This document shows positions 1 to 64,000 of a DNA stretch of 64,000 nucleotides, piece after piece. Origin of the DNA: an uncultured Acidobacteriota bacterium (GTDB lineage: Bacteria > Acidobacteriota > Thermoanaerobaculia > UBA5066 > DATFVB01). Location: contig CAWEYG010000002.1 in the NCBI GenBank assembly GCA_963813155.1, positions 320,001 through 384,000 on the forward strand, read 5' to 3'. Under the pieces are notes generated by a model, which was not told the origin of the DNA, made no database searches, and saw nothing but the letters and a program-made list of their open reading frames with translations. Each line of letters starts with the position of its first letter. Within the stretch, counting starts at the first letter, position 1. The translations under genes were made by a program, and so were the position numbers.

Positions 1-419
1 GCGTCCCAGAGTCCGCCGCCAAAGTACGGGAGGGCCGGCGGCTGAGTGCTGGGACGCCCTCCATCGTACGCGGTATCCAAGGTCACTTCGGTGTAGAGGC
101 GAATCGGTTGGTCGCTTGTGAACTCAACCGAAGCAAAGAGTGGACCGATCGGCGTGTCACAGACTCGGTAATCCGCACAAAAAAACGCCCAGTCGGGTAG
201 GTCGAGAATGCCGTGCGCAGGGACCGTGAAGCTCGTTAGGGCTGGGAATCCCGTACCAATCACGTCCGTGATTGTTACCGACGCGGCCACGGCATTCGGG
301 TTCCAAACTCTCGTCTCGGTATGCCACGGCCCTGCTGACCCGACGAGGGGTGCATGCGCGGTAAATGCGGCCGCCGCGGCGCACGGAAGAAATACAAGGA
401 TTCCGATGGCGACACGCAT
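1..419 (-). CDS. Secreted hypothetical protein, 5' part (runs off the window edge)
   Basis: Manual translation from ATG 419: MRVAIGILVFLPCAAAAAFTAHAPLVGSAGPWHTETRVWNPNAVAASVTITDVIG...; signal peptide; open to position 1; not in the ORF track because it has no stop in the window. Confidence 0.6.
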   Translation of the reverse strand, partial: MRVAIGILVFLPCAAAAAFTAHAPLVGSAGPWHTETRVWNPNAVAASVTITDVIGTGFPALTSFTVPAHGILDLPDWAFFCADYRVCDTPIGPLFASVEFTSDQPIRLYTEVTLDTAYDGGRPSTQPPALPYFGGGLWD

Positions 420-528
420 CCATGCGATCTTATATCGCCATTGACACCCGGCGAAGGGCGCGCCAAGATCTCTCGCCCGAAGCCTGTCAATTGCCGGCGG
501 CACTCGGCGACGCCGAAGGAGAGAGCCC

Positions 529-804
529 GTGAAGAAGCGAAATCGCTGGACGAGCCGGCGACAGATCGAGATCGAAACCAGCATGACGACGATCCCGACG
601 GACGTCATGTCCGAGAACTCGCACGCCGTTCATTCTCATTCGCATTCGCGGTTGAACCGCGACGAGACCGAAAAGCTCACGAGGCTCCGGCGGCAAGGGC
701 GGCAGGCGGGTCCCGACTCTCCGCCGCCAACTCCGCCGGCGACTCCGCCAACGGCCTCGGCACCGCCGAAACGCCGAGGCTGGCGACGCTTCTTCGGATC
801 TTGA
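529..804 (+). CDS. Small hypothetical protein, Pro-rich with a basic C-terminal tail
   Basis: AGGAG upstream of GTG; TTGACA-17-CAAGAT at 441-469; ends PPKRRGWRRFFGS. Confidence 0.4.
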   Translation: MKKRNRWTSRRQIEIETSMTTIPTDVMSENSHAVHSHSHSRLNRDETEKLTRLRRQGRQAGPDSPPPTPPATPPTASAPPKRRGWRRFFGS

Positions 805-843
805 CTCTTTGATAGCCTCGTCGCTCGGAAAGTGGAGGTCGGA

Positions 844-3800
844 ATGAATCGACTCGGCGTCTTCCTCACCGCCCTGGCTCTCGCTCTCTTCTCCGTCGCG
901 CCCGCGCGCGCCGCCTCGAAGCCGGAAAAGCCGGCCGAGCCCGAGCCGCAGAGCGAATCGGGCGACTTTCTCCAGAACTTCAAGGTCCGAAACCTCGGAC
1001 CCACGGTCGGCGGCGGGCGCGTGAGCGCCGTCGCCGGAGTCCCGGGCGACCCGAACGTCTACTACGTCGGCGCGGCCGGGGGCGGCGTCTTCAAGACCGT
1101 GGACGGCGGCAACTCCTGGAAGGCGATCTTCGAGAAGGAGCTGACCGCGTCGATCGGGGCAGTCGCGGTGGCTCCATCGAACCCGAACATCGTCTGGGTC
1201 GGAACGGGCGAGGCGAACATCCGCAACGACGCCCTCCCGGGCCGCGGCATCTATCTCTCCTCCGACGCCGGCCAGTCGTGGAAACGCATGGGTCTCGAAA
1301 ACGCCGGGCAGATCTCGACGATCCTCATCGACCCGAACGACCCCCGAACCGTTTTCGCCGGGGTCTTCGGGCACGAGTGGGCTCCCAATTCCGAGCGCGG
1401 CGTCTTTCGGACGACCGACGGGGGCCTGACCTGGTCGAAGGTTCTCTTCGTCAACGACACGACGGGCGTCTGCGATCTCGTGATGGAGCCGGGGAACCCG
1501 CGCGTCCTGTTCGCCGCGATGTGGCACGCGCACCGTCTCCCGTGGGAGCTCGTCAGCGGCGGAGAGGGCAGCGGCCTCTACCGCTCGACCGACGGCGGAT
1601 CGACGTGGAAGAAATTGACGAAGGGCCTTCCGGAAGGCCCCATCGGCCGGATCGCGGTCGCGCAGGCGCCGGCGAACCCCCGCCACGTGTACGCCCTGTC
1701 GAGGCGAAGAAGGGGATGCTCTGGGAGTCGCTCGACCGCGGCGACGAATGGAAGGAAGTCAGCGACAGCAAGGTCCTGAACGCCCGGCCGTTCTATTTCT
1801 CGCGCCTCTTCGTCTCTTCCGAAGACGAGAGAAGGCTCTACTTCCTGTCCTACGAGCTCGTCCAGTCGGACGACGGCGGCAAGACGGCGCGCGCGATCGA
1901 CAAGGGGGTCCACGTGGATCACCACGCGCTCTGGATCGATCCGACGAACCCGTCGCGCATGATCCAGGGCAACGACGGCGGAGCCTACCTCTCGGCGGAC
2001 AAGGGAAGGAGCTGGCGTTACCTGAACAACCTTCCGATCGAGCAGTTCTACATGGTCGCCGCAGACTCCAGCGTCCCGTACAACCTCTGCGGCGGGCTGC
2101 AGGACAACAACGCCTGGTGCGGCCCCTCGAACAGCCTGAGCCGCGGCGGCATCGCCGGCGCCGACTGGTTCGTCACGGCGGGCGGCGACGGAGAGTACGC
2201 GGTGCCCGCGCCGAGCGATCCCTCCATCGTCTATTCCGATTCGCAGAACGGATTTCTCAATCGCCTCGATCTCAAGACGCACCTGAGCCGCTCGATCCGC
2301 CCTTACCCGCAGAGCGTCGGGGAAATGAAGCCCTCCGACCTGAAATACCGGTTCAACTGGACGTCGCCGATCGCGGTTTCCGCGACCGACGCGAACGAGG
2401 TCTACCTCGGCGGCAACGTCCTGTTCCGGTCCCGGGACGGGGGCGGACACTGGGAAGTGATCAGTCCGGACCTGACTCGAAACGACAAGAGCAAACAGGA
2501 AGTCAGCGGCGGCCCGATCGAGCACGACCTGTCCGGCGCCGAATCGTACGGCACGATCATCTCGATCACGATCGCCGAGTCCGACCCGCGAGTCGTGTGG
2601 GTCGGCAGCGACGACGGGCTCGTCCAGGTCACGCGCGACGGCGGAGCGACCTGGACGAACGCGACGAAGAACGTTCCGAAGGCTCCCGAGTGGGCGCGCG
2701 TCTACCAGGTCGGCGTGTCGCCGTTCGACGCCGGGACGGCCTACGCCTCGTTCGACGCGCACATGCTCGACGACAACCGCCCGTACGCGTTCAAGACGAC
2801 GGACTACGGGAAGACCTGGACGTCCATCTCCGCGGGTCTCCCCGCCGACGCGTCCGTGTACGTCGTCCGCGAAGACCCCAATCTCCGGGGGTTTCTCGCG
2901 GCGGGAACGGACCGGGGAGTGTGGTTCTCGCACGACGCCGGCGCTCACTGGCGGCGCCTGCAGGCCGACCTTCCGACGGTGGCCGTCTTCGACCTGAAGT
3001 TCGTTCGACCGACGCGCGATCTCGTCCTGGCGACCCACGGGCGCGGGATTTTCGTGCTCGACAACATCACTCCTCTCGAAGAGCTCTCTCCCGCCGTCGA
3101 GTCGAGCGCGTTCCACCTCTTCTCGGCGCGGCCGGCGACGCTCTTTCACCACTGGGGCCGCGGCGGATTCGGCAAGGACCCGACGGCTTCGCCGAACCCT
3201 CCCGACGGAGTGGAGATCGACTACTTCCTCAAGTCCGAGATCAAGAGCGAGGATTCGAAGGACGAGAATCCGCGCAACAAGAAGACCCCCGTCAAGATCG
3301 TCGTGACCGACGCGCAGGGAAGGCCCGTCGCGACGAAATACGGGGAATCGAAGCAGGGGTTGAATCGATTCGTCTGGAACATGCGGTACGACGGTCCGAA
3401 GGACCTGACTTTCGAAAAACAGCCGCCCCCGAGCGAATTCTTCGAGCGCGGCGTCGGACCCCACGTCCTTCCCGGTACCTACAAGATCACCGTGACGGTC
3501 AAGGGAGAGTCCCGAAGCACAACGGCGGAGGCACTCGCCGACCCGAGGCTCAAGCTCGACCCCGCGGAATTCCGCGAAGAAGTTCGCGCGGGCCTCGAAG
3601 CGAGAAACGAGCTCTCGGCCCTGAACGACGCCCTGAACCGCACCGACGGCCTTCAAAAACAGTTGAAGTCGATCGAAGGGATGCTCAAGAGCGACGAGAG
3701 CGAACCGAAGCCGGCGAAATACGCGCCCGTCCTCGACGCGGCGACGGCTCTTGAGAAGACGCTCAAGACCTTCAAAGACAGCGTTTACAACTCCGAGAGG

Positions 3801-4079
3801 CAGTCCGACGTCGGTCTCGATTTCGTCCACTACCTGTCGCGTTTTCAGGATGAACTGTCGGGGCTCGAGCGCGAGCTCGTCTCCGCCTACGCCGAGCCTC
3901 CGAACGAGGTCATCAAGGGCGAGATTGCGGCAAGGCGCAAGGATCTCGACGAGGTCCTCGGCCGGTGGGAACGAATTCGCGAGACCGACGTTCCGGCGTT
4001 CAACAAAATCGCCCAGGCGAACGGAGCTCCGACGGTGTTCGCCGGAGAGAAGATCACCGTGGAGGAGCCGAAGCTCTGA
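844..4079 (+). CDS. Secreted VPS10/sortilin-like BNR (Asp-box) repeat glycosyl hydrolase; one frameshift near 1698
   Basis: Signal peptide, GGRVSAVAG start motif, many SxDGGxTW Asp-boxes; reading frame changes at RHVYAL/(V)EAKKGML (ctgtcgag, one base short). Confidence 0.85.
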
Positions 4080-4082
4080 ACC

Positions 4083-4826
4083 TCACCCCTTGAGCTTCGC
4101 GACGAGCTCTCCGATCCGACGCTGCGCCGCGGGCGAAAACCAGAGGTCGATCCACTGCCGGGAGTCTTCCCTCCGCGCCCGCTCCGACCGCTCGACGGCC
4201 GACGCGCGAATCAAACGTTTCGATTCGGCGAAGGCCTCCCGGGGAATGGAAGCGAGTTGCCGGGCCCTTTCGACCGCGCGCCCTTCGAGCTCCGGCTCGG
4301 CGACGACCTCGTCGACGAGCCCGGCCGCGAGGGCCTGCTCGGGCGAGTAGAGAGGCCCCTCGAGGATCGTCCGCTCGAACATTCCGGGAGCGAGCCGCCC
4401 CCGGAAGGTCTCGACCACGAACGCCGGCAGGGCGAGGCCGAGTTGGGTCTCGTTCAGGCCGATTTTGAAGCTCCCCTGCGCCATCACGCGGGCGTCCGAC
4501 TGGAAAGCGAGGACGCAGCCCCCCGCGATCGCGTGGCCGTTGATCGCGGCGACGACCGGGGCCGGAAAGGAGAAGAGCCGCATCATCGATCCGTGGAGCG
4601 CCTCGTAGATCTCCTCGATCCGGGCGCGGTCCAGCGGCGCGAGGAAAGGAAGGTCGAGGCCTCCGGAGAAAAAACTCCTCGCGCCGATGAAGACGAGGGC
4701 CCCGGCATCTTTCGCGTCCGCCATGCCCTTTTCGAGCCCCGCGAAGAATTCCGGGTTCATCGCGTTGGCCTTGCCGTCGTCCATCCGGAGGACGGCGATT
4801 TCGCCTTTTCTCTCGACTCGAATCAT
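4083..4826 (-). CDS. Enoyl-CoA hydratase/isomerase family protein
   Basis: KANAM, FSGGLDL, AINGHAIAGG crotonase motifs. Confidence 0.9.
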   Translation of the reverse strand: MIRVERKGEIAVLRMDDGKANAMNPEFFAGLEKGMADAKDAGALVFIGARSFFSGGLDLPFLAPLDRARIEEIYEALHGSMMRLFSFPAPVVAAINGHAIAGGCVLAFQSDARVMAQGSFKIGLNETQLGLALPAFVVETFRGRLAPGMFERTILEGPLYSPEQALAAGLVDEVVAEPELEGRAVERARQLASIPREAFAESKRLIRASAVERSERARREDSRQWIDLWFSPAAQRRIGELVAKLKG

Positions 4827-4891
4827 GGCCGGATCATACTGGCGAGTCCGTTGGCGCGCATCGTGCAAAATGCTCTCAAAAGGAGGCCGCG

Positions 4892-5611
4892 ATGAATCCA
4901 CCCCTGTCCCGACGGTCGATGCTCACACGGTCGTTGATGCTCGGAGTCGCCGCCGCGGCACCCGGACTGGCCCGATCGGCGACGGGTCCGAAGAAGAACG
5001 ACGAACCGGAGGTCACGGCGACCGAAGACCTGATGCGCGAGCACGGAATTCTGCGCCGGATCCTCCTGGCCTATCGCGAGACGGCGGCAGGGCTCCGGCG
5101 GGGAGGGTCGCGGGTCGATCCCGCGGCGCTGCGCGACGCCGCGACGCTCTTTCGGACTTTTGGCGAGGAATACCACGAGAAGCTGCTCGAGGAACAAAAC
5201 ATCTTTCCCGTCGTTCGCAAGCGCGGCGGAGAGGCCGCGCGCCTCGTCGACGTCCTGCTCGCGCAGCACCAGCGGGGGCGCGAGATCACCGATTTCATCC
5301 TCTTGAAGGTTCGCGCCGGAAAAATCGGCGCCTCGGCGCCGATTCTCGCCGCGACGCTCGACGCCTTCGACCGCATGTACGAGAATCACGCCGCGCGCGA
5401 GGACACGATCGTCTTCCCGGAATGGAAGCGCGCGTTCTCGCCGAAAGCGCTCGACGAAAAGGCGGACGAGTTCGAGGACATCGAGCGGCGGATGTTCGGC
5501 AAGGACGGCTTTGACGACGCCGAGAAAAAAATCTCCCGAATCGAAGGCATCCTCGGGCTCTCCGATCTCGCGCAATTCACCGCCCCGGCGCCGCCGCGAA
5601 CGGCCACCTAG
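4892..5611 (+). CDS. Hemerythrin (HHE) domain protein with Tat signal
   Basis: SRRSML twin-arginine motif; LMREH, YHEKLLEE, QHQRGR and NHAARED metal-ligand motifs. Confidence 0.8.
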   Translation: MNPPLSRRSMLTRSLMLGVAAAAPGLARSATGPKKNDEPEVTATEDLMREHGILRRILLAYRETAAGLRRGGSRVDPAALRDAATLFRTFGEEYHEKLLEEQNIFPVVRKRGGEAARLVDVLLAQHQRGREITDFILLKVRAGKIGASAPILAATLDAFDRMYENHAAREDTIVFPEWKRAFSPKALDEKADEFEDIERRMFGKDGFDDAEKKISRIEGILGLSDLAQFTAPAPPRTAT

Positions 5612-5627
5612 GCCGCGCGGGAATCGA

Positions 5628-6851
5628 TCAGCCGTGCGTGTGGCCGGCGTGTCCTTCGCCGTGCGACCCGAACCGCACCCGCAGGAACCCGTGGACCGAG
5701 ACCGGATGCGCGCCGTACACGGAGTCGAGCTTCGAAGAGAACCGGTAAACGGTCGCATCGGCGCCCAGCCCCGTCTCGAGACCGGAGAGCCAGTCGATAT
5801 CCCGGACGAATCCCAGCGTCGCGGCCTGCACGGACGTGCGCCGGGGCGCCACGTCGTCGGGACGCTGGACTTTGTTCCGCAGCTCGTACAGGTCGCGGTC
5901 GACCGATTCGGCCCTTCCGTAGAGAAAGTTCTTTTCGCCGAACTTCCAGGTGAGCTCGAAGAGGTTTCCCCACTCCGGCCCGGTCGGGGTCTGGTTCTTT
6001 CCGGCGCCGAGAGTCGCCGCGACGAAACCGCCCGAGGTCGAAACCTGATATTGAATCGACCCGGTCGTGCGCGTCTGGTTTCCGCTCTCGAGTTTTTCCG
6101 GATGCTCGAGGTGGCCCGAAGAAAACTGAACCGACAGCTCCGGCGTCGGACGGATCCACAATCGCCCCGAATACGAGTCGATTCTTCCCTGCTCGATGTC
6201 CCATCGGTTTTCGTCCGGCTCGCGGCCGTGGAACGCCGAGGCTTCGAGCGTGAAGATCGAAGGGTTCCACGACACGGACACGACGTCCGCCGCGATGTGG
6301 GTCGAATCCTGGTTGTGGTGGGACAGGGGCGCCGTCGGGTTTTCGGACGCCGAAAGCCGGTGGGGGTAGGCTTCCGGCCCGAGCGCCGGCTCCCCGATCG
6401 GCGCGACATAAAGCCGAATTTTTCCGGCGGCGCCGAGCTCTTTCGCCCATGCGGCCGCGAGCTGAACGAAGAGGTCGTGGGGGTGCTGGCGGTCGACGAG
6501 CAGAGTGTTGTGGTACGTCTCGCCCCGTTGAAACAGCTCGCTCGAACCCCGGGCCGGGATCGTCGCGGGCTCCAGCGTGAAGGTTCCCAGAAGAGAAAGC
6601 TCCCCGCCCGCCCAGGCGCGGCTCGCGACGAACATGAAATGGTTCTGCGACTCGAACTCCCGGCCGCCGGAAGGGCCGCCCTGCCGGTTGCCGTTCAGGA
6701 ATGCGTAGCCGTGCATCATCGTCGCCCAGTGATCCGTCGGGGACGAAGATTCCATTGCCCCCATCGAGCTCATGTCGTGAGGAGCTTCCTGCGCGGCCGC
6801 GAAACCCGCCCCGAGCAGGCACGTTGCAATTACCGCGGATGAGATCCTCAT
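5628..6851 (-). CDS. Putative outer-membrane beta-barrel protein with His/Met-rich termini, probably metal related
   Basis: Signal peptide, HDMSSMGAM, DRQHPHDLF, APLSHHNQDSTHI, C-terminal HGEGHAGHTHG; start overlaps the MerR stop. Confidence 0.65.
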   Translation of the reverse strand: MRISSAVIATCLLGAGFAAAQEAPHDMSSMGAMESSSPTDHWATMMHGYAFLNGNRQGGPSGGREFESQNHFMFVASRAWAGGELSLLGTFTLEPATIPARGSSELFQRGETYHNTLLVDRQHPHDLFVQLAAAWAKELGAAGKIRLYVAPIGEPALGPEAYPHRLSASENPTAPLSHHNQDSTHIAADVVSVSWNPSIFTLEASAFHGREPDENRWDIEQGRIDSYSGRLWIRPTPELSVQFSSGHLEHPEKLESGNQTRTTGSIQYQVSTSGGFVAATLGAGKNQTPTGPEWGNLFELTWKFGEKNFLYGRAESVDRDLYELRNKVQRPDDVAPRRTSVQAATLGFVRDIDWLSGLETGLGADATVYRFSSKLDSVYGAHPVSVHGFLRVRFGSHGEGHAGHTHG

Positions 6852-7383
6852 TCGGCCGGCATCTTAACGACTCCCGCCCTTCCAAGATCGCGCCGAGGCC
6901 ACCGCGACCGGGCCGTCGCGCGGCCCGGCGCCGCTTCCGGCCCGGGCAAACGGCGGGCGACCAGCGCCTCCAGCAGACCGGCGCGCTTGCCCTCTCCGGC
7001 CTTCGCGAGCCTCCGGTCCCAGTCGGCGATGACGCTCTCCAGGTCCGAGCGCAACGAGGAGAGCGCGCGGATCTCGCCGCGCAAGCATTCGAGCTTCTCG
7101 CCGGCCAGCCGGCGAACATCCCGGCACGGAGCGCCGCCCGAATCGCGCACGCGCAGAATGGACGCGAGCTCGGACACGGAAAACCCGATCGAGAACGCCA
7201 CCCGAATGAGCCGCACGCGCGATATCGGCCTCGGGGGAATACCGGCGGTATCCGTTCGCTCCGCGGCGCGGAACCGGAAGCAGGCCCCGGCGCTCATAAA
7301 AGCGAAGTGAATCCTTGCTGATCCCGGCCAGCTGCGCGAGCTGCGCCGGCTCGCAGGAAGACCTTCTCCGGCTCCGATGTCAT
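6848..7383 (-). CDS. MerR-family heavy-metal-responsive regulator; two frameshifts near 7350 and 7225
   Basis: Reconstructed FLRAG/QLAQLAGISKDSLRFYERRGLLPVPRRGANGYRRYSPEA/ISRVRLIRVAFSIGFSVSEL...GAPCRDV. Confidence 0.8.
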
Positions 7384-7425
7384 TCCAGCTCTGAAACCCC
7401 GTTCACGGCCTTCAGATTCCCCAAT

Positions 7426-7968
7426 TCATCGTGCGCCCTCGATTGCCGTCGGATCTCCCGTCTCGTGATCGGCGATCTGGAACCGAAGAAAGTCGTGAAT
7501 CGCGTCGAGCGCGTCGGCATCGCGGGTCGAAAGACGGACCCGGGCGCCGCCCGCGATCTCCTCGTAACGATATTCGATCGCGTTCTGGTGCCGCTTCATC
7601 GTCGAGACTCCCGGAGGAACGGTGTCGTGAACGAACATCGGAATGGCGAAGTCTCCTTCGGCGAAAGCCTTCGCGATGTGCGTCAGATGCATCCGGATCT
7701 GATCCCGGCTCCCGGCGTCGGACGGATCTTTCGCGGTGACTTCGATCGATCCGCCCTCCGCGGACAGCCGAAAATGATGCGTCGTCTTTTCGTGCGAGAA
7801 CCCCATCCCCTGGTCTCCCCGGGTCTGAACTCCCTTCGAGTGTTCGTGCGTCTTCACGTCTCCGCTCTTGTTCATCATCGGACAATCGGTCATGTCTCCG
7901 CCGAAGGCGCCGAGTGCGATTCCGAGCACGACTCCCGCGATCGCCGGAACCTGGAATTTGTTTTTCAT
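7426..7968 (-). CDS. Conserved secreted hypothetical protein with His-rich motifs
   Basis: Signal peptide; RGDQGMGFSHEKTTHHF; AIHDFLRFQIADHETGD. Confidence 0.7.
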   Translation of the reverse strand: MKNKFQVPAIAGVVLGIALGAFGGDMTDCPMMNKSGDVKTHEHSKGVQTRGDQGMGFSHEKTTHHFRLSAEGGSIEVTAKDPSDAGSRDQIRMHLTHIAKAFAEGDFAIPMFVHDTVPPGVSTMKRHQNAIEYRYEEIAGGARVRLSTRDADALDAIHDFLRFQIADHETGDPTAIEGAR

Positions 7969-8079
7969 GATGCATCTCCCCGTCGTCGACGCTTCCGCGA
8001 AATTGCGGAGAAGCGGAACGACGCGAGCGGGAATGTACAGGGTGGAACGGGTTCCGCAGTCAAGGGCTACAATTCACCC

Positions 8080-8391
8080 ATGCCGAACGACCGTCTCGAA
8101 CAGCTCGAAAAACTCCGACAGGCCGATCCCTCCAACACGCTGACGCTGTACATGATCGTCAACGAGCTCTACAAGAGCGAGCGCTGGGAGGAGGTCGTGA
8201 ACGCGGCCCGCGACTACCTTTCGAAGGCGAGCGACGAGGGCTCGGCCTACCGGCTCCTCGCCCACTCGCTCGACCGTCTCGGCCGTCGGGCCGAAGCGAA
8301 GGCGGCTTTCCTCGAGGGAGCGGCCGTCGCGGAATCGCATCGCCACACCGGAATGGCCGATGAATTCCGCGAGGCTGCCGCCTCGCTCTGA
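8080..8391 (+). CDS. Small TPR-like helical protein
   Basis: MPNDRLEQLEKLRQADPSNTLTLYM...AYRLLAHSLDRLGRRAEAKAAF; TACAAT 6 nt before the ATG. Confidence 0.75.
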   Translation: MPNDRLEQLEKLRQADPSNTLTLYMIVNELYKSERWEEVVNAARDYLSKASDEGSAYRLLAHSLDRLGRRAEAKAAFLEGAAVAESHRHTGMADEFREAAASL

Positions 8392-8453
8392 AGGATTTCC
8401 GCTCCCCGTTTGAGCACGATTTTTGCGTCTCAAGAACGGCGAAAGGAGCGACG

Positions 8454-8654
8454 ATGCCGAGAAAAAGCTCGAGCGGGAGAAAGTACGGCCGCGTAGCCTC
8501 GAAGAAGGTCGAAAGGGCGATGCACGAACGGAAACAGGGAAAGCTTCGATCCGGCGGCTCCGGCAAGAAAGTGACGAGCCGAAAGCAGGCGATCGCGATC
8601 GGCCTTTCGGAAGCCCGGCGCGCGGGCGCAAAGGTCCCGAGCAAGAAAAGGTGA
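8454..8654 (+). CDS. DUF6496-like small basic protein
   Basis: KVERAMHERKQGKLRSG...VTSRKQAIAIGLSEARRAGAKVP; AGGAG RBS. Confidence 0.8.
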   Translation: MPRKSSSGRKYGRVASKKVERAMHERKQGKLRSGGSGKKVTSRKQAIAIGLSEARRAGAKVPSKKR

Positions 8655-8719
8655 CTCTTCCCGGGTGAGAAGGCCCCTGTTCCATTAGACTCGCGCACCG
8701 GCCGAGGCCGAATGGAACG

Positions 8720-9532
8720 ATGAACCTCTCTCGATTGCCCGCGCCCCTGATCGACTTCGCGCGGTTCGCCCGAACCGCGGCGCTCCGGGCCTGCGGGCCC
8801 GTGGAGCGGTGTTTCCGCGAGAAAGGGCTGCCCCCCCTGTGGCTTCGCCGGCACACCGGGCCCGTCGCGAATTTCTCGCGAAGCGCCCGGGACACGGCGG
8901 ACCTGATCTCGCGGCTCTCGCTTCTCGCGCCCGGCGCCGTCGTCCTCGACGCCGGATGCGGGGCGGGCGCGGCTGCCCTCGAGCTCCAGAAAGCGCTCGG
9001 AGGCGGGGGAAAATACATCGGTTTCGACGTGCACGCGCCGTCGATCCGCTGGTGCCGAAAGCGATTCCGCGGCGACCCGCGCTTTCGGTTCGAAATCGCC
9101 GAGGTTCGCACTCCGTTCAGCCGCAGGTCCTCCGGAAGCGCCCGAGAGCTCCGCTTTCCGGCCCCCGACGAAACCTGCGATCTCGTCCTCGCGAAATCGC
9201 TGTTCACCCATCTGCTCGCGCCGGAAGCCGCCGCCTATCTTCGGGAGATCGAGCGCGTTCTCGCCCCGGGCGGCCGAGCGCTCGTCACGGCGTTCCTGTT
9301 CGACCCGGCGGGCGACGTTCCCGCGTTTCCGTTTTCAAGCGGGGAGGGCTCGCAGAAGTGGAAAATCCGGAGCCGTCCCCACGCGGCAGTCGCCTTCTCC
9401 CGGCCCTTCTTCGAGACGATGATCTCGCAGGCCGGCCTTCGAGTGGAAAGAAGCATCGAAGGCTTCTACCCGGGAACCTCCGCGGTTCCCGTCGGCCAGG
9501 ACATGCTCGTGCTCGCGGGCGAAGCTTCCTAG
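8720..9532 (+). CDS. Class I SAM-dependent methyltransferase
   Basis: VLDAGCGAG motif I; SLFTHL; RVLAPGG. Confidence 0.85.
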   Translation: MNLSRLPAPLIDFARFARTAALRACGPVERCFREKGLPPLWLRRHTGPVANFSRSARDTADLISRLSLLAPGAVVLDAGCGAGAAALELQKALGGGGKYIGFDVHAPSIRWCRKRFRGDPRFRFEIAEVRTPFSRRSSGSARELRFPAPDETCDLVLAKSLFTHLLAPEAAAYLREIERVLAPGGRALVTAFLFDPAGDVPAFPFSSGEGSQKWKIRSRPHAAVAFSRPFFETMISQAGLRVERSIEGFYPGTSAVPVGQDMLVLAGEAS

Positions 9533-9540
9533 CGTGCCGT

Positions 9541-10131
9541 TCAAAGAAGCTTTCCATCGCCCGGAGTGTCGATGTCGAGCGCACCCGCCGGAAAGTCGAT
9601 CGCCGCCACGGGGATGCCCGCCGACCGAAGGAGAGCACGCGCCCCCTCGTCGCCCGTCAGCGCTTCGAGCCGTTCGAAGAGGGAGTGGGAAAAAATCGCG
9701 GGAGGACCGAGAACGCCCTCGTAGCGGCACGCCGCGGCGGGTTCCGGCCCGCGGGCATATCGGCCCGCGAGCGAGCGGAGCAATCCCTCGTCGACGAGCG
9801 GCTGGTCGGCGAGAAAGATCAATACCGCTTCGGCCCGCGGAGCCGCGGACCGGACTCGGGCAAGGCCCGCGCGGATCGACGACGACATCCCTTCGCTCCA
9901 TCGGGGATTGACGACGACCTCGGCCCCCGACCCCTCGAGCTCCGGCAGGATCGCCTCGAAAGACGACCCGAGGACGACGACGCCCGGCCGGAAGCCCGAC
10001 GCGAGAGCGGTGTCCGCGGCACGTCGAACGAGCGACTTTCCCTCGATTCGGCGCAGCTGCTTGGGCGACCCATGGCGGCGGGACTCGCCCGCCGCGAGCA
10101 CGATCGACGCGATTTCGACGTCGCTCGCCAT
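9541..10131 (-). CDS. Nucleotidyltransferase, MocA/MobA-like (molybdenum cofactor cytidylyltransferase family)
   Basis: LAAGESRRHGSPKQL, GMSSSI, LADQP, GDEGAR, DIDTPGD. Confidence 0.85.
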   Translation of the reverse strand: MASDVEIASIVLAAGESRRHGSPKQLRRIEGKSLVRRAADTALASGFRPGVVVLGSSFEAILPELEGSGAEVVVNPRWSEGMSSSIRAGLARVRSAAPRAEAVLIFLADQPLVDEGLLRSLAGRYARGPEPAAACRYEGVLGPPAIFSHSLFERLEALTGDEGARALLRSAGIPVAAIDFPAGALDIDTPGDGKLL

Positions 10132-10220
10132 GCGAGGAGTCTGCCACAGAGAGCCGGGAGCGAGCCCGATCCCGCGGATCGGCGGAAACCTTCGGCGCCG
10201 GCCCGCGTAACAGGACAGAC

Positions 10221-11141
10221 ATGGAGAAGTGGCCCCCGGGCTTCGAATATCGGCGCGTTTTCGAAAGCGCGGCCGTAGGGATCTCCCGCTGGCGCTGCCA
10301 GGGCGCGCCTCCCCGGCTCGGCGCGGAGCGCTCCCAGCCGAGCGCAATGATCGTATTCATGCACAAGGGAAATTTCCGGGTCCATTCCTCCGCCGGGATC
10401 GGGCTCCTCGACTGCACGCGCGTGGGATTCTTCAACCCCCGCGTTCCCTTCCAGTCCGCACACCCGTTTGGCGTGCGCGATTCCGGGTGCGATCTCGCGG
10501 TGCGTCCCGACGTGCTCGCGGAGATCCTCGCGAGGTACGACCCCTCGGCGGCGGATCGGCCGGAGCTCCCGTTCCGCTTCGGGTCCGGACCCTGCGAGCC
10601 CCGGACTTTCCTGCTGCACCGGATCCTCGTTCGCAAGGTCGCGCTCGGAGAGCCGATCGACGACCTGGAGATCGAGGAGATTGCGCTGCATCTCGCCGAC
10701 CGCGTCGCCCGGGCCGCGTTCGAGGATTGGGAAGTGAAGGCGGCGCCGCGCGCGACCGCCCGCGAGCGCGACGAGGCGGAGGAGCTGCGCGGAATCCTCT
10801 CGAGCCAACCGGGCCATCGCCATGCCCTCGACGGCCTCTCCCGCCGCCTCGAGTCGACTCCATTCCGGCTCTGCCGCTCGTTTCGGGCCGCCACCGGTAC
10901 GACGATCCATCGATACCTGACCCATCTGCGGCTCCAGCAAGCGCTCGGACGCCTCGCGGACGGCGCCCCCGACCTCACGAGCCTCGCCTTCGACCTCGGC
11001 TTTTCCAGTCACAGCCACTTCACCTCGGTCTTTCGGAAGCACCTGGGCATGTCTCCCGACGAGGTTCGGCGCGCGTCGAGGGGACGGGACCTCCCCTCCC
11101 TGGGGTCCCGCTTCGCTCCGACAGCCGCCGCGAGAAACTGA
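10221..11141 (+). CDS. AraC-family transcriptional regulator
   Basis: C-terminal double HTH: FRLCRSFRAATGTTIHRYL...LAFDLGFSSHSHFTSVFRKHLGMSP. Confidence 0.9.
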   Translation: MEKWPPGFEYRRVFESAAVGISRWRCQGAPPRLGAERSQPSAMIVFMHKGNFRVHSSAGIGLLDCTRVGFFNPRVPFQSAHPFGVRDSGCDLAVRPDVLAEILARYDPSAADRPELPFRFGSGPCEPRTFLLHRILVRKVALGEPIDDLEIEEIALHLADRVARAAFEDWEVKAAPRATARERDEAEELRGILSSQPGHRHALDGLSRRLESTPFRLCRSFRAATGTTIHRYLTHLRLQQALGRLADGAPDLTSLAFDLGFSSHSHFTSVFRKHLGMSPDEVRRASRGRDLPSLGSRFAPTAAARN

Positions 11142-11150
11142 ACGGCAAAG

Positions 11151-12104
11151 CTATCTCGGTGAACCCTCCAAAGTGCGCTCGAACCGGATTCGCCGATTCT
11201 TCACATCGAGCGTGACCACGAAATCGCGGAGAACCTCATATCCGAGATTGGCGATCGAGGAGTCGGCGCCCGATCGCACATCCGCAAACGACACCTCGGG
11301 CATATCGAGCCTGAACTGACCGAGCTCGATCCGCCCCTTGACCTTCGCATGCAGGATCGGGGACTCGCCCATATAGGTCTTCGCCGTTCCCGCCTCCTTC
11401 GGCTCGGAATCGAGGGGAACCTCCTGGATCAACTTCGAGGGAAGCACCAGGCCATGGCCTGATCCCGTGTCGAGGTGGGCGCGAATCTCTCGGCCGGCCA
11501 CACGGATCGGAACCGTCGGCAGAGGAGAGTCCTCCGGATAATCGAAGACTCTTCGGGAATCGGAGCGCGCGAGCTCTCCCTTCCGAATCCGAATGAGCTT
11601 TCGGGGATAGTCGAAGGTCAGCAGGTAGCCGGGAAAGCTGGAACCCGACAGGACGCCGGGCGGCATGTTCTCGCCCTTCAACGGGCTGCCCGAGGAGGCG
11701 GCCGCCGTCAAACCCCGAATCACGATTTGTCCGATGCGCAGCTCCGCGATGGAGAGAATGGCGTGTGCGGGCCCTCCGGCCGGGGACATCCCCACAATAT
11801 CCGTCGCCTCCGGCAGGGCGAGCGCTTCCTGCAACCGAGAGTCGATCACGGTCAGCGTGGCGCCCGTGTCGACGATGAAACGAAACGGCCCCTTTCCGTT
11901 GATTTGGACGCTCACGACGGGTCTCCCGCCGAAATCGTCCATGGGGAGAGAGATTCCCTCCGCGGGCACCTCGATGCTTTTCGGGGCCGGAACCGGGCCC
12001 GGGTGGTGCTGGGCATCGCCGCGCCTGGCTTGAGCCAGGAATCCGACGACCGCCACGACAACGATCGAGACCGAAACTCGTTTGACTCCGAGACTCGTCT
12101 TCAT
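11151..12104 (-). CDS. Secreted retropepsin-like aspartyl protease with two domains
   Basis: FIVDTGA and HLDTGS catalytic motifs; signal peptide. Confidence 0.85.
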   Translation of the reverse strand: MKTSLGVKRVSVSIVVVAVVGFLAQARRGDAQHHPGPVPAPKSIEVPAEGISLPMDDFGGRPVVSVQINGKGPFRFIVDTGATLTVIDSRLQEALALPEATDIVGMSPAGGPAHAILSIAELRIGQIVIRGLTAAASSGSPLKGENMPPGVLSGSSFPGYLLTFDYPRKLIRIRKGELARSDSRRVFDYPEDSPLPTVPIRVAGREIRAHLDTGSGHGLVLPSKLIQEVPLDSEPKEAGTAKTYMGESPILHAKVKGRIELGQFRLDMPEVSFADVRSGADSSIANLGYEVLRDFVVTLDVKNRRIRFERTLEGSPR

Positions 12105-12155
12105 CGACAGGACCCTCCTTCACTCCCATCGAAGATAGGAGGACGGTTCGAATGC

Positions 12156-12174
12156 CGCTATCAAGTCCCTGCAA
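12156..12174 (-). promoter_or_regulatory. Repeated operator motif, copy before the aspartyl protease
   Basis: TTGCAGGGACTTGATAGCG on the - strand; TATCTT -10-like hexamer 21 nt after TTGATA. Confidence 0.5.
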
Positions 12175-12181
12175 CCCGCCG

Positions 12182-12200
12182 CTGCAAGAAGGTGACAGCG
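12182..12200 (+). promoter_or_regulatory. Repeated operator motif, copy before the PQQ propeller gene
   Basis: CTGCAAGAAGGTGACAGCG. Confidence 0.65.
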
Positions 12201-12247
12201 CGCCCCCGCGCGCCGAGAGTACAAAAGCGGCCGTAAGGAGACTACCG

Positions 12248-13780
12248 ATGAGAAAACTCCTCGCTTTCGTTGTCGTTCTCTTCTGTACTTGGCCCCTCGC
12301 GCACGCGGCGCCCGCATCGCCCGATCCGATCGAAGGAAAGTGGTACGGCGAGGCGGGATTTCCCACGGATCGGATCGCCGTCGGGTTCGAATTCAAACGC
12401 AATGAGAAGGGCGAGCTGAAGGCCTTCCTCTACGAGCCGGTCAATAATTTCTATGGCCTCGAGCTTCCGGGAGTCGTCGACCGGAAGGACGACTCCTACA
12501 CGATCAGCTCCTACGACACGACCCTCACGCTCCACGGCGATGCGCTCGAGGGAACCTATCTCCCGTCGAAGGCCCCCGCGACGCTCCACCGCACCAGGAT
12601 CCTGCCGTCGGATGCGCCGGTGCCGGCCCTCCCGCCGGGACCCGGCCCGAAATGGCGGGCAAAACTCGGGGCGGGAGAGATCTTCGCGCCCGCCGCTGTT
12701 CGCGACGGGATCGCGTACGTCGGCTCCACCAATGGGACTTTCAACGCGATCCGCGAGAGCGACGGCACCTTTGTCTGGATTTTCGCGGCGGGCCGACCGA
12801 TATTCGGGGGAGCCCTGGCGACCGAAGGCCACGTCTTCTTCGTGTGCGACAACGGGTATCTGTTCAAGCTCGACAAGAAGACCGGAAAGGAGTTGTGGCG
12901 GTACGACCTCGGCGACGAGCGCTCGCCCCGAATCCTCTCGCATCAGGTCATCGACACCGTCGAGCCGCGGATCGGCGAATTCGACTGGGAAAACTCTTCG
13001 CCGACGCCGCGGCTCGCCGACGGCGTCCTGTACGTCGGCTCGGGCGACGGAAGCTTCCACGCGGTGGACGCCGAGACCGGGAAACGCGTGTGGCGCTTCG
13101 AGGCGCCCGAGAACGGAAAGCCGCCGGAGTCGCTGCCGTGGGACCCCGAGGGTTCGAACAAGATTCGGACGGACGCGCTCCTCGACGGTCCGCGCGTCGT
13201 CTTCGGAAGCTTCGGCCACAAGCTCCGGGCGCTCGATCGGAAGACCGGCGCGGAGATCTGGCAGAAGGACCTGCGCGCCGAGATCTCGAGCTCCCCGGCG
13301 CTCGTCGACGGCAAGATCGTCGTCGGCAGCCGGGGCGGCGTCCTCTACGCTTTCGAGCCCGAGACGGGGAAGAAGATCTGGGGCATGCTCTTCTGGGGCT
13401 CGGCGATCGAGTCGACGGCAGTGAGCGCCGGGGGAAGCCTGTTCGCGATCGGCGCGTCCGACCTGCGGCGGGTCAGCCTCATCGACGCCAAGGACACCCG
13501 CGTTCTCTGGCGGACCGACGTCTTCGGCCTGCCCTGGCCGCGCCCCGCCGTCTCGGGCGGACGCGTCTTCGCGAGCGCCGTCGGCTACGCGCCGTACCAG
13601 ATGCGGCATCTGGGAAGCTTTACCGCGCTCGATGCCGGGACCGGCCGGATCCTGTGGCGGTGGCCCGCGCCCGTCACCGACGCCCTGGTCAACGGATTCG
13701 GGGCCCCGCCTGTCGTGGACGGCGATCTCGTGATCGTCGGCGGAATGGACGGAACCCTCTACGCATTTCCCGCGGCGTGA
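12248..13780 (+). CDS. Secreted PQQ-like (BamB-type) beta-propeller protein
   Basis: Signal peptide; repeated ALDxxTGxxxW motifs; AAGGAG RBS. Confidence 0.85.
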   Translation: MRKLLAFVVVLFCTWPLAHAAPASPDPIEGKWYGEAGFPTDRIAVGFEFKRNEKGELKAFLYEPVNNFYGLELPGVVDRKDDSYTISSYDTTLTLHGDALEGTYLPSKAPATLHRTRILPSDAPVPALPPGPGPKWRAKLGAGEIFAPAAVRDGIAYVGSTNGTFNAIRESDGTFVWIFAAGRPIFGGALATEGHVFFVCDNGYLFKLDKKTGKELWRYDLGDERSPRILSHQVIDTVEPRIGEFDWENSSPTPRLADGVLYVGSGDGSFHAVDAETGKRVWRFEAPENGKPPESLPWDPEGSNKIRTDALLDGPRVVFGSFGHKLRALDRKTGAEIWQKDLRAEISSSPALVDGKIVVGSRGGVLYAFEPETGKKIWGMLFWGSAIESTAVSAGGSLFAIGASDLRRVSLIDAKDTRVLWRTDVFGLPWPRPAVSGGRVFASAVGYAPYQMRHLGSFTALDAGTGRILWRWPAPVTDALVNGFGAPPVVDGDLVIVGGMDGTLYAFPAA

Positions 13781-13884
13781 ATCGCACAGAGCGTTGCCGA
13801 TCGGCGAGTGGAGCGATGTCGAAACCGCGTTCGAAATGTTCTAGACCGGCGGCGCGCGGGCGCCGACACTTCGCCCGTGACCGC

Positions 13885-16143
13885 GTGAAAGGATTCTTCG
13901 GGCTCGGGCTCCTGGCTGTGGCGGCGTCGCTCGGCGCTCAGACCACCCCGCCGGCGGACGAACCGCCGATCGCGATCCACCGCGCTCCCGGTCCCATCAC
14001 GATCGACGGCGATCTCTCCGACCCGGGCTGGAAAGACGCGGCGCGCGTCGACACGTTCTGGGAGACACGGCCGGGCGACCAGATCGCGCCGAAGGTCCGG
14101 ACCGTCGGATACCTGACCTTCGACGACCGCGCGCTCTATGTCGCGATCGAATGCGAGGATCCGGAGCCGACAAAAATTCGCGCGCCCTACGTCGACCGCG
14201 ACAACATTTCCGACGACACCGATTACGCGGGAATCCTCCTCGACACCCGGCACGACCGCCGCACGGCAATCGAGTTCTACGCGAACCCGCGGGGCGTCCA
14301 GTACGACGCGCTCACCGACGATTCCTCCGGAACCGAAGACCCGTCGATCGACCTCTTCTGGGATTCCGCCGGCCGCATCAACGACCACGGCTGGACTCTG
14401 GAGATCCGCATTCCCTTTTCGACTCTTCGCTACGACCGAAGCCAGAATCCGGTCTGGGGAATCCAGTTCTACCGGAATTTGACGCGCGAGACGCACTACC
14501 AGTATTTTTCCAACCGCCTTCCCCGCAGTTCGAACTGTTTCATTTGCCACGAGCGCGATCTCGTTGGCCTCGAAGGGCTCCCGTCGGCGGACCACCTCGT
14601 CGTGGCCCCTTACGTTACCGCTACAGAGGAAGGGCGACGCGTGGACGGCAATGACGTCTCCTCCCGGTTCGTCAATCACCCCGTGCGTGGAAACGCGGGC
14701 CTCGACGTCAAGTGGCTCCCCAACGCCAACACCGCGATTGATGGAACGCTCAATCCCGATTTTTCCCAGGTGGAATCGGACGTCGCGCAAATCTCGGTGA
14801 ACAACCGGTTCGCCCTCTTCTATCCGGAGAAGCGGCCCTTCTTCCTCGAAGGCCTCGACCTCTTCTCGACGCCCATTCAAGCCGTCTACACCCGCACGAT
14901 CACGTCGCCGCGCTGGGGGCTCCGGGGAACGGGGAAAATCGACTCGACGAACTACACCCTTCTCGTCACCGAGGACCGCGGCGGCGGTAGCGTGGTCGTC
15001 CCGGGATCACAATCCTCGACGTTCGTCGATCAGGATTTTTCCTCGATCGCGGCGATCGGGCGCGTCCGGCAGGACTTCGGTCGATCGTACGTGAGCTTCC
15101 TCGCGACGGACCGCGAGGTCGAGGGAACCGGCTACAACCGCGTCTTCGGCCCCGATTTCCTGTGGGCGCCCAATGACGGGGATCGGGTGAAGGGCCAATT
15201 CCTCTACTCCCTCTCGCAGACCCCGAACCACCCCGAGCTCTTTTCCGGCTGGACGGGAGAGCACGTGAACGGGCATGCAGCGTACGCGAGTTGGGACCAC
15301 TCGAAACAAAGTTACGAGTGGTGGGTCGACTTCCGCGACCTCTCCGACGGCTTCCGCGCCGACAACGGCTTCGTGCCGCAGGTCGGCTACCGGGAGATCA
15401 GTCCGGGAGCGTTATTGAGATTCAACCCTGCGGCCGGATTCTTCACGCGCCTGACGCCGCTTCTCCTCGAAGACTACACGGCCGACACTTCGGGCAAGAC
15501 CCTGCGTCAGAGGATCTCTCCTGGCATCAACTTCGAGGGGCACCAGAGCCTCCAAGGGGAGATCGACTACCTGTTTTCGACGGAACGGGTCGGCAGCAAG
15601 CTGATCAAGAAGGATTTCGCCTCGATCTCCGTTCAACTCGCTCCGTCCCGCGTGTTCGGACAGGTTTCCGTAATCGGGGAATTGGGCGACCAGATCGACT
15701 ACGCCAACGCGAGGCCGGGCACCGGCGGAAATCTGACCCTCTCCGCCCGATTTCAGCCGCTGGATCACCTGGAACTGCGGTTGAACGAAGCTGTATCGTG
15801 GTTGAACGTCGACGACGAAAACGGGAGCCGGCGGCGGCTTTTCACGGCGGCGGTCCACCGCCTGAAAGCGACTTACAACTTCACGAACCGGACGTTTGTC
15901 CGGGCAATCCTTCAGTACGTGACGGAGGATCGCAACCCGGCTCTTTACACCGAACCGCCGGCGACCCGAAAGGACACCGCCTTCTCGCGCTCACTGCTCT
16001 TCGCCTACAAGCTCAACTGGCAGAGCGTTCTGTTCCTCGGCTACGGAGACAACCAGGCTTTGGACGAACACTACGATCTCACGAGGCGTGACCGGCAGCT
16101 TTTTCTCAAGATCTCGTACGCGTTCCAGGGACTGCGAGGATAA
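13885..16143 (+). CDS. CBM9-like plus DUF5916 outer-membrane protein (start uncertain, 13816 or 13885)
   Basis: ITIDGDLSDPGW, NPRGVQYD, TLNPDFSQVESD, EKRPFFLEG, C-terminal LFLKISYAF. Confidence 0.8.
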   Translation: MKGFFGLGLLAVAASLGAQTTPPADEPPIAIHRAPGPITIDGDLSDPGWKDAARVDTFWETRPGDQIAPKVRTVGYLTFDDRALYVAIECEDPEPTKIRAPYVDRDNISDDTDYAGILLDTRHDRRTAIEFYANPRGVQYDALTDDSSGTEDPSIDLFWDSAGRINDHGWTLEIRIPFSTLRYDRSQNPVWGIQFYRNLTRETHYQYFSNRLPRSSNCFICHERDLVGLEGLPSADHLVVAPYVTATEEGRRVDGNDVSSRFVNHPVRGNAGLDVKWLPNANTAIDGTLNPDFSQVESDVAQISVNNRFALFYPEKRPFFLEGLDLFSTPIQAVYTRTITSPRWGLRGTGKIDSTNYTLLVTEDRGGGSVVVPGSQSSTFVDQDFSSIAAIGRVRQDFGRSYVSFLATDREVEGTGYNRVFGPDFLWAPNDGDRVKGQFLYSLSQTPNHPELFSGWTGEHVNGHAAYASWDHSKQSYEWWVDFRDLSDGFRADNGFVPQVGYREISPGALLRFNPAAGFFTRLTPLLLEDYTADTSGKTLRQRISPGINFEGHQSLQGEIDYLFSTERVGSKLIKKDFASISVQLAPSRVFGQVSVIGELGDQIDYANARPGTGGNLTLSARFQPLDHLELRLNEAVSWLNVDDENGSRRRLFTAAVHRLKATYNFTNRTFVRAILQYVTEDRNPALYTEPPATRKDTAFSRSLLFAYKLNWQSVLFLGYGDNQALDEHYDLTRRDRQLFLKISYAFQGLRG

Positions 16144-16163
16144 GGAGGAAGCCGGGGTTCTCC

Positions 16164-16207
16164 CTGCAAGAAACTGACAGCGGCCGTCTCGGCCGGCCCC
16201 CGATAAT
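16164..16207 (+). promoter_or_regulatory. Operator motif plus -10 box (leaderless promoter) of the M3 peptidase
   Basis: CTGCAAGAAACTGACAGCG ... GATAAT, then 6 nt to the ATG at 16214. Confidence 0.7.
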
Positions 16208-16213
16208 CCGGCC

Positions 16214-18391
16214 ATGAACATTCATTCGAGCCGAAGTCTCTCGCGGATTCTTGCCGTCCTTTCGCTGGCCGGCGCCAGTTCACTGTTCGCCACCCCGGCG
16301 CAGGACAATCCAGCCCGCGAGAATCCCTTCTTCCAGCCGAGCCCGTTGCAGTACCAGGCGCCCGAGTTCGACAAGATCCAGGACGCCGACTACGCGCCCG
16401 CGATCGAGGAAGGGATGAAGCGACAGCTCGCCGAGATCGATGCGATCGCAAACGACCCGGCGCCCGCGACGTTCGAGAACACTCTCGTCGCGATGGAGAA
16501 GTCGGGCCAGCTCCTGGACCGCGTCTCGAAGGTCTTTTTCAACCTGGCGCAGTCGAACACCGACGAAGCGATGCAGAAAATCCGCGCAGACGAAGCGCCG
16601 AAGCTTGCCGCCCACCAGGACTCGATCTACTTGAACCCGAAGCTCTGGGCGCGCGTGAAGTCCCTATGGGACCGCCGTGCGGATCTCGGACTCGACGCCG
16701 AGAGCCGCTACCTGCTCGAGCGGTACCGCAAGAACTTCCTGCGCGCGGGGGCCGAGCTTCCCGCCGACTCGCAGGCGAAGCTTCGCGCGCTGAACGAGGA
16801 GGAAGCGAAGCTCAAGGCCCGTTTCGCGGAGCTCCTGCTTTCCGGGACCAACGCCGCGAGCGTCGTGATTTCCGACCGCCGCGAGCTCGCCGGCCTGACC
16901 GACGCCGAGATCGCCGCCGCGGCGGCGCGCGCCCGGGAGAAGAAGCTCGACGGGAAATGGATGCTCGACCTGCAGAACACGACTCAGCAGCCCGTGCTCG
17001 CGTCCCTGACGAACCGGGCGCTCCGGCAACGGATCCTCCGAGCCTCCGAGCACCGCTCCGACGACGGCGGACCCAACGACACGCGGGCGACGGCTGCGCG
17101 CCTCGCGCAGCTCCGAGCAGCGCGGGCGAAGCTCCTCGGGTTCGCGACGCACGCCGACTACGTCCTCGACGACCAGATGGCCAAGACGCCGGACCACGCC
17201 AGAAAGCTCCTGACCGATATGGTCCCCGCGGCCACCGCGAGAGCCCGGCGCGAGGCGGCCCGGCTCCAGAAGATGATCGGCGCCGGGAAGGGCGGCTTCA
17301 AGCTGGAGGCCGCCGATTGGGAGCTCTACGCCGGCCGCGTTCAGCGCGCCGACTACCAGATCGACGAAAAGGTTTTGAAGCCTTACTTTTCCCTCGACCG
17401 CGTCCTCCAGGACGGCGTCTTCTACGCAGCCAACCGACTCTACGGACTGACATTCCGAGAGCGCAAGGACCTGCCGTTGTACCACCCGGACGTTCGGGTC
17501 TTCGAGGTGTTCGACGCCGACGGCAAGTCGCTCGCGCTCTACTACGGCGACTACTTCCAGCGTCCGAACAAAGGCGGCGGGGCATGGAACGCCGCGTTCG
17601 TCGACCAGAGCTCGCTCTTCGGGACGCATCCGGTCGTCGTCAACGTTCTGAACTTCCCGAAACCGGCGGAAGGAACCCCGGGGCTCCTGGCGTTCGACAA
17701 CGTGACGGTCCTCTTCCACGAGTTCGGCCACGCCCTGCACGCGATGTTTTCGGACATCCGGTACCCCACGCTCTCCTCGACGCCCAACGACTGGGGCGAG
17801 ATGCCGTCGCAGTTCAACGAGCACTGGGCCCTCGACCCGGACGTCCTCGCGCACTACGCCCGGCACGTCGAGACCGGCGCGCCGCTCCCGAACGCGCTCG
17901 CCGAGAAAATCCGCCGTGCGAAGACGTTCAATCAGGGCTACATGACGACGGAGTACCTCGCCGCGGCGCTCCTCGACCTCGCCTGGCACACGCTTCCGGC
18001 GGACGCCCCTCTCCAGAATGTGGACTCCTTCGAGAAATCGGCTCTCTCGCGATTCCACCTCGATTTGCCGGAAGTCCCGCCGCGGTACCGCACGAGCTAT
18101 TTCTCCCACATCTGGGACGCAGAGTACTCGGCGGACTACTACGCGTACCTCTGGAGCGAGGTGATCGACGACGACGCATTCGCGTGGTTCAAAGAGCACG
18201 GCGGACTGACTCGAGAGAACGGCAAGCGCTTCCGGGACATGTTGCTCTCCCGGGAAGGCACGGCCGACGTCGCCGACCTCTACCGCGCCTTCCGGGGGCG
18301 CGATCCCGTCGTCCAGCCTCTCCTCGAAGAGCGCGGCCTCGTCGGAGAGGCTCCCGCGCGCGTTTCGAAGCCACCAGGGATCAAGCGTTGA
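16214..18391 (+). CDS. dcp: M3 family metallopeptidase (peptidyl-dipeptidase Dcp-like), secreted
   Basis: FHEFGHALH zinc motif, KGGGAW, EMPSQFNE, PPRYRTSYFSHI. Confidence 0.9.
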   Translation: MNIHSSRSLSRILAVLSLAGASSLFATPAQDNPARENPFFQPSPLQYQAPEFDKIQDADYAPAIEEGMKRQLAEIDAIANDPAPATFENTLVAMEKSGQLLDRVSKVFFNLAQSNTDEAMQKIRADEAPKLAAHQDSIYLNPKLWARVKSLWDRRADLGLDAESRYLLERYRKNFLRAGAELPADSQAKLRALNEEEAKLKARFAELLLSGTNAASVVISDRRELAGLTDAEIAAAAARAREKKLDGKWMLDLQNTTQQPVLASLTNRALRQRILRASEHRSDDGGPNDTRATAARLAQLRAARAKLLGFATHADYVLDDQMAKTPDHARKLLTDMVPAATARARREAARLQKMIGAGKGGFKLEAADWELYAGRVQRADYQIDEKVLKPYFSLDRVLQDGVFYAANRLYGLTFRERKDLPLYHPDVRVFEVFDADGKSLALYYGDYFQRPNKGGGAWNAAFVDQSSLFGTHPVVVNVLNFPKPAEGTPGLLAFDNVTVLFHEFGHALHAMFSDIRYPTLSSTPNDWGEMPSQFNEHWALDPDVLAHYARHVETGAPLPNALAEKIRRAKTFNQGYMTTEYLAAALLDLAWHTLPADAPLQNVDSFEKSALSRFHLDLPEVPPRYRTSYFSHIWDAEYSADYYAYLWSEVIDDDAFAWFKEHGGLTRENGKRFRDMLLSREGTADVADLYRAFRGRDPVVQPLLEERGLVGEAPARVSKPPGIKR

Positions 18392-18424
18392 ACACCCGAT
18401 TCGTTTCCGGCGCGATGTTCACCC

Positions 18425-18467
18425 CTGCAAGAACCTGACAGCGCGGTCTCGCGCGACCCCGAATAAT
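18425..18467 (+). promoter_or_regulatory. Operator motif plus -10 box (leaderless promoter) of the S9 peptidase
   Basis: CTGCAAGAACCTGACAGCG ... AATAAT, then 6 nt to the ATG at 18474. Confidence 0.7.
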
Positions 18468-18473
18468 CGCGCC

Positions 18474-20594
18474 ATGAAAATCAAGCCGACGACCTTTCTG
18501 ACGATCTGCCTGCTCGCTCTCGCGCCGTTCGCGCCCGGTGCCTCGAACCGGCGCCCGATCACGGAGTCCGACCTCCTCAAGCTCCGCTGGATCGCCGACC
18601 CGCAGATTTCCCCGGACGGGCGGCAGGTCGCGTACGTTCTCGTGACCGTGAACGAAAAAGACGACGGGTACGACACGTCCCTCTGGACGGTCGCCGCGGC
18701 GGAGGGAGCCGTCCCCCGACCCCTGACTTCCGGCCCGCGGGATTCCGCTCCGCGCTGGTCGCCCGATTCCGGAACGCTAGCGTTTCTTCGCACCGCGGAA
18801 AAGGCGCCGCCGCAGATCTATCTCCTTTCGATGTCCGGCGGCGAGGCGCGCAAACTCACCGACATCCCGAAGGGCGCGTCGGCGCCCGCCTGGTCCCCGG
18901 ATGGGAAGGCGATCGCGTTCACCAGCTCGACGACGGCCGATGACGTCGCCGAGAAAAAATCCCCCCCGGAGCCGGGAAAGAAGAAGAAAAGCGACGTGCA
19001 CGTCGTCACGCAGGCGTTTTACCGGTTGAACGGACTCGGCATTTTCGATCCCTCCGACCACGACCACATCTGGACGGTCGCCGTCGAGACGGGCGGCGAG
19101 CGCCCCGCCGCGGCGAAACCGATCACCTCGGGAAAGTACGACGAAGGCCCCCCCGTGTGGAGCCCGGACGGCGCGAAGATCTACTTCGTCTCCGACCGGG
19201 TGGACGAGTCGTACTACAAGCCCGCCGACGGCAACGTGTACGCCGTCCCCGCGGGCGGGGGCAAAATGGAAACCGTCGTCGACATCGACGGCCCGATCTC
19301 CGACGTGTTCCCCTCTCCGGATGGCCGCCGATGCGCCTTCCACGGCTGGATCAATCCGCCGGCGGCCCGCTCTTACGACAAGGTCGACCTCTTCGTCGCC
19401 GAAAACGGAAAGGCCCGGAACGTGACCGCCGACTTCGACGGCGATTTCACGAACTTCATCGGGTACGACACGCATCCCCCGCGGGGCGGCGGAGACGCGG
19501 AGGCGATCGTGTGGGCCGCGGACGGGTCCTCGTTTCTGGCCGTCGCCACCGAACGGGGAGCCTCGAATCTCGTTCGCATCGACGCGGCGACGGGAAAGCG
19601 CGAAAAGCTGACGACCGGCGAGCACGAGATCGTCGCGTTCAGCGCCACGCCCGACGCCTCCCGGATCGCCCTGACGATCGACGACGGGGCCCACCCGGGC
19701 GAGCTGCACGTCCTCGACATGGCGACCCGGCGACTCGTGCGGCTCACCCGCGAGAACGACCCTCTTCTCGAGACGCTCGACATCTCGATCCCGGAAAAGA
19801 TCGTCTACCCGAGTTTCGACGGCGCGAAAATCGAAGCGTGGGTCGTGAAACCGCCGTCTTTCGATCCGAAGAAGAAGTATCCGCTCATCCTGAACATCCA
19901 CGGCGGCCCGCACATCGAGTACGGCGAAACCTTCTTCCACGAACTTCAGTGGATGGCGGCGAAAGGCTACGTCGTCCTCGCGCCGAACCCGCGGGGCAGC
20001 GCGTCGTACGGCCAGGAGTTCGGAAATTCGGTTCAGTACAAATTTCCGGGCGACGACTACAAGGACCTGATGGCGGGTGTCGACGAGCTCGTGCGCCGCG
20101 GATACATCGACGAAAAGAAGCTCGGGATCACCGGCGGAAGCGGAGGCGGTATCCTGACGAGCTGGGCGATTACGCAGACAAACCGTTTCGCCGCGGCGGT
20201 TTCGCAGCGGTCGATCGGCGATTGGGCTGGCTACTGGTACAGCCTGGATGTTCCGATCTTCAACAAATCGTGGTTTCGGAAGTATCCCTTCGAGGACCCG
20301 GAAGAATACAGCCGGCGTTCTCCCGTGACGTACGTCGAAAAAATCACCACGCCGCTCCTTCTGATCGAGGGCGAAAACGACCTGCGCGCACCGACCAATT
20401 CGGGCGGCGGTGCGATGTTCCGCGCGCTGAAGGCTCTGCACAAGACCACCGCGATGGTGATCTTTCCCGGCGAGACCCACGAGCTCTCGCGCTCGGGAAA
20501 GCCTTCCCACCGCGTCGAGCGCCTGCGGCACATGCTGAACTGGTTCGACAAGTATCTTCAGGGCAAGCCGGTCACGGATTACGACGTTCCCTGA
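18474..20594 (+). CDS. S9 family peptidase (acylaminoacyl/dipeptidyl peptidase-like), secreted
   Basis: PD40 repeats (WSPDG), IHGGPH, GGSGGG nucleophile, ENDLR, ETHEL. Confidence 0.9.
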   Translation: MKIKPTTFLTICLLALAPFAPGASNRRPITESDLLKLRWIADPQISPDGRQVAYVLVTVNEKDDGYDTSLWTVAAAEGAVPRPLTSGPRDSAPRWSPDSGTLAFLRTAEKAPPQIYLLSMSGGEARKLTDIPKGASAPAWSPDGKAIAFTSSTTADDVAEKKSPPEPGKKKKSDVHVVTQAFYRLNGLGIFDPSDHDHIWTVAVETGGERPAAAKPITSGKYDEGPPVWSPDGAKIYFVSDRVDESYYKPADGNVYAVPAGGGKMETVVDIDGPISDVFPSPDGRRCAFHGWINPPAARSYDKVDLFVAENGKARNVTADFDGDFTNFIGYDTHPPRGGGDAEAIVWAADGSSFLAVATERGASNLVRIDAATGKREKLTTGEHEIVAFSATPDASRIALTIDDGAHPGELHVLDMATRRLVRLTRENDPLLETLDISIPEKIVYPSFDGAKIEAWVVKPPSFDPKKKYPLILNIHGGPHIEYGETFFHELQWMAAKGYVVLAPNPRGSASYGQEFGNSVQYKFPGDDYKDLMAGVDELVRRGYIDEKKLGITGGSGGGILTSWAITQTNRFAAAVSQRSIGDWAGYWYSLDVPIFNKSWFRKYPFEDPEEYSRRSPVTYVEKITTPLLLIEGENDLRAPTNSGGGAMFRALKALHKTTAMVIFPGETHELSRSGKPSHRVERLRHMLNWFDKYLQGKPVTDYDVP

Positions 20595-20630
20595 GCGGCG
20601 CGTAAATCCTTCACTCGCAGGGGGGACGGC

Positions 20631-22493
20631 TTACCGGAGCGCGTGTTCCGCGACGCGCCTCACGAGGTCCAGATCCGTCAGCGGCCCCTGCCTTCCCCAG
20701 AAGCGAACGAAGCCACCCCGATCTCCAAACTTCTTGAGCCAGGCGGTCGGCCTTCCGTCCGGGTCGGCGCCAAGGACGGTCAGGGTCCCGGAAGGAAGGA
20801 CCGCGAGGGAACCGAGCCACCATCCCGGCAGGCCCCACTCGGCGCCGTCCCTCGTCGCCACCGAGAACACCTCTTCCGCGGACGCCTTCGGATCCGCGGC
20901 GACTCCGAGAATCCGCGCGGGCGCCCCCGGATCGAAGCCGGTGATCTTGCCGGTTCCGGCTTCGCATTTCAACGCGACGGGAGGGCCTCCCGGCCAGACG
21001 GCGCGGCCCCCGGCGTCGAGATACCGCCGAAACGCGGGAGCGGAGCCCTCCGCCGCGTCCAGGACCTCGGCCGGCAGCGCGTCCGACGCGAATACGACGA
21101 CGCTCGGAGCGCCGTCCTCCGTTCGCGCCCCCAGGAATCCGGGCAGGCTCGCCGCGTCGAGCTCCGTGTAGCCGGCCCCGGCGAGAAGATCGCGGACGGC
21201 GCGTCCGCCACGGAAGTAGTGGCCCGCCGACTTCTCGTCCCAGTAAACCGCCTTCCACGGAACCATCGGCCGGCGGCTTGAAGCGGTCAGGGCGTACACG
21301 AAACCGTCGTCGCTGCCGATGAAGACGAGATCCCCGTCCGCGGACGGAGAGGAGTACACCGAATCGCCAGTGCGGTACCTCCAGAGCTCGCGGCCGGTCG
21401 CCCGGTCGAGGCCGAACACGTTGCCGTCCTCGCAACCGACGTAGAGCGCATCCCCCGCGACGGCCGGCGACGAAATGATCCTCGAAGGCATCGCCACTCG
21501 CCAGCGCTCCTTCCCGGTCCCGATCTCGGCCGCATTGATGAAATATCCGTCCGAGCTCCCGACATACGACACGCCGTCGGAAATCGCCGGCGACGCTTCG
21601 CACCACGCGAGCTCCAGGTGCTCTTTCGTGAACGCGACCGGATGCGCGATCCGCCACAGGAGGCGGCCGGTCTTCGCATCGAGCGCGTACTGGTGCGCAT
21701 CGCGCGACCCGAAAGTGACGATCCCGTCCGACACGGACGCCGAGGACGCGATCGACCGACGGTCGAATCCCGCCTTTTCGGAATCGTTCTTGAACCCTTC
21801 CGTTTCGTATCTCCACCTCAGTTTTCCGGTGGACTCGTCAACCGCGTAGAGCACGCCGTCCGTGCTCCCCTGGTACACGACCTGGCCGCCGACCGCCGGA
21901 GAAGCCCGCAGCCGGCCGCCGGTGCGAAATCGCCACAGAACGGCGCCGGATTCCGCCGAAAGACACGAGAGCGTTCCATCGCCGCCGGCGGCCAGCACCC
22001 GGCCGCCGTCGACGGCAGGCGAGGAAATGATCCACTCATAACCCCAGGAGAAGGGAGCGTCGACGCCCATGGCGAACCGCCACTTCTCTTTTCCCGAGCG
22101 AACGTCCACGGCATAGAGATTGCGGTCGCGGCTCGCGAAGAACGCCGTTTCGTCCGCGATCGCGGCGCTCGAGTCGACCGCTCCGCCGGTCGAGAATCTC
22201 CAGATCTCCCGGCCGGACTTCTCGTCCAGCGCGTACAGGTTCCCGTCTCCGCTCCCGACGAGGACGCGGCCCTCGCTCACCGTCGGGCTCGAGTGGACGG
22301 GCCCAGCCGTCGGAAATCTCCACGCGGCGCCGGCGAGCCGGCGCAGGGGCGACGACGAGTAAACGCCGCGGTGCGACGGCCCGCCGCGAAACGACGACTC
22401 GCCGGAGGCCTCCGCTCCCCTCGTCTCGTTGGCGAAAACCGGCAGGCAAAACATTCCGGCCAGGCACGCCAGGGGGACGAGTCGTATGCGCAT
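20631..22493 (-). CDS. Secreted PQQ-like beta-propeller protein with an extra C-terminal alpha/beta domain
   Basis: FRGGPSHRG; repeated SSPAV...VGSxDGxLYALDxxTGxxxW. Confidence 0.85.
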   Translation of the reverse strand: MRIRLVPLACLAGMFCLPVFANETRGAEASGESSFRGGPSHRGVYSSSPLRRLAGAAWRFPTAGPVHSSPTVSEGRVLVGSGDGNLYALDEKSGREIWRFSTGGAVDSSAAIADETAFFASRDRNLYAVDVRSGKEKWRFAMGVDAPFSWGYEWIISSPAVDGGRVLAAGGDGTLSCLSAESGAVLWRFRTGGRLRASPAVGGQVVYQGSTDGVLYAVDESTGKLRWRYETEGFKNDSEKAGFDRRSIASSASVSDGIVTFGSRDAHQYALDAKTGRLLWRIAHPVAFTKEHLELAWCEASPAISDGVSYVGSSDGYFINAAEIGTGKERWRVAMPSRIISSPAVAGDALYVGCEDGNVFGLDRATGRELWRYRTGDSVYSSPSADGDLVFIGSDDGFVYALTASSRRPMVPWKAVYWDEKSAGHYFRGGRAVRDLLAGAGYTELDAASLPGFLGARTEDGAPSVVVFASDALPAEVLDAAEGSAPAFRRYLDAGGRAVWPGGPPVALKCEAGTGKITGFDPGAPARILGVAADPKASAEEVFSVATRDGAEWGLPGWWLGSLAVLPSGTLTVLGADPDGRPTAWLKKFGDRGGFVRFWGRQGPLTDLDLVRRVAEHALR

Positions 22494-22542
22494 GAGCACC
22501 TCCTGCCGCCTCCTACGAACTTCGCCGCGGACTGTTCTGAAA

Positions 22543-22561
22543 CCGCAAGATTTCGACAGCG
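22543..22561 (+). promoter_or_regulatory. Repeated operator motif in the divergent intergenic region (PQQ gene / TonB receptor)
   Basis: CCGCAAGATTTCGACAGCG. Confidence 0.45.
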
Positions 22562-22831
22562 CTGTTTCGCAATCCGGAAACACGAATCGAGATCCGCCGA
22601 TTTGAAGTTCTCGAAGGCGAAGAATTCGCGAACTCCCTCACCTTTCACGGGTTGGCCACCATTCGACGCTGGCAGCCACATTGCTATCGTAAGTAGTTGC
22701 AATTGAAGGATTTAATCTTACTTATGTCGTTAATCATTTTCGAATTTATTCAGAAAGGAGGAGTCGGAAAAAGTGTTCCCCGGAAAGATGGAAATTCGCT
22801 GTCTCAACTCGAAAATAAGGAGGGAGATTTC

Positions 22832-25800
22832 ATGAAGGTGTTCAGACTACTCGCCATCTGTCTGATGGCGGCTGTCTTCTCCGCGCCCCTGTTCGGACAG
22901 GGAGCTTCGGCGACGTACGGCAACATTTACGGGAAGGTCTCCGACGAATCGGGCGGCGCGCTGCCCGGCGTGTCGGTGACGCTGTCCGGCGGCGGAGCCG
23001 CGCGGACCGCGACGTCGGGAGGGCAGGGGGAATTCCGATTCCTCAATCTGGCGCCCGGCAACTACACCGTCAAAACGGAGCTCAACGGTTTTTCGACCGT
23101 GGAGCGCACCAACGTGACGGTGAGCCTGGGTTCCAACACGGAGGTCGCGATTCCGATGAAGATCGCCTCGGTGGCGACGACGATCACGGTGTCTTCCGAG
23201 ACGCCGCTGCTCGACACGCGCCGGGTGAGCTCGGGATCGGACTTCACGCAGGACCAGTTGAAGAGCATTCCGACGGCGCGCGACCCCTGGGTCGTTCTCC
23301 AGCAGGTGCCTTCCGTCCAGATCGACCGGGCCAACGTGGCGGGCAGCGAGAGCGGCCAGCAGTCGGTCTACATCGGCAAGGGCGTCGACGCCTCGCAGAA
23401 CGCGTGGCTCGTCGACGGCGTGGCCGTGACGGACATGTCGGCTCTGGGATCGTCCTCGACTTATTATGATTTCGACGCGTTCCAGGAAATGCAGGCAACG
23501 ACGGGCGGATCGGATCCTTCGATCGCGGTCCCGGGCGTCACGCTCAACATGGTCACGAAGCGCGGAACCAACGAAGTGCACGGATCGGCTCGAATCTTCG
23601 ACACCCCGAGCGAGACCGAAGCACGCGCGAACCGCGCCGCGGTCGGGCCGTACAGCTCGACGCTCGGCGGGCCGAGCACGCTCAAGGTCGGCAGCGGTAA
23701 CTCGATCGACCACATCCAGGACTACGGTGTGGAAGCCGGCGGACCAATCTGGGCCGACAAGGCGTGGTTGTGGGGAAGCTACGGACGGGACCAGATCGAT
23801 CTCGTCAAGCTCTCCTCGGCCGCACCCGACCAGACGACCCTCGAGAACTGGGCCGGCAAGTTCAACATTCAGCCGGTCGAGTCCAACTCGGCGACCGCGT
23901 TCTACTTCCGCGGCGACAAGATCAAGCTCGGGCGCACGGCGGTCTCCAACCGCGGCCAGGGCACGGCGTGGAACCAGAGCGGACCGACCGTGATCTGGAA
24001 GGCGGACGATTCGCAGGTCTTCGGGCCGAACCTCGTCCTGAACGCCTCCTACAGCTACGTGCGCGGCGGATTCCATCTCGCTCCGCAGGCGGGTCTCGGG
24101 CCGAACATGGTCCAGGACGCCAACGAAGTGTGGCAAGGGACCTTCTACGACTTCGCCACCTACCGGCCGCAGCACCAGGCGACGGCAAACGCGTCGTACT
24201 TCTTCAACACCGGGTCGATCGGACACGAGCTCAAATTCGGGTTCGGCTACCGCCACATCATCGGCGGCTCGACGACGACCTGGCCCGGCAACCAGGACAT
24301 CAACTACCTGAACTACAACGGCAGCGGCCAGTCATACGTCAACATCCGGCGAAACCTGGCGGTCAACGAGACCATGACCTACTACGACGCCTACATCGGG
24401 GACACGTTGACGGCCAACAATCTGACGGTCAACGTCGGCATCCGCTACGACGACCAGAAGGGCTTCAACGCCGCCTCGGGTGCGCCGGGCAACAGCTCGG
24501 TCTGCGACCCGAGCCAGGCGTTCTCTCTTTCGAATCCCTGCATCCCGGCCCTCAATTATTCCGGAGCCGCAGCGGAGATCCACTTCAAGGACTGGGAACC
24601 CCGCGTGGGACTGACCTACGCCCTCGGCGCCCAGAAGTCCACGCTGCTTCGCGCTTCTTACGCGAGGTATGCGGATCAGTTGGGCTCGGGAAACGTGGCC
24701 TATGACAACCCGCTCGGCTACACGTACATGATCTACCCCTTCACGGACGCGAACCACAACGGCCTCGCAGATCCGGGCGAGCTCGGTGCGGTCTATTCCT
24801 ATACCGGTATCGACCCGAACAATCCGAACAGCCTCATCTCTCCCAACCAGATCGCGCACAACCTGAAGAACACGAAGACCGACGAGTTCATGTTCGGCGT
24901 CGACCACCAGATCCTTCCGGAACTGGTCGCCGGCTTGACCTACACGCACCGCCATCGCTCGGACTACATCACGGGCAACTACATCGGCGTCACGGCGGCG
25001 AACTTCGTGCTCGACCCGAGCCGGAGCGGCAAGAACGCCTATGATCAGCAGGGCAATCTTGTCGGCACAACCGGGAACTATTACGACTTCATCGCCCCGG
25101 CTGGATTCAACGGCGGAGCAATCCTGACCAACGATCCCGGTTACACCACCAACTACAACGGGGTCGAGCTCCAGCTCACGAAGCGCCTTTCCAATCGCTG
25201 GATGATGCACGGTTCCGTCGCGTACACCGACTGGAAGCAGAGCGTCAACGGCGCCAACGGCTGCCTGGCGTCCAACGCCGGCTTGACGAGCTGGAAGGGG
25301 CCCACCAACGTGCTGACCCCGGCGGGATCGAGCTGCGCCGACGGAGGCCAGGTCTACCAGGAATCGCTGGGGTCGGGCTCGAAGGGCGACGTGTTCCTGA
25401 GCTCGAAGTACCAATTCAACGTCAGCGGCCTGTACCAGCTTCCGATGAACTTCAACGTCGCGGCCAACCTGTTCGGCCGCCAGGGCTACCTCATCCCGTA
25501 CTACGCTGCGGTCTCCGGCGGCGACGTGGGCGCCTCTCTCGGTGCGCGCAACGTCATCGTCGGCAACAGCGACGACCACCGCTTGAAGAACCTCTACCAG
25601 CTCGACCTGCGAGCGGAGAAGGTTCTTCCCCTGTTCCAGAAGGCGGACATGACTCTCTCGATCGACATGTTCAACGCCTTGAACAGCGACACGATCCTCC
25701 AGCAGGCAGCGCAGCTCTCCACCACGGCTTGCGGGGCGGCGAACGCCGCCAAGAGCTGCACCGGCAAGGGCAATCGCGTCGAAGAACGCGAGAGCCCGCG

Positions 25801-25834
25801 GGTTCTCCGGTTCGGAGCTCGCCTGAGCTTCTAA
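22832..25834 (+). CDS. TonB-dependent receptor, Oar-like, with N-terminal carboxypeptidase-regulatory-like domain
   Basis: GNIYGKVSDESGGALPGVSVT, plug NMVTKRGTN, C-terminal PRVLRFGARLSF. Confidence 0.9.
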   Translation: MKVFRLLAICLMAAVFSAPLFGQGASATYGNIYGKVSDESGGALPGVSVTLSGGGAARTATSGGQGEFRFLNLAPGNYTVKTELNGFSTVERTNVTVSLGSNTEVAIPMKIASVATTITVSSETPLLDTRRVSSGSDFTQDQLKSIPTARDPWVVLQQVPSVQIDRANVAGSESGQQSVYIGKGVDASQNAWLVDGVAVTDMSALGSSSTYYDFDAFQEMQATTGGSDPSIAVPGVTLNMVTKRGTNEVHGSARIFDTPSETEARANRAAVGPYSSTLGGPSTLKVGSGNSIDHIQDYGVEAGGPIWADKAWLWGSYGRDQIDLVKLSSAAPDQTTLENWAGKFNIQPVESNSATAFYFRGDKIKLGRTAVSNRGQGTAWNQSGPTVIWKADDSQVFGPNLVLNASYSYVRGGFHLAPQAGLGPNMVQDANEVWQGTFYDFATYRPQHQATANASYFFNTGSIGHELKFGFGYRHIIGGSTTTWPGNQDINYLNYNGSGQSYVNIRRNLAVNETMTYYDAYIGDTLTANNLTVNVGIRYDDQKGFNAASGAPGNSSVCDPSQAFSLSNPCIPALNYSGAAAEIHFKDWEPRVGLTYALGAQKSTLLRASYARYADQLGSGNVAYDNPLGYTYMIYPFTDANHNGLADPGELGAVYSYTGIDPNNPNSLISPNQIAHNLKNTKTDEFMFGVDHQILPELVAGLTYTHRHRSDYITGNYIGVTAANFVLDPSRSGKNAYDQQGNLVGTTGNYYDFIAPAGFNGGAILTNDPGYTTNYNGVELQLTKRLSNRWMMHGSVAYTDWKQSVNGANGCLASNAGLTSWKGPTNVLTPAGSSCADGGQVYQESLGSGSKGDVFLSSKYQFNVSGLYQLPMNFNVAANLFGRQGYLIPYYAAVSGGDVGASLGARNVIVGNSDDHRLKNLYQLDLRAEKVLPLFQKADMTLSIDMFNALNSDTILQQAAQLSTTACGAANAAKSCTGKGNRVEERESPRVLRFGARLSF

Positions 25835-25855
25835 CTCGTTCCCGGAATTCTCTTC

Positions 25856-25887
25856 GCCCCGCCGGGAAACCGGCGGGGCTTTTTTTC
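25856..25887 (+). terminator. Rho-independent terminator
   Basis: GCCCCGCCGG-GAAA-CCGGCGGGGC followed by a T run. Confidence 0.85.
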
Positions 25888-25892
25888 AGCGT

Positions 25893-26225
25893 TCAGCGCG
25901 GAAGGACGGGATCGGGCTCTTCTTCGGACACGGACGGCCGGCCCAGGCCGCGGACCAGCCGCTTGAGATCTCCTTCGTCCTGGACGGACGTCAGATCGAT
26001 CTCGGATTCGATCAGGCCGTCGATCAACGCGCGGACGATGTCGGTTCGCTTGACGATCGCTCCGGTCGACGCGCGAATGTCGGTGATCAGGCGATCCAGG
26101 AAAATGATCTGGCGGTCGTAGAGAACCATCGTGACCCGCGACCATTGATCGAGAAGAGCGGGAGGCCTTCCCCACCGGGGACCGTTGGGGCTCGACACCT
26201 CCGGCCGATCTTTCACCGATTTCAT
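25893..26225 (-). CDS. Small hypothetical protein, ribbon-helix-helix-like
   Basis: GRPP...WSRVTMVLYDRQIIFLDRL...RTDIVRALID pattern. Confidence 0.6.
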   Translation of the reverse strand: MKSVKDRPEVSSPNGPRWGRPPALLDQWSRVTMVLYDRQIIFLDRLITDIRASTGAIVKRTDIVRALIDGLIESEIDLTSVQDEGDLKRLVRGLGRPSVSEEEPDPVLPR

Positions 26226-26415
26226 ACCCGCACCTCCCGGAACATTAACGCCATAAATAAGGAACTCGTCCCGCATCCCATGTTTCGGATGGTACGCGTG
26301 GATCTCCCCAACGTGCTATCGAGAAATTGCGCGGGCATTCTTCCAGCGGCGTGCACTCATGAAAGAGTACGCACGCCCCGGGGGAAGGTTTCGCGCCCCG
26401 AAGCCGCCCGCGGAA

Positions 26416-27417
26416 TCAATCGGGCCTCGGAACGCCGGGCAGTTCGAGCCGCGCCCGCAATCCGCCCGCGGGCGAGTCCTCGAGCGAAACGGACCCGCCA
26501 TAGAGGCCGGCGAGATCGCGCACGATCGCGAGACCGAGTCCCGACCCGTCGACCGCTTCGTCCGCCTTCACGCCCCGTTGCAGCACGGCCTCCCGGACGG
26601 AGCGATCGATTCCCGGGCCGTCGTCGTCGACGGCGACGACGAGGGTCTCGCCGGCGAGCGAGGACTCGATCGAAACTCGCGACTTCGCCCACTTGCAGGC
26701 GTTGTCGAGAACGTTGCCGAGCATTTCCTCGAGGTCCTCGCGCCGTCCCCGAAAAGCGTGCCCCCGTTCGATCGACGTCTCGATCGTCAACCCCCTGTGG
26801 GCGTGCAATCGAAGGAGAACCCGGACCAGCCCTTCGACGGGCTCGCGGATCGAGGTCTCTGCCCCGCGCACGCCTCCCGAGGCCGCCGCGCGCGCGTGGG
26901 CGAGGTGATATTCCACCTGGCGTTTCATCCGGTCGACCTGCTGGGCAATCGTCGCGGCGAGCTCGATGCGGCCCTCGGCTTCCAGCCGCTCCGCCTCGTT
27001 GGAGAGCACCGCGAGCGGGGTCTTCAACCCGTGCGCGAGATCGCCGGCCTTTGCATTCGCGGTCTCGACCGCGCGTTCTCCGTGCGCGAGCAGGGCGTTG
27101 AGCTCGTCGACGAGAGGCTGCACCTCGGCCGGATATTCGCCGCCCAGCCGGCTCTCGCGACCCTTCCTCACCCCGGCCAGCCGGAGGCGCAGCCGGTCGA
27201 ATGGAACGAGCGCTCCCCTCACGAACGAGAGTCCTGCCGCCATACACCCTCCGGCGAGAATGAGCAGGATCGCCGTGTGCAGCGCGATCGCGGGCGCCTG
27301 CCAGCGACCGTGGGTCACGGTCAGCGCGACGGCGAGAAGCATCACGAGCCCGATGGTCCAGAGCGCCGCCCCGAAGAGGATGCGGCCGCGCACCGAGGAG
27401 ACAGGAACCTGAATCAA
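26416..27417 (-). CDS. Sensor histidine kinase (PhoQ/FeuQ-like)
   Basis: Two TM helices; LAHGLKTPL H-box; GNVLDNACKW; DDGPGI; GLGLAI. Confidence 0.9.
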   Translation of the reverse strand: MIQVPVSSVRGRILFGAALWTIGLVMLLAVALTVTHGRWQAPAIALHTAILLILAGGCMAAGLSFVRGALVPFDRLRLRLAGVRKGRESRLGGEYPAEVQPLVDELNALLAHGERAVETANAKAGDLAHGLKTPLAVLSNEAERLEAEGRIELAATIAQQVDRMKRQVEYHLAHARAAASGGVRGAETSIREPVEGLVRVLLRLHAHRGLTIETSIERGHAFRGRREDLEEMLGNVLDNACKWAKSRVSIESSLAGETLVVAVDDDGPGIDRSVREAVLQRGVKADEAVDGSGLGLAIVRDLAGLYGGSVSLEDSPAGGLRARLELPGVPRPD

Positions 27418-28100
27418 GAGCTCTTCTCTCCGGAGGACACGCCATCGCTCTTCATCCGGTATCCGAGACCGCGCACGGTCTCGATGACGCCGGCGCCGAG
27501 CTTGCGGCGAAGACGCGCTACGAAAACCTCGATCGTGTTGGAATCGCGATCGGAGTTGAGGGAATAGATGTGGTCCGTCAGCTCGGTCTGGGGCACCGCA
27601 CGCCCGCCGTGGTGCATCAGGTAGGAGAGGACCCGCAGCTCGAGCGCGGTCAACCGGACTTCCTCGCCCCGGAGTGTGACCCTACCCGCGCGAGGGTCGA
27701 GCGTCACCGCGCCGCAGCGGAGCTCGGGAGACGGCAGGCCGCTGGCCCTCCGGATCAGGCTTCGGAGCCGAGCGAGCAGCTCCTCCATTCGAAACGGCTT
27801 CGAGAGGTAATCGTCGGCGCCCGAATCGATCCCCTGGACCTTTTCGGACCAGCTTCCCCGCGCCGTCAGAACCATCACCGGGACCTTCATGCCGGCGTCG
27901 CGCCACCGCCGAAGAATCGTCAGCCCGTCGACCTTCGGGAGGCCGAGGTCGAGCACGACGACGTCGTAGGTTTCGGTCTGCGCGAGAAAATCCGCCTTCT
28001 CGCCGTCCGCCGCGCAGTCCACCGCGTAGCCGTTCTCGCGCAGAGCGGCGGAGAGTTGCTGCGACAGGCGCGCCTCATCCTCGGCGACGAGCGCGCGCAT
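27414..28100 (-). CDS. OmpR/PhoP-family response regulator
   Basis: VAEDE, VLDLGLP, GADDYLSKPF, winged helix IETVRGLGY. Confidence 0.95.
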   Translation of the reverse strand: MRALVAEDEARLSQQLSAALRENGYAVDCAADGEKADFLAQTETYDVVVLDLGLPKVDGLTILRRWRDAGMKVPVMVLTARGSWSEKVQGIDSGADDYLSKPFRMEELLARLRSLIRRASGLPSPELRCGAVTLDPRAGRVTLRGEEVRLTALELRVLSYLMHHGGRAVPQTELTDHIYSLNSDRDSNTIEVFVARLRRKLGAGVIETVRGLGYRMKSDGVSSGEKSS

Positions 28101-28140
28101 CGGATCCTCGTGGCATGGGACGGTTATAGCCCAACCCGGC

Positions 28141-28181
28141 CTGAACGGCGCATGAACGACGCCTTCAGCCGCGGTTCAGCC
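28141..28181. promoter_or_regulatory. Putative OmpR/PhoP-type binding boxes
   Basis: TGAAC twice at 11-bp spacing, then TTCAGC twice at 11-bp spacing in the opposite orientation, between the divergent regulator and target. Confidence 0.55.
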
Positions 28182-28217
28182 TCGAAGGGATACGTTGCCG
28201 CGCAAGGAGGATTATTC

Positions 28218-29141
28218 ATGAAGCTCAAGATCTTTGCCGTCGCGATCGCGCTCGCCGCCGCCGCGTCGGTCTCGAGAAACGCCCGTGCCGCGGGCGACCC
28301 CATTTCCGGCGAGTGGGACGTGACGTTCCGGATCGAGGGAATGACGACGCCCGCGACGTTCAAGTTCGCCCTGTCCGGCGACCGGGTCAGCGGAACCGCG
28401 GACTCCCATCACACGGGCGCGGGAACCGTTCGCGACGGGTCCTGGAAAGACGGCCGGCTCGCGATGACGCTCGACTTCGCGTCGCACGAGTCGATCGTGG
28501 TCACCGGGAGCCTCGAGGGCGAACAGCTGACCGGCGAGTTCCGAACAGAAGGAAGAGTGGGCAAATGGGACGCCCGCAAGAAACGTCCCGGCGAGCACGT
28601 TCACGCAAGCGCCGCGGCCGCGTCGCCGCACTCGGCGCCCCCCAGCCCGTACGCGCCGTACGAGCAGCTCATCGGCGAATGGGACGTCGCTCCCGAAGGC
28701 GGCGGCCCCGCGACGGCGGGCGCGGTCTTCCGGTGGGGTCCGAATCATTCGTACATCTGGACCGCCGGCACGTTGGTTCACGACGGCGTCCAGGAGCCGC
28801 ACTTCGAGGGAATGATGATGTGGAACGGCGTCCACCGGAACCTGGACGCGCTGCTCGTCCTCGACATGCGATACGGCCTCGCACAGGAACAGGGCACCTA
28901 TTCGATCGAGCCCGACGGGACGATCGTGCGCGAAATCACCGCCGTCTTTTCGGAGGGCGTGCAGCCGATGGGGCAGGAGGTCGCCGGCCCGGGCGGCGCG
29001 ACGTCGCGTTTCCGCCAGACGTTCAAGTCGCAGGGGCCGGACCGCTTTGCGACGGCCGTCCTGCGGCAGAGCGGCGACGGGTGGGTCGCCACCTTTCCGG
29101 GAAGCGATCACCTCGTGATGACGCGCCGCTCGAACAGTTAG
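28218..29141 (+). CDS. Secreted hypothetical protein with two lipocalin-like beta domains
   Basis: Signal peptide; ISGEWDV and LIGEWDV open the two halves; AAGGAGG RBS. Confidence 0.7.
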   Translation: MKLKIFAVAIALAAAASVSRNARAAGDPISGEWDVTFRIEGMTTPATFKFALSGDRVSGTADSHHTGAGTVRDGSWKDGRLAMTLDFASHESIVVTGSLEGEQLTGEFRTEGRVGKWDARKKRPGEHVHASAAAASPHSAPPSPYAPYEQLIGEWDVAPEGGGPATAGAVFRWGPNHSYIWTAGTLVHDGVQEPHFEGMMMWNGVHRNLDALLVLDMRYGLAQEQGTYSIEPDGTIVREITAVFSEGVQPMGQEVAGPGGATSRFRQTFKSQGPDRFATAVLRQSGDGWVATFPGSDHLVMTRRSNS

Positions 29142-31025
29142 CGCCGAGCGGAAGGCTTCTTTGAGACGAGGGCGGCGAGCGTCGCCTCCGCCTTTTCGTG
29201 GAGATCGGGGGGAGCGCCGTAGAAAGCTCCCGCGGCGCTCCCCTCCCGATCGAAGAGAAAGAGCGTCGGCACGGCGCTCACGTCGCCGAACAGGCCGACC
29301 CGTTCCGGCGTGCCCATCGCAAACGTCAGCGGAACCTTCATCCCGCGCGCGACCTTGCGTACGTCGGCTTCCTCCGATTGGACGGCGAGGGCGAGCACGG
29401 CGATTCGATCGCCGTATTTCTTCTTCAACTCGCCGAGCCAGCCGAGCGTGCTGCGGCAGGGCGGGCACCACGTCGCCCACATCTCGACGATCACCGCGCG
29501 GCCCGCGAGATCTCTTCGCGAAAGGCTGCGTCCCTCCAGATCCGTCCACGATACCGAGGGCAGGCTCGCGGCGGTCTGCATTTTTCCCGGCGCCGCCTCC
29601 GCGCGCGCCGCGTCTTTCTTTCCCACCAGAATCAGGTCGATCATTCGCGAAAGGTCCGCGCGAAAGCGCTCGTGGCTCTCGGCGCTCTTGAACGGAATGT
29701 ATTTGCCGCTCGCCTTCGGATCCATGTTGAAGAAATCCTTCGGCGTGGCCACGAGCACGTCGTCGACGAAGATCACCGGATAGAACGTCACGCCGAAACG
29801 CTTCGCGAGCTCCGACGCGCCGTAGTTTTCCGAAACGAACCGCGCTCTTCCCCGGTAGTCGTGAACGACGCTCTCGGCCAGCAAACTTGCCGGATCGGAG
29901 AGATTTCAGGTGTAGGGCCAGCGAACCAGGGTGACGGTGACCTCGGGCGCGGGCCTCGGCGCAGCGGGCGAAGCGGGTTCGAGGGCGGCGAAGTACCGGG
30001 GAAGGACGTCCCCCGCGATCGCCGCCGCGGCCGGCGCGTCCGCTCCGGGGGCCGCTCCCGCGACCTCGGCCTGCGCGGATTCCAGAAACAAGCGCCCGAG
30101 GGAATCGTCGACCCGTCCCGCGGCGAGACGCGCGTCGAGCTCCCGAAGGCGCGCCGAGAGAACCTCTCGGCCGACGGCCGTTCCGGCTCCGCGCAACAGA
30201 GAGAAACGCTGCGCGGCCTGGAGATAGCGAAGCAGCGCTCCGTACCGCAGTCCGGCCGCGTCGAGCTCGCGCGCCTCCTTCAGCGTCGAGCTGGCGGCGA
30301 TGAACTCGGCGTGCCGGTCGATCGAGGCCGGAGGCCGATAAGCCTCCAGCATCTCGCCCTCCAGGGAATCCAGCTCGGGCCCGAGGCCGCGCACGGAAGG
30401 CGGGTCCGGCCGGACGGCCGGTGAAAGCGTCCGGCTGAACATCACGAACTCCCTCTGCGCCTCCGCGAGGCCGAGATAGAAGAGACCCTGCGAAGGCATC
30501 GTGTTGCGCCCGTATTCGAGGCTGCTGTCGTAGTAAACCCGGACCTGGGAGAGCGCCGCTTCGCCGAGCGCGCGGGCCGCCGCGGGGGCGACCGCGTTCA
30601 GCGCGTCGGAATCGGGCTTCCCGAGAGAGTCGCGCAGGACACCGCCCATGCGCGTCCATTCTGCTTCGAGACCGCGAACATCCTTGACCTCATGCCGCCG
30701 GGGGGCTCTCGACGTAGGTCGCCGCCGCGAGGTAGGCCCTTGCCGAAGCGAGCCGCTGCAGCGCCAGCAAGCGCCGGCCATCGCGCAGCGCCTGCTCCGC
30801 TCCCGCGATCAAGGGCTCGCTCGCGCCCTTGATCTGGATCCACGTCTCGTCCTTCGACGTGTTTTCCCGCAGCAATTTCGACCAGCGCGAGACTTCCCGC
30901 GCGACGGGATCCGCCGGCTCCACGACGCCCGTCGCGGCCATCGACGCGAGCACGATTGCGCCCAGAGCGCCTACGACCGATGCGGCGAACGGGACACCAT
31001 GCAACCGCCGCTTCGCGAATCTCAC
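29138..31025 (-). CDS. Putative secreted selenoprotein: helical domain, Trx-like UxxS domain and TlpA-like CxxC domain (UGA at 29906-29908; frameshift near 30690)
   Basis: ORFs 29906-30781 and 29138-29884 are in one frame, separated by TGA plus 7 sense codons: TVTLVRWPYT-U-NLSDPAS-LLAESVV...FGVTFYPVIFVDD; later MWATWCPPC; SECIS-like hairpin after the UGA. Confidence 0.75.
29871..29905 (-). promoter_or_regulatory. Putative bacterial SECIS element
   Basis: UGA-AAU-CUCUC-CGAU-CCGGCA-AGUU-UGCUGG-CC-GAGAG: lower stem CUCUC/GAGAG, upper stem CCGGCA/UGCUGG, loop G 20 nt after the UGA. Confidence 0.7.
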
Positions 31026-31056
31026 GGAATCAGCGTGACACAGGAGTCCGCGATTC

Positions 31057-31075
31057 CGCTGTCAAGATCCTGCGC
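31057..31075 (-). promoter_or_regulatory. Repeated operator motif before the selenoprotein gene
   Basis: GCGCAGGATCTTGACAGCG on the - strand; CACGCT 22 nt after TTGACA, then 6 nt to the GTG at 31025. Confidence 0.55.
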
Positions 31076-31078
31076 CTC

Positions 31079-31375
31079 CTACCCCCCCGCGATCGCCCCG
31101 ACGATCAGGAACGGCTCGGTCCCCGCCGCGACGGCGTCGGGCAGCGGGGCATCCGGCGAGTCGTGGGACAGGTCCTCGCCGCACGCGAAGAACCGCACGA
31201 AAGGCCGGCGTTTCTCCGTCACGTGATCGCGGATCGTGCCGCGCAGCATCGGGTAGCCGGATTCGAGCGCCGCGAGGACGGATCTCTGGGTCGCGGGGCC
31301 TTCGACCCGAAGCTCCAGTTCTCCGCCGACGCGCGCCAGCTCCCTCAGGTGAGGCGGGATCACGACTCGAATCAT
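31079..31375 (-). CDS. MoaD/ThiS family ubiquitin-like sulfur carrier
   Basis: [14 protein letters not shown]...[11 protein letters not shown] with C-terminal GG; ATGA overlap with the upstream gene. Confidence 0.9.
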
Positions 31376-32556
31376 CGAAGTGTCTGAACCTCCACGGACA
31401 GCACCGCCGGAAGGTCCCGGACGATCGGTCCCCAGCTGTCTCCCCCGTCGCGGGAAGCGTAGACCTGCCCTCCGGTAGTCCCGAAGTAGACTCCGCAGGA
31501 ATCGAGAGAGTCGACGGCCATCGCATCGCGCAGCACGTTGACGTAGCAGTCCTTTTGCGGCAGGCCCTTCGTGAGAGCCTCCCATTCGTTGCCGCCCGAA
31601 CGGCTCCGATAGACGCGGAGCTTTCCCTCGGGGGGGAAATGCTCTCCGTCGCTCTTGATGGGGACGACGTACACCGTTTCGGGCTCGTGCGCGTGAACGT
31701 CGACGACGAACCCGAAGTCGGTCGGCAGGTTTCCGCTCACTTCTGTCCAGGAATCTCCCGCGTCGTCGCTCCGAAGGACGTCCCAGTGCTTCTGCATGAA
31801 CAGGACGTTCGGCCGGGAGCGGTGCTGGGCGATCCGGTGCACGCAGTGGCCGACCTCGGCGTTCGGATCGGGGATGTACTGCGAGTGGAGCCCCTTGTTG
31901 ATCGGCTTCCACGTCTTCCCGGCGTCGTCGCTCCGGAACGCGCCCGCGGCCGAGATCGCGACGAAGATCCGGTTCGGATCGGCCGGATCGAGGAGGACCG
32001 TGTGGAGGCACATCCCGCCGGCTCCCGGCTGCCACTTCGGGCCGGTGCCGTGCCCGCGCAGCCCCGCGAGCTCGTTCCACGACTTGCCGCCGTCGCCGGA
32101 GAGGAACAGCGCGGCGTCCTCGACTCCCGCGTACACCCTGTCCGGATCGGTCAGCGAAGGCTCGAGATGCCAGACACGCTTGAACTCCCACGGATGCGCG
32201 GTGCCGTCGTACCACTGGTGCGTCGTGAGCGGCTTGCCCGTTTCCGAAGACACGTCGTAGACGAACTTGTTGCTTTCGCCCTTGGGCATTTCCCCCGGGG
32301 CGGGGGCCTGGCCCGGCGGCGTTCCGGGTTGATGCCACGTCTTTCCGCCGTCGTCGGAGCGCTGGATGATCTGCCCGAACCAGCCGCTCGTCTGCGAGGC
32401 GAAAAGGCGATTCGGATCGGCGGGCGAGCCCTTCAGGTGGTAGATCTCCCAGCCCGCGAAATGGGGTCCGCTGACGTCCCATTTTTCCCGTTTCCCGTCG
32501 GAAGACAGGATAAAAGCCCCTTTGCGCGTGCCGACCAGTACTCTCACCCCGCTCAT
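31372..32556 (-). CDS. BNR/Asp-box beta-propeller protein (exo-alpha-sialidase-like annotation family)
   Basis: [10 protein letters not shown]; repeated RSDDGGKTW; [11 protein letters not shown]; GHCVH. Confidence 0.85.
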
Positions 32557-32593
32557 CGGAACCTCCTTGTTTTCGCATTTTACACGACGCTTT

Positions 32594-32648
32594 TCCTATT
32601 GCTTTCCCATAGGAGATCGCCGATCCTTGCTATGGCGAAACCATAGGA
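32594..32648. promoter_or_regulatory. Two imperfect palindromes, putative PadR operators
   Basis: TCCTAT-TGCTTTCCC-ATAGGA and CTATGG-CGAAA-CCATAG directly upstream of padR. Confidence 0.5.
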
Positions 32649-32681
32649 GATCTCCGGCGTCCCAGGAGAGAGGGGAGAACG

Positions 32682-33026
32682 ATGGAAGAGAAAGCGGGAG
32701 TCTGGCAGGGAACACTGGCGCTGATGGTCCTCCGGACGCTGCAGATGCTCGGGCCGCTTCACGGCTACGGCATCGCGCGCCGGATCGAGCAGACGAGCGG
32801 CGAGCTTCTTTCGCTCAACTACGGAACGCTCTACCCCGCGCTCCTGAAGCTCGAGCAGGAAGGCTGCATCTCCTCCGAATGGGGCGTGTCGGACAACAAC
32901 CGGAAAGCGAAGTTCTACCGGCTCACGCGCGCGGGACGCCGGCAGCTCGAGAAGGACACGCGGGAATGGGAACAGGCGACGGCCATCCTCGCCCGATTCC
33001 TGGTCCCCGGCGAGGCGAAGTCGTGA
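32682..33026 (+). CDS. PadR-family transcriptional regulator (acidobacterial type)
   Basis: QGTLALMVL, HGYGIARRIEQ, GTLYPAL, SDNNRKAKFY. Confidence 0.9.
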   Translation: MEEKAGVWQGTLALMVLRTLQMLGPLHGYGIARRIEQTSGELLSLNYGTLYPALLKLEQEGCISSEWGVSDNNRKAKFYRLTRAGRRQLEKDTREWEQATAILARFLVPGEAKS

Positions 33027-35703
33027 GCGCGCCCCGGGCGTGGGTGCGTCGTCTCGGCGGAATTGTTCGGCCGCGACGAGCGGGAGCGGGACCTCGCGGC
33101 GGAGCTCGAGAGCCACCTCCAGATGCACGTCGACGACAACATTCGGAACGGCATGACGGCCGAGGAGGCCCGCCGGGCCGCGCTGATGAAGCTGGGCGGC
33201 CTCGAACAGACGAAGGAAGCCGTGCGAGACCGACGGGGAATTCCGTTCTTCGAGGCCGCGGTCCAGGACGCCAGGTACGCCGTTCGAATGCTTCGGAAGA
33301 CCCCCGCGTTCACCTCGGTCGCGGTTCTCACTCTCGCACTGGGGATCGGCGCCAACACCGCCCTTTTCTCCGTGGTGAACGGCGTGCTGCTCAATCCGCT
33401 CCCCTACCCCCGCGCGGACGAGCTCGTCACGCTGCACGAGAGCAAGCCGAATTTCGACGCGGGCTCGCTCTCCTATCCGAACTTCCGCGACTGGCAGAAG
33501 GAGAACCGGACTTTTGCCGCCATGGCCGCCATGCGGCGCACGACGTTCACCGTGACTGGCCGCGGCGAAGCGGAGCAGGCTCGCGGGCTCCTCGTGACGT
33601 CGGACTTCTTCCCGATCCTCGGCATCAAGCCGGTCGCGGGACGCTCGTTCGCCACGGGGGAAGACGAAATCGGCGCGCGGCCGATCGCGCTCGTCTCCGC
33701 GGATCTCGGGAAGCGCAAGTTCGCCGGCGCGGGCAACGCCGTCGGGCAAACCCTGGTCCTCGACGGCAGTCCGTTCACCGTCGTCGGCGTGATTCCCGCC
33801 GGGTTCGACCTGACTCTGAGGAGCGAGGTCCGCCCGGAAATCTTTCTCCCGATCGGCCAATGGGGGAACACGCTGCTCTTGAACCGGGGCGCCGGCCTCG
33901 GAATCCACGGAATCGGCAGGCTGCGGCCGGGGGTGTCGCTCGCGGCGGCGAGGGAGGACATGAGCCGCGTGACCCGCAACCTCGCGGCCGCCTACCCGGA
34001 CAAGGACAAGGGGATCGGCGCCACGCTCATTCCGCTCAAGCAGCAGATCGTCGGAGAAATCCGACCCTTCCTGTTCGCGCTGCTCGCGGCGGTCGGATTC
34101 GTCCTGCTCATCGCGTGCGTCAACGTCGCGAATCTCCTCCTCGCGCGCTCCACCTCGCGCTCGCGCGAATTCGGGATCCGGACGGCCCTCGGCGCGGGAA
34201 GGGGGCGGATCGTGCGGCAGCTGCTGACCGAAAGCGTGCTCCTGTCGCTGGCGGGGGGCGCGCTCGGCCTCTTCCTCGCGAGCCGGGGGACGAAGGCCGC
34301 GATGCACGTGCTCGGATCGGCGGTACCCGGCGCCGCGTCGATCGGCATCGACGGCCGCGTGCTCGCCTTCACCACCGTTGTCTCGCTCCTCGCCGGAATT
34401 CTCTTCGGCCTCGCTCCCTCGCTCCGGAGCTCTCGGAGTCCTTCGCAGCAGGCTCTCAAGGAAGGGGGACGCGGCGCGATCGCCGCCCGGCATCGCGCGC
34501 AGGACGTGTTCGTGGTCCTCGAGCTCGCGATGGCGCTCGTGCTGCTGATCGGCGCGGGGCTGATGATCCGAACGCTTTCGCGCCTCTGGAGCGTCGACGC
34601 GGGGTTCGACGCGAAGAATCTCCTGACCTTCAACCTTTCGCTCCCCCCGTCGATCAGCGCGGCCCCGCCCGCGACGATCCGGGCGGCGCTCCGCGAGCTG
34701 GACGCGAAGCTCGAAGCGGCGCCCGGCGTGCAGGCCTCGTCCTACTCCTGGGCTTCCTTCCCGCTCCTCGGAGACGACGAGGCGCTCTTCTGGATCGACG
34801 GCCAGCCGAAGCCCGCGAACACCAACGACATGAACTGGTCGCTCAAGTACGTGGTCGAGCCCGGTTATCGGAAAGCGATGGGGCTCCGGCTCGCGCGCGG
34901 GCGATTCCTCGAGCGCGGGGACGACGAGAAGTCCCCCTTCGTGGCGGTCGTCGATGACGTTTTCGCTCGCACCTATTTCGGTTCGGCCGATCCGGTCGGA
35001 AAGCGCCTGAACATCGACGGCTTCGAGTCGCCGGCGACGATCGTCGGCGTCGTCGGCCATGTCCGCCAGTGGGGACTCGACGCGGACGATTCGCAGAAGC
35101 TTCGGGCGCAGATCTACATGGCCGGCGCCCAGATGCCGGACGCCTACGTCGCGGGCAACGCCTCCGGCATGTGGATAGCGATCCGCTCGCAGGGACCGCC
35201 GTCGCTCCTCGGTCCCGCAATCCGGCGCCTCCTCCAGGACGATCGAAGCGGGCAGGTCGTTTACGGAATGAAGACGATGAAGGAAATCCTCTCCGAATCT
35301 CTCGCCGCGAGGCGCTATTCGATGATCCTGCTCGGCGCGTTCGCTGCCCTCGCGCTCGTCCTCTCGGCGATCGGCATCTACGGCGTGGTGTCGTTCGTCG
35401 TCGGACAGAGGAAGGGGGAAATCGGAATCCGCATGGCGATGGGCGCGCAGCGGAGAGACATCCTGCGCCTGATCGTCGGCCAGGGGGGAAGACTGGCGGC
35501 GGCGGGAGTCGGCCTGGGAGTCCTCGGCGCCTTCGCCCTGACGCGCCTGATGTCGCGGCTGCTCTTCGGGGTCGAGCGCGCTCGACCCGCTCACGTTCGG
35601 CGCGATGGCGTTCGTTCTCGCCGCGGTGGCCCTGCTGGCGTGCTACATACCCGCCCGCGCGGCGGCGCGGCTCGACCCGATCGTGGTGCTGCGCGCCGAA
35701 TAG
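33023..35703 (+). CDS. ADOP-type duplicated orphan ABC permease (MacB/FtsX domains); frameshifts near 33055 and 35580
   Basis: [49 protein letters not shown]; ends [17 protein letters not shown] in a shifted frame. Confidence 0.85.
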
Positions 35704-35714
35704 CCCGGACGGCG

Positions 35715-35743
35715 TTGCAATCTCGCGGGCGGGATGCTATGTT
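35715..35743 (+). promoter_or_regulatory. Sigma70 promoter of tRNA-Ala
   Basis: TTGCAA-17 nt-TATGTT with extended -10 TG. Confidence 0.6.
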
Positions 35744-35756
35744 TTCCCGCTCTCGT

Positions 35757-35833
35757 GGGGCTGTAGCTCAGTTTGGGAGAGCGCCTGAATCGCACTCAGG
35801 AGGTCGTCAGTTCGATCCTGATCAGCTCCACCA
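35757..35833 (+). tRNA. tRNA-Ala (anticodon CGC)
   Basis: GGGGCTG acceptor stem with G3:U70, anticodon arm CCTGA-ATCGCAC-TCAGG, TTCGATC T-loop, 3' ACCA. Confidence 0.95.
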
Positions 35834-35928
35834 TCCTCCTTCGCCTTTCTTCGAAGCCTCCAACGGGGGTTTCGGCTACGGCGCGATTGAGGGTCCGACC
35901 GTGAACTCGAGAAGCGAAGGAGGATGCC

Positions 35929-35995
35929 GCGCCATAGCTGTCACGCCGAAGCTTCAGCGAAGGCGGAAGCTCGGCGAAGACGAGCGAAGGCGGGC
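35929..35995. repeat. REP-like palindromic units
   Basis: GCCGAAGCTTCAGCGAAGGCGG followed by a second ...AGCGAAGGCGGG unit, just downstream of the tRNA. Confidence 0.45.
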
Positions 35996-36008
35996 ACTTC
36001 CCCCTCGC

Positions 36009-38419
36009 CTACTTCGGCAGCGTCACCTTGAACTCGATCTTCGCCAGTTGCTCGGGCGCCTTGCCGATCTTGTGCAGGAACGCCAGCCAGCGCGGGTCGG
36101 CGTGGATCTTGGCGAACAGGTTCTCCGTCACGATTTCGCCAATACCGGGGTCGCCGTACTCGACTGCCTTGTCGAGCCACTCGAACGCCTTGTCCGTTTC
36201 GCCGCGGTAGGCATAGACGTAGGCGATGTTATAGGGCGCGCCCTTCTCCCACTTCACGATCAGCGCGGCCAGCGCAGCGTCCGAGTCGGCCGTGCGCCCG
36301 AGCGCGTGATTCGCCATCGGCAGGCCGATCATCTTGTGGACCTCGCTCGTCTCCTGTTCGATCTCCGCCAGCGCGCCCTGCGCATCGGCCTTCAGCAGCA
36401 GCGCAGTGCCAATTTCGGCATGCGCGCTGCCCCGGCCCGGAGCGAGGCTCAGCACGGTTCGGTACGACGCGATCGCCGCGTCGAGCCGGCCGGCCATGCG
36501 CTGGTGGACACCCAGGCTGAAGAGCGCGCTCACATTCACCGGATCGCGGCGCACGACGGTCTCGTCGAGCGTCAGCGCCTCGTCCAGGCGGCCGAGAGAC
36601 ATGAGCAGCGTGGCGCTGTTGCTCAGCACGCGCGGGTCCGCCGGATCGAGCGCCAGCGCGCGATTGAGGTGCTGCGCCGCGGCGGCGAGGTCGTTGTCGC
36701 CGTACATCGCGATCCAGCCGAGCCGGGCGTGGGCCGGCGCGTACTCCGGATCGATCGCAAGTGCCTTCGTGGCCGCCTCGCGGGCTTGGGCGTAGCCCTC
36801 CTTGCTTGGGCAGCAGACCTTGATCCGCCTCGTTGGTGAAGTTGCCTGACAGCTCGGCCCACGCCGGGGCGTAGCGCGGATCGATCGCCAGCACCTTGCG
36901 GTACAGCGCGTCGGACTGCTTGAACGCATCGGCGGTGAACTGCTGTCTGAGCTGCCTGGCCTGCAGGTACAGCGCGTAGCCCTCGGGGTCGGTCGTGCGC
37001 GCCTTCGGCGCCGCGCCGAGCAACGTGACCTTGAGCTGCTTCACCACGTCGGCCGCGATCTCGTCCTGAATCGCGAAGATGTCGGTAAGCTTTCGATCGT
37101 AGGTCTGCGACCAGAGGTGCGTGTCGGTTCCGGCCCTGATCAACTGCGCCGTGATCCGCACCTGGTTGCCGGCCTTGCGAACCGAGCCTTCGAGTACGTG
37201 CGCCACGTGGAGCTTCCGCGCGATCTCGGGGATTGCAATTTCCTTGCCCTTGAACGAGAACGACGACGTCCGCGCGGTCACCTGCAGCTGCGGAATCTTC
37301 GCGAGCAGGTTCAGAAGCTCCTCGGAAATGCCGTCGGAGAAGTACTCGTTCGACTTGTCGTCGCTCATGTTGACGAACGGTAGCACGGCGATCGAATGCT
37401 CCGAAATGTCGGCCTGGACGCCCGGGCGCAAACCGCCGCGCTTCCAGAGCAGGAGACCAGCGACCACCGCAACGAGAACGCCGGTCGCCGCGAAGACGCC
37501 GGCTCGGCGCCAGCTTGGAGCCGGGACGGCCGCCCGCGCGCCGCTTGTGCTTGAGCCCGTGCTCGTCGAGCCGGACGTCTCCGACAGGGCAAAGACGATG
37601 TCCCGGGCTCCCTGGAACCGATTGTTTGGGTCCTTCTCCAGACAGTGCCGCACAATGTGATCGAGCGCGACCGGGATGTTTCGACCCGATTCGGAGATAT
37701 CCGGCGGCTCCTCCTTCAGGATCGCGCTCATCGTGTCTGCCGCCGTGTCCCTCTTGAACGCTCGCTGGCCGGAAAGCATCTCGTAGAGGACCGCTCCGAA
37801 GGAGAAGATGTCTGAGCGGTGATCGACTTCGCGTCCCCGCACCTGTTCGGGCGACATGTATCCCATCGTGCCCATGACGGTGCCGGGCTCGGTCCCCTTC
37901 GACTGCGTCGGCGCGCTCGTCTGTCCTTCGACCTTCAGTTCGGCCCTCTTGGCCAGGCCGAAGTCGAGGATCTTCACGTGCCCGTCTTTCGAGACGAAGA
38001 CGTTCTCGGGCTTCAGGTCCCGGTGGACGATCCCCTTCTCGTGGGCGGCGGAGAGTCCCTTCGCGATCTGGATCGCGTAGTCGACGGCGAGTTTCTGGGG
38101 GAGCGCTCCGGAGTCGAGCCGGTCGCGCAAAGTCTGGCCGGAGAGAAGTTCCATGACGGCGTACGAAATGCCGTGATCCGTCCCGAAATCGAAAATCGAG
38201 AGGATGTTCGGGATGCGACAGCGCGGCGACGGCTTTGGCCTCCCGCTCGAACCGCGCGAGCATGTCCGGGTTCGCGGCAACGGTTTCAGGGAGAACTTTG
38301 ACGGCGACGTCGCGGTCGAGCTTCGAATCCCTCGCCCGGTACACCTCGCCCATGCCGCCGGCGCCGATCGGCGCAAGAATCTCGTAGGGACCGAGGCGGG
38401 TTCCCGGGGAAAGGCTCAA
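36009..38419 (-). CDS. Ser/Thr protein kinase with TM helix, TolB-like (SIAVLPF) domain and TPRs; frameshifts near 38215 and 36805
   Basis: [49 protein letters not shown] repeats. Confidence 0.9.
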
Positions 38420-38702
38420 TGGATTTCTCCTGTGGCAGTGATTCTATGCTTTCCACCGGATCGACATCGGTGGGCATCCAGTTGCACGCGACGAAGGCTA
38501 AGCGGCTGATTCTTCGAGAAGGCGAGTTCGATATTTTCCCAGTATGCCCCACCAATCATATCGAAGGATTTGGGTTGGCCGCCTCCCCGAACTGGCGGCC
38601 CAACTATTTTGCATTCAGAAGGTCAGCGGTTCATCCCGGTTTCGTTTGACCAACGACTCTGAAGGGCTTCGACGCGGCCGCGAGCACCGGATCCGTGGCC
38701 AG

Positions 38703-38740
38703 TGTCCACACTTTTTTCCACATCGGACGTACCCACTCGG
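38703..38740. repeat. Degenerate third copy of the att-arm-like repeat
   Basis: TGTCCACAC-TTT-TTTCCACA...TACCCACTCGGG resembles the start of the 46290 and 51116 repeats. Confidence 0.4.
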
Positions 38741-38798
38741 GCTCAGTGCCGCCTGTCGCGGAATATTAGAGGTCTGCTCGCGCCCGGCTATGTCCTTC

Positions 38799-39998
38799 TC
38801 AGCGGAGTAGCCACTCTGGCTTGAAAAGCGGAAAAGCGATCAGTCCCACAATTCCACCAGCCAGGACGATGAGCGGCTCGGGGATCTTCTTGAGCGCGAA
38901 CAAAAGAGCAAGCGTTCCGATTCCGATCGCCGCCGTGGGCCAGTCTCCGATCGCGGTCTTTCCGACGAGGTAGGTCGTCCCGAAAAGCACGCCGACGACA
39001 GCGACAGTCACCCCGCGAATGAAGCCCCGGAGCCGAGGGTTGTCCCGGTGCCGAAGGAGCAGCGGGGTTGCGGCGACGGTGAACAGTACGGACGGGCTGA
39101 AGATTCCGACGGTCGAGGAGAGCGCGCCTGGAAAGCCGTTCAGGACGTAGCCCACGAACGTGGCACTGACGACCACGGGACCTGGCGAGATCATGCCGAT
39201 CGCGACGGCGTCGAGGAACTCCCGGTTGCCGAGCCAGTGATATTGATCGACGACGTAGGTCTTCAGAAACGGCACGATGACAAGGCCGCTCCCGAAAACG
39301 AGTAGTCCGGTCTTGAAGAAAAAGAGGAACAGCTTGAGCGTCATACCGGTCGCCGTTCCGGCAGCGGCAACGGCTGCGATGGGAGCAGCGATGGAGGGCT
39401 TCCTGGGCCCTGGAATCGGCCTCGCGGTCGGCGATCGCGCTCCCGGTCTCGCGAAGAGAAACATCCCGATGACTCCGGCGATGACGAAAAGCGGCGCAAG
39501 CTCCTTCTGGACGATCACCGTAATCCCGCAGGCGATCACGGAAATGAGCAATGCCAGTCGGTCGCGGCGCAGAGTCTTGCGGCCCAGATTCCAGCAGGCC
39601 TTGAGAATGAGGGCCACGACGACCGGCCCGATCCCGTAGAAGAGGGCTCGCAGTTGCCAGGCGTTCGTGAATCGCGTGTACGCGAACGCAGCGCTGACGA
39701 CGAGGACGAACGGTGTCAGAGCAAATGCCGCGGCAACGGCCACTCCGCCGATCACGCCGAACCGAACGTACCCACAGTAGACGGCCAGCTGGTACGCGAG
39801 GGGTCCCGGACAGGCTGCGGCGATCGCGAGCCCATCGTCGTACTCGCCTTCGGTGATCCAGCCCCGGCTGTCGACCAGATCGCTCCGCATCGCATTGGCA
39901 AGCGCCACCGGGCCGCCAAAACCAAGCGATCCGAGCCGGAGAAAATAGAGGACGAGTTGTCTCAGAGTCGGCGGTCGCTGGAGAGAGGAGTCGTTCAT
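38799..39998 (-). CDS. chrA: Chromate efflux transporter (long-chain CHR)
   Basis: LGFGGPVA, CPGPLA, LVFGSGLV, ISPGPV duplicated CHR motifs. Confidence 0.9.
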   Translation of the reverse strand: MNDSSLQRPPTLRQLVLYFLRLGSLGFGGPVALANAMRSDLVDSRGWITEGEYDDGLAIAAACPGPLAYQLAVYCGYVRFGVIGGVAVAAAFALTPFVLVVSAAFAYTRFTNAWQLRALFYGIGPVVVALILKACWNLGRKTLRRDRLALLISVIACGITVIVQKELAPLFVIAGVIGMFLFARPGARSPTARPIPGPRKPSIAAPIAAVAAAGTATGMTLKLFLFFFKTGLLVFGSGLVIVPFLKTYVVDQYHWLGNREFLDAVAIGMISPGPVVVSATFVGYVLNGFPGALSSTVGIFSPSVLFTVAATPLLLRHRDNPRLRGFIRGVTVAVVGVLFGTTYLVGKTAIGDWPTAAIGIGTLALLFALKKIPEPLIVLAGGIVGLIAFPLFKPEWLLR

Positions 39999-40009
39999 TG
40001 TCGCCTTGT

Positions 40010-40762
40010 TCAGTCGTCGAGCGAAGGAAGGGTCTTGAGAACGTCGGCGGCCCGAGCCGGCGCCGGTTGGACTTCGTCCCTTCGAATCAGTCCGTCCCGG
40101 AACAGAATCACGCGTTTGGCGAATTGCGCGATGTCGGCTTCATGTGTGACCAGCACGATCGTGAGCCCGCCGTCGTTTAACCCCTGCAGGATCGCCATGA
40201 TTTCGACCGCCGTGTGGCTGTCGAGATTGCCGGTCGGCTCGTCGGCGAGGAGAATCGCGGGCCGGTTGACGAGCGCGCGGGCGATCGCGACGCGCTGTTG
40301 CTGGCCTCCGGAGAGTTGCGACGGGAAATGCGCGGCCCGGTCGGCGAGACCGACCAGGGCGAGCGCATCCCGCGACCGCCGCTGCCGCTCCGGCTTCGCC
40401 ACGCCGGCGTAAAGCGTCGGGAGCTCCACGTTCTCAAGCGCCGAGGTCCGGGAGAGGAGATTGAAGCTCTGAAACACGAAGCCGAGGCGTCGATTGCGAA
40501 TTGCCGCGAGCTGCCGCTTGTCGAGGTGGGACACGTCGACGCCTTCGAGCATATACGTGCCAGAGGTCGGCCGGTCGAGGCAGCCGAGAATGTTCATGAA
40601 GGTGGACTTGCCGCTCCCGCTCGCGCCCATGATCGCGACGAAGCCGCCCGGCTCGATCGCGATGCTCACGCCGCGCAACGCATGGACGCGTGTCTCGCCG
40701 AGCGAGTAGTACTTGTGCAGCTCCTTGACGCAGATGGACGAGCCGGCGCCGCCGGCGGTCAC
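40010..40762 (-). CDS. ABC transporter ATP-binding protein (MacB/LolD-like)
   Basis: GASGSGKST, LSGGQQQRV, LADEPTGNLD. Confidence 0.9.
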   Translation of the reverse strand: MTAGGAGSSICVKELHKYYSLGETRVHALRGVSIAIEPGGFVAIMGASGSGKSTFMNILGCLDRPTSGTYMLEGVDVSHLDKRQLAAIRNRRLGFVFQSFNLLSRTSALENVELPTLYAGVAKPERQRRSRDALALVGLADRAAHFPSQLSGGQQQRVAIARALVNRPAILLADEPTGNLDSHTAVEIMAILQGLNDGGLTIVLVTHEADIAQFAKRVILFRDGLIRRDEVQPAPARAADVLKTLPSLDD

Positions 40763-42062
40763 CGGCGGATTCCGGCTGCGCCCGGCAGTGACTCCTTCGC
40801 AGAGATCGAGCTCGTCACGACGTCGTCCCCCGGCGCGAGCCGGCCGGCAAGAACGGATTTCACCTCGGTAAAGGTGTGGTCGGTGATCCCGATGGCGATC
40901 CGGACAGGCTCGATCCCGCCGTCCTCCCGCCGCTTCCACACGATCGCCGTTTCGCTCCCCGGTTCCGGGGTGTCGTCGCGGGATTGGCGGATCCCGTATT
41001 TCGCGTACAGCGAGCGCACCCTGTCGGGCTCCATCGGCGGCTTGTAGCGGAGTGCGGCGTTGGGGACCTTCACGGCATCGGCGACGGTCGCGACCGGAAT
41101 CGTGACGTAGCCGGTCATGCCGGGAAAAAGCTTCCCCTCTCGGTTCTCGAACTCGATGACAGCGTCGTAGGTGACGACGTTCTGAACGCTGGTCGGATTC
41201 ATCCGCACCTGGATCACCGTCCCGGTGAAGGTCTCCTTCGGAAACGCGTCCACCTTGAACGTGACCGCGCGGCCGGTGCGGATTCGGCCGACGTCGGATT
41301 CGTCGATCTTCGCATACACGAGCATCTTCGTCAGGTCCTGCGCGATCGTGAAGATCGTCGGCGCCTGCAGGGAGGCCGCCACCGTCTGGCCGACGTCGAC
41401 ATTCCGAGCCACGACGGTCCCGTCGATCGGCGAGCGGATGATCGTGTATTCGAGGTTCGTCCGCGCCACGGAGACCGCCGCCTCCTTCTGGCCGACCTCC
41501 GCCTTCGCCTGGGCGACGTTTGCGACCGCGCCGTCGAGCGCGGCCCGGGCCGAATCAAACGCGGCCTTCGCGAGGTCGAGCGCCTGCTGCGATCCGACCC
41601 CCTGCATTTCGAGCGAGCGGGCCCGCGCGTCGTCCGCGCGCGTCTGGACGACCGCGGCGCGGGCCTTCGTGACATTGGCTTCCGCGACGAGAACACTCGC
41701 GCGGGCGTTCTGGAGGTCCGAGTCCGCCTGCCGGAGTGCCCCCTCGAAGAGCCGGGGATCCATCACCGCGATCACGTCGCCCTTCCGCACGCGGCTGTTG
41801 AAATCCGCATTGAGCCGCGCGATCGTCCCGGAGACCTGAGAGCCGACTTGCACGGTCGTCACCGGTTGACGGTTCCCGTCGCGTCGACGACGTCCCGAAT
41901 CCCGCCCTTTTCGACTTTCGCGGTCAGGTGCCGGAGATCGTCGCCTCTCCGGAGAAGAAGCACCGCCACGATGACGACGAGGAGAGTCGCGCCAGCGGCG
42001 ATCGCCTTCTTCCGCCGGCCGTTCGACGGGACGTCGGGCAGCGCCTCCGCGGTTTCACTCAT
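40759..42062 (-). CDS. MacA-like periplasmic adaptor subunit; frameshift near 41860
   Basis: [46 protein letters not shown]. Confidence 0.85.
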
Positions 42063-43282
42063 ACCGAAGGGCCTCGATGGGGTCGAGCTGCGACGCCTTG
42101 CGAGCGGGGTAATAGCCGAAGAAAACGCCGACCGCGACCGAGAAAAACACCGCGAGAAGGACGGCGTCCGGCGAGAGCGTGCATCGGCCATTCCATCGCA
42201 CGACCCATGAACACGGAAGTCGACGATGCCGAGCAGCACACCGACCGCGCCGCCGAGGAGGCTCAGGAAGACCGACTCGCCGAGGAACTGCAGCCGGATC
42301 GCCTCCTCCGTCGCCCCGACCGACACGCGCACGCCGATTTCGCGCGTGCGCTCGGTCACCGACACCAGCATCACGTTCATGATTCCGATGCCGCCGACGA
42401 CGAGCGAGATCGACGCGATCGCGACGAGCAGGATCGTCAGCGTCCGACTCGCCTCGAGCTGCGCCTGGATCACGTCCTCCGGGTTGCGGATGTTGAAGTC
42501 GTCGTCCTCCTCGGAGCGGAGGTGATGCCGCTCGCGCAGGAGCGCAGCCGCCTGTTGTCCCGCCAGCTTGACGACGTTCTGCGAGACGGCCGAGCAGAGG
42601 ATGTCGTCGAGCCACGTAGATGCCCATGAGCTTCTTCTGCGCGGTCGTGTAGGGCATGATGATGGTGTCGTCCTGGTCCTGGCCGGAGATCGACAGGCCC
42701 TTCGGCTTGCAGGGTCGCGACGACCTTGCACGGCATGTCCTTGAGCCGGATCGCCTTGCCGATCGGATCCTCGTCGCCGAAGAGCTGCATCGCGGACGGT
42801 CCGGCCGATCACGCAGACGTCGGCCGCGCGCTCGACGTCGTCCGCGCGTGAAGATCGCGCCCTCGTCCACGAACCACCGCTTGATCTCGAAGTACTCGGG
42901 CGAGACGCCGCGGTACGTCGTGAACCAGTTCTGGTTGCCGTAGACGACCTGGATCGAGGCGTCGACGTTTGGAGAGACGTTCTTGATAAGCGGGATCTGG
43001 CCCTTGATCGCCGCCGCGTCGGCCGAGCGTCAGGGTCTTCGTCCCGTGGGTGCCCGTCCGCACGCCGTTGACGCGCGCGGCCGCCCGCCTCGATCCAGAC
43101 GAAGTTGTCGCCGAGGTTGTGCGAGCTGCTGCTCGACGCGCGCCTGTCCGGCGCCGCCCGATCGCGACGACACAGATGACCGCCGCGATCCCGATCGTGA
43201 TGCCGAGGACGGTCAGCGCGCTGCGGAGCTTGTTTCGCATGAGCGATCTCAAGGCGGAAGAGAGCAGTGTGGCCCATTCCAT
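42055..43282 (-). CDS. MacB-like ABC permease; several frameshifts
   Basis: [41 protein letters not shown] and [22 protein letters not shown], split across frames. Confidence 0.8.
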
Positions 43283-43342
43283 ACGTCTATTCTTCCGCAG
43301 GACCGCGCGCTTCGCCAGATCCGACCGCGCTCAGCCTGTGCG

Positions 43343-44213
43343 TCAGGGCTTTGTGCTGACCTTTGCCAGCGCGGCTTTCAGTCCCTCGCCGACCTTCTCC
43401 GGCGTTCCGACACCCCAGAAATGCATGAAGAAGAGCCGCGGAGTCTCGCGGAGCATGTGCGAGTGGAGCGCCGTCACCTCGATTCCGTGAGATTCGAGCT
43501 CACGAATGACGGGATTGACTTCGTCGGCGACCAATACGAAATCCCCCGTCGTCGCGACGTGGTTTCCGGAAGTCTCCACGTTGATCGACTCGCCCATGCC
43601 CATCGAGGCCGGGACTTCCATCTCTCCGTCGCGGATCGGCTCGGAACGCGGCACGCCGATCTGCAGGACCGCGCCCGCCATCGTGCCTTTCATTCCGAGC
43701 GCGGACTGCAGGGCGTCGAAGAGCCTGGTCTGAGCAGGAGTGGGCGACGCCGGCGGCCCGGCCTTCATCGGCGTCTTTGTCTTCTCCGAGCGCGGCACGG
43801 AGAGTCTTTGCCAGAGCGGACGGTTCGCCCCTTCCCATGAAGTGGAGGTACAGGACGCGGGGCGTCTCGCCGATCAGGTGATTGTGGATCGCGAGGATTT
43901 CGAACCCGCCGGCCTGAAGCTCACGCACGACGGGATTCACCTCCGAGCCCAGCAGAACGAGGTCGCCCATCGTCATCGCCATTGTCTGAGACCCCTCCGA
44001 CTTGAACGCAGCCCAGGAGCCGAGCGCGAGCGACGGAGCCACTTGAATCGGGCCGATCGCAACGTGCAGGTCCGCGCGCGGCCAGGAGTACCTCTGGACA
44101 TCTCCCGGAAGGCTCTTTCCGTCTTGTCCGAATACCTTTCCGGCTTCCAGCCAGGGCGAGTCCGCCGCGCGGACAAAACCCGACAGGAGCATTGCGATTG
44201 CGAAAAACTTCAT
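43343..44213 (-). CDS. Secreted duplicated DUF1259 (LppY/LpqO-like) protein; frameshift near 43790
   Basis: Two repeats GDLVL..EVNPV..L...AIHNHL/ALHSHM..P...HF. Confidence 0.8.
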
Positions 44214-45142
44214 GACTTTCCTCCTTTTCGAAATGATTCATAGAGCGCGTCGAAGAGCGAGAAACCCTGAGCGAGGCGATCTTCGTCGTCCTCGTGCGTT
44301 GCGGCGATGCCGGTGACGAGGCAAGCCACGCCAGCGCTCTCGGGCCGGCCGAACTTGGCATCCTTCACGTCGACGTCGTGCACGACCTCGGCTACTATTG
44401 CAAGTGCGCGGTCCTTCAGGCCAAGCCGCCGAATCAGCGTCTCGAAAGTGCATTGGTCGCCTTCGTGCGTGAACTCGCCCCCGACCATGTCGAACGATCT
44501 CTCGCCGGCTGCGGGGGCCTCGGATTTCGGGTCGATGAACCGCAGGCGCGCTTTCGGATCGACGAACCGGCGGATGAGCCAGGCCGAGCCGATCCGGTCG
44601 ATCTTCACTCCGCGCCGCGTGACCCAGACCTGGTCTCGCAGCGAACCGATAGACGCGCGGGGAGATTCCATGGTGGCCTCCTTTCGAGGACGTTGCCGGC
44701 CTTCGGCCCGCGCGAGCGAGCGCTCGGCGCGATCCCGGCCGCGGGCGCCGAAGAAATCGAGGCTTCGGATCTCCTCGAAGCGTCGCCGCGCGCGCACGAG
44801 ATCCGGCACCGTCGATCGGCTGAGTTCTTCGACGAACTCGGAATAGTCTCGGTCGCGCGCGTCGTTGAAGAGGCGCTTCAGGTCGCGATCCGACGGGCGG
44901 CCGACGAATCCCGATTCGGTGATGGAGGCTTCTCCGCCTCCGGCGACGATCTCCTGCGCGATCCACTGGAAGTCCTCGAGCGTCTCGGAGTTGCGAGGGA
45001 GCAAATAAACGGAATTCTTCAGCGCGACCGCTCCGACCCGGGCGAGCCGCTGGCGGATCTTCGCGCGCAGATAGAGCGGCTTCGGCGGAATCTGGTGGAT
45101 CAACATGTACCACCGGGGAGGATCGTCGCTTTTCGGACTCAC
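44210..45142 (-). CDS. chrB: Chromate resistance protein ChrB
   Basis: WVTRRGVKIDRIGSAWLIRRFVDP, FTHEGDQCTFE, HDVDVKD. Confidence 0.9.
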   Translation of the reverse strand: MSPKSDDPPRWYMLIHQIPPKPLYLRAKIRQRLARVGAVALKNSVYLLPRNSETLEDFQWIAQEIVAGGGEASITESGFVGRPSDRDLKRLFNDARDRDYSEFVEELSRSTVPDLVRARRRFEEIRSLDFFGARGRDRAERSLARAEGRQRPRKEATMESPRASIGSLRDQVWVTRRGVKIDRIGSAWLIRRFVDPKARLRFIDPKSEAPAAGERSFDMVGGEFTHEGDQCTFETLIRRLGLKDRALAIVAEVVHDVDVKDAKFGRPESAGVACLVTGIAATHEDDEDRLAQGFSLFDALYESFRKGGKS

Positions 45143-45148
45143 GGCAGG

Positions 45149-46162
45149 TCACGGAACGGACGCCGGATAGGAATCCCGGATCACGAGCAGCCTTCCTCGC
45201 TTGGGTTCGCAGACATAGGCGTTCCCATGCTGGTCAGAGACGACGCAATGGGCGGAGGCCGCAGTCGGTTGCGTTCCGAGAACCGAGAGCCTGCCTTCCG
45301 ACGAGACGCCGAGGATCGCGAGCGTCTCGCTCCCGGCTCCTGGAAAATAGAGATGGCCGAGCTTCGGGTCGTAGTCGATGATGTCGACGCCTGAGCCGCT
45401 TGTGGCCGAACCGAGCACCTTTCCCCCGTGACCTGCGTCCAGAACCACGGCCTTCCCCTCCGCACAGGCGGCGAACACGAAGTCTCGCTTCCGGTCGAGG
45501 CTAATTCCCCGCGACCCCGAGCAGCCGTTACTCCAGCGTTCGACGATCGATCGGCTCTTCACGTCGATTGCCAGCGTCCTGTCTTTCCAGAGATTTGTGT
45601 AAGCGCGGCCGCGAGCCGAATCGACGACAAGTGACTCGGGTCCGCCCGGAACTTCGAGGAAAGCTGAATGGACTGGCCGGGGAGGCTGACCCTCCAGGCG
45701 GAAAATCTCGATTCGATCGCTGTCGGGCTCCGTGACCCAGAGCTCCCGGGTTGGCGCCACGTACCGAACGTAATCCGGGCCAGCAGCAAGTTTTGAGGAA
45801 GTTACGATTTTTCCCAAGCGGGGATCGACGACATTTACGGTCTCCGAGGAGCGATCCGTCGCGAACAGGTATCCGTCTCCCTCGTCGACGGAGGTCGTTC
45901 CTTCGCCGCGACCGCCGCCGAATTTTCCCTGCGCCTGGAATCCTCCGATGACGGTGACCTTCTTGGAGGATGGATCGATGAGATCGAGGCTGCCGGTGCG
46001 GCCGGCTGGGGCGAGTACCTTTCCCAACGATGGCGAGTAGCCGAGGTCGTCGAAGCCAATCCCGGCTTCACCGCCGGGAAGGGAGATTTCGACCGGCGGC
46101 GCGGCCCAGATCGCGCTGATTCCGAGGAGAGGGAATCCAAGGATGAGCGCCCGGAGCTTCAT
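45149..46162 (-). CDS. Secreted YncE/YVTN-like beta-propeller protein
   Basis: Signal peptide, GIGFDDL, propeller repeats; first gene of the chr operon. Confidence 0.75.
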   Translation of the reverse strand: MKLRALILGFPLLGISAIWAAPPVEISLPGGEAGIGFDDLGYSPSLGKVLAPAGRTGSLDLIDPSSKKVTVIGGFQAQGKFGGGRGEGTTSVDEGDGYLFATDRSSETVNVVDPRLGKIVTSSKLAAGPDYVRYVAPTRELWVTEPDSDRIEIFRLEGQPPRPVHSAFLEVPGGPESLVVDSARGRAYTNLWKDRTLAIDVKSRSIVERWSNGCSGSRGISLDRKRDFVFAACAEGKAVVLDAGHGGKVLGSATSGSGVDIIDYDPKLGHLYFPGAGSETLAILGVSSEGRLSVLGTQPTAASAHCVVSDQHGNAYVCEPKRGRLLVIRDSYPASVP

Positions 46163-46289
46163 GGTTCGCCTCCCGTCCTCGATCGTAGCATCTGTTATGC
46201 CAGTTGAAATAGTTATCTAGCAACTGCCATGCTCTGGAATGCATTTGTTTCGTGGGACCGCTGACGCCGCCCAGCCTGAATGCCCGTCG

Positions 46290-46435
46290 TGTCCACACTC
46301 TGTCCACACTTGGTCTACCCATCGGGATTCGGGGGTCTCCCGCGAGAGCCGGTTGGCTCATGACCAAGCGGTGACGAGGCATCACGAACATCAAGTGGTT
46401 AGGTACTGCGGGCACCCGACAGATCCGGAGAGCAC
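46290..46435. repeat. About 145-bp imperfect repeat, copy A (att-arm-like)
   Basis: TGTCCACACTCTGTCCACAC...GCTCATGACCAAGCG...ATCAAGTGGTTAG; colinear with 51116-51260. Confidence 0.75.
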
Positions 46436-46475
46436 GGCGGCTGCGGACGCTTCCGAGCGGAAAAGGCAAGGGGGT

Positions 46476-47336
46476 TCACTGCGCATGGCCTCGCGGTGCC
46501 TGCGTTTCATCGAGGAGCGTGCCGAGCATCTCTGGCCACCGTTTCTCGAAGTCGCTTTCGCGTTGGAGTCCGCGCTCTAACAGAGCTTGGATTCGGTGCT
46601 GCGCTTCGGGCCACGTCAGCGCGGTCGTAAAAGAGTTGAGGGCGTCGAGGAGCCGGTCGGCGGATGGCAACGAAACTTGATTGACGAGATTCTTCGCCGC
46701 GGCGATGGCACGCCGGTCGAAGGAGGCGATCCGGCGCGCGAGCGTATCGACGAAGCCGTCCAGCTCGGCGTCGGGAAGCGCCCGGTTGACGTATCCGTAT
46801 CGTTCCGCGGTGTCGCCATCGAAGTCGTTTGCGCCGAGAACGATTTCGAGCGCGCGGCCGCGGCCGACCAGATGTGGAAGGCGTTCGCGCACCGCCGCCG
46901 CCGGGATGCAGTCCCACCCCGACCTCGGGTTGGCCCAGTCGCGTGTTCTCGCGCGACGCGAAGCGCATGTCGCAGGCGAGGACGAACTCGCTGCTCGCGC
47001 CCCGGACGCAGCCTCGGATCTTCGCGATGCTGACCACCGGCGGACCTGGTGAGACGCACGAACGTATCCATCAGGATCGGGAGGCCGGATGGCCCCGACG
47101 GCTGTCATGATGTTCCCTAGCTTGCCGGTCAAATCGAAGTGGGCAAGGTAGAAGTCAGGGTTCGCGCTCTCGAAGACGACGACACGCAGGCTCGGGCTGG
47201 CGTCCATTCGAACGAGCAGATCCTGGAGGCCTTGAAATATGGTGGCGTCGAGGATGTTGAAGGGCGGATAGTCGAACACGACCCTCCAGTAAGCGTCCGT
47301 TTCCTCAATGACCCGCAACGACACGGCCTCAGTCAT
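46476..47336 (-). CDS. Enoyl-CoA hydratase/isomerase family protein; frameshifts near 46890 and 47040-47095
   Basis: FESANPDFYLAHFD, SEFVLACDMRFA, GQPEVGVGLHPGGG, RALEIVLG. Confidence 0.8.
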   Translation of the reverse strand: MTEAVSLRVIEETDAYWRVVFDYPPFNILDATIFQGLQDLLVRMDASPSLRVVVFESANPDFYLAHFDLTGKLGNIMTAVGAIRPPDPDGYVRASHQVRRWSASRRSEAASGARAASSSSPATCASRRARTRDWANPRSGWDCIPAAAVRERLPHLVGRGRALEIVLGANDFDGDTAERYGYVNRALPDAELDGFVDTLARRIASFDRRAIAAAKNLVNQVSLPSADRLLDALNSFTTALTWPEAQHRIQALLERGLQRESDFEKRWPEMLGTLLDETQAPRGHAQ

Positions 47337-47385
47337 GATTCACGTCCTCCCTTGTCTCTTCGTCATGTCACTTCCAAGCGGACAC

Positions 47386-47880
47386 TCAGGCTGCCGCTGC
47401 ACGCAACAGAGTTTCGATTTTGCTGTCCAGATCTTCCGCTACCTGGAGCGCATCGTGGTTTCCGTACGCAGCCAGAAAACTGGCCATCCTGTCATAGGAC
47501 AAATGCACGCCATCGGCACGCTCATCCACAAGCACCGTAACCGGAGCGTAAGAGCCCGCGTCTGGAACATGCTTCGCCATTTCCTTCATGATGAGAGGGT
47601 TGCCGATCAGCAAGCGGATGATTCGAGGTGTGTCTTGACCCGTCTCTTTCCGAACAACAGCGCCCTGATCAAGCTGCATGAACAGCATCAGCCCTGCTTT
47701 GCTCAAGCCCTTCTCAACTGTGCTTTTCAGCTCGGCAAAAGAGCGCGCTTCGTGAGTTGATCTCCCGAATTCAGCCATATCCGGATGACCGATAGCCGCG
47801 TTAAGAGCTGCCACAACCTGATCGAACGGGTTAGAGGAGGTAAGGCTGAATCGCTCGATCTCGATTTTTTCTATCATCAC
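47386..47880 (-). CDS. DUF302 domain protein
   Basis: LLIGNPLIMKEM..HVPDAGSYAPVTVLV. Confidence 0.8.
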   Translation of the reverse strand: MMIEKIEIERFSLTSSNPFDQVVAALNAAIGHPDMAEFGRSTHEARSFAELKSTVEKGLSKAGLMLFMQLDQGAVVRKETGQDTPRIIRLLIGNPLIMKEMAKHVPDAGSYAPVTVLVDERADGVHLSYDRMASFLAAYGNHDALQVAEDLDSKIETLLRAAAA

Positions 47881-47958
47881 GAAATCTCCCTCGGATCTCC
47901 CTCCGGGCCTCCGCCGATGTTGCGAAGATCGGCGGAGGCCTACTCTTCGGTTGAGGAG

Positions 47959-48759
47959 TTACCTATTGGATCGCGCGGAGGTCGCAGCCTCTTCGATGAG
48001 CCTGGCTGTTTCCCTCGGGTGAGACATGTAGGCCACGTGGCTGGCATTCACTTCGACCGTCTTGGCCTTGGCTCGCTTCGCCATCATGCGCTCCTGGTCC
48101 GGATTGATCGACCGGTCCGCGGTGGCCACCATGTACCAGGTGGGCTTGGACTTCCAGGCGGGCGCCGTGACTTTGTGGGTGAACGAGTCGGTGGAGATTG
48201 GCACCTGCGATATAGCCATGTAGTGGGACTCGGCGGGGGGAACGTCCGCCGCGAAGTCGGCCGCGAAATGCGTCTCGTCTATCCACCAGTTCCCGTTGCT
48301 ATCCGCCTTGAATGCCTTGGACGCTTGTGGCAGGGCCTGTTCGATCGACGCACAGCTGTCACCTTCATCGAGTGCAAATGCAGCGATGTAGACCAGTGCC
48401 GCAACGTTTGGATCATTGCCGGCCTCGCTGATGATGGATCCGCCGTAGCTATGGCCGACCAGGACGACGGGGCCGCCCATGGCGTCGATGGCGGCCGTCG
48501 TGTACTTTTGGTCGTCGGCATACGAGGTCTCGGGGGGCTGCGCCACCGACACCGTGTAGCCATCCTTCTCAAGGATCTTGGCGACGGCTTCCCAGCCGGA
48601 GCCATCGGCGAATGCGCCGTGCACCAGGACCACGTTCTTGATGCCAGTCTTCGGCGCCGAACCCGCCGCGGCAGCGTTCAGAGTTGCGCCCGTGAGCGTA
48701 CATGCAAGTGCAGCAACGGCATAAAGCTTAGTCACGATGTTTCTCCCATTCGCTTTCAT
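47959..48759 (-). CDS. Secreted alpha/beta hydrolase
   Basis: LVHGAFADGSGW, GHSYGG, DRSINP, ASHVAYMSHP. Confidence 0.9.
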   Translation of the reverse strand: MKANGRNIVTKLYAVAALACTLTGATLNAAAAGSAPKTGIKNVVLVHGAFADGSGWEAVAKILEKDGYTVSVAQPPETSYADDQKYTTAAIDAMGGPVVLVGHSYGGSIISEAGNDPNVAALVYIAAFALDEGDSCASIEQALPQASKAFKADSNGNWWIDETHFAADFAADVPPAESHYMAISQVPISTDSFTHKVTAPAWKSKPTWYMVATADRSINPDQERMMAKRAKAKTVEVNASHVAYMSHPRETARLIEEAATSARSNR

Positions 48760-48798
48760 CTTGGTTCTCCTTTTTCCATTCATTTCTTCTCACCCGCA

Positions 48799-49095
48799 TC
48801 AGGTTTTGTGATCCGACGGTTCCGGGAGCTCTTTCGGCCGACCTCCTTCCCGCAGCATCCATGCCCGTATGTAGGTCGAACAGTTCAGGACCAGGATGCC
48901 GGCGGCCTCGCATTCGTTGAGAAAACGGACGCCATCCACATCCACGAGATCGACCTCCTCCAGATCCAGCGCCACCCGAGATTCCTCTCGCTCGAGCTCG
49001 GCCTTGAGCTCGCCTAGGTGCTCCGATCGAATCTGGCCACTCAACCGGACTCGAGCCTCCCCTCCGGCAGAAATCCGTTCGATCTTGAGCGTCAT
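48799..49095 (-). CDS. Small STAS-like domain protein
   Basis: VRLSGQI...LDLEEVDLVDVDGVRFL...CSTYIRAWM. Confidence 0.7.
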   Translation of the reverse strand: MTLKIERISAGGEARVRLSGQIRSEHLGELKAELEREESRVALDLEEVDLVDVDGVRFLNECEAAGILVLNCSTYIRAWMLREGGRPKELPEPSDHKT

Positions 49096-49248
49096 GATCC
49101 ACGGCCCATAGCACGAGAGACACAATTACAAAAGCCGAGCCACTTGCAACATATAGCAAGGAAGTGGCTTAGGAGCGAGACTCGAACCGAAATGTCAGGA
49201 ATTCCTGAAATTAGGGAGATGCGACCGTTGGTGGTCTTCGGGGTCGAA

Positions 49249-51081
49249 TCAGCCGGCGTGCGGGGCCTTGAATCGATATTTCTCGATTCTTAACCGCCTG
49301 ATCTTTGATTCGAGGGTCTGCGCCGGCAACCCGAGCCTGGTTGCCGCGCCTTCGGGTCCTGAGATTCGGCCGCAGCTCTCTGCCAACGCGGCTTCAATGA
49401 TTACCCTCTCCTGCCTCTCGAGAGCGCCATTCAGCGTCCCGGTCTGCCTTCGTCTCGGTACCTCCTCGCGCTTCAACCAGGTCTGGTCGACGGCGAAGGT
49501 CTCACCCTCGCTGAGAATCACGGCACGCTCAATGACGTTCTGCAATTCACGCACGTTTCCTGGCCAGCTGTAGGTCTGGAATGCCTTCAGCGATCTCTTG
49601 TCGATTGCTTTGAATTTCCTTCCCAGCCTTTTTCCGTATCGTCCGATGAAGTATTCAACGAGCAATGGAATGTCCGCAACGCGCTTGCGCAACGGCGGCA
49701 TCTCGATCGGCACGACATTCAACCGATAAAGAAGATCCTCTCGGAATTGACCGTCGGCCACTAATACGCTCAGATCACGATGAGTGGCCGCCAGGACCCG
49801 AACGTCAACGGGAATCGACGTGCTGCCGCCGACGCGTTGGATCTCGCGCTCCTGGAGCACGCGCAACAGCGTGATCTGGATTTCCTGAGGCAAATCGCCG
49901 ATTTCGTCGAGAAAGATCGTTCCGCCATTCGCCGATTCAAAGCGTCCGAGACGCCGCTGTGTCGCGCCGGTGAAGGCTCCCTTCTCATGCCCGAAGAGCT
50001 CAGAGGCGATCAGCGATGGCGGGATTGCCGCGCAATTGACGGCGATGAAGGCCCGGGCGGCGCGGTGGGAACGCTTATGGATCGCGCGGGCGATGAGCTC
50101 CTTTCCGGTTCCGGTTTCACCCAGAATGAGAACCGTGGAATCCGTGGGCGCCACCTTCGCGACCTGGCGGAGCGCTGTGCGGAGCGGTTCGGAAGAGCCC
50201 ACGATGTCCTCGAACATCGAGTCGCGATCGATTTGCTCTCGCAGCGCCAAGTTCTCGTTGCGTGTCATCGCTTCCGCGCGGATGCGGTCATCGATATCAG
50301 TCCCCGTCGCGTACCAGCGAATCACCTGACCTTGCTCGTTTCGAAACGGGTTGTATCGGATGAGAAACCAACGGTACTGGCCGTCTTTCCGAAGAGCCCG
50401 TTGTTCGAGCTCGAAGGGAAGGCCTCTTTCCAGGGCAGACTGGCGGTCGTCTCGCAATCTGTCGACGTCCTCGGGATGGAACAGTCGTTCTCGAAATCCC
50501 GGAGCAAGAAGACTCTCGATCGTGAGGCCGGTGTAATCGAGGGTGGCCTGATTGGCGTACACCGGCGCGCCGGACGGGTCCAAAACCACGATCGTCTGCG
50601 GTATCGCGTCGGTGATTTGCCGAAGCTCGCGCTCGTCGTGCCGGAGTTTCTCTTCCGTTTGCTTGAGAGTCTCGATGTCCGTGCATGCGCCATACCACCT
50701 GATGACCTCGCCCGAGCCGTCACGAAACGGCTCGACGCGCATGAGAAACCAGCGAAAAACGCCGTCGTGGCGGCGCAGGCGCGCTTCCATCTCGCCGGGT
50801 TCCCCCGAAACCAGGAGTCCTCCCCACTTCTCTGCCAACGCTCGTACATCGTCCGGATGGATCGCGACTTGCCAGCCCGAACCATGCGACTCTTCGGCAG
50901 AGAGGCCCGTGTACTCGAGCCATCGTTTGTTGACAAATTCGTTCGAGCCATCCGGCAGATTGCACCAGGCCATCGTGGGGATCGTGTCGATCACACGCCG
51001 GAGTCGAGCCTCCGAGTTCCGAATCTGCTCAAGCAACTCTGCAGGCGAGGGCACCGTGATCGGCACCGCGCTCTCCGTCAC
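49249..51081 (-). CDS. Sigma54-interacting (NtrC/FhlA-like) activator with two PAS/PAC domains
   Basis: GETGTGKE, ELFGHEKGAFTGA, FLDEIG, WPGNVREL, C-terminal HTH. Confidence 0.9.
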   Translation of the reverse strand: MTESAVPITVPSPAELLEQIRNSEARLRRVIDTIPTMAWCNLPDGSNEFVNKRWLEYTGLSAEESHGSGWQVAIHPDDVRALAEKWGGLLVSGEPGEMEARLRRHDGVFRWFLMRVEPFRDGSGEVIRWYGACTDIETLKQTEEKLRHDERELRQITDAIPQTIVVLDPSGAPVYANQATLDYTGLTIESLLAPGFRERLFHPEDVDRLRDDRQSALERGLPFELEQRALRKDGQYRWFLIRYNPFRNEQGQVIRWYATGTDIDDRIRAEAMTRNENLALREQIDRDSMFEDIVGSSEPLRTALRQVAKVAPTDSTVLILGETGTGKELIARAIHKRSHRAARAFIAVNCAAIPPSLIASELFGHEKGAFTGATQRRLGRFESANGGTIFLDEIGDLPQEIQITLLRVLQEREIQRVGGSTSIPVDVRVLAATHRDLSVLVADGQFREDLLYRLNVVPIEMPPLRKRVADIPLLVEYFIGRYGKRLGRKFKAIDKRSLKAFQTYSWPGNVRELQNVIERAVILSEGETFAVDQTWLKREEVPRRRQTGTLNGALERQERVIIEAALAESCGRISGPEGAATRLGLPAQTLESKIRRLRIEKYRFKAPHAG

Positions 51082-51115
51082 GGAGCCGACGATAGCATGG
51101 CATCGACGACCTTCC

Positions 51116-51260
51116 TGTCCACGCTCTGTCCACACCTGGCCGACCCGTCGGGATTCGTGGGTCTCCCGTGGGAGTCGGCTAGCTCATGACCAAGCGTCGA
51201 TGAGACACCGGAAGATCAAGTAGTTAGACACCGCAGCAGCCCGACAGCTCCGGGAGGCAC
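51116..51260. repeat. About 145-bp imperfect repeat, copy B, next to the att core
   Basis: TGTCCACGCTCTGTCCACAC...GCTCATGACCAAGCG...ATCAAGTAGTTAG. Confidence 0.75.
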
Positions 51261-51297
51261 CGAAGATCGCCGGCCCGGGAATTCGCGGGAAATCGGT

Positions 51298-51342
51298 ATC
51301 GCACTCAGGAGGTCGTCAGTTCGATCCTGATCAGCTCCACCA
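51298..51342 (+). repeat. att site: duplicated 3' half of tRNA-Ala
   Basis: ATCGCACTCAGGAGGTCGTCAGTTCGATCCTGATCAGCTCCACCA, identical to 35789-35833. Confidence 0.9.
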
Positions 51343-51469
51343 ATTTACCTTTTGCCGGTAGCGCCCAAACCGCATCGAGGCGCGAAGTCGATTCCAAAGA
51401 GGCGAGATATGATTTCGGAGCCAGATCGTTCGGCTGACCACAGCGTCACGACGACGGAAAGGAGTCTTC

Positions 51470-51829
51470 ATGCGCCCAATTCATGCCGGCTTGCACCGCA
51501 TTCTCGATTTCGTAACTGTCTTTGCCTTCGCCGCAGCACCATTGGTTCTCGGCCTCAAGGGAGGAGCGGCAGTGCTCTCATACCTCCTTGCGGGCGTCCA
51601 CCTCGTCCTAACCGTTCTTACGCGGTTTCGAGGCGATCGCGGGCTCGTGCCCTTGAAGGTCCATGGCGCGATAGAGCTCCTCGTCGGCCTCGCGCTTGTG
51701 GGGGTCCCATTCGTCCTCGGTTGGGTCGGCGTCGCGCGCGTGTTTTACATCGCCGCCGGCGTGGTCATCCTCCTGGTCTGGGCGTTGTCTGGCTACGACA
51801 GACATCTGGCACGCGCGGCCCGTGCTTGA
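51470..51829 (+). CDS. Small four-TM membrane protein (SPW-repeat-like)
   Basis: HRILDF..APLVLG / HGAIEL..VPFVLG duplicated motif. Confidence 0.7.
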   Translation: MRPIHAGLHRILDFVTVFAFAAAPLVLGLKGGAAVLSYLLAGVHLVLTVLTRFRGDRGLVPLKVHGAIELLVGLALVGVPFVLGWVGVARVFYIAAGVVILLVWALSGYDRHLARAARA

Positions 51830-51838
51830 CCCCCACCC

Positions 51839-52312
51839 ATGATCCTGAACGCCAGGTACGGCCACACGAACGTCATCGCACGAGATTGGCGGGCACTGTC
51901 GGCCTTCTACCAGCACGTGTTCGGCTGTGTGCCTGTGCCTCCCGAGCGCAACTACTCGGGCGCGGCGCTCGAGTCCGGCACGGGCGTCAAGGGCTCAACG
52001 GTTCAGGGCGTCCATCTCCGTCTCCCCGGCCTGGGCCCTGACGCTCCCACTCTCGAGGTCTACTCCTACAGCATTTCGGCAGAACCTATCCGTCCGGAGG
52101 TCAACCGCCCCGGCTTCGCGCATATCGCATTCGTCGTTCCCGACGTGAGCGCGGCGCAGCGCGAGGTCCTCGCCGCAGGGGGCGCAGCGGTCGGGCAGAT
52201 CGTCACGCTTCAGACCTCAGTCGGTAGCCGCGTTGCCTGGTGCTACACCCGGGATCCAGAGGGCAACATAATCGAGCTTCAATCGTGGTCCGCCGAAACG
52301 CTTGGAGCCTGA
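51839..52312 (+). CDS. VOC/glyoxalase family protein
   Basis: HTNV, FYQHVFG, HIAFVV, RDPEGNIIEL. Confidence 0.9.
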   Translation: MILNARYGHTNVIARDWRALSAFYQHVFGCVPVPPERNYSGAALESGTGVKGSTVQGVHLRLPGLGPDAPTLEVYSYSISAEPIRPEVNRPGFAHIAFVVPDVSAAQREVLAAGGAAVGQIVTLQTSVGSRVAWCYTRDPEGNIIELQSWSAETLGA

Positions 52313-52520
52313 CAGCCGCAGTGATCGGCGCCGCAGCGATCGTTGCGAACTTCGTGCGCTCCGGGAGGATCTTGTGGGGCGGGTTCGTCATCCTTGTATT
52401 GGCTTTTGTCGCGTGGCGAGCGCGCAACAGAAATGTCAACGGCGCGTAAAATCCGGTTGCACCGGCCTCGGCCAGAAGCCTCACTGCTGAGGCCGGGTCG
52501 TTAGGGCTAGAGAAGCCAAG

Positions 52521-53018
52521 ATGAACTCCGAACCTGAGCAACTCGATCTCGTCGTCGCCCGGATATTTAACGCGTCAGTCGAGCAGGCATGGAAGGCTTG
52601 GAGTGACCCCGATCTTGTGATGCGCTGGTGGGGACCAACGGGCTTTACTCGCCCCATCGCGAAGATGGATTTCCGTGACGGTGGAACCTCGCTGGTATGC
52701 ATGCGCGCGCCAAGAGAGTTTGGCGGCCAGGACATGTACAACACGTGGACGTACGAGAAGATTGTGCCCATGAGTCGATTCTTGTACACCCACCGCTTTT
52801 CCGACAAGGATGGCCACTCGATGGACCCGGCCAAACAGGGATTGTCGCCAGATATCCCGACAGAAATGCGCCATGAAGTCATATTCAAGATACTCGGCAA
52901 GGACAGGACCGAAGTCACAGTGATCGAACATAGCTGGACGGTTGGTCCAATGATGGAGATGTCGAAGACAGGACTGGAGCAGTGCTTGGACAAGATGGCT
53001 GCGCTCTTAGGACAATGA
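52521..53018 (+). CDS. SRPBCC/AHSA1 domain protein
   Basis: RIFNASVEQAWKAWSDP..WWGP..DFRDGG. Confidence 0.85.
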   Translation: MNSEPEQLDLVVARIFNASVEQAWKAWSDPDLVMRWWGPTGFTRPIAKMDFRDGGTSLVCMRAPREFGGQDMYNTWTYEKIVPMSRFLYTHRFSDKDGHSMDPAKQGLSPDIPTEMRHEVIFKILGKDRTEVTVIEHSWTVGPMMEMSKTGLEQCLDKMAALLGQ

Positions 53019-53115
53019 CGACGAGTCGGCCTTCGCTCAACGAGACCAGCGCCTGGAAGATGCTCAGAGCAACTCGGGGAGATATTCGGACGAGAACTGT
53101 CGGAGACGACGACAG

Positions 53116-53742
53116 TCAGTAGTACCCCCGGTGGTAGGTCAGTGCGAACACAATCGGCAGCGCGACGAAGATGCTCAGGGCGAGAGCCGGAGCGAGGAAC
53201 GCGCTTGCGATCCCCAGCAGCGCGACAATCAACTGGACCCCGAAACGCCGCACAATGTAGCGCCGTTGGCGGGCTGTCGGCTGTTCTGTGAGGTGAGAAT
53301 GGTCCGCGACGAACCACACTCCTGCCAGCGTCGAAGTACAAGCGGCGAGATTGGCGCCATAAATTGCGAGCGCTACCGGCGCGAGAGGGTAACGACCGAG
53401 GACCGCGGTCGAGAAGGGCAACACGGCAATCGTGAATAGACAGAGCATGTTCGCCCAGATCAGAGCGATCTTTACGCCGCGCAGCGAGGCGAAAATCAGG
53501 TGGTGGACGAGCCAGTAGTACGCAACGATTGCGAAGCTCAGCGCGAAGGTCCCGAGCCTCGGTGCAATCAGGACGAGCCCGTGCGCCAGTTGGGACACGC
53601 CGCCTTCAGGAGGTCGTACGTCCAGGACGAGGAGCGTCAGCGAAACCGCGAAGACGCCGTCGCTAATCCCTTCTGTCCGGTCGGTTCGATATCTCCGACC
53701 GGTTCTCAGTCTTTCCTCATTCGACGAACCATCGCCCCTCAT
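53116..53742 (-). CDS. TMEM175 (DUF1211) potassium-channel family protein
   Basis: RTEGISDGVFAVSLTLL, YWLVHH, LPFST. Confidence 0.85.
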   Translation of the reverse strand: MRGDGSSNEERLRTGRRYRTDRTEGISDGVFAVSLTLLVLDVRPPEGGVSQLAHGLVLIAPRLGTFALSFAIVAYYWLVHHLIFASLRGVKIALIWANMLCLFTIAVLPFSTAVLGRYPLAPVALAIYGANLAACTSTLAGVWFVADHSHLTEQPTARQRRYIVRRFGVQLIVALLGIASAFLAPALALSIFVALPIVFALTYHRGYY

Positions 53743-53864
53743 GAAATTCTCCCGACAGCTACTTTTCCGTACGCTCGCTCGCCAGCTACGACGATCACGA
53801 AATTACAAAGGCGGTGGTGGGTCCATTCGAACGCTGACACCGACTCGACTGCCCGGCGCGCATA

Positions 53865-53955
53865 GGCCAGCGACGAGAGGATCTCGCACGGGCCGAGACG
53901 GGTGCCGGAAGGTAAGCTCAAAAATTCTCCTGTGGCCGGAATTCTATCCTTCCCG
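53865..53955 (-). pseudogene. Remnant of a Ser/Thr kinase 5' end with its leader
   Basis: LSLPSGTRLGPCEILSSL matches the kinase start [18 protein letters not shown]; upstream TTCTCCTGTGGC..ATTCTAT matches 38425-38447. Confidence 0.6.
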
Positions 53956-54010
53956 CCAGGGCGATGAGGGTCGTGATATTAAGGCTTCCGCCCTTCCGGG
54001 GGCGACGACC

Positions 54011-54868
54011 GTGCAGCTACGAAGACTTCTCACCCGTTTGTACTGGAATCGTATTCACCAGACCCATGGGGTGGAGACGTGGATGCACGACCCTCTCGTG
54101 CGTCGATACATCAATGCTTCCCTGACGGGCAACCCGGACCAGTGGCCGATGGAGTGGTTTCGGACCGCGTTCGCCGCGAAGCCGTTTGAGCGGGGAATCA
54201 GTTTCGGCTCGGGGAATGGCGCGCTGGAACGCGATGTCCGAACGAAGGAAATCTGTCGATCGATCGTGGGTACGGACATCTCGCCGGCGGCGCTCGTCTC
54301 CGCCCGGGAGTCGGCTGCGAATTCCGGAATCGACGGTATCCGTTACGAGCGCATGGATTTCAACGATCTGCATCTGGCATCCAGATCGGTGGATATTGCG
54401 TTTTTTCATCAAGCACTCCATCACTGCGAACGTCTCGAAACGTGCCTCGACGAGGTTCACGACGCCCTCGAGCCGGGTGGAATTCTGTACCTCGACGAGT
54501 ACGTGGGCCCGTCGCGCGGCGATTGGCGAAAACCACTCCTGGCGCGCGCGGACGTTGTCTTTGGCTCTTTGCCGGGCTGGGTGCGGAGGCGGCGGCACCT
54601 TCAACTGCCGGTCGATTGGCGCGATCCCTCGGAGGCCATTCGTTCCTCCGAGATCCTTCCCGAGATTCGCCAACGCTTCGAGGTGCTCGAAGAGCGCGGT
54701 TACGGCGGCAACTTGCTGTCCGTGATTTTTCCGCATCTCAACCTGACCGCCGGGAGCCCGGCGGACGCGGCAGGAATCGTCCGCTTCCTGATCGAGGAGG
54801 AGAAGCGAGAGCTTGCAGGCGGCGCGCCTCCCTTCAGCGTCGTGGTGATCGCCCGGAATCATCGTTAA
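54011..54868 (+). CDS. Class I SAM-dependent methyltransferase
   Basis: SFGSGNG, DIS, FHQALHH, LEPGG, DEYVGP, DPSEAIRS. Confidence 0.85.
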   Translation: MQLRRLLTRLYWNRIHQTHGVETWMHDPLVRRYINASLTGNPDQWPMEWFRTAFAAKPFERGISFGSGNGALERDVRTKEICRSIVGTDISPAALVSARESAANSGIDGIRYERMDFNDLHLASRSVDIAFFHQALHHCERLETCLDEVHDALEPGGILYLDEYVGPSRGDWRKPLLARADVVFGSLPGWVRRRRHLQLPVDWRDPSEAIRSSEILPEIRQRFEVLEERGYGGNLLSVIFPHLNLTAGSPADAAGIVRFLIEEEKRELAGGAPPFSVVVIARNHR

Positions 54869-55472
54869 CCTGGCCGTTCCGGCTCAGAGTTCTCTCGTAC
54901 AGCTCGTCGATCCAGCCGTGCAGGGCCCAGAAGTGCACGTTGTGCGGCGACGTCTCGGGCGACCCCATCCCCGCGCCTTCGAGCCCCGGGTGATCCGCGC
55001 CGAATCGGTGCCGCTCGTAGATCGCGATCATCGTGTGCGAGACGTCGTGGAGACCTCGAAACGGATGCTCCGCCGTGGGCGGCGATTCCAGGAAGCGGCC
55101 GAGCTCGTCCGACGTGCCCGATCGGACGATGTCCTGAAGCCGGCCGAGCGCGCCCGCGAGATATCCGGGCTGGGCCCAGGAGAAGAACTGCGACAGCCAG
55201 TACGGGACCTCGCGCCACGGGCGAAGGGAGACTTCCGCTGTGCCCGACTCGCGGACCATCGGCTCGAAGGCTCTCATCAGCACACGGTGGTACTCGAGGA
55301 ATTGCGCGCCGCTGCCCGGCTCGCCCGGCGCGACCAGGTCCGGGAACTCCGACTCGAAAACGCGGAGGCGCCGCCCTTCCGGCCTCCGCGCCGCGTGCCA
55401 CCTCCCGTGCGAGGCGGACAGCGGCTTCACCGCAAGGTCGAGCGGGTCCGGAAGTCTCACTATCGTTCCCAT
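54834..55472 (-). CDS. Small tyrosinase-like (type-3 dicopper) protein
   Basis: HGRWH, FLEYHR, LHDVSH and MG...SP...FWALHGWID, matching the CuA/CuB histidine pattern. Confidence 0.65.
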   Translation of the reverse strand: MGTIVRLPDPLDLAVKPLSASHGRWHAARRPEGRRLRVFESEFPDLVAPGEPGSGAQFLEYHRVLMRAFEPMVRESGTAEVSLRPWREVPYWLSQFFSWAQPGYLAGALGRLQDIVRSGTSDELGRFLESPPTAEHPFRGLHDVSHTMIAIYERHRFGADHPGLEGAGMGSPETSPHNVHFWALHGWIDELYERTLSRNGQVNDDSGRSPRR

Positions 55473-55483
55473 CGCGCGGGCGC

Positions 55484-55516
55484 AAAAAAAGGGACACGTT
55501 TTTTTCGACGTGTCCC
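55484..55516 (-). terminator. Rho-independent terminator after the peptide gene
   Basis: - strand GGGACACGT-loop-ACGTGTCCC-TTTTTTT. Confidence 0.75.
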
Positions 55517-55551
55517 GAAAATCGAGTTAACCCTTCGAGACGGGCGAGTTC

Positions 55552-55767
55552 TTAGCTTCCGGCGATGACGGTCGAGGGTGGCGGCGGAAGGTCGTGCTGG
55601 CCGGTCTCAATCTGGTTTCCCCGCAGGATCGACCGGATTTGCGCCAGGAAATGTGCGATCGGGGAGACGCCGGGGGCCGTGGGACGCGGGACGGGCTTGT
55701 GGGGAACGGCGAAAAGCTGGACCGAGACGAGCAGCGACAGGGAAAACGCGAGAAGAACTTTTCTCAT
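55552..55767 (-). CDS. Small secreted peptide (71 aa), candidate signalling precursor
   Basis: AGGAGG RBS; signal peptide MRKVLLAFSLSLLVSVQLFA; amphipathic helix IAHFLAQIRSILRG; HDLPPPP near the C-terminus; terminator follows. Confidence 0.75.
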   Translation of the reverse strand: MRKVLLAFSLSLLVSVQLFAVPHKPVPRPTAPGVSPIAHFLAQIRSILRGNQIETGQHDLPPPPSTVIAGS

Positions 55768-55843
55768 GGTTTTCCTCCTTTGCCCTGCTCATCGCGGGCC
55801 GGAGGAAAACGGGACAGCCGGAGCGGCTATTTCGGGATGGAGC

Positions 55844-57181
55844 TCAGGCGGCGGACCAGCGTTGCGTCTCGTCTTTCTTGAAACGATCCAGGAAACGGCT
55901 CACCTTTTCGAGGCGCGAGAGACTCAGATCCGCCTCCGTCAGGTATTCGACCGCGCGAGCGGCTTCGGCGGAGAGCCCGAGCTCGTGAATTCGGGGAAGG
56001 ATCTTCTTACAGGTCTCGACGGCCTCTGCCTCGCGCTCGAGATGAAGGAGCGCTTCCGCGATCCGGAGCTCGATCCGAATCTCATCCCAGCCGAGATTCC
56101 GGGACCGATAATCCGCGCGCAGCTGGACGCCGATATCGTAGACGTCCTGGTGGCGATCCTCGAGCCGAGCGACTTCGACGAGACCTGCGCGAATGCTCAC
56201 CAGTTTTCTGTGATCACCCGTCCGTCGAATGATCTCCGCAGCCCTCGCATAGTGACGCTTGGCGTCTGTCAGGCGATTCACCTGGATCAGGTCGCTGCCG
56301 AGATTCAAATGAATGGTTCCCAGGAGCCGCGTGTCCAAGTCCGCTTCGCCGCGCGCGAGGAGATCCTCGTAAATCCGAATCGCATCCAGCCTCCTTTCAA
56401 GGTCGGCGAAAATCACCGCCCGAACGATCCGGCAGCGGGCCTGGCGCGGAAAGTCCTCGAGAAGGCCCTGGAGTCTCTCCGCCACGTCGAGGGCCGCCAG
56501 GGCGGCGTCCGCGCGGCCGAGATCCCTCAGGGCGAGCGCGCTCACGTAGCTCCAGAACGCGAGATCGTCCTCCGGAACGCGGCTGAGCGTTTCGATCACG
56601 GACCGGGCCTTTTCAAGCTCTTCGAGAGCCCGCTCCGACTCCCCTTCGGAGAACAGGGCGTAGGCCACGACCGTCCGCAGCACGCCTTCGAGCCCGTCTG
56701 CGCCGAGAGTTTCGCGGTCGGGCGCTTTTTCGAACGAGGAAAGGGCCGATCGGGCGATTCGGCCCGCCAGGGGAACGTCCCGCCGCAGGAGCTCGCGAAC
56801 GAGAGCGCGCGCCGCCTCGTAGGACGGCGGCGACCAGGAGAAGCCCTCGCGGACGGGAGACGAGAACGCTTCGACGATTTCCGCGCGCGTCTCTTTCCGG
56901 CCCGGCGCGATTGCGTCTGCCCGTTCTCGCGCCCGGCGCGCGATCGCGTCGAAATCGACGGAGTCTCCGGCCGCGTCCGGCCGATTGTCGCCGGCCTCGA
57001 CGAGGCCTCGCGCGAACGGCAGCGCGGCGGCGAGCTGCCGAATCGATTCGAGCCGGAGGCGGCAATCCTTGCACTCGGAAAGGTGATGCTGCATCTCGCC
57101 GGCGAGAGCCCGGTCGGCTTCGCCCTGCGCGTAATCGAGCCAGTCCAGCTCTTCGAAATGCCGCCGCGGCGTTGCGTTCAT
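55844..57181 (-). CDS. Zinc-finger (HxxxCxxC) anti-sigma domain fused to a TPR-like helical domain
   Basis: HLSECKDC ZAS motif; TPR-like repeats (ALALRDLGRADAALAAL, NLGSDLIQVNRLTDAKRHYARA); no obvious TM; ATGA overlap with the sigma stop. Confidence 0.8.
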   Translation of the reverse strand: MNATPRRHFEELDWLDYAQGEADRALAGEMQHHLSECKDCRLRLESIRQLAAALPFARGLVEAGDNRPDAAGDSVDFDAIARRARERADAIAPGRKETRAEIVEAFSSPVREGFSWSPPSYEAARALVRELLRRDVPLAGRIARSALSSFEKAPDRETLGADGLEGVLRTVVAYALFSEGESERALEELEKARSVIETLSRVPEDDLAFWSYVSALALRDLGRADAALAALDVAERLQGLLEDFPRQARCRIVRAVIFADLERRLDAIRIYEDLLARGEADLDTRLLGTIHLNLGSDLIQVNRLTDAKRHYARAAEIIRRTGDHRKLVSIRAGLVEVARLEDRHQDVYDIGVQLRADYRSRNLGWDEIRIELRIAEALLHLEREAEAVETCKKILPRIHELGLSAEAARAVEYLTEADLSLSRLEKVSRFLDRFKKDETQRWSAA

Positions 57182-57714
57182 GTGGCTTCCCCGAGGCTGC
57201 GACGAAGCCGGCCGAGGCAGCGGCTGATCATTCGCTTCAGGCTGTCGGGCTTGTAGCCCATCGTCTCGGCGAGGTCGGAGGTGCGCCGGTTCCTCCAGAA
57301 CCTCGAAGCGAGGACCTGCCGACAGTTTTCCGACAGGGAGGGCCATGTCTGCGCGAGCCGAAGCCCCGCCGCGACGGGCTCCGCCTCGGGAGCGCACTCC
57401 ACGGGATAGGCGCAATCCTCTTCGCGCAGCTCGTCGAGCGCGACTTCCTTCGCGCCGGAACGGTAGCGGTTTCTCCAGTAGTCCAGGCAGCGGCGGCGCG
57501 CGATGACGACCATGAGGCCGCCCGTCGCGCGGCCGCCCCGGCGCGACTGCACGAGGAAGTCGACGGCAGCCTGCTGGAGGACGTCGTCCACGTCTTGCGC
57601 CGGGATTCGGAATCCGAATTGGGCAATCTTTCTCGCGGCGGGCAGAACGGCCCGCAACACGTCTTCATCCGACTCCCGAACCGGCGGAGCTGCCGCGGAC
57701 AATTCCTGCGCCAA
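57178..57714 (-). CDS. ECF-type RNA polymerase sigma factor
   Basis: DVDDVLQQA, IARRRCLDYWR (region 2); LSENCRQVL...DLAETMGYKPDSLKRMISRCLGRLR (region 4); TATAAT at 57724-57729 upstream of the TTG. Confidence 0.85.
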   Translation of the reverse strand: MAQELSAAAPPVRESDEDVLRAVLPAARKIAQFGFRIPAQDVDDVLQQAAVDFLVQSRRGGRATGGLMVVIARRRCLDYWRNRYRSGAKEVALDELREEDCAYPVECAPEAEPVAAGLRLAQTWPSLSENCRQVLASRFWRNRRTSDLAETMGYKPDSLKRMISRCLGRLRRSLGEAT

Positions 57715-57754
57715 GTTGAGAGCATTATACGACCCCGGGAAGGCCCGATTCGTT

Positions 57755-58432
57755 ATGCTCCCGGAGGTGGGAGCGGACGTCCTCTTCGATAACGTCACGA
57801 AAATCTACGGCGGAGCGCGCGGCACGATGGCGCTCGACGCCGTCGATCTCCGGATCCGCGAAGCCGAATTCGTCGCGATCGTCGGGCCCTCCGGCTGCGG
57901 CAAGTCGACGCTGCTGCACCTTGCCGGAGGAATCGACACCGCGACCACGGGCCGGGTCGAGGTCGCGGGAAGCAACCTCGCGCTCCTGCCCGAGCGGGAG
58001 CTGACGCTCTACCGCCGCCGCAGCGTCGGAACGGTGTTTCAATTCTTCAATCTCCTGCCCGCGCTGACCGCTCTCGAGAACGTGGAGTTGCCGCTGGCGC
58101 TCGACGACTCGCCGGAAGCGCCGGTCCGGGCGCGCGAGCTGCTCGCCCGGGTCGGCCTTTCCGACCGGGAGCGCGCCTACCCTTACGAGCTCTCGGGCGG
58201 ACAGCTGCAGCGGGTCGCGGTGGCGCGCGCCCTGTCGGCGAGGCCGGCGCTCCTGCTCGCCGACGAACCAACCGGCAATCTCGACTCGGCGGCCGGCACC
58301 TCGGTGCTGGATTTGATCGACACGCTTCGGCGGGAAGAAGGGGTCACGGTCCTGCTCGCCACGCACTCTTCGGAGGCCGCCGCGCGCGCAAACCGGATCG
58401 TCCGTCTCCGCGATGGAAAGATCGTCCCGTGA
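57755..58432 (+). CDS. ABC transporter ATP-binding protein (AttE/LolD-like)
   Basis: GPSGCGKST, LSGGQLQRV, ADEPTGNLD. Confidence 0.9.
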   Translation: MLPEVGADVLFDNVTKIYGGARGTMALDAVDLRIREAEFVAIVGPSGCGKSTLLHLAGGIDTATTGRVEVAGSNLALLPERELTLYRRRSVGTVFQFFNLLPALTALENVELPLALDDSPEAPVRARELLARVGLSDRERAYPYELSGGQLQRVAVARALSARPALLLADEPTGNLDSAAGTSVLDLIDTLRREEGVTVLLATHSSEAAARANRIVRLRDGKIVP

Positions 58433-61002
58433 GGCGGCGGCAAGCTCCGGGGACCCTCCTCTTCGCGGGCCTCGTCCTTCGCCCCGCGCGGCGGGACCCC
58501 TTTCGAGTTCTCCTCTCGATCGCCGGAGTCGCGATCGGCGTCGCCGCCGTGGGCTCGATCCACCGCGCGAACGAAAGCATCGTGGCCTCGTTCCGAGGCG
58601 CGGTCGAGTCCGTTTCGGGTAAGGCCCGGCTCACCGTGCGGGGGGTCGGCGGGCTGCCGGACGAAACGGCGGCGAAGCTTCGCTGGGTGTGGGAGATCGG
58701 GTCCTTCGCGCCGGCGATCGATCGTTTCGCGGTCGCGGCAGACGGCACGGACGAGCCGGTCGAAATCTTCGGCGTCGACCCGACGAGCGAGGCCTCTCTG
58801 CGCTCGTACCGGATTCTCACCCCGAAGACCGGACTCGAAAAGATCTTCGATAAGGACGCGGCGCTCGCGCCTCTCCCCTTCGTCGAGCGCCACCGTACCC
58901 GCCTCGGCGACGAACTTCCGCTGTTTGTCAACGGGCGAAAGAAAACGCTCGTGCTGGCCGGGATTCTCGAATTCACGGGGCCCGCGCGAGCCTCGGGGGG
59001 ACAGGTCCTGGTCACGGGCCTGCGAACGGCGCAGGAGCTCTTCGCGCTGCCGGGCCGCGTCGATCGAATCGACATCGCGTTTCCCGATTCGGTCCCCTTC
59101 GATTCCGTCCGGGCGCGGGTTTCCGGCTCTCTGCCGCCCGGCGCCCGCGTCGAGCGGCCCGAGGCTCGAAGCGAAACCGCCGACAAGATGACGCGGGCGT
59201 TTCGCTTCAATCTCGCGGCCCTCGGGTCGATCGCGCTGCTGGTCGGAATGTTCCTGATCTACAACACGCTTTCGATCTCGGTCTTGCGCCGGCGCCCCGA
59301 GATCGGAACGCTCCGGGCGCTCGGCGCTTCGCGGCGAGCGATTTTTCAGGCTTTCGTGACCGAAGGGCTCGCGATCGGCATCGCGGGGACCGCCGCCGGC
59401 GAGGCGCTCGGTTTCGCGCTGTCGAAGGCGGCGATGGCCGCGGTCGGGGGAACCGTCGTCAACATCTACCAGCCGACGGCATCGCTCGCCCTCTCGCAGT
59501 CGGCCGAACCCTTCGCGACGGCCGCCGCCGTGGGACTCCTCGCTTCCCTCGCCGCCTCCCTCGCGCCGGCCGCCGAAGCGGCGAGCATCGCGCCCGCGAC
59601 CACCATGCGAGCCGGTTCCGTCGAATCGGGCCGACGGCTTCGGGCGCCGAGGCTCGCCTCGGCGGCGTTCGCGCTGCTCCTCGCGGGACTCGGGGCCGCG
59701 TTCGCTCCGCCCGTCGCGGGATTTCCGGCGTTCGGATTCGGGGCCATGGCCTGCGCCGTCGCGGCGCTCGCGTTGATTTCCCCGGCGGCGGCCCTCGCGG
59801 TCGAACGCGGCGTGCGAGACCCCGCCCGCCGGGTCTTTCGCGCGCCCGGCCGCCTCGCCTGCGCGTTCTTTTCCGGCAACGTCTCGCGAAACGCCGTGGC
59901 GATCGCCGCGCTCTCCCTCGCCCTCGGCATGGCGGCCGCGATGGCGGTCATGATCTCGTCGCTGCGGGAGACCGTGCGGACCTGGGTGAGCCAGAGCGCG
60001 GCCTCCGATCTCTTCCTGAAATCGGCGACGGGAAGCCGCCGGGGGCTCATCGGCACGATCCCGGGCGAGGCGGCGGACTTCCTTCGAGGCATCCCCGGCG
60101 TCGCTCTCGTCGATCCCTTTCGCGCGATCGACGTCGCCGACGAGAGCGGCGCTCCTTTCACGATCGGCTCGGGAGATTTTGGAATCGGCACGAAAACGGG
60201 GGGACTGCCGTTCTTTTCCCGGCGCGACCCGGCGGCCGTTCTTTCCCTCGCGCGCGCCCGCGGCGAAGTCTTCGTCTCGGAACCGTTCGCGCGGCGCTTC
60301 CGAAAATGGCCGGGCGACCGGGTCTCGATCCCGACTCCCCGGGGACCGAGGACGTTTCCCATCGCGGACGTCTATTCCGACTTCTCCAACGATCGGGGCA
60401 CCGTGGTGCTCGACCGGCCCCTGTTTCTTTCCCTGTTCCACGACCCCTCGCTCACGACGATCGGCATCACGGCGGCCCCCGGGGTTTCCCCCGAGCGGCT
60501 TCGCGACCAGATCCTCGCGGCAGCCGCAGGGAAATTCGCCTTCACGATCCTGACGAACCGCACGCTCCGTTCGGAGGTGCTGCGCATCTTCGACGCGACT
60601 TTTGCCGTGACGTACGGCCTCGAGGGCATCGCCCTGATCGTCGCGGTCCTCGGCGTCGTAAACGCGTTGTTTTCGCTCATCCTCGAGCGGCGCCGCGACC
60701 TCGGCCTCCTGCGCGTCCTCGGCGCTTCGCCGCGACAGCTTCGGCGGTCGATCGCTCTCGAGGCCGGACTGATCGGCGGCTGTTCGCTGCTGCTCGCGAT
60801 GTTCGCGGCCTCGGCGTTCGCCGCGCTCCTGATTCTCGTGATCAACCGCCAGTCGTTCGGATGGACGATCCGGACGAAGATCCCTTGGATCGAGCTCGCG
60901 GTCGCGTTCGCGCTCGTCCAGCTCGTCACGCTCGTTGCGAGCATCGGCCCCGGCCGACTCGCGGCGGCGGTCGATCCCGCGCAGGCGCTGAGGGAAGAGT
61001 GA
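58429..61002 (+). CDS. Duplicated FtsX-like ABC permease (AttFG-like)
   Basis: SIAGVAIGVA, FLIYNT...RRRPEIGTLRALGA, INRQSFGWT. Confidence 0.85.
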   Translation: MRRRQAPGTLLFAGLVLRPARRDPFRVLLSIAGVAIGVAAVGSIHRANESIVASFRGAVESVSGKARLTVRGVGGLPDETAAKLRWVWEIGSFAPAIDRFAVAADGTDEPVEIFGVDPTSEASLRSYRILTPKTGLEKIFDKDAALAPLPFVERHRTRLGDELPLFVNGRKKTLVLAGILEFTGPARASGGQVLVTGLRTAQELFALPGRVDRIDIAFPDSVPFDSVRARVSGSLPPGARVERPEARSETADKMTRAFRFNLAALGSIALLVGMFLIYNTLSISVLRRRPEIGTLRALGASRRAIFQAFVTEGLAIGIAGTAAGEALGFALSKAAMAAVGGTVVNIYQPTASLALSQSAEPFATAAAVGLLASLAASLAPAAEAASIAPATTMRAGSVESGRRLRAPRLASAAFALLLAGLGAAFAPPVAGFPAFGFGAMACAVAALALISPAAALAVERGVRDPARRVFRAPGRLACAFFSGNVSRNAVAIAALSLALGMAAAMAVMISSLRETVRTWVSQSAASDLFLKSATGSRRGLIGTIPGEAADFLRGIPGVALVDPFRAIDVADESGAPFTIGSGDFGIGTKTGGLPFFSRRDPAAVLSLARARGEVFVSEPFARRFRKWPGDRVSIPTPRGPRTFPIADVYSDFSNDRGTVVLDRPLFLSLFHDPSLTTIGITAAPGVSPERLRDQILAAAAGKFAFTILTNRTLRSEVLRIFDATFAVTYGLEGIALIVAVLGVVNALFSLILERRRDLGLLRVLGASPRQLRRSIALEAGLIGGCSLLLAMFAASAFAALLILVINRQSFGWTIRTKIPWIELAVAFALVQLVTLVASIGPGRLAAAVDPAQALREE

Positions 61003-61982
61003 GCTTCCTCGCCGCAGCCGCAGCCGCCCTCAATCTGCTCGCCGCCCACCCCGATTCGAAAACGGAGTGGTGGTACTACACGGGGCAACTCCAGGCGGCG
61101 AGCGGAAGGCAATTCGGATTCGAGTTGACGTTCTTCCGCGTGAAGCTTCCCGACGGCGACGACATCGACGCCGCGCATTTCGCGCTGAGCGATCTTTCGC
61201 GCAGGCAATTCACGTTCCAGGAGAAGCTGCACCGGCCGTTTCCGGGAATCGCCGGCGCGGATTCTGAGAAGCTCTTCGTGTTCAACGAGAGCTGGGAAGT
61301 CCGCGAGAAGGCGGGACGCCACGTGCTGAGGGCCGGAAACGGCAAAAACGCCGTCGAGCTGGAGCTCACCCCCTCGACGCCGCCGATCCTGAACGGGATC
61401 GGCGGGATCTCCCGGAAGGGCCCCGGAGCCGACGATTATTCGCACTACGTCTCGATCCCGCGTCTCGAGGCCAGGGGAACGATGACGGCCGGCGGCGAGT
61501 CGGAGCACGTTTCCGGAATCGCCTGGTTCGATCACGAGTTCGGGCCGGGCGGGCTTCCGGCGGGGCTCGCCGGGTGGGACTGGTTCTCGGCGCAGCTCTC
61601 CGACGGAACGGCGCTCATGCTGTATCGACTGCGGCTCCGGGACGGTTCGGTCTCGGACTTTTCCTCGGGAACGTTCGTCGACGCCGGCGGAAAAGCAACG
61701 AGCCTCTCGAAACCCGATTTTCAGGTTCGCGCGACCGGGAGCTGGACCTCGTCGAAGACTCGCGCGACGTATCCCTCGGGTTGGGTCGTGACCGTCCCGT
61801 CCCGGAGCATCGAGCTGAAGATCGCGCCCCGTCTCGCCGACCAGGAGCTCGTGACGTCGAACTCCACGCGCGTCACGTACTGGGAAGGAGCCTGCTCCGT
61901 GTCCGGCATGCGAGCCAGACGGCCGATCACCGGGACGAGCTACGTCGAGCTGACGGGATACGCGGGGAAGGACTTACCCTGA
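60999..61982 (+). CDS. AttH/CrtC-like lipocalin-domain protein
   Basis: HPDSKTEWWYYTG, AWFDHEF, GWDWFS, YWEGA, YVELTGY. Confidence 0.85.
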   Translation: MSFLAAAAAALNLLAAHPDSKTEWWYYTGQLQAASGRQFGFELTFFRVKLPDGDDIDAAHFALSDLSRRQFTFQEKLHRPFPGIAGADSEKLFVFNESWEVREKAGRHVLRAGNGKNAVELELTPSTPPILNGIGGISRKGPGADDYSHYVSIPRLEARGTMTAGGESEHVSGIAWFDHEFGPGGLPAGLAGWDWFSAQLSDGTALMLYRLRLRDGSVSDFSSGTFVDAGGKATSLSKPDFQVRATGSWTSSKTRATYPSGWVVTVPSRSIELKIAPRLADQELVTSNSTRVTYWEGACSVSGMRARRPITGTSYVELTGYAGKDLP

Positions 61983-61989
61983 GCTTCGC

Positions 61990-62413
61990 TCAGGGTCTCC
62001 AGCCGGCGAGAATGCACCCCATGACGACGAACGAGACGAGCTGGTAAGCCGCGTCGATCATGAACCCGGAAATCTTCACGATCGAATAGAGGTTGTGGAC
62101 GAGCAGGATCGTCGCCACGAACCCGATCGCCGACGAGGACCCCGAGCTTCGCCCCCTGCATCGCCGCGTGCAGGTTCAGGTAGGAAACGAGAATCGAGAA
62201 CGCGGCGCACGTCACGAGGTTCGCGAGGAAATTCCACACGAGCGCCTTCGCCATTCCCTGCTTCTTCATCTCCGCCATCTGTTCCGTCGTGTAACCGCGC
62301 GCGGCGACCCAGGGTTTCGAGAACAGGGTCGTGTACCAGAGCGCCCCGAGGACGAAGACGGCGACCGTGGAAACGAGAACCGGGAGCCAGGAGATCTGCT
62401 GAAGCGCTTGCAT
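61990..62413 (-). CDS. DUF1761 membrane protein; frameshift near 62130
   Basis: FVLGALWYTTLFSKPW; C-terminus IDAAYQLVSFVVMGCILAGWRP in a shifted frame. Confidence 0.75.
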
Positions 62414-62463
62414 CGAGTGCCCCTTTCTGCGTTCCGCGGAATTCTACACCGTCGGAGCGCCCG

Positions 62464-63525
62464 TCACTCCGGAAAATCGGACGCGTCGATCCCCGGAATC
62501 ACGTGCAGCGCGTTCTTGTAGTAGATCCGCCGCAGAACCGCGTCGGGAAGCCCCAGCCCGTAGACCCTCCAGAACGCGTGCCGCTTCCGGTCCGACTCGA
62601 AATATTCGTCGTCGGTCTCGAGCAGGCGGAAGTAGAAGGCGTACTCCGACGCCGCCCAGGTGTCCTTCCCGAACATCACGCGGTCGGAGTACTTCTCCAG
62701 GAACGCGCGCGCGTTGCGCGGCTGCCGGCCCAGCTCGGAAGGGACGGCGGCGATTTCCGTATAGACGTTCGGCAGGCGGTCGAGCAGACTCCCCAGGCGA
62801 GCGAGGTCTCCGCCGAGCCAGCCGAGATGCGCGGCGATGAATTTCGTCTTCGGGTGCTTCGCGAACATCCGGTGCTGCTCCGCCATCACGCCCTCCCAGG
62901 TCGGATATTTCTCGGGGGGACGGGCGCGGTAGGGAAACTGCTTCAGCTCCAGCCAACGCTCGTTGAAGCGGTCGATCGGGTCGAAGAAGGGCTTCGGCTC
63001 GCCCGAGTGGATGAGCACCGGAATTCCGAGCTCGCCGCACTTCTCCCAGACCGGGTCGAGCCGCGGGTCGTCGACGGCAACGCGCCCGCCCTGGGAGTCC
63101 TTCGCGGTCAATCCCAGGTTCTTGAAGATCTTCAGTCCCTGCGCCCCGTGACGAACGTCCTCCTCCAGCTGGGCCACCGCACGGGCCGTCCACTTCGGGT
63201 CGTCGATCCCGTCGAAATTGAGGTTCGCGAAAACGACGAACCGCTTCGGATGCCTCCCTTTCAGGTTTCGATAGCCCTTGAGGAATTCGGCCCCCTGGTC
63301 GCCGCTCAAGTTGACCATCACCTTCATGTTGAGCGCGTCCATCTCGCGAACCATCTGGGCGACCTGCTCCGCGCTCTGATCCCGCTCCTGGTGGTTGTGG
63401 ACGTCGATGAAGGGGAATTTCGCCCGGGTGGGGTGATGCTCGGGGACGACCAAAGACGACTTCGGCTCGTACTCCTCGAACGACAGCGTCTGGGCGAGAG
63501 CGGGAACGCTTCGCAGAGCAAGCAC
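62464..63525 (-). CDS. Amidohydrolase family protein (true start may be near 63574 across a frameshift)
   Basis: IDVHNH, GLKIFK, LIHSGEP, AAHLG, FGKD. Confidence 0.85.
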   Translation of the reverse strand: MLALRSVPALAQTLSFEEYEPKSSLVVPEHHPTRAKFPFIDVHNHQERDQSAEQVAQMVREMDALNMKVMVNLSGDQGAEFLKGYRNLKGRHPKRFVVFANLNFDGIDDPKWTARAVAQLEEDVRHGAQGLKIFKNLGLTAKDSQGGRVAVDDPRLDPVWEKCGELGIPVLIHSGEPKPFFDPIDRFNERWLELKQFPYRARPPEKYPTWEGVMAEQHRMFAKHPKTKFIAAHLGWLGGDLARLGSLLDRLPNVYTEIAAVPSELGRQPRNARAFLEKYSDRVMFGKDTWAASEYAFYFRLLETDDEYFESDRKRHAFWRVYGLGLPDAVLRRIYYKNALHVIPGIDASDFPE

Positions 63526-63602
63526 GGCGAGCGCCGACCCGAGAAACCAGAGAGAGCATTCCGTGTCGTCTCATTCGAGATTTCCTCCCCGAGCTTCGAA
63601 TT

Positions 63603-64000
63603 CTATTCGGCGGACCGCCCTCCGCGCATCCCGCGGAGCGAAATCGCGCAGCCGAGCAGCGTCGCGAGCGAAGCAAACATTCCCCAGGGGACGAGCGGAT
63701 TGCGATACTCGAACACGATCCGGTGGCGGCCGGCCGGCAGCGCGACGGCCTGGAACGCGAAGTCCGCCGGAACGACGCGAGTCTCGCGCCCGTCGACGCT
63801 CGCGGTCCAATTCGGGTCGAACGTCTCGGACCGCACGAGAAGCGCCGGCGAAGAAGCCGTCGCGTCGACGACCTCCCGGCCGGGTCCCGCCTCGGCCGCC
63901 GAGGCCCCGCCGAAGCCCTCGGCGGTCAGCGGCGGGGCGGCTCCCTCGACGATCGCCTCCGATTCGGGATCGAACGCCGGATCCGCGAGAGCGGCGCGCG
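63603..64000 (-). CDS. YfhO-family membrane protein, C-terminal part (5' end beyond the window)
   Basis: SETFDPNWTASVDG...AFQAVALPAGRHRIVFEYR followed by a TM helix. Confidence 0.75.
   Translation of the reverse strand, partial: RAALADPAFDPESEAIVEGAAPPLTAEGFGGASAAEAGPGREVVDATASSPALLVRSETFDPNWTASVDGRETRVVPADFAFQAVALPAGRHRIVFEYRNPLVPWGMFASLATLLGCAISLRGMRGGRSAE

Follow-up and report, generated by a model that had tools for sequence, protein, structure and literature searches.

A putative peptide-responsive sigma/anti-sigma module with a TPR receptor candidate in an uncultured member of the Acidobacteriota

The 64,000-nt stretch of DNA analysed here (the window) belongs to assembly GCA_963813155.1 (contig CAWEYG010000002.1, positions 320,001-384,000) of an uncultured soil-dwelling member of the Acidobacteriota (Thermoanaerobaculia, UBA5066, DATFVB01), the genome of which is 90.8% complete. 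On the minus strand it contains, in this order, genes for an ECF-like sigma factor, a 445-aa TPR protein, a 71-aa peptide and a putative type-3-copper protein. A first-pass annotation made from the sequence had described a unit composed of a TATAAT box, a sigma gene, a coupled gene for a 445-aa protein and, after a gap of 76 bp, a 71-aa ORF, and every one of these elements was found on the minus strand. The fourth gene, the promoter-like element which it has in common with the peptide gene, and the wider distribution of the module are absent from that annotation.

The sigma gene (57178-57714, minus strand) specifies a divergent protein of 178 aa. Its TTG start codon at 57714 was placed by comparing the window with six orthologous loci (seven loci in all), the reading frame being open up to 57798. 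The TATAAT box, read from the sequence at 57724-57729, lies 9 nt before this codon, and in 7/7 family loci such a box is located 8-9 nt 5' of the sigma start. This placement suggests leaderless transcripts, and the box is probably the -10 element of a leaderless sigma/anti-sigma message; no -35 partner was found for it, and the promoter scan revealed no full sigma-70 promoters. The protein scores 34 bits against TIGR02937 (cut-off 42.9; positions 4-164 of 165 covered), 16 bits against Pfam Sigma70_r2 and 17.4 bits against Sigma70_r4, both of the latter under cut-off, while TIGR02989 is matched with an E value of 7e-9. A sigma-like ORF is present as had been claimed, but since its TIGR02937 and Pfam scores are below cut-off the assignment to the ECF sigmas (group IV) is weak. 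Elsewhere in the genome there are 14 other ECF sigmas. The sigma stop codon and the start codon of the next gene overlap as ATGA (57181-57178) in all seven loci, in keeping with the translational coupling read from the sequence earlier.

The second gene (55844-57181, minus strand), the ATG of which forms part of this overlap, encodes the candidate cytoplasmic anti-sigma factor, referred to below as the receptor. The N-terminal helical domain of the 445-aa protein carries the H-x3-C-x2-C zinc motif of ZAS/class I anti-sigmas (H33-x3-C37-x2-C40; DNA 57062-57085) in addition to H8, and these four residues show no variation across 16 sequences. A disordered linker (approximately residues 56-75) is followed by a TPR superhelix (approximately residues 77-436). 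Against Pfam TPR_12 the receptor scores 36 bits, which is over the cut-off, and against zf-HC2 15.7 bits (cut-off 22.2); its similarity to the ChrR (E 0.045) and RsrA (E 0.08) profiles is weak, and NCBIfam SctY, a TPR chaperone, is matched with an E value of 3e-4 (21 bits versus a cut-off of 70). The structure model is all-helical, with a pLDDT of 84.7. No hydrophobic segment was found in the protein (best 19-residue Kyte-Doolittle mean, 1.12), so that with its invariant zinc residues and its TPR_12 match it answers to the soluble protein with an HxxxCxxC motif and TPR-like repeats of the first-pass annotation.

As with the ZAS anti-sigmas RsrA and ChrR, the receptor is soluble and its gene lies directly 3' of a sigma gene, to which it is translationally coupled. 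A further histidine stands 25 residues upstream of the zinc motif, a spacing that agrees with ChrR. The receptor differs in that its TPR superhelix, about 360 residues long, stands where ChrR has a cupin and RsrA has no sensor domain. As far as the available text of the ECF re-classification goes (PMC7826278), soluble anti-sigmas are reported in 10 ECF groups, and TPRs are named only for the C-terminal extension of ECF42 and the FecR-like protein of ECF267. The modes of ECF sigma control described in those portions of the literature which we found are membrane anti-sigmas, proteolysis, redox, kinases and C-terminal extensions.

After a gap of 76 bp the receptor gene is followed by the peptide gene (55552-55767, minus strand), which has AGGAGG ahead of its start. 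The 71-aa pre-peptide consists of a Sec-type signal (approximately residues 1-21), a Pro/Arg-rich stretch, a segment that is moderately amphipathic by hydrophobic moment (residues 36-49), and a motif, GQHDLPPPPSTVI (residues 56-68; DNA 55564-55602), which is conserved on comparison of the peptides. The signal was called from hydrophobicity (the N-terminal stretch has a Kyte-Doolittle score of 2.17) and A-x-A sites rather than with a dedicated predictor, and is kept in every peptide compared. The strong ribosome-binding site and the export signal claimed for this ORF are thus both present. The amphipathic helix likewise attributed to it has a moment of 0.58, but this is only modest, the same value being reached by 42-49 of 500 shuffled sequences. 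The dN/dS ratio of the reading frame is 0.32-0.93 (seven pairs), and a peptide ORF lies directly 3' of the receptor gene in 12/12 distinct loci of the window's family. In these peptides the motif is internal, with 7-9 residues following it; the middle segment is conserved as well, His58 is found in 11 of the 12 sequences, and no position has a conserved Tyr or Trp.

A promoter-like bipartite element, TGTCCC-N15-GCGAT, is situated 5' of the peptide gene (55791-55816, minus strand), and a second copy (55471-55496, same strand) stops 10 nt short of the GTG codon with which the copper-protein gene starts. Wherever a family locus reaches far enough, the element is present and its spacing is constant. 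There are 16 pattern matches in the window's genome, 14 of which have the extended consensus. Seven genomes with the module contain 5-17 matches each, as against 0-6 in 54 relatives lacking it and 0-1 for the reversed control; the enrichment is seen only in the module-bearing family, and kinship confounds the comparison. The genes which follow the element are mixed (UvrD, HsdM, HicA, a histidine kinase and unknown secreted proteins), and several more of them encode signal-peptide proteins as judged by eye. The sigma operon, with its TATAAT box, has no copy of the element, which counts against the latter being read by the sigma factor of the same locus. An ATG inside the copy before the peptide gene was rejected as a start codon, being out of the peptide frame in the window's clade and replaced by ATA in locus L036. 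The peptide gene had also been credited with a terminator of its own. A terminator-like hairpin of nine pairs followed by T7 does lie after it (55491-55516, minus strand), and is shared by the five loci of that clade (the window's genus and two metagenome contigs), not by the sister genus; its 3' arm, however, is also part of the promoter-like element of the next gene.

That gene (54834-55460, minus strand) specifies what is probably a minimal type-3-copper protein of 208 aa with a tyrosinase/haemocyanin core, similar to PvdP. The GTG start at 55460 was deduced from the position of the element, and the ORF is open from an ATG at 55472 too. A profile of the protein matched PvdP among PDB sequences (E 2e-4), and the top 26 rows of the VIA-align output are all type-3-copper proteins. 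The Z scores to haemocyanin (10.9), prophenoloxidase and PvdP are 10-11, a range in which helical bundles (under about 13) may share arrangement only; PvdP (Z 10.3, rmsd 3.5, 174 aligned residues, 24% identity) is the closest solved relative by identity. Foldseek gave no match to the model at E ≤ 0.001, and the Pfam Tyrosinase score is 20.6 bits (cut-off 22.6). Histidines 18, 22, 58, 138, 142, 157, 176 and 181 are invariant. The protein has in common with PvdP and other type-3-copper proteins a putative four-helix copper-site core and the motifs FL-x-YHR and H-x3-H ... HFW-x-LH-x-WID, but is only about 208 residues long, has no signal peptide and, judged by eye, has its second CuA histidine off the usual place. 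In 11/12 family loci the copper gene adjoins the peptide gene and both have the upstream element. It is not present in locus L039 within the 659 nt of sequence that follow the peptide gene there, nor in the modules of the second family described below; of 400 further genomes in the phylum sample, only one was found to contain it.

This second family, also of the class Thermoanaerobaculia, possesses receptor homologs about 20% identical to that of the window, which keep the motif in 15 of the 25 loci examined. In 11/14 evaluable loci the receptor gene is followed by an ORF with a signal peptide and a Pro-rich C-terminus, while a heuristic search did not detect a peptide ORF in 3/14 distant loci and 7/13 paralogs. 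The downstream signal-peptide ORFs with a hydrophobic-proline motif which the first-pass annotation had proposed to look for are therefore found in both families (12/12 and 11/14 loci). Some of the second-family ends (HSDLPTPP, HDDLPLPP) resemble QHDLPPPP of the window, and the peptide motif often forms the extreme C-terminus (PKP or PPG endings). A sigma-like frame (Sigma70 r2/r4) lies 5' of the distant receptor genes in 10 of the 11 cases tested, most of these frames passing the Pfam cut-offs. The cargo downstream of the peptide gene is the copper protein in the window's family; second-family modules have an ABC ATPase there. Five second-family genomes contain 6-12 members of the receptor family each, and in two of them 11/13 full-length paralogs (4 and 7) have a sigma-like frame upstream. 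A different element, TAGGGA-N15-CACTCC, is present in 90/96 second-family genomes, with up to 33 sites per genome, and precedes two of the six paralogous peptide genes found in two of these genomes. At E ≤ 1e-30 the receptor family as a whole comprises 2,472 representative clusters, from metagenomes; nearly all of the best 149 have a length of about 445 aa and the zinc motif, which is present in 134 of the 138 full-length representatives among them.

The available text of PMC10075063 defines RRNPP systems by two adjacent genes, and the literature which we found on peptide signaling through cytoplasmic TPR receptors covers, in its accessible parts, the Bacillota and their mobile elements only. 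As with Rap/Phr, an all-helical cytoplasmic TPR receptor is here followed by a small gene for a pro-peptide with a Sec signal, the conserved part of the peptide is near or at its C-terminus, an N-terminal helical output domain stands apart from the TPR sensor, and several paralogous pairs occur per genome (in the second family). One relative, P0163, has HTH_3 (41.6 bits) in the place of the anti-sigma domain and, together with its TPRs, displays the classical RRNPP receptor layout. Unlike in these systems, the presumed output in the window is a zinc-type anti-sigma domain and a sigma factor, and the host belongs to the Acidobacteriota. Pfam and NCBIfam scans of the receptor returned generic TPR families only; since none of the RRNPP profiles (Rap, NprR, PlcR, PrgX, Rgg, AimR) was matched, the receptor is not a member of the RRNPP family. 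A Foldseek comparison, which had been suggested with the RRNPP claim, did match Rap-pheromone complexes, RapF, RapJ, NprR and the Rap of phage phi3T (E 2.4e-5, TM 0.42/0.51, rmsd 12 Å), but LGN was matched equally (E 2.0e-5, TM 0.50/0.61), and the Rap matches as a group (TM 0.4-0.55) do not surpass the ones to LGN and designed TPRs, so that the likeness of fold looks generic. The proposed RRNPP likeness is borne out by the adjacent gene for a pro-peptide with an export signal, but not by membership of the family by profile.

Complex prediction for the receptor and the peptide resulted in ipSAE values, which express the predictor's own confidence, of 0.63, 0.57 and 0.64 in three runs, while the best of three controls gave 0.00. 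The 0.63 mark is reached by 58/80 solved complexes and 2/110 mismatched pairs, a calibration which is only approximate because unpaired, self-made alignments were used for the prediction. Agreement between the runs amounts to at least 38% of the contacts. On the peptide side, the contacts predicted with confidence are made by residues 56-68, the conserved motif, modelled in the groove of the TPR superhelix as the first-pass annotation had anticipated; the pLDDT of the peptide in the complex is 46-49. The receptor-peptide covariation suggested there was also seen. Five of 254 receptor columns separate Phe60-type from Leu60-type peptides, and four of the five (253, 256, 292 and 296) coincide with predicted contacts, of which there are 26 (hypergeometric p = 4e-4; 12 receptor-peptide pairs, on the tree of which the Leu/Phe60 label needs 2-3 changes). 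Peptide residue 60 and receptor positions 253 and 256 are accordingly predicted to form a specificity pair. Across both families the groove contacts exhibit no excess conservation (entropy 2.10 versus 2.09, p = 0.63). The case for ligand binding by the TPR domain is a computational one, and the binding is spoken of here as predicted.

Conservation, architecture, the predicted interface and covariation are all computed. The explanation which we consider best is a peptide-controlled sigma/anti-sigma circuit of three genes and local cargo, with export, re-uptake, TPR binding and auto-induction, to which, taken as a whole, we give a probability of about 0.4. The ECF-like sigma would be held by the zinc-type anti-sigma domain of the soluble cytoplasmic protein. 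The TPR superhelix would act as receptor for the Pro-rich C-terminal motif (H-x-L/F-P-P-P) of the adjacent small protein, and occupancy by this ligand would toggle the anti-sigma between holding and freeing the sigma, the direction of the switch being presumed, in a manner recalling how the N-terminal domain of Rap proteins is repositioned by Phr. Since every peptide keeps a Sec-type signal, the ligand is taken to arrive after export, cleavage and re-uptake, which would make this an RRNPP-like circuit with a sigma output. The element before the peptide and copper genes, which recurs at some 14 further sites in the genome, may be read by the sigma of the window, closing an auto-induction loop.

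The persistence of adjacency even between receptors only about 20% identical and despite a change of downstream cargo, the value of 0.00 for all three controls, and the concentration of covariation at predicted contacts argue against another account, that receptor and peptide make no direct contact. The peptide gene and the copper gene would then be ordinary targets or mere neighbors of the sigma/anti-sigma pair, and the TPR domain would sense another cytoplasmic cue, or the zinc-thiol motif would sense oxidants as that of RsrA does. This account, which we regard as rather doubtful, draws on the caution that predictors may dock Pro-rich peptides into TPR grooves where real binding is absent, on a peptide pLDDT under 50 and groove positions of ordinary conservation, on the distant loci and paralogs in which a peptide was undetected, and on the several other genes preceded by the element which encode signal-peptide proteins too.

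The peptide-controlled circuit with re-uptake requires a route of return. The Acidobacteriota are a diderm lineage, and a re-imported signal must therefore cross or bypass the outer membrane. Seven matches to SBP_bac_5 (Opp-type binding protein) in the genome count for an import route; an SbmA/BacA importer was not matched in this 90.8%-complete genome, and neither an importer nor a processing protease was seen linked to the locus. No importer would be needed if sensing were coupled to secretion, the TPR domain capturing the motif of the pre-peptide before Sec export and the sigma reporting the rate of export. The signal would then be the state of secretion or of the envelope, not cell density, by a logic like that of FlgM or of type III TPR chaperones. 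FlgM, the partner of sigma-28, is exported, and type III TPR chaperones, which hold short Pro-containing motifs in their groove, are freed once their substrate leaves. In these systems, as here, a small exported protein is encoded together with a cytoplasmic regulator of transcription; the peptide of the window differs in having a Sec signal, there is no secretion machine nearby, and the exported protein is not the anti-sigma. Complex prediction and covariation fit both readings equally, the motif in the window's family, internal by 7-9 residues, requires no trimming, and the weak SctY match of the receptor is a mere hint in the same direction. Mature RRNPP signals usually lie at the very C-terminus of the precursor, where the second-family motif is often found, and several modules with diversified peptides per genome suit specific signals better than a general gauge of secretion; we consider sensing coupled to secretion improbable. 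That the small protein is instead a precursor or a copper-delivering "caddie" for the type-3-copper enzyme, the two forming a peptide-modification pair that the sigma/anti-sigma pair only regulates, is very improbable, for although the two genes adjoin with a common upstream element in 11/12 loci, PvdP acts on a peptide precursor and peptide His58 is nearly constant, the peptide has a signal and the copper protein none, the peptides have neither a Tyr nor a Trp in common, and the copper gene is missing from L039 and the second family and rare in the phylum sample.

The module as a whole is real and conserved, and is probably new as a regulatory unit. We did not find such a module described in the open literature, although the supplementary tables of PMC7826278, on ECF groups, could list this sigma group. 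The broader proposition, that in the Thermoanaerobaculia Sec-exported peptides are re-imported and bind TPR anti-sigma receptors, an RRNPP-like quorum sensing having arisen outside the Bacillota, is in our opinion somewhat unlikely; such peptides would be signals for cell-to-cell communication or self-sensing. If true, control of a soluble anti-sigma by a genetically encoded peptide would constitute a new class of input for ECF signaling, and the module would be a first candidate for peptide communication in the Acidobacteriota, a phylum abundant in soils but poorly represented in culture. Since the receptor family is large and its best members are uniform, one confirmed pair would annotate many genes.

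Lastly, the unit has a conserved neighbor in a divergent operon on the plus strand (57755-61982), which is arranged in the same way in the sister genus. It encodes an ABC ATPase (57755-58432; Pfam ABC_tran, 5e-30), a double-FtsX, MacB-like permease (58429-61002; FtsX, 2e-33; MacB_PCD, 3e-13) and a CrtC/AttH-like lipocalin protein (61002-61982; CrtC, 1e-44; Lipocalin_9, 9e-43).

Four consecutive genes on the minus strand of the window encode an ECF-like sigma factor, a putative receptor, a small peptide and a probable copper protein. The observation made in the first-pass annotation is, as a whole, confirmed: the module is real, and within one class of Acidobacteriota it is both conserved and widespread. 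The ECF sigma gene and TATAAT box described on this strand are both present, the former as an ORF at 57178-57798 (-) specifying a divergent ECF-like protein. It covers positions 4-164 of the 165 in TIGR02937 at 34 bits (cut-off 42.9) and scores below the cut-offs of Pfam r2 and r4 as well. Comparison with six orthologous loci places its start at TTG 57714. The TATAAT box (57729-57724, -) lies 9 nt before this codon and is kept 8-9 nt ahead of the sigma start in seven of seven loci, which points to leaderless sigma transcripts; a consensus scan revealed no full sigma-70 promoter. The gap between TTG 57714 (-) and the ABC ATPase start (ATG 57755, +) is only 40 bp, and since the conserved TATAAT lies in it the two divergent units must have shared or overlapping control regions. 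The neighbouring plus-strand operon, upstream of the sigma gene, encodes this ABC ATPase, a double-FtsX MacB-like permease and a CrtC/AttH-like lipocalin protein, and is arranged alike in the sister genus.

The stop codon of the sigma gene overlaps the start of the receptor gene (55844-57181, -) as ATGA, and this overlap is kept in 7/7 loci, in agreement with the translational coupling originally proposed. The product, a 445-residue anti-sigma candidate without any hydrophobic segment, had been described as a soluble protein with an N-terminal HxxxCxxC motif and TPR-like repeats, and this description holds: H8, H33, C37 and C40 are invariant among 16 receptor sequences and the TPR_12 match is above cut-off, while zf-HC2 reaches 15.7 bits only. 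Its AlphaFold model (pLDDT 84.7) is all-helical, and in it a disordered linker (about residues 56-75) joins a small N-terminal domain to a long superhelix built of helix pairs. The window's genome has one copy. Receptor matches of some kind occur in 22 of 61 relatives; full-length orthologues (40-82% identity) are confined to seven genomes of one family, the other matches being partial and to the TPR region. In the representative library 2,472 clusters match the receptor profile at E ≤ 1e-30; of the best 149 representatives 138 have lengths of 425-475 aa, the zinc motif being present in 134 of these 138. Library protein P0163 (456 aa; source Logan, longest contig 7,832 bases; E 8e-98 against the family profile) has an XRE-type HTH_3 domain (residues 19-72, 41.6 bits) where the other receptors have the zinc anti-sigma domain, and shares their TPR sensor. 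The Atlas holds at least ten clusters of such receptor-type proteins, most commonly from Acidobacteriota.

The peptide gene (55552-55767, -; 71 aa) follows after 76 bp, is preceded by AGGAGG and has a hairpin plus T7 run on its 3' side (55516-55491, -), as first annotated. After addition of contigs from the collection scans and removal of duplicates of the same genomes, 12 distinct family loci reach downstream of the receptor, and all 12 possess a small ORF there. The N-terminus is of Sec type and, in the sister genus, has A-x-A ahead of Arg-Pro; the middle is hydrophobic and moderately amphipathic. Of the amphipathic helix claimed earlier the moderate moment (0.58) stands, but the detail is weak, since about 10% of shuffles reach the same value. 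PPP is invariant and immediately preceded by H-x-L/F, the His being present in 11/12. The dN/dS of this frame is 0.32-0.93 (7 pairs).

When 401 genomes of the class were searched with the profile, a second family yielded weaker receptor relatives: 39 of its 96 genomes have matches at E 1e-16 to 1e-29, and 25 loci from this family were examined. Fifteen of these encode proteins of ~435-492 aa with H-x3-C-x2-C near the N-terminus. Sigma70 r2/r4 was found in 10 of the 11 upstream frames tested, four other loci having no such frame by the criterion used. In 11 of 14 evaluable loci the downstream ORF has a signal peptide, a basic amphipathic stretch and a Pro-rich end, so that the expectation of signal-peptide ORFs with a hydrophobic-Pro motif beside homologous receptors is borne out in both families. 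The Pro-rich end is often the very C-terminus (PPKP, PDKP, WPKP, PPG), and two ends, HSDLPTPP and HDDLPLPP, are similar to the QHDLPPPP of the window. Receptors of the two families are about 20% identical. Since the gene 3' of the peptide differs, an ABC ATPase in the second family versus the copper protein in the first, sigma, receptor and peptide form the conserved core. Five second-family genomes contain 6-12 receptor-family members each. Two of these five have 24 members, 13 of them full-length, with a sigma-like frame upstream of 11/13 and, by a strict heuristic, a peptide ORF after 6/13. At one second-family locus (L089; G099:C5:114300-119200) two tandem signal-peptide ORFs follow a single receptor, one ending in HPKP and the other containing SVPKP.

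Complex prediction, one of the checks proposed initially, was carried out with receptor residues 76-445 and peptide residues 22-71, using a custom alignment for each. It places the conserved motif in the groove, with ipSAE values of 0.63, 0.57 and 0.64, whereas the best of the three controls had 0.00; in calibration the ipSAE mark was reached by 58/80 solved complexes and 2/110 mismatched pairs. Contact agreement between runs was at least 38%, and peptide pLDDT 46-49 only. The confident contacts involve peptide residues 56-68, which correspond to the conserved motif, and follow the concave side of the receptor superhelix (129-136, 174, 209-216, 249-256 and 286-296). The covariation likewise sought is found in a small sample of 12 receptor-peptide pairs, split by peptide residue 60 (Leu 8, Phe 4). 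Just 5 of the 254 receptor columns present in all rows separate the two groups cleanly, and four of them (253, 256, 292 and 296) fall within the set of 26 predicted contacts (p = 4e-4); the model places 253 and 256 nearest to peptide residue 60. Because the label requires 2-3 changes on the receptor tree, the split is not one inherited event. One of the pairs, and one of the seven module genomes, is from the unpublished genome G002 (locus L005); a public record (L028/P0009) has the same receptor and peptide. Across both families the predicted contact positions exhibit no excess conservation relative to other positions; only N293 and D243 are invariant among them, and R246 nearly so. Together, peptide-receptor binding has several computational supports.

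Sequence comparison and models describe a sigma factor with a putative zinc-type anti-sigma partner bearing a TPR sensor, and a small, apparently exported protein co-inherited with them, whose conserved motif is predicted to contact the sensor groove and covaries with it. A quorum-sensing reading is possible. The N-terminal domain of the receptor would hold the sigma factor; the ligand, having been exported, processed and taken up again, would alter this hold on binding; and the sigma factor would control the peptide gene, giving auto-induction. The main rival retains the binding but needs no re-import: since synthesis of a 71-residue Sec substrate finishes in the cytoplasm, the receptor could read the pool still awaiting export. 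The second rival is that contact is absent altogether, which the low peptide confidence would favour and the ipSAE and covariation results speak against.

Among known systems Rap/Phr is closest in logic to the module. The RRNPP-like layout first proposed stands insofar as a TPR receptor is followed by a secreted-peptide gene; RRNPP membership of the receptor fails in profile scans, and the fold match is unspecific. Foldseek returned LGN/Pins, phage and Bacillus Rap with pheromones, and NprR in the same range (E about 1e-5 to 5e-4, TM 0.4-0.55), a likeness of the modelled receptor to peptide-binding TPRs which is generic. By motif the anti-sigma domain fits the zinc-type class. General points of comparison are Rap domain movement, the zinc-ligand spacing of ChrR, the role of PvdP, FlgM and type III secretion chaperones. 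The full-text literature searched contained no description of a peptide-linked TPR anti-sigma factor, and the module is seemingly undescribed there. RRNPP systems are described, in the source sections available, for Bacillota and their mobile elements. The available sections of the ECF re-classification (PMC7826278) list soluble anti-sigmas in 10 groups; the sole TPRs mentioned there are those of the ECF42 extension and of a FecR-like ECF267 protein.

The fourth gene (54834-55460, -), not discussed in the first-pass annotation, specifies a type-3-copper-like protein of 208 residues without a signal sequence. Eight histidines are invariant, the solved structure picked out by the profile is PvdP (E 2e-4), and the top 26 rows of VIA-align with the model are all type-3-copper proteins (PvdP: Z 10.3, rmsd 3.5, 24% identity). 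Pfam Tyrosinase falls slightly under cut-off, and Foldseek with the model gave no match. That the peptide is functionally tied to this neighbour is a weak proposition, because the copper protein is missing from the second family and from one first-family locus, and the two products should end in different compartments. The latter locus (L039, a metagenome contig) is the sole one in the family without the copper-protein gene or the second promoter-like element, in the 659 nt available after the peptide. Further downstream lie genes for a class I methyltransferase (53741-54868, +) and a TMEM175-type potassium channel (53116-53742, -), neither of which is kept beside the module in the sister genus. 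A -10-like box occurs 8-10 nt before the start codons of both the copper-protein and sigma genes (54834-55460 and 57178-57714 in the window, and orthologous loci), which suggests that leaderless mRNAs, including those with TTG and GTG starts, may be frequent in this lineage.

Every family locus has a bipartite promoter-like element, TGTCCC(C)-N16-CGAT, ahead of the peptide gene at an unvarying distance; a second copy lies 10 nt before the conserved A/GTG of the copper-protein gene and, in the window's clade, makes up the 3' arm of the hairpin that follows the peptide gene. The sigma operon itself has no copy. As TGTCCC-N15-GCGAT the element has 16 matches in the window's genome, 14 of which share the extended consensus TGTCCCCnTTTC-N8-CGCGATnGGAA and are all upstream of a same-strand ORF. 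These ORFs are mixed (unknown signal-peptide proteins, a PKD protein, transglutaminase-like, CHASE3 histidine kinase, UvrD-like, HsdM, HicA). The seven module genomes have 16, 17, 10, 9, 8, 8 and 5 matches, the one with 17 having the locus twice, versus 0-6 in 54 relatives without the module (the unpublished G008 is one comparison genome) and 0-1 in the reversed control, an enrichment confounded by kinship. In genome G001 the receptor end, peptide and copper-protein genes occur on two contigs, C2 and C14 (L025, L004), with identical peptides, one of the copies lying at a contig start; an assembly duplicate is the probable cause, and it inflates the G001 count. The sites fit a small regulon of a family-specific sigma factor, for which the adjacent sigma is the obvious but not the only candidate, the window's genome having 14 other ECF sigmas.

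In the second family another element, TAGGGA-N15-CACTCC, lies between receptor and peptide in 10/15 loci. Of the 96 genomes of that family, two of which (G555 and G558) are unpublished, 90 have it (e.g. G099, G462 and G597), at up to 33 sites each, as against 0/4 first-family genomes; it looks like a family-wide promoter type. Since it has so many sites and precedes only 2/6 of the paralogous peptide genes found, we put transcription of the peptide gene by its own sigma at about even odds.

Behind each of three copies of the first element outside the window, in its own genome (G000 C2:310238, C3:141474 and C1:551881), comes a near-identical stretch (GGGGTATGATTTTCG...) opening a short ORF which starts MIFE, MLFE or MIFA; these ORFs may belong to a small family of paralogous leaders or peptides. 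At three other sites outside the window (G000 C7:11612, C8:15303 and C2:880949) the element is inside a ~45-nt repeat that precedes, on short contigs, fragments of UvrD-like helicases and an HsdM gene; HicA/HicB lie close by, and the sites look like a repeated mobile or defence island with the same promoter type.
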